Source: Spizellomyces punctatus DAOM BR117
Taxonomy: Eukaryota
DNA: 50,765 nucleotides
Assembly (NCBI GenBank): GCA_000182565.2
Contig: KQ257451.1
Strand: one strand, 5' to 3'
Shown here: positions 1-50,765 of the stretch, in pieces
Layout: every line of letters begins with the position of its first letter
Numbering within the stretch: the first letter of the stretch is position 1
The notes under the pieces: generated by a model
What the model was told of the DNA's origin: nothing
The model's database searches: none
Seen by the model: the letters and a program-made list of their open reading frames with translations, nothing else
Position numbers and translations under genes: made by a program

Positions 1-245
1 ATCGTCATTTCGTGTAAATGACTGCTTTTACTTTGTCCAATATAGAGTCGGCATGTAGTCGGCATGTCGTTTGTGTTCATATTGGCAGTGCAAAGGTGCT
101 GCAAAAGATGGATAGGCTATTGTGCACCACTATGGGTTTACCATGCGATTTCTTCCATTCCCGCCTGGGCCTGGCTTCAAGGCCTCTTTCTACTCTAGCA
201 TTTTGCGGCCATGCCTTGCGACACACGGTTAGGACTTTTGGAATT

Positions 246-530
246 GGGTAGCAGCGGACGACGACCTATGCAAGTGGATCGTGTGGGTAGCGGGAAAGCA
301 AAACTGCTGAACTTGAGCTCTTGTGCAATCTAGGTATCGACAATGTGGAGATATGCATCATGATGAGCTGACATTGCTGCGGTTAGGGTTAGGTTAGGGT
401 TAAACTTGATATTAGGTACGGGTTAGGATTGAGTAGCAGCCGATGACGACTTGTGCAAGTGGATGGTGTGTAGGGGGACCATTTTCTTGTGCAATTTAAA
501 TATCGGCAATCTAGAGATATGTATCAGGAT
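246..530. repeat. Degenerate direct repeat, two copies about 185 bp apart, flanking a TTAGGG-like tract
   Basis: gtagcagcggacgacgacctatgcaagtggat...tcttgtgcaat...gagatatgcatca (248-360) recurs as gtagcagccgatgacgacttgtgcaagtggat...tcttgtgcaat...gagatatgtatca (433-526). Confidence 0.7.
381..427 (+). repeat. Short telomere-like (TTAGGG-type) tract
   Basis: ggttagggttaggttagggtta at 381-402 and ggttagg at 421-427. Confidence 0.6.
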
Positions 531-552
531 ACTGCGGGGGACCTCAGAAACA

Positions 553-598
553 AGCTACCGTTGCGCCAAGGCCGGCAGGCCTTGGTGCAACGGTAGCT
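553..598. repeat. Inverted repeat (21-bp stem, GGCA loop) made of the tRNA-Trp 5' end in antisense then sense orientation
   Basis: 554-573 gctaccgttgcgccaaggcc is the reverse complement of tRNA nt 3-22; 578-597 ggccttggtgcaacggtagc is a sense copy with one change (G.T pair). Confidence 0.9.
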
Positions 599-600
599 GA

Positions 601-818
601 GCAACGGTAGCAGCGGCTGGCGAGGGGACGAGTTGTTCATGCTGAGGATAGTTCATACGGGGCCTTGGCGCAACGGTAGCAGCGGCTGGCGAGGGGACGA
701 GTTGTTCATGCTGAGGATAGTTCATACGGGGCCTTGGCGCAACGGTAGCAGCGGCTGGCGAGGGGACGAGTTGTTCATGCTGAGGATAGTTCATACGGGG
801 CCTTGGCGCAACGGTAGC
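601..818 (+). repeat. 69-bp tandem repeat (about 3.2 units) containing the first 22 nt of tRNA-Trp
   Basis: Identical units start at 601, 670 and 739 and run into the tRNA at 808. ggggccttggcgcaacggtagc occurs at 659, 728 and 797. Confidence 0.95.
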
Positions 819-868
819 GCGTCTGACTCCAGATCAGAAGGTTACGTGTTCGAATCACGTAGGCCTCA
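797..868 (+). tRNA. tRNA-Trp (anticodon CCA), intronless
   Basis: Cloverleaf read by hand: acceptor GGGGCCT/AGGCCTC, D-arm GCGC..GCGC, anticodon arm TCTGA-CT-CCA-GA-TCAGA, T-arm ACGTG-TTCGAAT-CACGT. T-rich tract about 20 nt downstream. Confidence 0.95.
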
Positions 869-1635
869 TAATCGTATCTTGCGCTTTACTTTTGCCTGTT
901 TTATGGGGTGACTACAGAGATGGCCATCCATTACCGTATTTTTCTTCCTTGTGGGAGACAAAGTAAACGACACCAAAAGACGAAAAAGCCTTTTTGAAAG
1001 CCCGGACATGGTCAACATGGATGACTGCCATCGACTAAAGAGACCTCAACTGCCTGACACTATGGTATTTTTCTTCGTTTAGGAGACGAAACCAAAAAGC
1101 CAAAGGCCATTCTCGCAGAGTCTGGACAAGGTAAACTAGTATGACGGCACTGGACTGGTCAACATGTATGACTGCCGTCATACATGTTTACCATGTCCAG
1201 ACTGAGACGCATATTCCTTGTGAATGCAAGTCGCAGTGCCAGCGGCGTTTAATTTGCATCCTGCGTTAGCTTTGGATGGATTTCGGGAATTGGACTGTTG
1301 CGTGATGGTGTTTGGGCAGGTTCTCTTCATATTCGGCAAAGCGCACATTCAGCATCAACCGAAACTCTTTCTCAATGAAGCCTCTCTTTTTCTCTTTCGA
1401 TTTCTTTGGTCTTTACGTCAGATGACAGCCGTGCTGAACCCTAGTATAGACGTATGCACCCGAAACAAGCACAGCAGTGGTTTGATGTTGAATTGTACAT
1501 AGTTGCTTGTTATCTAGAAAAGCGCTACCATACACATATTAAAATAGTTCTCCTGAAACAGCCGCTTCTGCCTGGATGTTGGGTGCTCTATTTATGCCAC
1601 CAATTTCCACCTGTAATTCCGATGCGACCTGTGAA

Positions 1636-1821
1636 TACATTGCTACGAGTTGTAGGGCTCATCCCGGAAGGTAAAGCATCGCCTTGCGGACTAGATCTTG
1701 ACAATTGGTTCATCAAACGTAGTCTAGCACACTAGCAATGTATTCAATTACATTGCTACGAGTTGTAGGGCTCATCCCGGAAGGATAAAGCATCGCTTTG
1801 CCGACTAGATCTTGACAATTG
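1636..1821. repeat. Near-perfect ~72-bp direct repeat (1636-1707 and 1749-1821)
   Basis: tacattgctacgagttgtagggctcatcccggaagg(a)taaagcatcg...gactagatcttgacaattg occurs twice. Confidence 0.9.
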
Positions 1822-1875
1822 TTCGTTGAACGTTTTTTAGAGCAATCATAATGCCCCATCCATTAACATTGCCGA

Positions 1876-2610
1876 TTTGCAAACGGGTTGAAAACGGTCG
1901 AGCGAGCTCCCTGGAAACGATGCACCCTACTGCAACTGTTCTCTAAACGTGTCTGGAAGCAACCAAAAGTGTCACATCCACTTTCCCCACAACATTGATT
2001 TTAACATTCCCAATTTACAACAGACGGGTCCAAACGGTGGAACGAGTTCCCTGGAAACGATGATGGCCCTAGGTATTGATATTGGTTACAAACACTATGA
2101 CCAGCAATCGCCGTCGATAACATCTCTTTCCACTAAACATTAATCGCAGTTTTTAACAGTCATGGTAAGCAGCCGCATACGTCACTTGTGCTTGTATTGC
2201 CCTGTAGACTTGAGTTTAAACGGGGGCTAAAGCAAATCATAATGGGCCATCCGTTTGCCCCAAGACTAGACAGAATTGCTGCGTCCTGCAATTTGCAAAA
2301 CGGACTTCCCTTTCCACTAGTGGATGAGCACCTGGACTTTACTCCCACTAAGGCATCAGCGCCATGTTTTCTCATGGCCACACTTCCACTAAAGCATCAG
2401 CACATCATTTTCTCATTGGGGACTTGCAAACAGACCGCTCAAGTAGAGGATGAGCTACCTTTTCATTTCACAATGGGGATTTGCAAACGGACCTTCAATC
2501 TCCGTCAGCGTATCAGCACCGTTTTTTTGTCAAATTGGGCACACCTCCGCTACAGCATCAGTCCCTTCTTTTCACAATCCAAACAGACAGTTCAACTAGA
2601 GGATCAGTAT
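1876..2610. repeat. Degenerate dispersed short repeats, possibly subterminal repeats of a transposon
   Basis: Recurring (t)ttgcaaac(g/a)g(a)c at about 1877, 2292, 2424, 2480 and 2580, several followed by (c/g)tag(a/t)ggat. gag(c/t)tccctggaaacgatg occurs at 1904 and 2044. Confidence 0.5.
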
Positions 2611-2940
2611 TTCCTGTTCTTTTGCCAATTTGCAGAATGTACTGCAATGCACAGCCCGAAGTATTCGGCGGAGCACGGGACAGAGCAGGAACCATCTTCA
2701 ATTTGCACTTTTTCGGCCAGGCCATCGTACAGTGCGTATACACACCCTGAACGCTGGATAACCACCTTCAATTGCACCGCGACCGGAGCATGGTACAGCG
2801 CTGATACGGATGCTGAGAGGTACGTTGGAAAAGTTGACTATTGGCGGCCTTTTAGAACCACGTTCCATTATGCCACAGTGGAGAGTCCAAGCAAAAGAGT
2901 CAGAGGAGCGATTTTATGAAGTCAGACATTAGTTTGTTGT

Positions 2941-2990
2941 TAGGCTTTAGCATATACCGCTTTGGTAGGTTTTAGCATATACCGCTTCGG
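2941..2990 (+). repeat. 25-bp tandem duplication
   Basis: taggctttagcatataccgctttgg followed by taggttttagcatataccgcttcgg. Confidence 0.85.
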
Positions 2991-3172
2991 AACGGTTGCA
3001 GCCCACCCGCCAGTGCAGTACCTAGAGTACAACCGAGTTGGACCGAAACCCCGAAAAGCTCGCTCATCAGTGTCAGTGACAATGTCACCAATGGGCACCC
3101 TTTTCTGGCACACTGCAACTGAGATTGCAGCAATATAATTAACGTGACTGAAAAGGGGTGTGTGGTGAGTTT

Positions 3173-3267
3173 TTTAGAGTTAGAGTTGAGGTTTAGGGTT
3201 GGGGTTTGGTTTAGAGTAAGGTTTGGCGTTCGTGTTCGGTTTTACGGTTTGGGTTTAGGGTTGGGGG
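3173..3267 (+). repeat. Degenerate telomere-like G/T-rich tract
   Basis: ttagagttagagttgaggtttagggttggggtttggtttagag...gggtttagggttgggg. Confidence 0.55.
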
Positions 3268-3309
3268 GAGTGACTACATGCATTTAACTGAGATTTTTAA
3301 GGGTTACGA

Positions 3310-3381
3310 TAGGGGGACTGTGGATGTTTAATCCACGGAAGTTTGAGGCAATAACGGGTCTGTGATGCCCTTAGATGTTCT
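3310..3381 (+). pseudogene. Isolated ~72-bp fragment of 18S (SSU) rRNA
   Basis: ggaagtttgaggcaataacgggtctgtgatgcccttagatgttct matches the highly conserved eukaryotic SSU segment GGAAGTTTGAGGCAATAACAGGTCTGTGATGCCCTTAGATGTTCT with 1 mismatch. It is preceded by tagggggact plus the gtgga...tccac helix. Flanks are not rRNA. Confidence 0.85.
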
Positions 3382-4124
3382 CTAAGGTAATCTACATATT
3401 GGGGTGCCCTGTGCTTAAACGGTGTAAGAGTGGTACTTTGTGTCAATGTATTTCACCAGACAAGCAGTCTGGCTCATCATCAAAAGGAAAACTTTAATGA
3501 AAGAACTTGTTCCTCCCAAAAGCGCCGACCGAGAAAACCCTCGCCGGAACCATTGGAGGAACTCTCAGATGAACCGTTCGAGGGTCCAACAGAGGGTCCA
3601 TCCATTCCAGCAAAGATCATACGGATTGAAGGACCCACTGGAGGAACTATACTTTCTAGCAGCATGTTTGATAAATTCAATCATATGGTCTGGTGAGGTG
3701 TATTCAGCAGGTGTGGAGAGACAAGAAACGTTCTAGATAGGTTTAAAGCAGATGCATACCCTGCACGTCGAATCTAGGATATGGGTGATGCTATGGGTCA
3801 ATTCCCTTGTAAATGTGTCGCATATAATGTACTAGGTGCAATACCACTTACTGCTCAACTTGACTGGTGAATTCCCATCGACTCATGTTAGGCATCTAAT
3901 ACGAACTGGGCCATGACTCCCTGCCAGTACTGTACCGCCATTTGAACAGATAGTCCAACGAATCAAGTTACCCTCACCCCGCAAGTATAGATTTCTTGTT
4001 GCGCCAGATGGTCATTCTTTTTTATCCACATTGCCAATTTGCAAGCGCACAGGCCAAGAATCATTTGGGCTCACCTCGTAAGGCCTAGATATCTCTTTCC
4101 CCGCAGGTGTTGTAAACAGGTGGT

Positions 4125-6547
4125 TCAACTTGCGGACAGGCCAACGATCAGTTGGGCCCAACCAGCAAAAGTTGGATCATCGGTGTGTGCCAGACCTGGG
4201 TGTTGCATGTGTTTCTTCAAACATCCAAGAAAATGTTCATGTCGACCAGACATGAACCCTTGATATTTCCTAGTAGTGTCTACAAGATCGGCGTTGATCC
4301 AATCAATGTCTTGGACAGCGTCAAGTGCAGTCCCTGCGAGCAACTTCATCCATCGTGCTTCAAAAGGGTCGGAAGTGAACTCTTCAGTCGATAGACGGTG
4401 CAGTCTATAGACCGTGCGAAAATCGCACGCATTGAAACGACCCATCTCGTGGGATCGGCTAACCATGTTCAACAGCTGTTCACATGGACCCTTTCTTTAT
4501 TTTGTCTGCAAAGTTCTCATTTGAATATGTCCTACAACCACCAAGATCTGCACGAGAGGCAGTTCCCCCAAGACTTGGGTTCAAAGCTTTATCACAAATC
4601 TCCACGCCCTCTGATTCAAACAGTCGCTAACAGTGAGTTCGGGCAAAACTGCATTCAACATGCGTTGAAAGGGTTGAGGATTGGTAGTGAGTTCTTCTAT
4701 CCTGGAGTCCTGCGGTCATGCTTATGCTCTTCCTTCCAGTCCGACCTGGTTTCGCATCATTGAATTGACAGTCCGTGAAGGGACTGGGACTTGGCCCATA
4801 CTTGGTTGGGCTTCGCTTCAGCAACACATCTTGTCATCAAAACTGTCAGCTTGCAAACAGACGGCCAGCTAATCACAGCGCTCATCTTTTGTGCAGAAAA
4901 CAACTTGGCAGCAGACCGTGTCAATGTCTCCAAATACGTGTTGCCCCAACAAGTGCATGAATGACTTGAACGCCTCATCCATCGTCATTGCAAGGCGGGA
5001 CAACCAGGACCACTTTGAGCTGTGATAATTAAACTCTTTCGATAGGCTCCAAGTTGGCAGCCGATACATTGACACGCAGCCGAGTGTCACTGTCAGTCAG
5101 TAAAAAGGTCAGCGTGGACGTTTATTTTGCCAAAGGTTTTGGGAGGGCATCACATGCCTCGGTTGGTCTGTCCTTTCTCAGTCAAATTGTTTTGCACCTC
5201 GCAGAAAGGAAATCGCTGGATCTCGTTTACACATCATTCAGACGTTTCAAGCCGATGCTCATCTTTGAGTTGGTATCATGCATGCTGCTTTTAAGTAGTG
5301 ATAAAGGTAGTCGCTTCCACGACGCTTCTAATGTAGGAGCTGTTTCCATGATGCTTCTAACCTAGGATAGGGCGATCGCTGATTTAGAAAACGCCCTTGC
5401 TTGTCCATGAGGTGAATCTCTACCACTTTTTTAGACAACAGAGAAACAGACTTGCATAATAACGCAAACCTGCAATAACTTGGTTGATGAAATGGCATTC
5501 GGTGCCAAGGAGCGGAGCTGGCACGCAGCCGGTGACATCCAGTAATCAAGTAATCAGTAAAGAACGAGATCGAAGCATGCCTCTGTTGATCATCATTTGG
5601 TTCTCTGGCAGGAGTCAATTGTAATAGACTCTTGCCTACGCCTGACTCTGCTCAAGAAGCCTTCTTCAAGAAATTTGGCCAACATGTGTCGCACGTCGGA
5701 TGCAATGAACGTTGATTTTTTCACCGTTTGTTTTGGGAATAGTTGGAAAGTCTCTTGAGAGAAAAGAGGGATAATGGTATTTCCACAAAAAATTGCTCTT
5801 TGGGGCAACAAGCCCTGTCATCTGCCTCACCTAATGAACAAACAGACAGGTATAGATTCGTACAATTGTCATTCACAAAATTCCCACGCAAATGTAGAGC
5901 GCCTGGGCTGCAGATCAAGTATGTTACAGCAGCAAAAAAACTGACAAGAATATAATGCATGCTCTGATATCGCAAATAACAAGCTTGGCTGCACATCATT
6001 CTGCGTTCCGCAGTGTTTCTACGTTTGCCCGCATGTACATGTGTCCTTGCAGTCACATCCTCTCCCAGTTCCGTTGCAACTGCAAGCCTAATTACAAAAT
6101 ACAATGGACGTGAGCAACAGGCGGTCGGAAATCGGTGAGCTGTGCGCAAGGATACGAACCTCATCATGTACAGTGTGGTGAAGCCTGTCCTCTGCCTCCT
6201 TAGATGTATATGCGGCAGGCTTGTGCCCAGGTGCAGAGCAGCTGCATGCCCTTCCGGTGGGTGAGCACGGGCACTCTGCGTCTCCCTCTGATATGCTCGT
6301 GGTTAATGAACCGATCACCGCCAAAACTCAAAGCGAGTTCACTTACTTGTGCAAGGGCAGCTGTGTTGAGGTTGCGTGTCGGCCATTCTGTTCTGGTACT
6401 ATCTTTTGAGAGTGCTTTGGAAAGGTTGCTTTGAAAAAACGGGCCAGAAAGCGTACGGGGTGACAATTGGGCTTTATAGCTTTTATATCCTAGTTGTGAT
6501 GATGTCACGTCTATAAAAGGGCTCGTCATAAAGTGTGGGGAAATCAC
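4125..6547 (-). mobile_element. Decayed Cys-rich ORF, possibly a KDZ (Kyakuja-Dileera-Zisupton)/HMGXB3-like transposase relic
   Basis: Chain of stop-interrupted minus-strand ORFs with Cys clusters (CPCSPTGRACSC, PTCDTC, AFKSFMHLL..DTVCCQVVFC), then LQADSFDDK and PCEQLLNMVSRSH..FRTVYRLH, loosely resembling KDZ catalytic-region motifs. Family call is from remembered motif patterns only. Confidence 0.3.
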
Positions 6548-7639
6548 GTGTTTCTGTTGACGTAAAAGGCGGAATTAACTCTGATCAGTTGCTGTCGTCG
6601 TCGACCTTTGCTGGACTTTCCATCCAGCTCAGCGTTCAAATCCTATGATTCTTATAGATGGCCACAGAGCGTGGACTTGCTCAGCACTGGTTTACTGATA
6701 TGTATTTGACTAGCATTTAGTATGCCAAGCCATTTAGATTCCAGTCAAACTGCAAGTAGGCCGACGTGGGGTTGTTGGTCCCACATGAACCAGACGCTAA
6801 TGGACATGAACTGTCAACCAGATCTTCCACGTCGCAACGCTAGGCTTTTTCGACAATGCAAACACAGACATGACACAATCAAAGACTGACAAAGACTTCT
6901 ACCACTTAAGTCTACAGTGTACCCGTATTTGTGTTTTACACCACTCATCGCACGTTGCTGAGCAATCATAGAAACCGCAGTATAAAAAGAAGAGTTTTGC
7001 CATAGAAAACGTTGTTATATGTACTGAAAACGCAGCAGACGCAACACAATTGTCTCTAGTCGTTTACGACCCCGTCTGTAATGGACCGTGCTCGATGGCC
7101 CCGGAACCGCATTCAGCTCTCGCGCGAGCCTCCTCCCCCACATCTACAGTTAGCCACGATAGCCGCACACAGTACCTCCTCATCCCCAACGAACGGGCGA
7201 AGGGTCCATCTCAGATACAAGCTCAGACAAGAGTTTGCTCTTACTGGTATGTCAGGTATCAAGCTCACTCCAATCCTCGCAATCCTCGCAAATTTGTTAG
7301 AAGAGCTCGGTCTCGAGCTCTTTAGAGAGCTCTACCCTGAGGGATGGGAATATAGCGGTGGTTTTGAAGGAATATGATAAGCATCATTGGCTGGGATTTT
7401 TAGAGCATTATATTCGTCTTGGAGAGAGCTCGGGGGCAGCGGGGGACGGATCTTCGGTGGAAGTAGGGGGAGGATGTGAGAGCATACGGAACTCATTAGT
7501 ATCATTGGGATCTGAGGCTTTTGTTCAATGGGCTGACTGGGAAGAGTCTGGAGAAAATGCGTTCCTGGTTACTCTTCCTCCTCTGTTCTCGTCGATTCCT
7601 CTCCCCATTTACTTGCTTTTGAAGATCTTGACCTTGCGG

Positions 7640-7715
7640 CGGTACTGATGACGGTGGTTTTGCCTGTGGCTGGTGGTCCTTGGACGTAAATAAACAAAGT
7701 GGGGAGTTTGTGCTT
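7640..7715 (-). pseudogene. Orphan Walker A fragment (AAA+, ORC5-like N-terminal segment)
   Basis: LPTLFIYVQGPPATGKTTVI in ORF 7569-7832. No Walker B follows and the ORF stops about 25 aa later. Confidence 0.35.
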
Positions 7716-8109
7716 TGGAGCAAAAATCATTCGAACGGTGTGGCCTTGGGCATTGTTTAGTCCAAAAAAAGTTGACTCCTGCAAGATCGTTTTCTTCTTC
7801 CCCAATTGGAATGTATACTTCTGGACCGTCAATCCTTGTCTGATCAGGCTTCTGAATCGTTTTTGGCTCCTGATGAACGTCGGGCTTGTACATGTCCAGC
7901 TGCGTTGTGTAGAGGAGTGTTAGCAGCGACAACAGTGTTTCGATAAAGACGCTGCAAAGAAGGATCTCATTCTCGTTAAGCAACCCGTAGACCTTCCAGC
8001 TTGTGGGTTGGCGTAATATTTCCTAGAGAAGCCCATATTATAAACAAAAAAAGGTGGAACCAGTGCTTTTTGTGATGCCTTGTCTGTCAGCAAGGGAGTA
8101 AAAGGCAGT

Positions 8110-9600
8110 CATGGTCGTTGTCATATGATCGTGAGGGACGAGTTGTGCGTGCAGCTCCCGTCACCCAGGGCCCCCACCGTGGGTGGATTGTCTCGGGTAA
8201 TGCGCTTCACCATTAGCGGGATTAGGTCTTTTCCTTCTCAATGTGGCACTTCCAACGAAGGCAACACCAGCGCGGGATGGCCTAAAAGTCAAGCAGGGTG
8301 TCTACGCGCTCCAGGGCATATTCCAGGTTGGGCTTGGAACTTGGCCATCATTACCTCCCTCGCGCTCGGCAAGCCAAGTTGATGACCCCAACGGCCGGGT
8401 CCTTGGTCTATCACTAGGCCCGCTTCTCCTGTGCGCTTGTACCTGTGCACCTCTCGTAGAACTACTTTTACCTGAGGCGCGCCTCGTCACTCTTCTCTTC
8501 TCCGTGGACCACCGTGAGGTGTCGATGCGGCCTGCATCTACGCCGGCAACGCGATGTTTAGTCCTCGTCGAAGGCGTACATCCCCAACTTTGACCTGCAC
8601 GGGTCACTCGCGCCGGACCCGGCGACGAGGGCTTATCTCGACCTTGGATGTTCAGGTCCACCAATGGTCGGCGACGTAGGCGTGCTTTATCGTGCGTTGT
8701 GTAGTTGTGCGGAGGAGGCAGCCCAGTCAAATCTGTCGGCTGAAAGTGGGTCTCTATAATTTGGTCTCGGGGCAGTTCTAAACACTAAGGAGGTCGTAGA
8801 AGGCGTCCGTGTCGTAGTGGCTGTACTTTGGCTGAGCCAGCATGTGGGACAGCATAGTGAACGCCCTAACCTCGTTCTCATGTGCTCTGATGAAGCAGAG
8901 GAGCCGCCATAGTAGCACCTAGTAGACACACCCACCAACGAGCCCTTTTCGGTTGAGTCCTCGTCGTCTTCCGCTTGGAACCGCCTCCTTTGCTGAGCAT
9001 CGTGTGCGAACGCCAGGCGGAGGAGCGACTTGCCGTACCGGGGCGGATTGAGGTTCCGCCTTGAGAAAGTGGTTGCACAATGCTCTGCAGTAGCAGCTTG
9101 ACGATTCACCATTTCCGAAGATGCGTCTCACGGATGTCGCGACGTGGTTTGGGCAGTTGCCTACACAGACACGGGTGGCGAGCGACATACACTGAGCGAG
9201 GCACGAGGCGGCAGTCCATGGCATGTTTTCTGGGCAGTGAGGGGCGTAGAGTATGTCCCGGACCGCGTTGACGATGACATCGCTGACCCATTTGGCTCCA
9301 GGGACTTCGATTCGATAGTTACGGCGGTGAAGAACTGGCGAAGCACGCTGGAGTTGTCCCTCGAAATTGTTGCGTTGGTCTCCGACGAGGTTATGCGCAG
9401 CGTGCGCTCGCACGTAATGCTGGTCATGCGTCGAACGTTGTTCTCCAGCTGAGGACGGAGCTCGGGCCGCCTCAGGAACTTGGTGAGGCCCATCCTGACA
9501 GTTCGCGAGATATAGCCATGGCTTGTCCCACGGCCGTCAGATCGAACCTTTGTTCTCTTTACCGTCGGGTCTTGCCTCGCCGCGACATGCCATTTTGGGC
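8110..9600 (-). pseudogene. Decayed, C-terminally truncated Fanzor1-like (eukaryotic TnpB-family) gene
   Basis: Stitching minus-strand frames gives Fanzor1-like blocks in the right order: TVRMGLTKFLRRPELRPQLENNVRRMTSITCE; LRQFFTAVT; VRDILYAPHCPENMPW..LAQCM..NCPNHVAT; LLWRLLCF..VRAFTML..PKYSHYDTDAFYDLL; RuvC-I-like RVAGVDAGRID (Asp at 8538-8536); LPSAREV..KFQA/LEYALERVDTLLDF*AIPRWCCLRWKCHIEKEK; MVKRITRDNPPTVGALGDGS. Many stops and frameshifts. Confidence 0.7.
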
Positions 9601-10993
9601 TTGTAGAAACGGCAGGCTGCTAATGTGAAAAGGAGCACTGGTCTCTGGAGTGTAGCCGCTTTGGCGCCCAGGTCGTGCAGTTCCTTTCTCGTTTCTCCTT
9701 CTTGAGCGTGGGGTTCTGAACAACCGAGAGGTCAAAGGTTTCCTATCCCCTGGATGTAGCAGTGTTCTATGACAGTGAGCTATTTGATACATATGAAAGG
9801 TGCTGCCCAAAATGACTTACTGATCCTCTACACTTGAATAGATGTGTTATTAAATCTATTGGGTGGGACATGATGAGCACGGCAGCCTCATATTCAGATT
9901 TAATTATTTTCAATGGGCTGTCCTCGTACGCACTATAGTTTTACCTGCTCTACAAGTGCATTAAGAGTATTGCAGTATTTTCTTCCTAGAAGAAATCGTC
10001 ATCTCCTCATACACGATGCAAAATAAGCACTAATATCTGCCCGTCTTAGCTTGGGAATAGTCCGTTCTATATATCGCCATAGGACAGCCATGCTCTTGAC
10101 TAATAATTCCAGGTTGAGATACCGAGATATGATATTCCATATGGTGCAACAGCGTTGTGGAACTCTTGTCAGTTTTAGGCTGTGTCCTGTCTGTTTGGGT
10201 AGTGGAAAAAGCCTGAATCCAGCATGTGGTCCATGAAAAAGGAAGATGGCGATGGTCCTCCGCTAGCAATTTGCTGTTGAGTACGTTGGATATTGCTTCA
10301 ATAAACGGACAAAACAAGATGGTAATGCTTTATTATTTGTGTGCTGTGATGATGGTGACGTGCATTATTTCTGTTGGCGTAAAACTGGAAGCGATCAAAA
10401 ACATGTAAGTAGACGTGATCATTGCTGTCGTCGTCGACCTTTGGTCTATTTTATCACCCACCCAGCGCAGCATTCGAAAAGCATTTATATGTAAATACCC
10501 ACACAGTGCCGACTTGCTCAACCTTTGCTGAGGGTATTTTCTAGCCATTATAAACAGTTAACGACAGCCCAAACTCTCATCCGTCACAATACATAAAGTC
10601 GCGTATGTGTTTCCTGTTGCTACATCTCAATAACTGAGCTTACATGCAAGTTAGCGTCTTATTTGACGGTCAGGAATAAACAAAAGAAACAAAAGCAGGT
10701 GAAGGATTGGGCAGACTTTGACAGCTGAATCTGAACTCGCGTGTGTGTAACCTTGTCCGAACGCACTTTGACAGACGCGACGGACATTTGGGGAGGACTC
10801 ATCAACCAAAACGGCTTACAACGCCCCATGGCGACGCCTTGTTGCGCCCGGTAGTGTCGAACGCATTGGGGGAGAGACGATACTTTAACATCGAACGACG
10901 ACCGTCACTACCACCCTTTTCATATTACGCAACATCACTCTTCATTCACGCTACCCGGACTCCTGTTCCTCAAAAGGGTGAAGCACGGCGACC

Positions 10994-13503
10994 ATGCTCG
11001 CGCGATCTGCCCTTTGTGTGCGCTCAACTGGGTCTCGCAGAACGGGGCACACATGCCAACGCTTCGCCGGGATACTAACAGTTGTTTCTAAAGAAAAGTG
11101 TTTTCTAAATAACGTCCATTTACGGGGCCGCCGCTCGGCGTATATCGTCCCAGATCCCCGCCAGGAGGGAGAGCCAGGCAGGCGTAGACCGGAAAACGAT
11201 TTCTATGCAAAAAGTACACCGGAAGAATTTGTGCCATCGGGGGAGCAGCTGGCTATCTTTGATGAGGTTGCCAAGGGTAAATGCGAGGTAGTTCTGATAG
11301 ACGCAAAAGCAGGCAGTGGAAAGGTAATTGCAGAAATACGAGTGGAACCGAATGCACCCGCCGTGCTTACAAGCAATCGCAATTAGACTACCACGCTTAT
11401 TGAATCACTACCACACATACCCAACGGCGTGCCCACAGTAGCCGTGTTTGCCTTTAATCGAGCGAATGTCAACATCCTCCGGGAACGTGCTCATGCAATT
11501 CAAAGAAAAAAAGGATTATCTCGCTTTCAGACACGAGTCCAAACCTTCCACGCGTACGGAAAAGATATGTGGGTGAAATATCTTGGAGTGTTTCCGGGGG
11601 AAGTGCGCATAGCAAAGCGCAAGCACTGGGAAATCATGCAGAGCTTCATGTCCCGTGATCAGATTATGACTTACGGGAACGAGGTCAATGAACTGGTTAG
11701 CAAAGCCAAATTGCATTTAATCGCCCCTGCACACCCGTCGATTGTAGACGAAAAGGATATTCTGCCAGATACTGACGCTGAATGGAGGAAGCTCATGGAA
11801 ATCTACGGTATCCGTCCTGATCCGAAAGGGACTGTAGATGAGTTGGTAGCGTTATCACGACGTTGCCTCGCCGAATCGATCAAGTGGGCGGGCGGACATC
11901 AGAGACGAGGTGCACTGCCACATATACGCCTCAGTGCTGTCATCGATTCTCTTAGGAAGGCCTCGGCGAATATTGAGAGAATGTTAATGGAACATAAAGA
12001 TATTCCCCAGTATCAGATTGAGGATCTTCGATCGAATATGTTTGCGCTGCAAAAAAAGCAATTCGTGATCGATTTTGATGATATGTTGTATTTGCCGATC
12101 ATACATGGAGCAAGATTTACTCAGTTTCCTTATGTGTTGATAGATGAGGTGCGGAAGATGGTTATGATCTTTCTATGCTACAGATAGTTGACGCCCTCTT
12201 TTTGCAACCGTGTCAGGCGCAGGACATGTCCGCTGCTAGGGCCGCTTTGGTGGAACGGATGCGTGAACCCGGAGGGCGTCTGATTCTCTTTGGTGACCAT
12301 CGCCAGCAAATCTACCAATTCTCTGGCGCTAGGAGCGACATGTTTTCAAAGCTTCGGATGGAGGGTGAAGCAAATAGGCTTGCACGGGCCCGCTGGCGAA
12401 ATAGAGGCGCTGGCATATCCACCAATAGCTCCGAAGAAACCTCCCGACCACTTTACGCCACACCTCTGAACCAAATCAAAGACGTTACAGTGTTTCCTCT
12501 CTCTGTCTGCCGCCGGTGTCCTACTTCAGTCATTAAACTGGCCCAACGCATAGTACCAGAGATTCGCCCATATCAACATGCGCCCGTCGGCAGAGTCAGC
12601 GAGCTTGGGAAAAAGTTTAGTATTTCTGATTTTCAAAATCGGTCGGCTATGGTGGTGTGCAGAACAGTCACTCCACTCATCAACTTTGCCTATTGGCTGA
12701 TGGCCAATGGAGTTCGAGTCGAAGTGGCTCGGCGACACATCGCACAGGAGCTCTTTGACCTGATCGAACTGGGAAAGGTCAAGGAGAGTCCATTTGAGTT
12801 TGACCGTCTTCCAGTCCGTGAGCTGGCTCGGAGATTGATATCTATGCGGCCAAAAGTTCTTCTTGAAGATTTAGAAAATCTGGCTGGGGGGCGGTTCGTG
12901 ATTGGAGAAATGCCGGGATTTGATGATCGGTTGGATTCCTTGATGACGGTTATCAAGTACCGGATGCGCCCGGATCACAGCGTCGCCGATTTAAAACGAG
13001 CTATAACCATAATGGACTTGATCCCTGCGGCCATGCCTCGTGATCCGCCCGTTCTTCTCTCTACAATCCACCGAGCACGAGGACTGGAACGGGATCACGT
13101 CTTCATCTTGAATGAAATGGACCATCGCCGGAAATACGGCCTTTCCAATATGGGGAAGCATCGGCCTCCCACTTTTCAGGAACAGCAGCGTGCCACCGTA
13201 GAGGACAATTTGATCTACATCGCGTACACTCGGGCGAAAGAGACATTGTCCTTTATTGAGTGGGAGCCAATTGGCCAATTTGAACAGTTTGAATATTTGG
13301 CTGAGCGCATCCGTTGCCGGATGACGGGGCGAAAACTGGAGAAAAGAACACGACCGTACAAGGACATATTCAACTCCAGTGAAGAGCATGAGAAGGTTTA
13401 TGAAAATTTGTTTGGCATGTTTGACGACATGCGGTATAATCAGCATGAGTATGCTGAGCAGGCCATTCGGTTTATGGTCGAAGGTATGCGCATGGGGGTA
13501 TGA
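10994..13503 (+). CDS. Superfamily-1 UvrD-like DNA helicase; join(10994..11323,11387..12148,12217..13503); presequence-like N-terminus
   Basis: Spliced motifs AKAGSGK|TTTL, AFNR, TFHAYG, DFDDMLYLP, IDE|AQD, GDHRQQIYQFSGA, RRCP, STIHRARGLE, NLIYIAYTRAK. Two GT-AG introns split the Walker A and Walker B motifs in frame. Confidence 0.9.
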
Positions 13504-13993
13504 TATTATGTATGTTTATAGTTGGGGATGATAGTGTACATATTTGCTTTGCTTTAGATAGTTTCTAGTGCCTATTCATTTTTGTTATTGAGATTGTGAG
13601 ATAGATGTATTTGGATTAAATCATATGGGCTCTCTGGCATATTTTTCGATGGATTCGGACAAATCTGTCCGATAACGCGCTTTGCGACGCTTCTAGCAGC
13701 TGCCAACGCGATTCTGGTGGATCGAATTAAGCTACCACACCGTCGAAGCTGCTCCATATTGACCTCCGCATGGTCTTTCCCGTATCCGCACCTCTGTCTA
13801 ACTCTTCTGCTTGTTCGATATGGCTGAAAGGGCCAAAACCGCGCTCCGACCCTTCAGGTGGATTTTGCGAACCGCTGTTTGATATGCGCCTATTCCCTTA
13901 CTGAGAATAAACGTGTGAGTTAGTTCTGTTAACGTCCACTCGACCCACGGCCATCCTCTCGGAGTGCAAAATGGCAAGTCTCAAAAGATGCGC

Positions 13994-16740
13994 ATGACTG
14001 GACGAGTCGAAGATGGGTCTGGATTGACGGAGAAGCAGGAGACCTTGAGGTAATACATGAAGACAGTCAACATGAGATGTACCCACTAACAACTAGAGTT
14101 GTGAAGTAGACCAGGGAGTACGACAAGCTTGCGGAATAACATAAAGGAGAGGCGGGTTTCTGCTCAGGTTCGTAACTTTTCGCAGACTTGCGTCTGCTCG
14201 TAATTCGCGAGACTCGGGCTGACGGATATCACGTATAGAAAGAAAACCTTGGAACAGAACCCGGTGTGTCAAAAATTCCCAGAGCTAAATCCGTCGTAAG
14301 TAGATGGATTCAACGGCGTAGTAGTAGACCAAAGCTACGTATCTCATTACCGCTTGTTTGTCTCCCCAGACTACCTCCAGTAAAGTGAAGCCCGTCCCTG
14401 ACTTTTCAAAATTGCACCGACAATGGGAATCCAAAATCTCGCAAGGAAAATCTCGCAAACCTACTAGCACAACGTTCGAACATAATTTACCTGCGACTGC
14501 CGCCCGTCCCTCTACCAGTTCCAAATCTCGTAAACCTACCAGCACCTTATCTGAACATAATCCATCTACGACTGCCACCCGTCCCAGTACCAGTCCAAAC
14601 GGTTCACCTTTGGATGATCCAACTAAGGTCCGAATTACTTCTTCGACCGCACCTCCACCTCCACCTCCATCATCAGTCCCTTCCACTGCCTCACGTACAT
14701 CAACGAACACCGGTCTTCTCAAAACCGGGCTTCAAGGGCCAGCCCGAACCGCTGTTAGAAAGCCCATGCGAAAGCCGCCGGTTAAAGAAGAATTCCACAA
14801 TGAGGCACTGTCCGATATCTTGAATAGCACAGACACAAGGGATCTGGACTCCCGGCATACATTGGCGCCGAGATTGGGAAATCCGAAGCGGCTAACATTA
14901 AATCCTGCGAAACGCGTAACACGGGTACCTGTTGAGGATGAGTTCAACAATGCCAATTTGGCGGATATCTTGGACAGCAATGATGCGGAGCAGCTTGATG
15001 CACGAACAGTGAGGCGAACGACGGGCGCATGGGGTTTGGGGAATCCGAGGCGGCTTACCGTTAGTCGAGGAACCGCCAGGCGGGCAACGGTTGCAGTGCG
15101 ACATCAGGTCAGTGCAATTATTTGAACCCTGGAATGTGCCCACGGCGTCGGATGCTTAAAGTATTGATATTCTAGGGAGCAGATGATCAGACGAAACGAG
15201 CGTCCATGTATGCTGGAGCCATCCGTGTTGCACGCAAGAATCCGACGCAGGTTTGTTTATCTCACGATTTGTGTAAATTGTGAATGCTGCCAAGCTTACT
15301 TTTACCTTCCAGACCTCTCACCTGAGCAATGAATCTCCATCCCCGTCGAAGGATGTCCTCTTACCCATCCCTGCACCAGAACCAACAGCAGATCCAGCGC
15401 CCCTCTCTTTACTTCAGAAAGGAATGGACGAGTACTTTGCTCGCCGTAACAACCCACCTAAAACTCCTTCCATGGTGAAATTTGTCACTGCGCCCACACC
15501 AAGGGAAAAACAGCAAAGCCTCGCTCGAAAAATGGGTATGATTGTTGCTGAGACGTTTGGAATGACTCCTCAGAGAACTGTTACTCAGGGCGTGCTGGAC
15601 ATTGCACGGACACCACGAGTTGCCAATCTGACCCTGAGACAGAAGTTTGAGGCAGAAAAGGGACAAGACGATACCGTGATTGAGCGCGGCATGAGGACGT
15701 TGGAAAAGTTGGTGGACGATGTCCAGAATCATGTTGGAGGCGGGTACGAAGATGAGCGAGTGGAGAATGGTAATGGTGTGCCAGTGGACCATGCAAGCTC
15801 TGTGCTCGGCAGTTTCTCTACTGCTTCCCACGGGTCTGAGCCATCGGTAGAAACATTGCAGAGTGCATCGAGTATATCAAATCATTTTCAAAACTCTCAC
15901 GTATCGGACACTGGAACATATATGCAGCAGGACAACCGTTTACCACCATTCAGCGCCATCGCCCTCCCCTTAATACCGCCAGTGCAGTCCCTGATGCTAC
16001 TTCCCGTCGGTCAGCCGACCGTTGTTCCCCTGGTGGGACCACCGATACGGCCACTGATTCCAAATCCGTTTGAGGTGCTGGATATGCAACCCCCTACTGT
16101 CGGCTTGGTCAGACAAACGCACGAGAATACTGAGCTGGAGTCAGTGCATGAACGAGACACGAGCAAAACGGAGGTCGGCAATGGCTTTCCAAATCCAGTC
16201 CACAATGCAGTTTGTGGTACCCAGGCGCCAGCTCCGAGTATAGCAAAGGAGTTAACCTTTAGTACCTTTACCTTAGTCCAACCTGAAAGATTGAGTGCAA
16301 CAGACGACTCCTGGCGTGACGTTGTGGGTATTACTTCTGCCCCTTTGGACAGTTCTGAAGGGCTAGTGGCCAATAGTACGAGCTATCATGACCAACAGGC
16401 ATCCACGGGGGAAATATCTTTGCCCGCACCAACCAATTTGGAGATTGCGTCCGTTTCCAATGTCCAGTCAACCCAAGCATGTAGTTCCACCCAAACGAGG
16501 GACGCTGCCATCCCTAACGCCCAACCTGAAAACTCACCACGTGCCAGCCCACCAAGTACCGCCGAAACATCGCGAAGGAGACGACGCAGTTCACTCCGAC
16601 GATCTTCAGTTCCTGATGTCGATCGCATTCGGGAGGAATTAAACCAGCTTGAGCTTGAGGAGGCTGAACTGCTGAGGCTTATGGAGGAATTGGAGGACGG
16701 TGAAGAGTTCTCCGATGATGAAGGGTGGGCGGAAGACTGA
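13994..16740 (+). CDS. Multi-exon disordered protein with KEN box, SxIP and PDFxxLH motifs (tastin/TROAP-like)
   Basis: Three short 5' exons splice in frame: MTGRVEDG...VSAQ|KENLGTEPGVSKIPRAKSV|TTSSKVKPVPDFSKLHRQWE. Internal repeat EFxNxxLxDIL..LGNPxRLT; acidic coiled-coil C-terminus. Confidence 0.65.
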
Positions 16741-17100
16741 GTTTTCGAAAAGTTTGGCATTTTCCTTTGGTTACCATTGTTGTTAATGTCATTGTATAGT
16801 GCATATCAAACAGAAAAAATCGATCAATCTTTTTATAAACATTTATATACCCTACACTAAAGGTATTACAATTATATGTGGCCATCTCAAAACATACAGC
16901 ATGAACTATCACATGTATATATCCTAGTGCAATATATGCATAGCTATATAACCTATTCGAACTGCTGTTGACATTTAAGCCAGTAACAAGGGGTCATCAA
17001 TCCACATGATTCCGCACTTCCTTAGAATTAGAAGAGCACTCCTGCTGACCTTCTGGTTCATGTTAACAGGAATGGTCACCAAGTGTAGTCCTTTCGTTCT

Positions 17101-17240
17101 CGTCAATGTTTGCTCCACACTGGCTCAGGGTTTCCACTTCCCTAGTGGCATCGGCCGATTCATATCCAGTCCTTTCAGTAGGTATTGCGGCCCAGTGGAA
17201 GGCGGGCGCTTGTTTAGAATGTGTTCCACCTCGTACAGAT
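17101..17240 (-). pseudogene. Frameshifted chromodomain relic, likely retrotransposon-derived
   Basis: YEVEHILNKR..QYLLK, then after a 1-nt deletion near 17172, (W)TGYESADAT(R)EVETLSQC..NIDE. Confidence 0.7.
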
Positions 17241-18280
17241 CCTGATGGTAGGGTATCTGGGAAGTGTGTTCCAATTGTTGTCTTTGCCCTGTTATCTTGC
17301 CATAGATTGTGGTGTCCACGGTTTTGACGAATGGGCGGGTGGTGGGTAGAGGTCTACTTGTACGAAGGTTTTTGCAATGAAGAGGCTTTTGAACCATATC
17401 GCTCTTCAGGATTGTGTTCACTTGTTGATGAGCTGCAATTAGTCTGAAATCGTAAGTCTTTACCTTTTGGCTCTGTGTCTGTTGCGTTGGGCGGGCGGGT
17501 AGATCTCCGCTTGCATGGAGATGCGTCCGATAATTCAGCTTACGAAGTATATGGTTCATCAGCACTTTTGTCGATGACCTTGTCCTCCTTTCCGGTGCTG
17601 CTACCAGATTTCAAACGGGGGGAGTCCCTTGTAAAGTAAGATAGGAAGGGGCACGCCAGCAAATCGTCCCTGGGCACCATCTTCCTGTCGTGTGGTCATC
17701 CTCGAACTAGGCATGGCACCCGAGTTTTGTTTACCAGGAGACGCCTCAAGTGCTTACAATCGGAACTGCGTGCTGGCATTACGTCCGTGGGGCCTTGAGC
17801 ATTACCAACAGTAGGTATAATTGCAGGCATATCACTGTGAGGCGTAGATATAGGTATGAGAGATAAGAATTGACCTTTGACGGCTGGTACTCCAATTGAC
17901 GTACAGCCGCAGGCGTACTAGTATATATGCCCATCGTATAGTTCATCTTTAGTCTTTATGGCTACGAACCCATTTCAGATATTCTCCAAGTGATCTCCAG
18001 TAATGTTAACTCTCCATAGCGTCCCTCCTGGCAGAACCGTTTTAGCCTTAATTACTCCCAGCTGTGTTTCATTAGACGTTTTCCACTTGCAGTATGAGAC
18101 TATCCTCATCAGGAAAGGTCCCCACTAGCCAACAGTGATATCCTCCTCAAATATATGGACCGCACCGTTAAGGATACCTTTCATTCTGTCCATGGAGAAG
18201 GTACGATTGCAAGATCTGTTGGATTGACAGCTTGAGTTACAGGAACTGGGCCATGTCTAGGTAATCCAATTTGTTTAATC

Positions 18281-18577
18281 ATGGCCTTCATAGCAGACAT
18301 GTATCAACACTTTGACTTTTTCATCCCCAAGTTACTACACGACTGGAGTAGCTACTTCCAACAGTTCAAGCATTTTGCTTACCAGGTCCAAGAACTAGAT
18401 TATAAAATGACCGAAGACCAAGAGATTGTACTGTCTCATATATTGCCTTACCCACACGAGATTTTACGCAGCGAGTGTGATAATGATTGTCATTTAGTAT
18501 CCCTCATTAAAGCCCGGCAGGAACTGGAACATAGTCGAAGGAATGTCAGTCATCTAGCGGGAATATGTACCAAATGA
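18281..18577 (+). mobile_element. Possible LTR-retrotransposon gag-like remnant
   Basis: YFQQFKHFAYQVQELDYKMTEDQEIVLSHILPYPHEILR loosely fits a copia-type gag helical pattern. It lies in a degraded intergenic stretch. Confidence 0.25.
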
Positions 18578-18858
18578 AGGAAGGACAACACGAAGAAGTC
18601 AAATACAGGCTATTGAAACTGCAGAAATTACTTGATGACTGCCGTGACGGGCTTGGGATATGCACTCGATGCAGATCGTTCTAGCATCCTCATGATCATT
18701 AAACGTCACAAGGATAAGTCCTTATCAGATCACAAAACCGTATAGACTTGTGGTCTGTTATTCCTATACGTATTTAAATTTCGTTGCTATATCGTACAAT
18801 ATAATAAAACTTGCGACCTCTCACAAAACCATAGTCCCTAATGCTCGTCTGTGATCCG

Positions 18859-21454
18859 TTATCCTCCTACACGCTGTTGCCCGCTCTGAGGGACTTGCGG
18901 ATGCTGTTGAGAACACTCGGTACTCTTTTCCTCCCTTTGGGTACTTTCCCCCCTGGGAGCATCCCCCGCAGGCCCAGTCCCGGTAGTGTATACTGATGAC
19001 CCTCCGGCTGGAAACAGCTGCACTCTCTTAGCCGATAGGATAGTGGGAGTTACGGTGGTAAGCTTTCCTCTAACCGATCCTTTATAGGAAGCATTTGGCA
19101 ATGCTTCGCCGGTTGCGGGATTTTGTTTCATTTGAGTTAAGGTCTCATTCGAAGTCGCAGCATCTGCCAATCGTTGTCTGTCGCCCGTGTTCTCAACAAG
19201 CGCTTTGGCTTGGGCGGCAACTGCATCTAACGAGGCTTGAGCTGCATTGAAATTTTGTGCTGATCGAGGTGAGGTTGGTTCCCTTTGCTTTGGTGGTGGA
19301 GATTTCAGAGGCACTCCCGATCCACCGACGAACCGATCTTGTAGCTCACCAACAATGGCGTTTGTGCCACCTGGTATAGTACTATACCGAGTTTTACCAT
19401 GCGCACTTGTGGGACTTGTCACTGCAGAAGCGCCCCCACGAGGGTTTTGGTTGGAACGAACGGGGGAGGCCGGAAGTGGCTCGGATGGAGGAGCTGGAGA
19501 TCTGGCCGTTTGCAAGGTCGGCGGCTTTGGTGGGGCGCGGTTAGGTGGTGGGATTGTAATGGAAAAAGCAGATTTTGGAGGCCTGGTAATGGGTGGAGGT
19601 TGAACCGGACTTTGATCCGTTTTCTGTTGCTGGGATGAAGTCTGCAAAGTGACTGGCTGCTTCTGGACAACGTTCACATCCGGTCGCACTTGACCAGAAG
19701 GTGACATCTTTGCCTCCGCTCTGGTCGAAGACTGTACTTGAGACGAAGGGGCAGCACTGAATCCCTGTTTGCTAGTCGATGCGGCTCCTTGTCTCGGTAT
19801 TTCAACTGTCAAGCTACCTATCGGTCCAGGTGATTCCTGTCTTCGTTTCCCTTGGGAAGCCAAAGATTGCGGAGGAACTTGCTGGTCAGTCTTAGCTGAG
19901 GTTTGAGATGGGTTTTGTTGGAAAGGGGATTGAGGAACCACCGCCTTCACTGTATTCATTGGGATGTCTTGCTGTAGCGGGGATTTTCCTCCACCATCGG
20001 CTCCTTCAGCCTTTTTGCCGGGCTCCTTGGCCGGAACGGCGGAGTGGATGTCCCCAACCTTCGGTACCGCAGTTGAGTCCGATTGTACCGGTTGTGGTGG
20101 ACGCATATCAACCGGCTTTGCCATTGCAGCTGCTCCTAACTTAGCCGGTCCACCAACCTTTGCACCAACGTCCTGAGCGGGTACAGGAGAACGAACATCC
20201 GCAGGCTTCATTACTGGTGGCGGTTCAGATCTTACGGGTTGTGGTAAACGGATATCGACCGCTTTGTTCATATTAGTGTCCCCTTTTTGACTCGGTGGAG
20301 GAACGGGTTTCGCATCCGCCCGCTTCTCCATATTATTCAGATTCCCAGACACGCTTCTGTCCATACCTTCCGGAAGATCGCCCGACACAGAGAATGCCGT
20401 GTCAAAGAGTGCCAGCATCTCTTCAGCAAAAGAGGACGCTGATTCGTTGCTAGTAGCAGACCCACCCGTTACCGGCCGGCTAACCGCTGGGTGGGGATCA
20501 CCTCCGACGACTGGTGGCACCAATGGAGTCATCGCAAAACCGCCACCCCTGCCTTTCTCAAGCTCGGTAGTTCCTGCAGACAAGATGGAAGATGGGGCAG
20601 GGACCAGGTCTCGAGACGAACGTCTAACTTGCGGTCCAATTGGAAATGACGGAGGGGTTGCCGTTGGTGAGCTTCCTACAGGTTGGATAGGAGGACGGAA
20701 TGGAGGAAGGTTTGTCACATGCTTTGCATAGAACTCGGCAGCCGCCTTTGCTTCAACTTCTTTGTCAAGCACGACGACATCCGCGTCCCAGGGATTACGA
20801 AGGATAATTTTACTAGGATCTGTTGGGTCCGTCTGTGGAGCTGTTAAAGCGGGTTCGTTGTTAACAGGCGAGCCCGGTGCAGGGACGTCCGAATGAGCTA
20901 TTGTGATAATGTTCGGTTTTGCAACCCGAACAGGTGCCGGGGACGCCTTTTCACTCTCGCTCTGAACAGGTTCCTCGTCATTCCAAGCCTCAAGGATGAT
21001 CGCAGTGGCAGCCCCGGCTTCCTCTCCGCTCTCCTCCTCCTCAACACCTTCTTCACTCTCCATAGACGGTTGGACTACAACGATATTTCGTTGGATATGC
21101 TCTTTCACAACCGGCGGAAGAATCTTATTAAAAGTACAATCAATTACTATCGCACGTTACAGACAAATGAAACGCCGTTCAGTCACATATACATACCACC
21201 TGGTGATGAATTAAGTTTTCTTCCCTGCTCTGCAAATGCTCATGAGCTCCATTCTTTGCGCTAGCAACTTCGGCACGGCCTTGGTCATGTCCTTGACGCG
21301 CAACGCCTCCTTGCTTGACAGACTTTCCACTTTCCAATCCGTGTTCTCGTCCAGGTGGGAGCGTTTTAGCAGCATTATCTGGTCTCGTTGGGGGTATTTT
21401 ATCTGGTGGTGGGGGTATCTCTGCTAGACCAGTACGGTGCGTCGATTGCTCCAT
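18859..21454 (-). CDS. Large Pro/Ser/Gln-rich disordered protein of unknown function; exons 21454..21197 and 21123..18859
   Basis: 749-codon ORF joined in frame to an upstream ATG exon by a GTATGT..AAG intron. Internal KP(V/A)D(I/V/M)R.P-type repeats. Confidence 0.7.
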
Positions 21455-22425
21455 TTTTTTTTTAGTATGGGTTGACTTTGAAAGTAAGAGGAGCCTTTGG
21501 CAAGTCTTGCCCACAATTGCTTATGTGTTGCTGACGAACCGTGGGCGGTGTACCACTTCCAGATGCATCCAACCAAGCTAAAAATAACTCGGTAAAGGTA
21601 TCATCCAACAGGAGAAGGATGTACCTATGCTGTTTTCAAGTGAGGTTTTCCCAGTTAACATGCATGTGTTCGTTATGAACGGTATGGCGTATCGGAGTTT
21701 GAAAATGTGTAAACGCACAACTCGAGGAGTAACTAGTTTTCGTTCTTTATTTCCATTTCTCCATTTACTTTTATTATGATGCACCTAAACCTAGACATGT
21801 CAAAATAATGGGACACTCAGTCAATATGAAATGTCAAACCTCATTATGAAAGAGGAGAATGACAACAAATGCAAAAGTAATTGTTGCTTTCAGATACCGG
21901 TAGCTGGTTTTGACGCAAGCATAAATTCATATAAAGGCTTCCATCCTTTCAACCTTTCATCATCTCTGCGGGGTGCTCTACCAGTATTCAGGTGCATCTG
22001 AACACTCTGCTCATCGGTAAAGATGTTCGAGCAAGGAAGGCCCAAAAACTCCGATGTGGCACAGTTGTCCATTTCCAAGTGGCTTGGCACCTGTGGACAA
22101 CGAGAGTAAGCGAGGTGATCTTCACCATTTCCAACCCTTTACCAGCATCTATACCCAGCGTCGTTTTGCTTGCAGACTAATATTTCCAGTACAAATCCTT
22201 GAACGTACGGTACACAGCCGGTGTACTCTGTCAAGAGCTGTCTCTAATTCCCGCGCTGCGCACCTGACTCTTCACTTTTGTCGAAAGGACTCTCATATCT
22301 CTCGGGGCTGGCTGCACTCTACAATCTTTATCCTCTCCTATCTTCCGCTGTGCTGTTCAATGTGTCAGATCGGAAGTCATTCTGCAGAGTCCAATTTCTG
22401 CTGCAAGTGTTAAACAGTCGGAATC

Positions 22426-25400
22426 ATGACAACCGATGAAACTGATCTGGTGGGGATCTTTGAACGGCCTTTATTATGCCTGTTTTTTTAAAGCACTCAT
22501 TGCTTAACTTGTTGACAGCGACCACAAACAATCAACTCACTAACAGGAAAAATTCAAAACGGTGTACATTTGGTTTCCGGCAAACTTGACAGTGATCCCG
22601 AAAGTCACCCTGACTATCCTCCGGCCCCGGAGGACTTCACCACAACCGAGGAATCCGACTCTAATGTTCCACGCACTGATGAGGAACATGCTCAAATGAG
22701 CGATAGAAGTGTATCTCAGCACAACAAAACACAGAAAAGCGATGTAAGTCTTCGGCAGGGCACGAAACGTCGGCCGACGGACAGTACTTTTGAGCAAAAT
22801 GAAACGACAGCTGGGATTGGCGAAGAAAATGCAGCGGAGGGACGGTATCCCAAGAGGCGCCGCGCGGCCGCACCCATGAGCCAAGAGCCAGATCATTCAC
22901 CTGTCAATCGGGGTTCCAGAGGCGAGAGATTGAGAGATAGAGACCGAAACCGCACTGAAAGCAGGATAGTGCGGCGCTCGTACAAGCGTGAGGAAAAATC
23001 CTTCAGAATTGACGCAAAAGAAGAAACGCTTTCGAGAAGTGGCAGACGCGTGAAAAAACCTGTGACATACTGTGTTTCGGATAGCTACATGTCGGAAGAT
23101 CATATGGAGATTGTAAATGCCGACAGAACCCCTCAATATGGACTTCGAAGGTCTGACAGAAATAGGGCAAGTGTTACGGGTAGAGCACATGAAGGACAGA
23201 ATGTTCTACACAGTCCCCAAACACCTGCAAGTGCAGGTCAGAAGAGAAGAACAAGGAATTCACTCGGTACCTCTTTCGCCGAGGATGCAGCACAGCAGGA
23301 CTCTTTGACCGATGCCGTGCCTTTGATCGCAGATGACGAGGGGCGTTCAATAGACAATGACGGCGATGATGAAGATGATGGTGATCCTATCATTGCCTAC
23401 TCCCGCGTGACACGCATAAGACGTAAAGTGGATGTGCCTTCCGCAGACATTGATGAAAGCCGCCATTCCACACCTCCGGTGAGCTCGAAGCGGAAACGTA
23501 ACTTAGAAGATGAAGAGGATGAGATAGATCCAAATGCGGGGCCATACTCTCTACGGAAACGTAACTCGGGTGTAAGTTATGTTCTTAAATGGCCGACAGA
23601 CGGTGGGAAAAAGAAGTCGCCAGAAGTGGATTTGGATGCATCGCTCCTCAATCAGTCACGACCGTTGAGAAATCGAAGAAATGTTGATTACAACGAAGGT
23701 CGAGCGTTCCGCCTACTGTATGAGACAGAATTGGGTGGACAAGGTACTGGCGCCGAGGATGGTCGGCGATGGTCTTCTCCCCCAACCGTTCGCCCCAAGC
23801 GGCTGCCAATGGCCAGCACTGTGGGAGGCAACGTTTTGAGTTACGATGTACGGGATTTTTGTTGCGGTGATATCTTTGACGCCTCAATACTAACGACTAT
23901 TATGTCTGGCAGTCGGAAGACGAGGATGATATGGGAAAACCACTCTTCCAATATGCACGATGTACAGCGCTTCTTGAAAAATGGCCTGCCGGGAAACAAG
24001 ATGAAATCAAAGAAAGACTTCGAATGCATCTTGATAATAATGGTGCGTGTATTTCTATTCTGTGCTTTGTGCCCCTGAACTACAATTGATGTCGTACAAC
24101 CAGATTTCCCAACCATCAACGCCACCATCCAAAATAAGGTCACATTCGACATGATTGGAGGCCATGAAGATCGTGAGTGTTACGTCCTGTGATATGCTGT
24201 TGCTGAACCGAACGTTCTGCTAACATCTTCGACCAGACGTGAAAACCATACAGGAGATGATAAAAATTGCGCTTCTCTATCCTGAGTTGAATAAGGAGGT
24301 GGAGGCCATCAAGGGAGTGCTTTTCTATGGTCCACCTGGAAACGGGAAGACGCTCATGGGTGAGTCCGCAAGTCGATAAATACGTCTGCGTCAATGCTAA
24401 AAGCATGTGCTTATTTAGCACGAGCCATAGCATCAAGCTGTTCAACATTCCAGCAGTCAGTGGCATTCTTTGAATGTCACGCGGCCGATATCCATTCGAA
24501 ATGGTTTGGTGATTCGGAGAAGCATTTGAAGCGCCTGTTTGATCAAGCTAAGGCAAATCAACCCGCTATCATCTTCTTTGATGAGATAGATGGTAATTTC
24601 TTAATTTCTCAGAGGGTTTCCTGCATGTTGTAACTCCTTTTCGCAGGAGTCGTACCCGCTCGGGCTTCGGGCGAGAACGCGACACCTCATAATACGGTCG
24701 TGACTGCGCTACTAACTTTGATGGATGGACTGGAAAACCGAGGTACTTTTGGAAACACCATGTTGAGGATGATGGACAAATTTAATGAGACAACGTGTTT
24801 TTCAGGTCGTGTGATTGTCATTGGCGCAACAAATCGGCTGGACACACTTGATCCGGCACTCCTGCGTCCAGGACGGTTTGACCGAAAACTTCAATTCAAG
24901 CGACCAAATCTTGACGCGCGAAAGAAAATTATTGACATCAAGACAAAATCGCTTGGTTTGGAGAACTCTTTGATACAAGAATTAGCTGCTGCGACCGAAG
25001 GATATAGTGGGGCGGACTTGAAGGTGAATCTAGAGACTTGCTGCTTGTGGATCATCCATAAGGGTGCTGACTTGGGTGAAGTCTGTCTGCAGCGATGCCT
25101 ACTTTAAAGCGTTGCGAAGGACGTATCCACAAATTTACGATAGTTCGCATAAGTTACTCATCGACGTCAATGCCATAAGAGTGACCAGGCGCGATTTTCT
25201 ACAAGCTCTGCGCGGTAGGCCCCCTATTCGCTTCTATCTTTTGATCATTGACCACAACCTGCTTCTCATTAGAAATCAAGCCGAGTGCCGGTCCATCGGA
25301 CGCGACAAGCTGTCCTCCCTCTTCCCATATTCAGACTCTTTTATCCAGTACTTGGGAGCGTGTATTGTCTCGACTAGAATTGATCCATAAGATTTTTATT

Positions 25401-27359
25401 CGACGAAGTTCCGGAGCGTCAGCAAGCGTATTGCAGCCGCGGATACTGGTTGCGGGGCCTCCCAGATTAGGACAAGTGCAACTTGCTGCTGCGTCCGTGT
25501 CGCGACTGGTAGAATGGGGATTTCGTGTGGAGTTGCTTAGACTGGGCAGCAATATAGAGGTCCGTGTTAATTCACTGAACTAGATATCAGTAACGATGAC
25601 ATTAATTGCAGCTCGGTTGTTGCAGTCAATCGACGCAGAGATTCACCATGTACTTGATGGCCTCCGACTGGAGCCTCTTCCCGCAATTCACATTCCTTCT
25701 TTTGAGAAATGGAGCCCTGAAGCCATCGAAGCTCTGGATGCACGTTTGGAAGCAGCGCCCCATCCAATCTTGATCCTCGCCACTTGGGAACAGGGCGGTA
25801 CTGTACCAAGGGTAGCTCGGCGGTTTATTTTGGGTCAGCGCAAGGATATCAACCAGATGATGGGATACCGGAGCATGTTTCAATTGACTGAGCCAAGCCA
25901 GGTAATTTCTGCTATCTTACAAGCATGACCGCAATTTGATGGATGAAGAAATCTTACGTTTTGGAATATTTTAGGCCAAGCGCAGGGAATTCTTTTCACC
26001 CATCCTAGCGCTTATCAACAAGCAAGCGGATCCTGCAGAAGCCGCGTTGCCTCCAACGGCTTTGATGGACCTTCCGATTGCCCCTCACCCACCTGCGCCT
26101 GAGCTCACCACTGCGCAACGGAAAGCGATTGACGCCAAGTGTTGGAGTGTACTCCAAGATCTGAAGCAGCGGCTGAGGACATTCCACAAGGAGATTGGCA
26201 AGGTGCGTGGGACTCTCGACGAGATCGTCGTATCCTGCGTGGGCTAATGCGTGGATGGCTGTACAGACAAAGTTCCGGACATTCTGCAATCCAGTGGACA
26301 TTGAAAAATACCCAGACTATCTCGAAGTGATTTCGGAACCAATGGATCTGGGATTAATGATGGGCAAACTCGATCAAGACAAATATGAAACGCCGGAGGA
26401 CTGGCTTGCGGATATCGAGCTGATTTGTCGTAATGCAAAGGAATACAATGAGGCGCGCTCAGACATCGTGCATAAGGTGGGTCAGCCTTGTATGCCTTGC
26501 ATACTCGATAGGTAAAGCGATTAATTGGTAGTTCAAAAGGCATGTGAGCTGCGAGATGATGCACATTCATTTGTACAAGCTATACCCAGCAAGTATCGAT
26601 TAAATTATTTACAATCTATGTTGTGGAGACGGGCAGAGATGACAAAGCAGTCAGGTAAGTCATATCACTATGTCAGTGTCTGCGATATGAGGTCAATGAC
26701 CATTCAACTTGTGCAGTTTCAACAGAGGATGAAGGTATAGTGGTTGTGGTAAACTCCTTAGGAGTAACTGTTAGTCACACTCTTCATTCACATTCAGAAA
26801 CCCCAGAGTCACCTAGCGAGCACCCAATACCACCCTTACCAATCGAGACGGCAGAGATGGAAACCGATATCCTTCAAGACCGTACCAGCGTTAATTCGCC
26901 AGACCTGGAAAGTCGCCCCCCCACAGAGGGCCATACCGTACACATAGGTTAGTTGCTTCACATGACCGTGTTGGACAATTGCGCCATGGGGTTCTCACTC
27001 ACACTCTACAGGGGATATATCTGATCTCGGGGCAGTTCCTTTTGACTCAAAACTTGTTCCCAGTGCTGAGCTAGCGCAACTAGAAGAGCACCTGTTGGAT
27101 GTTACGGAAGGAATGGACGTGCGCAATTTAGAGATGCTGTATCAGGTGCTGGAAACGGAAATCCAGGGTCTGGTAGAAGAGCCAGATCGGAGGGTGGTGC
27201 TTGCGGTAAGGAATTCAATACCAGAATCTGTGCAATATTGATATTTAATCCAATGTGTTTTGTTGTCTCTAGGCTGTAAATGAGAGGCTCGAAGCCATTT
27301 TGGAGTGGCAAAACCAGCATGACCAATCGGAGGACGACGATAATGATGAGGCGGATTGA
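22426..27359 (+). CDS. ATAD2/Yta7-family AAA+ ATPase with bromodomain (multi-exon, divergent)
   Basis: GVLFYGPPGNGKTLM, IIFFDEIDG, LLTLMDGLENRG, IGATNRLDTLDPALLRPGRFDR; degenerate second AAA domain (PRILVAGPPRLGQ); bromodomain FCNPVDIEKYPDYLEVISEPMDL..NAKEYN. Confidence 0.9.
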
Positions 27360-27840
27360 AGAGGGTCGCGTGGTCCGAAGGAGGGGCTCACGGATATGTA
27401 AAATATTCTACTCACACACTCTGTAATTCTTCTTTTACTTGCAGCTAATAATGCGCAAACGCAGAGTTTGCATGTATATAGATACTGGGGTAAGGAAATA
27501 TGGGTAGTGATCGAGATGTCAATGTGCTGTGGCGCGGTGATGCTTATATAATATCATAATTTTTTTTGCAATTCAAAAGCGCGACTGACGTGGCACAGTA
27601 GGAGGGCCTTCTCTTGGGACAAGGCCAGCTGGTGGACTGACGGGTTTTTTCTTTGGTCTTTTTGTTTTCTTCCTTTTTCTTCAACGTCGACTTGCTTGCG
27701 GTGCCATTTCGAGTCGGTGTTCTTGGTTGTAAAAGAGACGAGTCACGCATAAGCAAAGACTCTACTGGGCCTTACTCAGTACCGGAAGACGACATACTTT
27801 TGAACCCTCCCTTTTATCTACTTTTTTCACCCTTGTCGCC

Positions 27841-29962
27841 ATGTCAATCTACAATTTCAAAAAGGTGCAAGTCGTACCGTCCGCGACGGACTTTGTCGAC
27901 ATTGTTCTTTCAAAGATTCAGCGCAAGACGCCTACGGTCGTCCACGCCCACTACCAAATCTCCAGGATTCGTCAATTCTATATGCGCAAGGTCAAGTTTG
28001 CGCAAGACTGCTTTGATGAAAAGTTGGAACATATTTTGGGTGATTTTCCAAAGTTGGATGTAAGTCCATTCTTTAGTTGAAGAGGCCCTTGAACTGTCTT
28101 GCTAATATGCAAAACTTAAGGAAATTCACCCATTCTACGCCGATTTGATGAACGTACTCTACGACCGTGACCATTACAAACTTGCTCTGGGTCAAATTAA
28201 CACGGCAAAGCATCTCATTGACAACGTGGCAAAAGACTATGCCCGCTTACTCAAGTTTGGTGACTCTCTCTACCGATGCAAACAGCTTAAAAAGGCGGCT
28301 CTCGGACGGATGGCCACCATCATGAAGAGACAAAAGGACAGTTTGGCATATTTGGAGCAGGTTCGACAGCATTTGGCCCGTTTGCCAAGCATCGATCCCA
28401 ACACCCGAACATTGCTGGTCTGTGGGTATCCAAATGTGGGGAAGAGTAGTTTTATGAACAAGCTGACGAGAGCGGATGTGGAGGTGCAACCCTACGCATT
28501 CACAACAAAGAGTTTGTTTGTTGGACACATGGACTATAAATACCTGAGATGGCAGGTTCGTAAGAGGCGACAATGCTGTGGCTTGCAGTACTATAGATAC
28601 TGAGCGTTGTTGTTCTTACTCTTTAGGTGATTGATACCCCTGGAATCCTCGACCACCCGTTGGAAGAGCGCAACACTATTGAAATGCAGTCCATTACGGC
28701 ACTTGCTCATCTTCGTGCATGTATCATGTTCTTCATAGACCTGTCCGAACAATGCGGCTACAGCATCGCTGAGCAAGTTAAACTTTTCCACGCCATCAAG
28801 CCTCTATTTGCCAATAAGCCGACTCTTCTCGTGATCAACAAGATCGATGTTATGAGGCCAGAGCAACTTGGACCCAATGAGAAGGCTTTGATTGACGAGA
28901 TTTTGAGCGATGATGAAGTGACGATGGTGCAAATGAGTACCTTCACCGACGAAGGAGTAATGGATGTGAAGACAACTGCCTGTGATAAGCTTCTAGCAGC
29001 GCGTGTTGAGATGAAGATGAAGGGGCAAAAGGTTGGCAATATTCTGAACAAACTCCACTTGTCTCAACCGGTGGCACGCGACGACCGAGAACGTCCTGCC
29101 GCTATTCCGGAAAGTGCAAAGATCCGCGTCAAGTATGATCCCAATGACCCTAACCGCCCGAAACTGGAGAAGGATATCGAAAGAGAACAGGGTGGTGCAG
29201 GTGTTTACAACGTTGATCTCAAGAAGGTGTATCGCCTGGAGAACGACGAATGGAAATATGACACTATCCCCGAGATCATGGATGGAAAGAACGTTGCAGA
29301 CTTTGTTGACCCTGAGATTGAAGCCAAGCTGGATGCCCTTGAGCGAGAAGAGGAGCGTCTTATCGCCGAAGGATTCTACGAGGAGGAAGAGGAGATGGTT
29401 GACGAAGAGGAGCAAGCCATTCGGGATGCGGCTTCTGAAATCAAGGCCAAAAAAGAGCTCATTGTTCAAGCACATCGTGCATCCAAAGGCAAGAATCGAC
29501 CCGTCATTCCCAAAAAGTCTCAAATGCGGACTGTGGACGATCTGGAAAAGCAACTGTCAACAATGGGAGTGGGCGCTGATGCTCTGCTCGATCGTGCACG
29601 AAGCAGAACTCGTAAAAGGGCGCGATCAGAGTCACGAGCGGAGGATATTGTGCGGGAACAGAGTATGGCTCCGAGCAGCAAGAAACAGGCTACGAGTGTC
29701 GTACGGGACCGCAGCGTAATGGGATTGCGGAATGCAAAGGTAAGAACAGAAAGGCAGATTCATACTCTCCTGCATGCGACAAGTAGTTAATCCTCTGTCC
29801 CTTTTACAGCAAAAGGCAGTTGCGGAAAGTATGAAGAAAAAGTCACAAACGCAGTCAAACTTGTACGCCAAGGCTGGAGAGTCCGACCGCGCCATCCAGG
29901 TCAAAAAGCCCAGACATCTGTTTGCTGGCAAGCGCAGTACTGGAAAGACAGATCGTCGTTAG
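27841..29962 (+). CDS. NOG1: Nucleolar GTP-binding protein 1 (60S biogenesis), 4 exons
   Basis: [63 protein letters not shown], and the C-terminal [16 protein letters not shown]. Confidence 0.97.
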
Positions 29963-30197
29963 GTATACGGCAAAAATGGTGGGAAGGGGAATGGGGATTT
30001 TTTTTTTCTTTTTGTATTTTATTTAATTATGAGCTGCCGTTTATTTGTCAATGTGTATAATACATACATTCGCGTTGAATGATATATTCTGCGCGTAGAC
30101 TTGCAAAATACCGCTGCCATACATGCTTGTGTTTTATATACAAGGGAGCCGCCTCGCTATAACGCTCCCCCTATTCATCGATCCTCTCCTGCTCGCC

Positions 30198-32440
30198 CTA
30201 CACCTTAGCATGTTCCGTCCGGCTCTTCACAATCTTTTTTCTGATATGCGGCCAGAAATGTCTCAATCCATATCTCTCCTGCAATGCAGGTAATTTCCAA
30301 TCCTGACCCGTTACCCGCTTTCTGCAAATGTGACTACCGCATTTACAATCAAAATCCGCTTCGTCATCCGCATCAACAGTGGCTAGTTGAGGGAGAAAAT
30401 GACCAGAATGTTACAACTAAAAATGACCATGGCATGGTGCTCAATGTGTTGAATTTGGGACTCACCGTAATCATATGTCAGTTCCTCTCCCTTCTTGATC
30501 GGTCGTCGGGCTACCATTACATCGTAAGTATCTTCATACCAGAGGTTGGGATCACAGTTGTGGTTTGTATAAAAGGATGCATCCACTTCATAAAGGTACG
30601 GAGCTACAAATATGCCTTTTGGACAAAAGTTGTTTTTCAGATGAACATTTTGCAAGTAGCAAAAAGCGAAACACCAAAAAAGACGTATAAACATACCTTC
30701 CTCCGCTTGCTCAGCCATATGTCCCAAGAACTCATCCATGTAGTCAGACTTTCCAAATACCTCGTCGTCTGTTCTCAACGACACTTCAATGGGGCCGCGA
30801 AAGATGATTTCCCCTTCATGAATATCTTCTTTGGCGTATTGGCCTGTGCCTTCTGTCTCACTTTTTTTAGCAGAGACTTTGGGATTGATGTAATATCCGT
30901 CCATGAATTGAAGGTCGGAAATCTCGGGATAGTAGGTCTTTGCGGGGATACCACCGAGTTGACGATTGTAAGATGTTGTTTTGACTGCGGCTAATTCGTC
31001 GTATAGGTAACCGAGGAGTTCTGGGGGTGAGACGTATGTGTTCCAATTTGCAGCGGTTGCCACGGCATATCCGCGTGCAGGAAACGTTGTCAGGATGATG
31101 TAGCCGCCTTGGTAGCTCACTGTTACTGTGAGAGATGGTGATGTGCCTGGAGGCATATGGGGATCAGGTTGAGTGGCTGGGAGGGGATAGGATGCGGTTG
31201 TGATTGAGAGATCTTTATCTTCTGGCGCATGGGCAAATTCGAGACCTTCACGGATTGAATTGATGAGGTGTTCCTCATTCGCGAGTGTCGATTGATTACA
31301 GCCAAAATATTCTCTCTGCCAGGAGCGCCCGGTCACTGTGTCCTCGGGTATATCTGTTGCTTTGATGTGAAGATACGGAGCGTAGTTGCGGCTTGTGGTG
31401 GTCTTTGGTTGCCGAGTACGGGTGATACGTTCAAGTTCGTCGCGAATCCATGTGGGAGGGTTGAACATGTGAATGTGGGATTGAGAATCGTAGTATTGCG
31501 GATCCCCTACTGCCCTCCGTTCCAACCAATCCTCGATATATGAAGGATGTAATTGTGTTGGAGAGGGAAGTGCATCAGAGTTGGTTGCATAATGATACAC
31601 CCACATGGCAGAGTTTAGCGGACGAAATTGTGCGGCGGTGTGAACGTGTTTGAACAAGGCGGAAAGAGACTCGTAAGGTCCCCAGTTGTCGGGTGCGTCA
31701 TAGCTGATTGAACCTCGAGAAACAGCCAAAATGCCTCCAGGAAGCAGACGACTTTGGGCGAGTTTATGGACATTAGGCGATGTCTCATGCACATCAAGGA
31801 TAATGACATCGAATCCTGCGTTACTATCACGTAGATAGTCTACGGCATTGCCGTGTGCTCGCTTGACGAGACCGAGCGGGTCGTCGTATGAATAGGGTAA
31901 ATGTGTTTTTATGAATTCCGCAAGCGGCTCGTCGATTCCGGCCCAAGTGATGCTCGCCAAGGTAAAGTATCTCAACGCTTCCCTCACCATTGTCCCCTCC
32001 TCGTTTCCCAGGACGAGCACCCGCCTCGGAAACGGATGCAATAATATGGCTGGATGAACCAAGGCCTCACTGTGCATGGCTTCGTCATCTGAACATGACC
32101 TCATCCAACCGTTTTGAACCAAGCATCGTCCTAATCGAGGATGATCCAGTATTATGTAGTCGCGGTTCCCTATCGAGTCCGCTGTGATAATCTTGCCCTG
32201 AGCACCATGGTCCCCCCACATCCGCTGTACATTCCAAGTCGGTTCATATGAAAACTCTAAGCGTCTTTCATCTCCTCGATGTGCAAAGATTGTGTTGGCA
32301 GCACGATCGTAAAATAACGTGCAGAGAATCGTCAGGCCTGCCGCTATTAGGAAGATGGCACGAGAAACGAAAATCATGACCTTGCGTCTTCCAAAAGCTC
32401 CAGTGGCTTTCCTGATAGCAGAAATTGGTGAGGAGAGCAT
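30198..32440 (-). CDS. Signal-anchored fusion: aminopropyltransferase-like + apparently dead AdoMetDC-like + SET/post-SET; exons 32440..30697, 30615..30466, 30382..30198
   Basis: N-terminal hydrophobic helix (aa ~21-44). SpeE-like EALVHPAILLHPFPRRVLVLG, FDVIILD, YYDSQSHIHMFNPP. SpeD/SpeH-like GRSWQREYFGC..LTTFPARGYA lacking ESH. SET GTGQYAKEDIHEGE, NHNCDPN, ELTYDY; spliced post-SET FDCKCGSHICRKRVTGQDWKLPALQERYG. Confidence 0.88.
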
Positions 32441-33387
32441 TTAAAGCGGCAAAGCGGAATAAACTGAAAAATGCAGGAGAACCACGTACTCCACGACATT
32501 GGGGATACTCAACCGTCGATGCGAGGGCTGGTGAGGAGGTGCCATAAAAGAAAAATACACACGAGTCCCGAGCTACCTCCTTGTCTTGCTTTGAGGACTT
32601 TTAACAAAGTCTTTTGGGAGCTCTTTCTCTTTGTTTTCCTATTCCCAAAACAACTCTATTGTTCCCAAGGGTGGCGAGTAGGCACAAACGAGCGCAAACA
32701 AAATCCCACTTGAAAACCATGTAATATATTCTCAATAGCTCCTTGCCGTCGCCACCCTGAAAGGCAATCTTGCGTTGAAATGTTGAGAACGTAGAATGCA
32801 GAGGTCTCCGCCTCCCCTCCATTTGATTACTTACTCTGAAACACTGTTTCAAAATAAAATTAAGAAACGGCATAATTATAAAAATTCTCTTTTTAATTTC
32901 AAACATTCGTGGAACGTTCGACCCCAATATTTCATACCTGTAGAGAATTCTAAATATGGTTCGACACCAAATTTCGTACCTAACAAGATTCTAAATGTGG
33001 AAAAGGATACTTGCGGAGCAGGAAGTGCAATGTTCGGCTTCATAAGTTTGGGGACGGCTTTTCATGTCGTTCAGAAAAGGGGGTGGATTTTTGGCTGGAC
33101 TGCAAAAGATTCGGCGGTGGAGGTCCAAAACAGAAACCCTTTGCTTTAACTGCTGGGTACCCGGTGGTTTGGGTTGATTTGCGCAAGTTATAAAGGAACC
33201 TAATTGACCTCCACCCTCCGAAAGGGGGACTTGCAGAAACTGTTGAAGAGACCAGATTTCCAAGATCTCTTCTTGTGTTCTTTTTTTTTTTGTGGTTGCC
33301 TGGTGTTCTCGTTTCTTTGAGAGAGAGAAAAAGGATAAACTCTTGCCAAAAGTCGTTTCTGTACTGCCATCGTTGTTCTTTTGCGTC
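32441..33387. promoter_or_regulatory. Putative bidirectional promoter between the two polyamine fusion genes
   Basis: ~950-bp head-to-head intergenic region with an AT-rich core near 32840-32900. No specific sites identified. Confidence 0.45.
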
Positions 33388-35071
33388 ATGCTCTTTGATG
33401 GAAAGTTTCCTCCTTCTCAACTACCTTCTCCACCACGACGACGCATGTCTCTGGGTTTCGGCGGATCGGCACGAGGTGTCATGAACCTTGTTATGGCCAT
33501 CAATGCCTGCCTTTGGGTTCTCCTTCTTGTGTATGTTTTATCCGATAAAGTCATGCACGGACGATCCGTTTCGTCTCAAGCTGGCTTCCATCCTCAAGCC
33601 GGTTCCGTTCCAGTACGTCTTACGGGCTCATGGTTTCCCCCTCGCCGCCCACCTGTGAGCTGCATTTCGCAAAGACCCGGCGAACACCTGCCGCTCGGCA
33701 AGCATTACCTTGTAGACATGCATAATGTCAACTCTGCCGCGCTGGAGCTGCTGGAAACCGACGCGGCTTTTTCAAAAATCGCAGGATATATCCACTCGGC
33801 GGGTATGACGCTGCTTGGAACATCCGCCCACCGGTTTGAATGCGGAGGAATGACGGCCGTATTCCTGTTATCCGAATCCCACGTATCCATTCACACATGG
33901 CCAGAGCATCGGTGAGTGATCAAAATGCATATGTATATATTTTTAAATATGTCACACAAAGCTCATATTTTTGTTCGTGAGCAGGTTCGTTGCTCTTGAT
34001 GTGTACACCTGCGGTTCCGGAGATCCGCAGAGGATTGTACAGGAATTCGAAAACCTCCTTCAACCTCGGCGGTCAGTCACAACAAAAGTAAACCGTGGAG
34101 CGGATCATCACATCTCTACTACAAGTGGCGAGCCAATAAACCCGAAACAGAGCCGACCACTGCGGACTCGACCAGCTCTCCTTGACATGGGCCGTCAAGT
34201 TCAGAAAGAGGCTCCGTCAAAAACGTTAGCCCCTACACAAACAAAGGATCACAATGCCACGATTTTCCAACAGAAAGAGGTTAACGATCACTTGGTTGCG
34301 GATATCTGTGTGAATGGCGATTCAAGCGACGATGATTGCTATCTCCTCCGGGAAGCAGTAGTACTAGCTGATGAGCGTAGCCCATACCAACGCGTTGAAA
34401 TCGTCGATTCACAGTCCTTTGGCCGCTGTATGCTCCTAGACCGTGTTGTCCAGTTTTGCGAAAGTGACAATGAAGTTTACACTCGTCAAATTACTGAACG
34501 AGTATTCAAACCATACTTCAAAGGTGCGGCCGCCCGGTTGAAGAACAAGCATCAGGCACCAGACCTTGTCGTGCAACTCGTTGGTGGAGGAGACGGCTGG
34601 GTATCATCACACATTCTGGACCGGTACGGTGACAGGGTGAAGCACATCACGGCGGTGGACATTGATCCTCTGGTAACAGAACTCACAAAAGAGCATTTTG
34701 AGCCAGTTGGCACATCAGATGCCTTCACCGATAGCCGTGTCACATGGATTTACGATGACGCTGGCAAATGGCTAGCTACTTCCGGCCAAAGCGACTCTGT
34801 AGATATCTTTATTATCGACTGCACCGACCACACGGCGGAGGCAGCAAAGATTCTGTATACCCAAGAGTTTTACAACAACGTTTACAGAATGCTAAAGCGC
34901 GGAGGTCGGGTGGTACAGCAGATGAACACGGACGACCCATCATATACTGAATTTTTCCGACAAGCCGAATCGGTATGGCTGGCGGCGGGTCTTAAAGGTT
35001 TGCAAAAGTGGAGTGAATATGTTCCTTCATTTGGGGGAAAATCGACATTTTGGATGGCACAAAAGTATTAG
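33388..35071 (+). CDS. Signal-anchored fusion: bacterial-type S-adenosylmethionine decarboxylase + aminopropyltransferase; join(33388..33911,33985..35071)
   Basis: Hydrophobic helix LVMAINACLWVLLLVYVLS. AdoMetDC GKHYLVDM..GMTAVFLLSESHVSIHTWPEHR|FVALDVYTCG with intact E-S cleavage site (33874-33879). SpeE-like SPYQRVEIVDSQSFGRCMLLD, GGGDG, VDID, IIDCTD, LYTQEFY, YVPSFGG. The start could instead be 33445. Confidence 0.92.
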
Positions 35072-37090
35072 TTTAGCAAAAAAAAATGTCTGTATATCGT
35101 TCTATTATAGCGTCAAGTCGACGGGGGCGAGAATTTGGAGAATGCCCACGTTTTCCTGTAGATGAAGCCGATGGCAATTTTATAATATAATTACACTTTG
35201 TAAATAGCATAAAAAAAGGAAGAATGTCCCACGTTAGCCTTCACAACACCACACTATCATGGGTTACGGACAAGATGCCTGAAGCCTAGAAGTCGTCCAG
35301 CGTAATCTGTCTGAATTCAACCTTTCCAATAATGTGTCGCAACTGGGATGTTCCCAACTGCCCCTGTCTCGTGATAAGTGGGGTCGTTTCCTCTCTTGCG
35401 GACACATAAGAATCAAAATGCCTACAAGATTGTAGTATTAACTTTCAAAGATTGCCACGCTGAACCCTCTGGCCTGCATCTTGGTCCGGGCCTCTAATGA
35501 GTCCAACCATAGTGTCCATAAGAAGATACAACCGTGAAAATACGACCAATGATGAAAAGCAGCCTCCGTAAATAAAATCATTAAAGGCCATCTTCCGAGG
35601 AGGAGAACGCCAAACTTTTATTTACGCCCATACAGTGGCTACTCTCGACGTCTCTATCGCCCTCCACTCTCACTCTGGAATTAGGTGCCGTTAAAAATCA
35701 TGTCCATATCTCAATATTTCTTGTTTCAACTCCCGTCGTCTTTTTCGGCGGGTAAGCTGGCGCTCTACCGTCCTCTCTCGCCTACAATTATCACTACACC
35801 CTGGGTACCTCCTCCACGGCCTGTCTTCCTTGAAACAGGCAGGAACGAGTGCGTACATGAACTTGTCTCGACTGTGGCGACATTGGATGTGGATCCAGTT
35901 TGCGAGTGCTCGGTCGTCCTTGTCAAATGATCCGGTTGTAGTTTCGTCTTTGCTTAGACGTGACTGGCAGTCATCTTTGCATCCATCAAGCACCACAATG
36001 TCGTGAATTGGCTGATCCATGACACTTGGCAAGCTATTTGAATGTTTGTCCTCGGCGGATTGCATGCCGTCGTTGCCTGCGTTCATAGCATGGTTGACTT
36101 GAACCTCTTGAGGCATACCATCTAACAAGGTTTGGACAACAGACTCCAAGGACTGACCTTTATATCCCACTTAGAGGTTGAGGCTGAGCCCAGGCGCTGG
36201 AGATGGAAAGCTGCCCCGCATCCAGGACCCATTACGTAATCCGGCGTGCTCAGGCCAAAGTAGGCACACATGTTCGTTGACATCTACGCCACGGATAGCT
36301 TGTATTGCCTACGCATTCAATGGCGCATTGTCGACTAGGTTAAAGTTAGTGCATAGGTACTCGACGATGCAGGAGTCGGCTCCGACGATAAATAAATGTG
36401 ATCAGGCATAATTTGTGTCTAGAATGGGGTATACATATCCGTTGTAGGTAATGCAACGGTTCTTTAAATTACTGATGGGCAGACGCAGGGTTAATTAGAG
36501 AAGCATAATTCTATTGAGCATCATTTACTTTTTCGCTATCAGTGTATGTCCTTGTTCTCTTTTCCACCCACTATACTTGTCTTTCTCCCAATATCTCTTC
36601 CATGTTTGGCTTCTTGCGTGATACAGGACTTTTTAGTGCTGCGACCACGGACGATCAAGTCAACACTGGATCCTGGAATTCCATCAAATTCAATAACATA
36701 AATGACTCTATTCATGTGTTGATGTTTATGCGTAAAGTCCTGATTCAAAGCTCCGAAGTAACTGTGGAGGCGGAGTTTATTGATAATTAGCATAAGGATC
36801 ATTTGGATGGGTTAGCGTTAACTGTCGTGCTCGTGAACCTTGATAAAAATAGCCCTGTCCAGTCGTGTTTATCCTCAGCATGTTGCAACTGTCAAAAATA
36901 GCACACAGTGTTTACTGATATATCTTAAAGTTATGCTCTGAAATCTCCTTTCTCTTCCGACATCCTGTTGACCTGCTCAGGATACCAGGCATGCCACATA
37001 ATGAAGTACGACACTTTTTTTTCATTGGTAGTAATTATCTTATAGAGTCTTACCATCTTCGTATCAAATAGGACATCAAAGGTCTGGAGA

Positions 37091-38912
37091 ATGGACAAGA
37101 CAAAGTCCCACCAGCTTTGGTTTCGAGATGGACGGGAAGATTTCGGGACCCCGTCGCCCGAGCAAAGTATGCCTTGCACGTCACCACCGACTTTTGGTTA
37201 CGATGATACTCATCCTACTACCTCTGCCAGATACGAGAGAGCAAACTGCAGGATATACAGACGAACAAATACTAGCATTTGCATCAGCGGCTTGATCTTC
37301 AGCCTATTCTTTTGGGTCGCCTACACAAGTACTTATTATAAATACGGGTGGTACTTTCTTATTGTTCCCTTCGGCGTAAGTTTTTCTACGTTTGTTAATT
37401 GAGAACCATAACGATTATATTCTAATTCTTGGACGGGCGCAAATTTATAGATGACCTCGCTTATATCATTAGGCTCGATTGTGGTTATCTATACTATCGG
37501 CATGCGATGGGGAAGCCGTTTCTTGTGTCTGATCATCTACGTCTATTTGACAATCCTCTACGTGCTTCCCAAGGTTGTACCTGCTTTCGATACACAGAGA
37601 TTCGTGGATGGTACCGATATGCTCATGCTCCAGCCGATTGAACTCATGGTTACCTTTGTGTTGATTATTGGGCCCCATCTTGAGTGGCATTACAAAGCCA
37701 TAGCCTTGTGCTCATTTGTAATCGTCAGCAAGATGATCCTGCTGGGCGGAACCAGACCGGATTTGATGATGAATGGCGTATTTCAGATGATCGGCCAGAT
37801 TGTTGTTGCAGTTGGAGTATCACTACATGCAATGCTAAGGTAAGGTCAGAATGGTGCATACCGGTGGAGGCCTTTCGAAATGTCTTTACATCGTCTATTC
37901 CAGAAGGGAGCTTCGTGCCAAGCACAATCATTTGATTTCAATGAAAGAGGAAGCAGAGAAGCAGGATGACGTATCTTTAGAGGAACCTGCCAAGCTGCTG
38001 AGCCATTCACTCTTCAGTCTCGCTCCACCATCACTAAGTCACACCTCGAATGTCATCGCACGTTGGAGCGTCACGTTTATACATTTACTAAGAAGCGGCT
38101 TTCATTTCCTCTGCAACCAACATTTCAACGATCCGCAGAAAGAAATGGAATTTCAAGTGTACTGCTCTCGGATGTCGCAAAGAGAGCATCGATACATGTA
38201 TAGCACCGCAGCATTATCCAGTCTATGTGGCGCCCTGATGCAGCACCTTCGACATGGAGATCAAGCCTACAACATTTTAGAGTTTGCCGTCATCATACCA
38301 AGCATCTGTATTACGGGGGCCATTGTGAAATCTCTCCCGGCTCTGGGACCATTACACCCAAAACGTGAGCAATTGTGCTCTACGATCCTCTACCTTGTGG
38401 CGCAAATTGCGTCTATCGCCATCGCCCTTCGTACTGCAAAGGTCATGATCGACTTGGCCGCGGTAGGCATGTTTTCCATACCAGCGAGAGACGCCTTCAT
38501 CTGCTCTCTGATAGCGACCTTGAATCTCATCATATCCAGAGCTTGTATTGATGGGCTTCGAGGACGTTTTGCCTTTGCCTGCTGCTTAGTCGACATTGTG
38601 GGAGGCCTCATGCTGGAGATGTGGTTCAACATTGTACACTCTTATTTCTTTGGGCTAACGATTACGATGCTTGGGGTCATCGTTGGGCTACTCATTCAAC
38701 CCCGCGCAGAGAAAGATTTGAGAGTCCATCACGAGATGTTGGCCCGGCATGGACGACATCTTGAGCTAAAGGGCGGAATAGAGAATGCACTGAGTATACC
38801 CCGGTTGTTCTCGCCTTTGACCAAGAAATCAATGTCCATCAGTCGCTCCTCTGGCCTTGAAGTTATCGAATGTGAAGTCAATAGATATCGAAAGGGCAGC
38901 GAGATGAAATAG
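37091..38912 (+). CDS. Multi-pass membrane protein (two clusters of about 6 TM), 3 exons, function unknown
   Basis: ORFs 37091, 37451 and 37851 are joined by GTAAG..AG introns and contain many hydrophobic segments. Confidence 0.75.
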
Positions 38913-39165
38913 AGCAGGCCAACGGTGAAAGAAAGACCTTTTGTGAAATAGTTGTTTTGTACTTTATAGACAATGTAGCCCCGCTATAAAAAAATCCTCA
39001 ACAAGTACGATTTGGGGAATATAGACCATCATCTTGTCGTTCATCGTCTAGTCGGGCGAGCGGGTAACGCGCGCATAAGCCACCAAATGATGACATAAAC
39101 ATGACTCAGAGATCTTGTCCTTTTGCTTTTGCATCTTGCAGAGATCTTGAAAACGGTTCAGCAAA

Positions 39166-41718
39166 ATGACAACGCGCAGAAAAAAGCCCTTTAGTCACAA
39201 GGCCAAAAAGGCCCAAATGCAGGAAAAACGTTCCAGGATACGGGACGACTGGACATGGGATGACCGAGAAGGTAGATGCCAGGCAGCGGTGGACTGTGAC
39301 TCTTGGGACTATAGATCTCAAGTAACAGACGCCCGTCCGCATTCAGCTGTATTTTATTCAATATAATTCTTATACGGAGGGAACCATTTGACCTTTCTGA
39401 AGCTGATAGCGTAGAATCGAAAAGCCAGCCACGAGCAGAGCCAAGTGCCAACCTCACGGAAGGAGAAGGTGACGGAGAGACGCACAGTTCAGCACTCTCA
39501 AAGGAAGACGTTGAGATGACAATGGATGGACCAAAGGTTGCAGAAGCTGGGTACGGAAAAGGGACACTTGAATCCGTGTTTGCAAAGTGGCCCAAAGACA
39601 TTTTAGAGCAGCGGAAGAAGGAGAGTATGAAACCACTCCGTCGCCTACCACCGGTTAGAATGCTAGACAACACTTCAGCAGAATCTCGTTTTTGTATTCT
39701 AAAACCGCTTCGCAGACGTCACTGGAAGTCTCTTTCGAGGATCTCTATGCTGCGGACGCTATCATTGACATTCCCAAGCGTCCCCCATGGAGCTACGCTG
39801 AATCAAGAGAAGTGGTCCAAGAGCGTGAGAGCAGCTATTTTCAGAAATGGTTGGATGCCGTCTATGCCAAATATCCTGCCGAGGAGCTCAGTTATTTTGA
39901 ACATAATTTGGAGGTATATGTGGATGAGAATCAGTGGACTTGTAGCTCAGAACTTAATTCCATTGTGTGCAGGTTTGGAGACAACTATGGCGTGTCGCAG
40001 AGATATCGTACGTTGCAATTACATGTGAAGCAATGATTGCACTCTGCTAAAGTCTTCAACAGCGACATTATTTTGTTCATTGTTGACGTGCGACATCCGA
40101 TCCTCCACTTTCCCCCATCCCTTTATGATTATGTTGTGAAAGATCTTGGGCGAAAACTTATTTTGGTATTCAATAAGGTCCGCAAATGGCTATTGTGCGC
40201 GCGAGGTACATTTAAAATAGCTCCTCATACAAACCTTTACAGATTGATTTGGTCGGCCAAGACACACTTGAAGCATGGACAAACTATTTCAGGGCAGAGT
40301 TTCCTGAGATCAGTGCCGCTAGCTTTAGCTGCTACCCCAAAGATGGGTTTTTGAAGTCAGACTCTGCTACAGGTGCGAGAGTCTATGAACAATGTCTCTT
40401 CATGTGACTCTCACATACCCGTATGTTCTCCCGCCAGCTGCCTTGAAGTCCCGCGTCCGCCGAAAGTACAAGCGATACTACCGCGCTGTGGGTGTGCCAG
40501 AAGTATTACGCGCTTGTAGAGATACGAATCTGGTAAAGGGCGGTGTCGAGGTTGATTGGGATGTGCTTATCGATCGAGCTGAGGATGAGAGAAGAAAGCG
40601 GGAAGAAGAAGCTAAGCGAAAAAGCGACGAGGAGGTGTCGGGGAGAAGAGGACGACGAAAGCGGGAACAGTTGGATGCGAAAGAAGACCTTACTGAAGAT
40701 GAGAGCCAGGAGAGCGAAGTGGACGAAAACTGTGAAGATGCTGGCAAGTTGCGTCTCTACGAAGGATATAGTCACAGACATACATTGACATTATTTTTCA
40801 ATTGTAGATAACATGGTGAATAAGCTAGATATCGAAGAGCACGAAGCAGAACCAAATAAAAACTGGGTGACGATTGGTCTAGTCGGTAAGAACACAATCA
40901 GTTTTTAGTTGCAAATCCTGACTGTTGCTCACCAGCGGTGGATAACAGGTCATCCGTAGGTATCGCGCAGCGTATTCAATTTTATAGCTGTACTTAATAC
41001 CCAGGTCCCATTCAGAAACGTTGGAAAATCATCATTGATTAATAGTGTTATTGGACGCAAGGTCGTATCCACATCTCGCACACCAGGGCATACGAAGCAT
41101 TTTCAGACGATACACTTGACGTCCGATGTAAGATTATGCGATTGTCCGGGACTGGTATTTCCCGCCATTGTGCCCAAACCGTTGCAGGCAAGTTCTGCAT
41201 TGTTGTCGAAATGCTAGCGAGTCATGTGTGATTTCAACATGCTATCTCCCATGAAGATCCTTGCGGGGATGTACCGCATTTCGCAAGTTCAAGAACCCTA
41301 CACGTCCATCCAATACCTCGCCGAACGTGTTCCTCTGGAGGAAATTCTCAACCTTCACCACCCTGACCAAGACGACCCAGATACTGCATCCACATTTCAT
41401 TGGTCGGCCTGGCGAATTTGCGAAGCTTTTGCACTTGACCGTGGGTTCCTGACAGCGCGGGTAGCCCGTCCCGATGTATATCGCGCCGCTAACATGATAT
41501 TAAGAATGTGTGTGGATGGAAGAATTTTGTTAGGTTTTAAACCAAAGGGATTTTCGCAGGGCTTGTGGAGGGAAATTGGACACAATGCATCACGAATGGA
41601 GAAGGATGAGGAGCGCGCTGCGGTGAAGGAGGAAGAAGATGACGAGAGCGAGGAGGAAGACATTCAACCAGAGCAAGATGGTGGCGCCTTTGAGTTATTG
41701 GCGGGAATGGATGAGTAA
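39166..41718 (+). CDS. GNL1: Guanine nucleotide-binding protein-like 1 (circularly permuted GTPase), multi-exon
   Basis: RKKPFSHKAKKAQMQEKR N-terminus; SYFEHNLE|VWRQLWRV; HFPPSLYDYV; FNK|IDL; spliced GLVGHPNVGKSS; SRTPGHTKHFQT; DCPGLVFP. Confidence 0.9.
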
Positions 41719-42911
41719 ACGATTACCTTTTTTCATTGCTCGCAACAAATGTGCATCACGAGGGAATTATCTTCAGAAATACATACCACATGTTCTCCCA
41801 TTGATCCAGTCGATATCGTATACTATCATAAAATCATTTGCAGGTGTGATATAAGGGAAACACCTTCATTCACTCGGAATGGGCATCATGGCATGGAGAC
41901 GCTGGAAACCCATGTACAACGTCTCGGTTATCTGTGGCTTTTGTTGATGGACACAATGAGAAGACTGATCTAAATATGCTCGTTCAATGAAAATTCTCAC
42001 AGGCTTTACAGCCATCAACAAGCCCTACGGTCAGTTAGTGACGAACTTGATGAATACTTGTCGTAATCTGTTGCTCTTTCCTAGTCTCGCTGGGTGGTTT
42101 CTAAAGCGAAGTTGAATTAGGATCTAATTCAATGACAGTGCTCTGGCACTGGACATACTCGCCGCCCAGAAACAACGATAAAGGTACCAGGGTGCACATG
42201 TTGCTGCACAATCTACCCCCGAAAACCTTTCGCAGCGAGCATGCTAACTTAATGTGGGCCAATCTCGACGAGCGCTCTTTCTTAACATGGGCTAATAGAA
42301 AGATGGTTTAAATGACATGCTTACGGTATAAAGCCGTGACTCCTCGTCAAGAAATAGCACAGATTGCCTGAGTTGCTGGCAGTCCACACAAAGAACAAAG
42401 ACTGTTAGATCAAGGAAGAAGATACTGATTCTCTGTATGTGAAAAGGATTCCAGACAGTATGGCTTTTTGGCTCAAAGAGAGACAATTAAGCGGACAAAG
42501 AACCTAGTTTGGCAACCTGTAGGCCAAGGAGGCCCGCAAGTTTCACTTTGTGGGGATAGAATATGAGGTAATGCCTTCGCTCACAGGACTGAAACTTCAC
42601 TTCACTCACAATACACTGCATGTCCTATAGTGCTGAGCTCCTCCGGCTTGGTGCTGGTCACACTTTTAATCAGAAAAGGTAAAGCAAGAGTAAGAAAGCG
42701 ATTTGCATTTTCCATCAAGCACAAGGTCAAAAGGCGTGTAAAAGCAAGAGGACAAGAACTTAGGGTCATTTGTTTATATTTCATCACTGGGACGGTTCCA
42801 ACCACCCAAGCGATTTGTCGTGCTGTGTCGTTGCTTTCGCGTTCGAGGACGGCCCAATGACTCGTGTGCGGCAGAAGGAATGGTGCCCTATTCTTAAAGT
42901 ACGAGTAAAAC

Positions 42912-43466
42912 ATGTTGGAACGAGCATCAGCACCTGCCCAGGACACAGCAGGATCCACGGATCGATTGTCAACTGATGGATCACCCAACGACGGAGGAGC
43001 CCCGGAGGCACCTCGCACCATAGACGTGGACGCTCTTTCCGCAACAATCCCCCCACAAAAGCCCTCCCATCACCCCTCCCACACCCGAACCCTGCACTTC
43101 ATCCAGAAATCTCCCACGCATGTAGTCCCTCTCCTTCTCCACATTCACCACCACGATCTCTCCTCCTTTACACCAACGCACTTTACAGCTCTTCTCACCG
43201 CCTTACAACCCGCTCTCCTTTCTCCTCCTTCCGACTCACTCGCAACCCATGTCCGATGCACAGGCTTTCAGGCAGCTTACTACTTTCGACCAGCAGAGCA
43301 CCAGTCCATGATGCTACGCCGCGACGGACGGTTGTGTAAAATGTATGTGGAGAGGAGGATGGTGGTTGTGATTGTTGAAATGGGGGATCGGAAGGTGCCG
43401 GTGGATTATCTGGGGGTTTGTTATAGAAAGGTGGGGATTGAGGAATTTTTCGAGGTGGGTGGGTGA
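42912..43466 (+). CDS. Small hypothetical protein, possibly SLX4IP-like
   Basis: 184-aa ORF. VVPLLLHI..FTALLTALQP..GFQAAYYFRP..H pattern is recalled from fungal SLX4IP-like proteins; not verified. Confidence 0.5.
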   Translation: MLERASAPAQDTAGSTDRLSTDGSPNDGGAPEAPRTIDVDALSATIPPQKPSHHPSHTRTLHFIQKSPTHVVPLLLHIHHHDLSSFTPTHFTALLTALQPALLSPPSDSLATHVRCTGFQAAYYFRPAEHQSMMLRRDGRLCKMYVERRMVVVIVEMGDRKVPVDYLGVCYRKVGIEEFFEVGG

Positions 43467-43598
43467 GTTTTTTTCTTTTTCGCCACTGCTTTTCTTTGGA
43501 GAACATGCCTTTGGTCCCAGCGTATGTGACAAACGAGCAAAATAACGTCCAGTGCTATTGCAACTATACCTCAATAACAAAAAACAACGCACACATGC

Positions 43599-45163
43599 TC
43601 AGTATACAAAATCCTTCAGCCCATTCAAATCTAGATCAAACAGCCAAACACCCTTGTCTGCACCTCCAAATGCAACAACTTTCTCGTTCGCACTCATCGC
43701 AACCCCGTACACCGTCCCCGGCACAGAATGCACCATACCCACTGGCCGCTTGAGAGCCGTACTGTACAATTTGACTTGATTGTGAATTCCTCCTCCGCCG
43801 GCTAGAATGTACTTGTTGCCGTTTTTGCTGTATTGAGCCGAGTAGAGGAGCGTGTGGTGTTTATTGTCGGGATCGACGGACCAGGGAAGGGTTTCGACCA
43901 GGCTGTGTGTTTTAAGGGACCAAATCTAGTGTATGACGAGTGAGTGTCAGGTCCCATGGAAGAGATGCGGATGGGCGCTCATACCTGGAGGACGTCCTCC
44001 TTCCGCCATGACCCGGTCAGTATCTTTGACCCATCCTCCGATATGTCCAAAGCATCCCCGCAAATGTGTGGTCCGTAGATGCTTGCGACGGAATGTCCCA
44101 CACGAATATCCCAAATCTAAATGAAAGCCGTGTCAACTCCAATGCTCACCACGGTCATGTATCGAAAGACGTTTACCTGGATGGTATTGTCCCAACCACC
44201 ACTGATCAAACAATGCGGATCGGTTGGATGGAACTTTACCGAAAAGATACGGTTAGAGTGCCCGGCTGTGTCAGCGGGTATACCGCCCGTTCTACACTTG
44301 AAATCAGCACACGCCATCTTTCACAGAAATAATACGAAAAAAAACGCACTTACCCAGCCTTCATTTTCGCAATCTCCTTCATTCCCATCCCATCATACAC
44401 CCGGACCCAACAATCACTTCCTCCCGTTGCAAACCGCATCCCATATCCATCATACGAGACGCAATTGATCTGGTTATCTGCTTCCTTTATCGTCGATATG
44501 GCTTGTCCAGATGTAATGTGATAATGTACAACATGTCCTGAAGCGTCTATGGTGATATTAGTGACATTGTTTAGCGACGTGCGTGGCGGTCAAACTTGAA
44601 GAAACGTACATGAGGCTGCAAGTACGTTCCGGTTCTTGTACGCTGCATTTTCGGGACGAAAGGCGAGACCAGTGACTGGGAGGGCGGTCTCGAGGGGAGC
44701 AGGCAACGTACATAGCGTCTCATGTGTTCGGACGGATATAATCTACGTATTTCATTTCAACAACACATTTGGCTACACTTTTGAAATTTTGCAGAAAACG
44801 TACTGGTATCCGTGCATCACCCAATCCAGCCGCAACATATTCATCGTCCAAAGAGAATTTCACAGTGTAAACCTCAGATGAATGTCTAGCGTTTCGTTTA
44901 GTTCTTTGCAATATAGACGTATACGGAGCATCACATACTTTTGAGAAACTCTTGATCGAAGTTGTCCAACCGTAACCGATTCTCTTGATCCAACCAAATT
45001 ACCTACCCACCACCGTCAATGAGGTACAATAACAACTGGACATACAGTATTGTATACCTAAACTCGCAAACTTTTTTTTCCGCTTGTCTACTTTATTGTC
45101 AAGTGCGAGTGGGAGCGATGAGGCGCTGCCGTAGCTCCCTCGGCTGGATTGAAGGGTCGTCAT
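43599..45163 (-). CDS. WD40-repeat protein, multi-exon
   Basis: HSSEVYTVKFSLDDEYVAAG; GHSNRIFSVKFHPTDPHCLISGGWDNTIQ|IWD; IYGPHICGDALDI..ILTGSW; the last exon ends FGGADKGVWLFDL..VY*. Confidence 0.85.
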
Positions 45164-45432
45164 GGCCTTTTGGAGTGCGAACACGGCGAGACGAAAGGTT
45201 GGGACGCGTAGGTATGGTGATAGTATGTAAGCAGCAGATCGCTTGGATCTCGCATCGAGTAAGAGGCAAATACGATGGAGTTTTCTTCCAACCTCCGCAA
45301 CATGCATCGTTTACCAATGACATTGCATATAAACACATGCGACGGATAAGGAGATGTGTGCAACTTTTGCGGACTGCAGACCTTTGAATTAAAAAGGGCG
45401 GTCTATGTGACGCTGACAGGCTGTCAAAAAGC

Positions 45433-45525
45433 AACCAAAAATAACGTTACAATATCAACATAGATTGTCTTGCAATAAAACCAACAATAACGTTACAAAA
45501 TCAACATAGATTATCTTACAATAAA
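45433..45525. repeat. 46-bp tandem duplication upstream of the WD40 gene
   Basis: aaccaa(a/c)aataacgttacaa(t/a)atcaacatagatt(g/a)tctt(g/a)caata at 45433 and 45479. Confidence 0.85.
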
Positions 45526-45592
45526 AAGTTTCGTTTCACCACATTATGATAAATTATGCAATAAGGTTCTAACCGACTTTTTTCTATTTACT

Positions 45593-46639
45593 CTAAAATC
45601 CTGGGACAACCCATACAGGCACAGTTTCCTCCACCTCTTCTCCCCCATCCAAAACCATCCGCACAAGCACCCAATGTCTCACTCCCACCAACGCCCCATG
45701 AACCTCCTGCGCAACACCCTCGACTTCCAATGCACCCCGAGCACCAAACCCTTCCTCAGGCACAGGCAACTCTGTCTCGCCTACGACCCGCGATTGAGTC
45801 CACTCTACTGGCGATGGACCCGTGAATGGGTTCAGAGTCGGTTTAAATCCTTTCTGAATGGTTTCTTCGATGAGGGATGTAGTCAGTCTGCGGATTCTGT
45901 GTGCGTTCGTAAAGTGCACTGTAAAATGAAGCGTGGGGCATTTGGAGGTGTAAGGGTTCAAGAAGAGTAACCTAGGTCCTGTGTATCGGATTCCAATATT
46001 GTGTTGCTTTGAATCCCAGACCGGACTGAGGAGCTCCATCTCCAACTTTGTCGGTGCGCGATGAATAATGAATTCACGTCTCTCAACTGCCTTGTATCCC
46101 CCATTGTTTAATACTAGCGTCGCATCGACAAAGTACCGAATGGAACCGTCCTCGGTCATACATGTTGCTGGACAATTATCCGGAATAGAGACATAGAAGC
46201 CAAACTCCCGATCTGCCCCTTCTTTGTCGTCTTGCGATGGAATCCACAGCCACGATCGTCCATCCAGTATCATGCGATGCCCGTACACATGATTTTTGCT
46301 CGTATACGTTCGCTCAACACCTCGCACACGCAATGAAATTCCTTGAAGTCTGCGAAATGGGATAGATCCATCATATCGCACGCGTCCAGAGAGTCGTGCA
46401 GGTGAGCGCTGAAAGGTGTCTGTCTCCTGTATTGGTGCTTGAACGCCACGGAGATGGATGGATGGGCTGTCGAGGGTGATGGAAAAGACGTTTACCAACT
46501 TTTTAGTCTTGGCGGGTTGGTCTGCATTACGGGTATAAGGAGGTGGTGCTGCAGATTGCTGATATCCTGTGTGGCGTGTGCCAAAGCTGGAGTAGGAGGG
46601 GAGGACTTCGGTGATATGAGAGCCCAAAACGCAAGTCAT
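45593..46639 (-). CDS. Alpha-arrestin-like adaptor, single exon
   Basis: Arrestin-N pattern LSGRV..ISLRVRGVE..EFGFYVSIPDNCPAT..GSIRYFVDATL; PY motifs LPSY and PPPY near the N-terminus. Confidence 0.8.
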   Translation of the reverse strand: MTCVLGSHITEVLPSYSSFGTRHTGYQQSAAPPPYTRNADQPAKTKKLVNVFSITLDSPSIHLRGVQAPIQETDTFQRSPARLSGRVRYDGSIPFRRLQGISLRVRGVERTYTSKNHVYGHRMILDGRSWLWIPSQDDKEGADREFGFYVSIPDNCPATCMTEDGSIRYFVDATLVLNNGGYKAVERREFIIHRAPTKLEMELLSPVWDSKQHNIGIRYTGPRLLFLNPYTSKCPTLHFTVHFTNAHRIRRLTTSLIEETIQKGFKPTLNPFTGPSPVEWTQSRVVGETELPVPEEGFGARGALEVEGVAQEVHGALVGVRHWVLVRMVLDGGEEVEETVPVWVVPGF

Positions 46640-47509
46640 GTTTGAATATCACAAGGAGGGTGGATATTCAGCATACCCTTCCTGGTATTTATATGCCATG
46701 CCATACTAGCTGATAGCTAATGGTAGTTTCATGAACCCACATCAATTTCATCGATCTACAAATGTCCCACTACGCAATTTTTTTATTTTTTTGTTATCTA
46801 GAATCCACTAGCGGAGAGTGAAAATCCAGGACATCGATACACAGCCTAAATATCCACACATTCTGTTTTGAAATTGTTTGAGGATGGTGCATTTATAAAC
46901 AAGAAACCAAAAGTTCCTTGAACAAAAACGTTTTCAGCTCCGGACTTTTGACGCGCTTGTAGCGAATGATGTCGCTTGACGCGATGTTGGGGACTGCGCT
47001 TTTCGGATGTTTTTTTTTGTTTTTGGTTTTGATCGATGTGGTCTTTTTGATTTTTCTTTCCAGATTTTGTGGGGTCTATGGGTAGCTTTGACGTTGGGGA
47101 TGAATGAATCGGGAATTCAGCACTGCCTATCCCAGGGAACTTTTAGGTGCCATGACCTCACGGACTTTGACCTGGGTTTCGCGACGATCCTTAGTCCTTT
47201 TGAACTGGACTCTGTTTCAGGGACACTTGAAAAGAAAAATCCTACAGAATGCACTTGTCTGCTGTGCATCAGGCACCCAGCCCTCCAAGTTACATGCAGC
47301 ATCTAAAATATGTTCCACTATGGATTCGAGCCCGTCCTCAGCACACTATTCAAGGCTGGGGCGGAGAATCCGCTGACAAAAAAGGTCGGAGCATCACGTG
47401 CCGCTTATCGCTGCGCACATGTGACAAGAGGTTTAGAACACTTGGGGGATCTGAGCTTTTTCTTGAAAGCAGTTTCCGACCAGTTTTTTTTTCTTGAAAC
47501 CAGCACTAT

Positions 47510-48097
47510 ATGGGCGCAAGTGCCTCAGCAGATAGGTCAGCAGTGAGCGATCACCCGGTCATGGTTGAAAAGAGCGTTACCAAATCCGCTCGTATGGCAA
47601 CCAACGAGGTTACCTTTAACACGGTGCCTCACCGAGTCCTCCAACCCTCGTCACCACTCACACTCCCAGAAGAAGCCGAAGAAATTAAAGAATTCCATTT
47701 CCACATTTATTGGATTACAAGTGACCGCAATGCCCACGATAAAGCCATGGCTTTACGCCAACGCATCCTAGAACTCGTCGATGCAGGGTTTTTCAAAGTT
47801 GTCCCTTTGAGCACTGTCAATGAAATCCCGCGAGGACCTCACCCTGTTGGCTCTTATGAAGTCTGGGTGCCATTCGAATATTTTGCTCGATTTTACTCTT
47901 GGGTCTCTTTGCATCGTACCCCGGACGTATCCATCTTGATTCATCCGTTGACAAAAGAAGAAATTAAAGATCATACATATCGAGCAACGTTTATGGGACC
48001 TTCTATGCCGTTGAATTTGAATGCGCTTTCGGAAAAGTTGGATCATGTGCCACTTCAGTATCCGGAATTGGGATTTGGTTATTCTGCTCGCAAATGA
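47510..48097 (+). CDS. DOPA 4,5-dioxygenase family protein
   Basis: EFHFHIYW, PRGPHPVGSYEV, LHR..SILIHPLT..DHT..A.FMG..LNL. The true start may be a downstream ATG (47560 or 47593). Confidence 0.88.
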   Translation: MGASASADRSAVSDHPVMVEKSVTKSARMATNEVTFNTVPHRVLQPSSPLTLPEEAEEIKEFHFHIYWITSDRNAHDKAMALRQRILELVDAGFFKVVPLSTVNEIPRGPHPVGSYEVWVPFEYFARFYSWVSLHRTPDVSILIHPLTKEEIKDHTYRATFMGPSMPLNLNALSEKLDHVPLQYPELGFGYSARK

Positions 48098-48799
48098 TGT
48101 TATCGTTGGTGTATAGTCTGGTGGAATAATTGATGACACCACTAGCATTTGTTTATAGTACTCGCCATTCAGGCGGTCTCTTGTTTTCCTATTACTCGGT
48201 ATAAAGATCTGCTTCGTTATAGTTGACGGATTTATGGGTGTCCAGTTTGATAGTGGTTCAGATGAAACCAACAATCGGTGGTGTAATCTTTCCGGTATGG
48301 CCACTAGACTTGCAGATACACGCAGCCTCGTCCGTCCCAAAAGGGGTGAATCTGTCTTCATGTAAATGGAATCTTGGCATAGGGCATATAAGCATGTATT
48401 AATACTTTATATGAAAGTCGTATGAGATACGCATGTCCAAACAGTGTTCTCGACGACGTTGATGTAATTCAGGTAGTCGCCAAAGTCTTTGAAGTTCCTG
48501 GTCCGCCTGCGTATCTTTATGACTATTCTACCTCTACTGTCAACATTAAACAACAGGTGCAAGCGGCCAGGATGCTGCTATGCAATGCCCTTGGCAGGTG
48601 TTTATAGAGGTTAACCTTTCGTCCAGATAGCATTTTCTTACTGAATGCCAACGGGATTGATTCAACGCACTCATGAGGAAAACCGGTGTAAACCTCACCA
48701 GCATCACTACACAAAAATCTGGACAAATCTAGCCATTCTTTAAAAAAGTTACGTATTTACATTCTTGTTACTTTAATAAAAAAAAAAACCACACCAAAG

Positions 48800-48828
48800 G
48801 GAGAGGAGAGAGAGAGAGAGAGAGAGAG
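48800..48828 (+). repeat. (GA)n microsatellite
   Basis: ggagaggagagagagagagagagagagag. Confidence 0.9.
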
Positions 48829-49027
48829 GGGAAGGATGGGAGACTCATTACACCAAAATTAACCGAAAGTAGAAAAGGGGTATGTACACATCTTTCTGCC
48901 CATCCAAATCCTGTAAACAACTATTCACACAGCGCATGGATGATGGAAACAGATGGGCAGTAGATTTCGAAAGGTGAGAAAAAGGGGAAGGGGCGGGTAT
49001 TCTTAACATTGGGGAGGTCAAGTTGGT

Positions 49028-50765
49028 TCAAAAACAAACTTGTTCGTCTTCTTCTGGAATATCGGAAAAGGAAAGTCTAAAATACTGCAGTGAGATGGAT
49101 AGTCGTTACCACTCGCATACAACGTTCAACATACTGCAATCCCATCTGATCTCCAGATGTCCGTCGTTCCAGTACAGCCTTCATCTTTTTCAATAGTCGC
49201 TGTTCCTTGGTTTGCCCTGTTCGTCTTGGCTTTGGCGGTGTTCCGTCACTAGATGACCCGTCTGAAGGGACGACAGCATCATTTAAGGAGCTGGTTGTAG
49301 AATGCGCAGATGAGGAGCGACGGCGGCGTTTGTAGAGAGATTCCCCGTCTTCTTCCTCTGATGAAGGTGTGATGGAGCGCTTCAGGCCCGATCTTTGCCG
49401 CGATGGATTGTGGTGGACTTTGGCTTGATGTGACTAGACAAGTACATCATGATGAGTTTGTTTGACCTTGCCCACACACACACCTATGAGCACATACCTT
49501 TAGGTTTCCCAGCTGGCTAAATGCACGATCACAGCCCTCAATTCCACAGGTGAAAGGTTTGACCCCCAAATGGAGCAACTCGTGAGTCTTCATGTTGCCC
49601 ATTTGGCTAAAGGCCTTGTCGCATCCAGCAAACGAACACTGCAGATGCATAGAGGGGCAAGAAAAGGGAGGGCAAGGAAGGGGGGAGCACCGATATTGGG
49701 TTAGGGTACAGGTTGTCAAGTAAACAGCCTTCATGACTCGGTCCAGCCCAAATTCTGTTTTTTGGCCCATCTGTAATAGATGGGGGCGTGACCTTGCTCA
49801 GCTAGTCAACCCACAACCCCTCCCAGTAACCCGCACGGTGTAGGTCCTGTTGTCTTTTTCTCACGCAGAGCAGATACGAACCTTGAAGGGCTTTTCGCCT
49901 GTGTGTTTGCGTTCGTGGGTTTTCAGATTCCCCAACTGGGTAAAAGACTTGTCACAGTCAGGGAATGTGCAGACCTGATAAAAAAAAGTCAACATGCGTG
50001 GGCCGTGGCAAAGAAGGTCAAACTATATAACTCACATAAGGCCGTTCTCCCGTATGCTTGCGCTATAGATATGGTGGAAGAGATTGACAGCACGGTAAGC
50101 AGTTGCATCACGGATTTGGAAACGCACTCTTTGCTGTGGCTAATAGCGGGCAAAGCCAGATGAAGAGCTCAGATAGCGAAAGCCATATGCCAGTAGTACA
50201 GACAGCAGCACAGCCGCATTGTTCGGCCGTTGCTCTTAAAAAGGGACTTTTCACCGTATGGCCAGTAACTCGACAGTGGACTACTCGGACAATTCGTCCT
50301 GTACGGCGCATCAGAGTGTTCTGGAACTTTCCCACGCACCGACACATCCTATTGTCAGTCTAACCTACCTGGTGAATCTTCAAGTGTGCCAGCTGCATAA
50401 ACGTCTTGTTGCAGCCGTCATAATCACAGGAAAACACCCGTCCATCTGGAACAGAGTTTCTTCTCTTGCGCCCAAAGGCAGAGTCATAGGGCGGTGATGG
50501 CGGAGCTCCAGCTGGCGCGACCTGATCCTCAATCTTTGTGTGGACAAACAAAGCCTGAGACAGCAATGACGCTGCTGCTGTCGTGTACGGGAGCGACTGA
50601 GCTGCACGCTGCGATGCTGTGCACGATACAGCTGCAGGTAAAATGTTGCTGGGCAGCGCGGCTGCAGTCGTTGCTGCTACTGTGGCGTTGGCGGGTAAAC
50701 TAGTTGTAGGTATATTGGCAGCGGCGGCTGCGGCGACAGCAGCAGCAAGAAAGTCGTTGAAGGGC
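49028..50765 (-). CDS. C2H2 zinc-finger transcription factor with 4 fingers (AZF1-like), 5' end outside the window
   Basis: Spliced fingers [100 protein letters not shown]. The 3' end is approximate. Confidence 0.88.

What the first reader, a model, noticed from the sequence alone, without database searches (positions are those of the whole stretch)
30950..31330. Cryptic, apparently dead AdoMetDC domain inside gene A (prozyme-like)
Seen: GRSWQREYFGCNQSTLANEEHLINSIREGL...LTVTVSYQGGYIILTTFPARGYAVATAANWN...SPPELLGYLYDELAA..RQLG aligns by eye to the SpeD/SpeH consensus (GxHxxxELYGC...GVxxLxESHxSIHTWPExGYAAxDVFTCG). The self-cleavage ES, the His and the catalytic Cys are replaced. Established: without the pyruvoyl-forming Ser there is no decarboxylase activity; bacterial-type AdoMetDCs dimerise; trypanosomes use a dead AdoMetDC paralogue (prozyme) as an activator. 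Inference: this domain docks A onto the active AdoMetDC of B to form a heterodimer.
Basis: partly seen in the sequence, partly recalled or inferred. Interest (0 to 1): 0.7.

Follow-up and report, generated by a model that had tools for sequence, protein, structure and literature searches.

The report
Dead decarboxylase domain in chytrid methyltransferase
A chytrid fungus gene carries a disabled SAM-decarboxylase domain between a degenerate polyamine-transfer domain and an intact-looking methyltransferase domain, and it stays next to an active polyamine-enzyme gene in two fungal phyla, which points to a diatom-like polyamine system in these fungi; the dead domain looks like a scaffold, not the activator first proposed.

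Summary
Observation confirmed. Minus-strand 30944-31339 of gene A (Spizellomyces punctatus SPPG_01685) folds as a bacterial class 1b AdoMetDC protomer: pLDDT 89, Z 17.7, rmsd 2.2 A over 117 residues against the T. maritima enzyme. It is dead in 20 of 20 family members examined (no pyruvoyl Ser, no catalytic Cys). Gene A reads membrane anchor, aminopropyltransferase (APT)-like domain lacking most donor-site residues, dead AdoMetDC, intact SET. Divergent gene B is an intact anchor-AdoMetDC-APT. A and B are neighbours in 4 of 7 named genomes and share a contig in 6 of 7, across Chytridiomycota and Blastocladiomycota, so a functional partnership is likely. The prozyme-like reading is not supported: gene A lacks the His68 and Glu72 equivalents that a partner half supplies to the active site, and its dimer face is not conserved, unlike B's. 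Binding itself is untested. Best reading (0.55): a structural scaffold inside a secretory-pathway methyltransferase that works with B to make N-methylated aminopropyl chains. Precedents are diatom AdoMetDC/APT/SET fusions and animal spermine synthase; ten literature searches found no fungal report. New variant of a known kind, interest 0.55.

The parts
30944..31339 (-). Dead class 1b AdoMetDC-like domain of gene A (residues about 377-508 of P0002), with a low-complexity insertion of about 20 residues between strands 2 and 3
31103..31108 (-). Gly-Gly in place of the Glu-Ser self-cleavage site (T. maritima Glu62-Ser63); lies in the turn between two strands of the model
   Evidence: Ser present in 0 of 20 A-family rows, 24 of 24 B rows
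31043..31045 (-). Trp in place of catalytic Cys83
   Evidence: Cys in 0 of 20 A rows, aromatic in 18 of 20
31076..31090 (-). Thr460 and Ala464 in place of His68 and Glu72, the residues a partner half contributes to the opposite active site
   Evidence: role inferred from PMC3975893, PMC3686867, PMC10407285, PMC1282579
30198..32545 (-). Gene A (SPPG_01685, 701 aa): exons 32545-32490, 32411-30697, 30615-30466, 30382-30198; three GT-AG introns of 78, 81 and 83 nt; the 81-nt intron is read through in the raw 685-aa ORF
   Evidence: sense 3'-end RNA reads in one run
32324..32380 (-). N-terminal hydrophobic helix of A (signal anchor, inferred)
   Evidence: Kyte-Doolittle 19-mer mean 2.33 at residue 30; helix 25-62 in the model
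31412..32188 (-). Aminopropyltransferase-like domain of A; catalytic Asp kept, but Gln, Tyr, ribose-binding acid and adenine-binding Asp replaced
   Evidence: PF01564 E=5e-10; Foldseek thermospermine/spermidine synthases E 4e-20; motif counts
30201..30883 (-). SET domain with intact NHxCxPN and ELxxDY motifs and a post-SET cysteine cluster, across two introns
   Evidence: PF00856 E=2e-11; motif check
32546..33387 (.). 842-nt interval between the divergent start codons of A and B (shared promoter region, inferred)
   Evidence: exon coordinates
33388..35071 (+). Gene B (536 aa): anchor, intact class 1b AdoMetDC, intact APT; exons 33388-33911 and 33985-35071
   Evidence: sense 3'-end RNA reads in the same run as A
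33874..33879 (+). Glu-Ser self-cleavage site of B
   Evidence: read directly; 24 of 24 B rows

Best explanation
SHOWN: the segment is a class 1b AdoMetDC half-sandwich that cannot self-cleave or decarboxylate. It lies in a membrane-anchored protein whose APT-like domain has lost most residues that bind the aminopropyl donor and whose SET domain is intact. The neighbour B is a complete AdoMetDC-APT. INFERRED: the domain is a structural module of A. It holds the polyamine-binding APT-like domain and the SET domain in a fixed arrangement and perhaps lets A self-associate, as the dead AdoMetDC domain of animal spermine synthase does. B works as its own homodimer, making decarboxylated SAM and adding aminopropyl units in the secretory pathway. 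A binds the amine product and N-methylates it with SAM. The two-gene module would make N-methylated aminopropyl chains, free or on a protein or cell-wall acceptor, as proposed for diatoms. A and B may share a membrane complex, but not by A's dead domain completing B's active site.
For: Fold and loss of Ser63/Cys83 in 20 of 20. The domain has its own conserved residues that active enzymes lack (Arg385 16/20, Glu386 15/20, His413 15/20, Asn476 15/20, Glu483 16/20), so it is under selection. The full-length model has pTM 0.71 over 701 residues with about 70 poorly ordered, which suggests fixed packing of the three domains (soft inference). APT motif counts: Gln 1/14, Tyr 0/16, ribose acid 7/15, adenine Asp 4/15, catalytic Asp 15/17 in A, against 12-13 of 13 in B and 33-41 of 41 in canonical synthases. 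SET motifs: all three in 11 of 20 rows; most of the others end before the SET domain. Linkage to B in two phyla. Both genes transcribed in one RNA run. The genome has separate canonical class 2 AdoMetDC and spermidine synthase genes, so the pair is not housekeeping. Nearest ESM Atlas cluster: APT 100%, AdoMetDC 99%, SET 30%, commonest Bacillariophyta, score 0.94. Precedent of a dead domain kept for structure: PMC12803844 section 7.
Against: No biochemical data. The product, the SET substrate and the luminal location are all inferred. The dimer face is not conserved in A, which weakens self-dimerisation through that face as much as heterodimerisation. Model coordinates and inter-domain error could not be inspected; the Atlas's own model has pTM 0.47. 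Gene A itself keeps acidic residues at three APT positions, so residual transferase activity is not excluded. The diatom link rests on a language-model cluster, and no diatom sequence was aligned. Tight linkage in two phyla is also what subunits of an obligate heteromer look like.
Confidence: 0.55

Rival explanations
1. Docking heterodimer without activation: A's dead domain pairs with B's AdoMetDC domain in the usual four-layer sandwich, tethering the methyltransferase to the polyamine synthase and leaving that half-site silent or damped.
For: A and B adjacent in 4 of 7 and on the same contig in 6 of 7 named genomes. Both have N-terminal anchors of similar position. The fold superposes best on proteins that dimerise this way. 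An aromatic residue at Trp70 (19/20), Pro71 (19/20) and an acid at position 9 (20/20) are kept.
Against: The dimer face of the B-linked subfamily is variable and polar where B has Leu/Val (positions 108, 158, 160). A second subfamily with the same dead domain is not next to a B gene in this genome. No B homologue was named from Powellomyces, Geranomyces, Gaertneriomyces or Thoreauomyces among 71 hits (word-limited search, so only suggestive).
Confidence: 0.22
2. Prozyme-like activator: the dead domain completes or allosterically switches on B's AdoMetDC.
For: Precedents exist for live/dead AdoMetDC pairs: trypanosomatid prozyme (PMC5201418) and bacterial fusions of a live and a degraded SpeD domain that are active (PMC10407285, passages). 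Conserved linkage.
Against: Gene A lacks His68 and Glu72; family counts 6/20 and 1/20. B keeps the full set of both halves' residues in 24 of 24, as expected for a self-sufficient homodimer. Prozyme needs a class 2 dimerisation domain absent from bacterial-type enzymes.
Confidence: 0.08
3. Ligand-binding or sensor domain: the pocket no longer catalyses but binds a polyamine, SAM or decarboxylated SAM and regulates or feeds the SET domain.
For: Family-specific conserved polar residues.
Against: The SAM-binding Glu72 is lost in 19 of 20, and an aromatic residue fills the Cys83 position in 18 of 20. None of 80 SET-bearing metagenome loci carried such a domain.
Confidence: 0.1
4. Neutral relic: a decaying leftover of an ancestral fusion with no present role.
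For: Low mean pairwise identity in the domain (0.26 and 0.31 in the two A subfamilies against 0.60 in B).
Against: Intact fold at pLDDT 89, present in all 20 members examined from two phyla, with its own conserved positions.
Confidence: 0.05

Closest known systems
Diatom AdoMetDC / aminopropyltransferase / histone N-methyltransferase (SET) fusions proposed for long-chain polyamine synthesis (Michael 2011, FEBS Lett 585:2627; not held, seen only as cited in PMC3820600, PMC6356823, PMC12029483, PMC12803844; that it describes catalytically dead AdoMetDC variants is recalled)
   Same: Same three domain types, N-terminal targeting segment, live and dead versions in one genome; nearest ESM Atlas cluster to A is diatom-dominated and one diatom cluster is near B (0.91).
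   Different: Here in zoosporic fungi with no known silica wall (recalled); only one B and two A copies; A and B form a conserved adjacent pair; order APT-dead AdoMetDC-SET; direct homology and domain order of the diatom proteins not tested.
Animal spermine synthase (human SMS, PDB 3C6K)
   Same: Dead class 1b AdoMetDC domain fused to an APT and kept for structure (PMC12803844 section 7; PMC11203672 passage); structural match Z 10.2.
   Different: SMS has the dead domain at the N-terminus, an active APT, no SET and no anchor; A has it in the middle with a degenerate APT.
Class 1b AdoMetDC (SpeD/SpeH; T. maritima 1TLU/1VR7, Aquifex 2III)
   Same: Same protomer fold, Z 17.7 and 16.3.
   Different: No Glu-Ser site, no Cys83, no His68/Glu72; 20-residue insertion; embedded in a multidomain protein.
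Trypanosomatid prozyme (PDB 5TVF/5TVM; PMC5201418)
   Same: A catalytically dead AdoMetDC-fold protein coexisting with an active one.
   Different: Prozyme is a stand-alone full class 2 paralogue that activates by relieving autoinhibition through a dimerisation domain; this is a half-size class 1b module inside a fusion; structural match only Z 7.9.

Membership tests
AdoMetDC fold (PF02675, class 1b) | Six-stranded sheet with two helices on one face, superposable on class 1b protomer | tested here: met
   (Z 17.7, rmsd 2.2 A, 117 of 120)
AdoMetDC fold (PF02675, class 1b) | Profile homology to PF02675 | tested here: met
   gene A alone below cut-off (14.4 of 25 bits); six relatives above it; profile-profile probability 94.4
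Active class 1b AdoMetDC | Glu-Ser self-cleavage site giving the pyruvoyl group | tested here: not met
   Ser at that position in 0 of 20 A rows; one row (P0054) has Glu-Ser one residue out of register
Active class 1b AdoMetDC | Catalytic Cys83 and processing His68 | tested here: not met
   Cys 0 of 20, His 6 of 20; gene A has Trp and Thr
Prozyme | Full class 2 AdoMetDC paralogue with the eukaryotic dimerisation domain | tested here: not met
   domain is about 130 residues and matches class 1b far better than class 2; the genome's class 2 gene is elsewhere
Prozyme | Forms a heterodimer with the active enzyme | not testable with these tools
   no complex model was obtained; only indirect sequence tests
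Prozyme | Raises the activity of the partner | not testable with these tools
   needs an assay
Diatom AdoMetDC-APT-SET fusions | APT, AdoMetDC-fold and SET domains in one chain with an N-terminal targeting segment | tested here: met
Diatom AdoMetDC-APT-SET fusions | Common descent with the diatom proteins | tested here: inconclusive
   language-model cluster 0.94, 187 shared features; no diatom sequence was aligned
Diatom AdoMetDC-APT-SET fusions | Makes or methylates long-chain polyamines | not testable with these tools
   also described as uncharacterised for diatoms in PMC6356823 (2018)
Active aminopropyltransferase (gene A domain) | Donor-binding Gln, Tyr, acidic and adenine-binding residues plus catalytic Asp | tested here: not met
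   gene A lacks Gln, Tyr, ribose acid and adenine Asp, keeps catalytic Asp; roles of Asp173 and Tyr79 from PMC13619349, the others recalled
SET methyltransferase (gene A domain) | NHxCxPN, ELxxDY and post-SET cysteines | tested here: met
   motif names recalled

The most novel reading that the evidence does not exclude
Zoosporic fungi of two phyla keep an ancient two-gene secretory machine that makes N-methylated long-chain polyamines, or aminopropylates and methylates secreted proteins, as diatoms are proposed to do. An active AdoMetDC-APT (B) and a double pseudoenzyme-SET (A) would assemble into one membrane complex, with A's dead domains docking on B.
Probability: 0.25. Interest if true: 0.8.

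Novelty: new variant of a known kind. Interest (0 to 1): 0.55.

Why it matters
The enzymes proposed to build diatom long-chain polyamines come in large families (one diatom has 32 APT fusions; PMC12803844 passage) and were described as uncharacterised in 2018 (PMC6356823). This fungus has one B and two A genes, with A and B kept side by side across two phyla. That gives a minimal system in which to test what a live AdoMetDC-APT plus a dead-domain SET protein make, and it predicts unusual methylated polyamines in fungi. The dead domain alone is a further case of a known theme.

Tried and rejected
A complex prediction of A's dead domain with B's AdoMetDC domain gave no model, so there is no verdict on binding. 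Whole-protein Pfam scans miss the domain in gene A, and a single-sequence hhalign against the B profile gave probability 0.1; only family profiles and the fold model show it. Whole-family profile comparison of A and B reported only the APT match. The metagenome scan (80 best loci kept of 478) returned SET-only genes: no APT or A-type dead domain in any of the 80, and one separate SpeD-like frame in L057. One prokaryotic genome scan with gene A found no relative among 15 pattern matches (close relatives only). The RNA run is 3'-biased and gave almost no coverage over the domain and no splice joints for A or B, and no RNA holder was listed by the index; exon structure therefore rests on the annotated proteins and GT-AG ends. 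An active decarboxylase with a shifted cleavage site was rejected: only 1 of 20 rows has a Glu-Ser nearby and it lacks Cys83. That the segment is intron or spurious frame was rejected. Michael 2011 and a T. maritima ligand-complex paper were not held. Taxon names for P0046 and P0058 come only from source columns or are missing, so their genomes could not be tested for linkage. Supplementary files were not read; the supplement of PMC12803844 could list fungal APT fusions.

Full report
WHERE THIS IS. The window is eukaryotic, G000:C2:2114339-2165103. The 685-aa ORF at 32440-30383 corresponds to an annotated 701-aa protein, P0002, named by its source as SPPG_01685 of Spizellomyces punctatus (Chytridiomycota). 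P0002 maps to four exons with GT-AG introns. Gene B, P0192 (536 aa), starts 842 nt away on the other strand and has two exons. In one 3'-biased RNA run, sense reads cover the 3' end of A (depth 88 at 30088-30281) and of B (depth 17 at 34938-35131), so both are transcribed in that library.

OBSERVATION. The peptide is in frame in A's long second exon. Alone it hits Pfam AdoMet_dc at E=0.049, under the cut-off. A search of 1.84 billion representatives gave 16 proteins at E up to 1e-30. I aligned 20 sequences as the A family: P0002-P0004, P0043-P0051, P0054-P0058, P0060, P0184 and the paralogue on contig C13. I left out P0052 and P0053, which break off before the cleavage-site motif, and P0059, an ordinary AdoMetDC-APT fusion. 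Six of these pass the AdoMet_dc cut-off. The A-domain profile aligns with a profile of 24 B-type domains (24 of the 45 strong hits) at probability 94.4 and score 46.6, against a best of 23.6 in 100 shuffles. A model from A-family sequences only has pLDDT 89.4. It matches T. maritima AdoMetDC at E 6e-9 and Z 17.7, rmsd 2.2 A, 117 of 120 residues. The next six rows are Aquifex AdoMetDC 16.3, human spermine synthase 10.2, and class 2 enzymes 8.9-7.9. The fold call is secure.

IT IS DEAD. B numbering equals T. maritima numbering plus 101. All 24 B rows keep Phe49, Glu62, Ser63, His68, Trp70, Glu72 and Cys83. In the A family Ser63 is kept in 0 of 20, Cys83 in 0 of 20, Glu62 in 1, His68 in 6 and Glu72 in 1. 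Phe49 is in 0 of 20, but the alignment there is unreliable because of an insertion. One row, P0054, has Glu-Ser one residue out of register. The domain is not simply decaying: it has conserved positions of its own (Arg385, Glu386, His413, Asn476, Glu483, each in 15-16 of 20).

THE REST OF GENE A. A has a hydrophobic helix at residues 30-48, an APT-like domain and a SET domain with post-SET cysteines. The APT-like domain is degenerate as well. Counts among rows covering each position: Gln 1/14, Tyr 0/16, Gly-loop acid 5/16, ribose acid 7/15, adenine Asp 4/15, catalytic Asp 15/17. B has 12-13 of 13 at all positions and 41 canonical synthases have 33-41. Asp173 and Tyr79 roles are from passages of PMC13619349; the other roles are recalled. 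Gene A itself keeps acids at three positions, so weak activity is not excluded. The full-length model has pLDDT 78.9 and pTM 0.71. The genome also has a canonical class 2 AdoMetDC (contig C26) and a canonical spermidine synthase (C4), one B and two A genes.

LINK TO B. I found both a B-linked-type A and a B in 7 named genomes. Accessions are consecutive in four: S. punctatus KND04255/KND04256, Fimicolochytrium KAI8817865/KAI8817864, Catenaria ORZ39173/ORZ39174 and Sorochytrium KAL7750899/KAL7750898. In a Lobulomycetales assembly they lie on different short contigs. Cladochytrium also has a second B and a partial A on other contigs. These genera span Chytridiomycota and Blastocladiomycota. Adjacency outside this genome is inferred from accessions; orientation was seen only here. 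A tree splits the A family into 12 rows that include all B-linked copies and 8 rows whose named members are Spizellomyces, Fimicolochytrium, Powellomyces, Geranomyces, Gaertneriomyces and Thoreauomyces (support 99/97). The second-group gene in this genome has no B beside it, and no B was named from four of those genera among 71 hits, which is suggestive only.

TESTING THE PROZYME IDEA. Two bacterial half-enzymes dimerise through their sheet faces (PMC5201418, section 12 read). The eukaryotic enzyme is two fused class 1b units with a dead C-terminal half (PMC10407285, passages), and each half contributes active-site residues (PMC1282579, passages). Human Ser229 and His243 are needed for processing, Ser229 being analogous to T. 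maritima Ser55 (PMC3975893, passages); Phe223 and Glu247 bind SAM (PMC3686867, passages). All four lie in the dead half. Mapping His243 and Glu247 to His68 and Glu72 is my inference from spacing and recall. A dead partner that completes B's site should therefore keep them. Gene A has Thr and Ala there, and the B-linked group keeps His68 in only 2 of 12. I assigned strand positions to the dimer face or the helix face from B's hydrophobic alternation (inferred, 14 and 13 positions). In 12 B rows the dimer face is the more conserved (entropy difference -0.50, permutation P=0.015). In 11 B-linked A rows the trend is reversed (+0.37, P=0.06), and in the 8 others it is flat. Leu/Val positions of B's face are polar in A. 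This argues against activation and weakens face-to-face docking, but it weakens A-A dimers through that face equally and says nothing of other surfaces. No complex model was obtained, so binding is untested.

MECHANISM. Most likely (0.55) the domain is a scaffold within A, a secretory-pathway N-methyltransferase that binds an amine product through its APT-like domain, while B supplies aminopropyl chains as a self-sufficient homodimer. Docking without activation is 0.22, ligand sensing 0.10, prozyme-like activation 0.08, neutral relic 0.05. Fold, residue loss, architecture, linkage and transcription are shown. Location, substrate, product and quaternary structure are inferred.

KNOWN OR NEW. 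Diatom fusions of AdoMetDC, APT and a histone N-methyltransferase domain are proposed long-chain polyamine machines (Michael 2011, not held; seen as cited in passages of PMC3820600, PMC6356823, PMC12029483 and PMC12803844; the dead-AdoMetDC variants are recalled from its abstract). The nearest ESM Atlas cluster to A has APT 100%, AdoMetDC 99%, SET 30%, commonest Bacillariophyta, a lead and not an alignment. Animal spermine synthase keeps a dead class 1b domain for dimer formation (PMC12803844 section 7 read; PMC11203672 passage). I found no report of the fungal genes in ten searches, including one on their accessions. PMC12803844 does not mention Spizellomyces in its main text. The library lacks most subscription journals and I read no supplements. 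Unchecked earlier notes of this scan agree: the pair (e1-7175609), a second triple fusion in this genome with only SET intact (e1-7220351, presumably the C13 gene), and diatom genes of the same pattern (e1-7527922, e1-7527132). They are not independent evidence.

VERDICT. Observation confirmed; interpretation partly supported; new variant of a known kind; interest 0.55. The value lies in the conserved fungal A-B pair more than in the dead domain alone.

Noticed in passing
G000:C13 about 441000-443350 (L002 238-2723): Second A-type gene (APT-like, dead AdoMetDC with Glu-Gly-Gly-Ser at the cleavage site, SET), intron-split, with no B-like neighbour in the 20 kb read.
   Followed up: partly
P0207-P0236: B-type anchored AdoMetDC-APT fusions also occur in the basidiomycete Phlegmacium glaucopus and in many soil metagenome proteins 33-44% identical to B; no A partner was seen or specifically sought.
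   Followed up: no
P0085, P0099, P0133: Unnamed proteins fuse an intact spermidine-synthase domain directly to a SET domain, in both orders, with no AdoMetDC domain.
   Followed up: no
L006-L085: The SET domain of A is 26-48% identical to many stand-alone SET proteins on metagenome contigs, sharing a C-terminal tail after the post-SET cysteines; BurB, recalled as a small-molecule methyltransferase, also hits, below histone enzymes.
   Followed up: partly
L057 1546-1842 (-): A SpeD-like frame (E 8e-7 to the B profile) lies about 700 nt from a SET gene on the opposite strand.
   Followed up: no
window 29894-30281: The 3' RNA ends of gene A and of the convergent NOG1-like GTPase gene (28145-29960, identity recalled from motifs) overlap; an intron 29738-29807 of that gene is seen in 6 reads.
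   Followed up: no
P0054 and P0265 (Powellomyces hirtus): The only A-family members with a Glu-Ser dipeptide near the cleavage site (one residue out of register) plus His68, Trp70 and Glu72, though lacking Cys83; the least decayed copies seen.
   Followed up: partly
window 18859-21108 (-) and 15280-16740 (+): ORFs of 749 and 486 aa with no Pfam hit at E up to 1.
   Followed up: no
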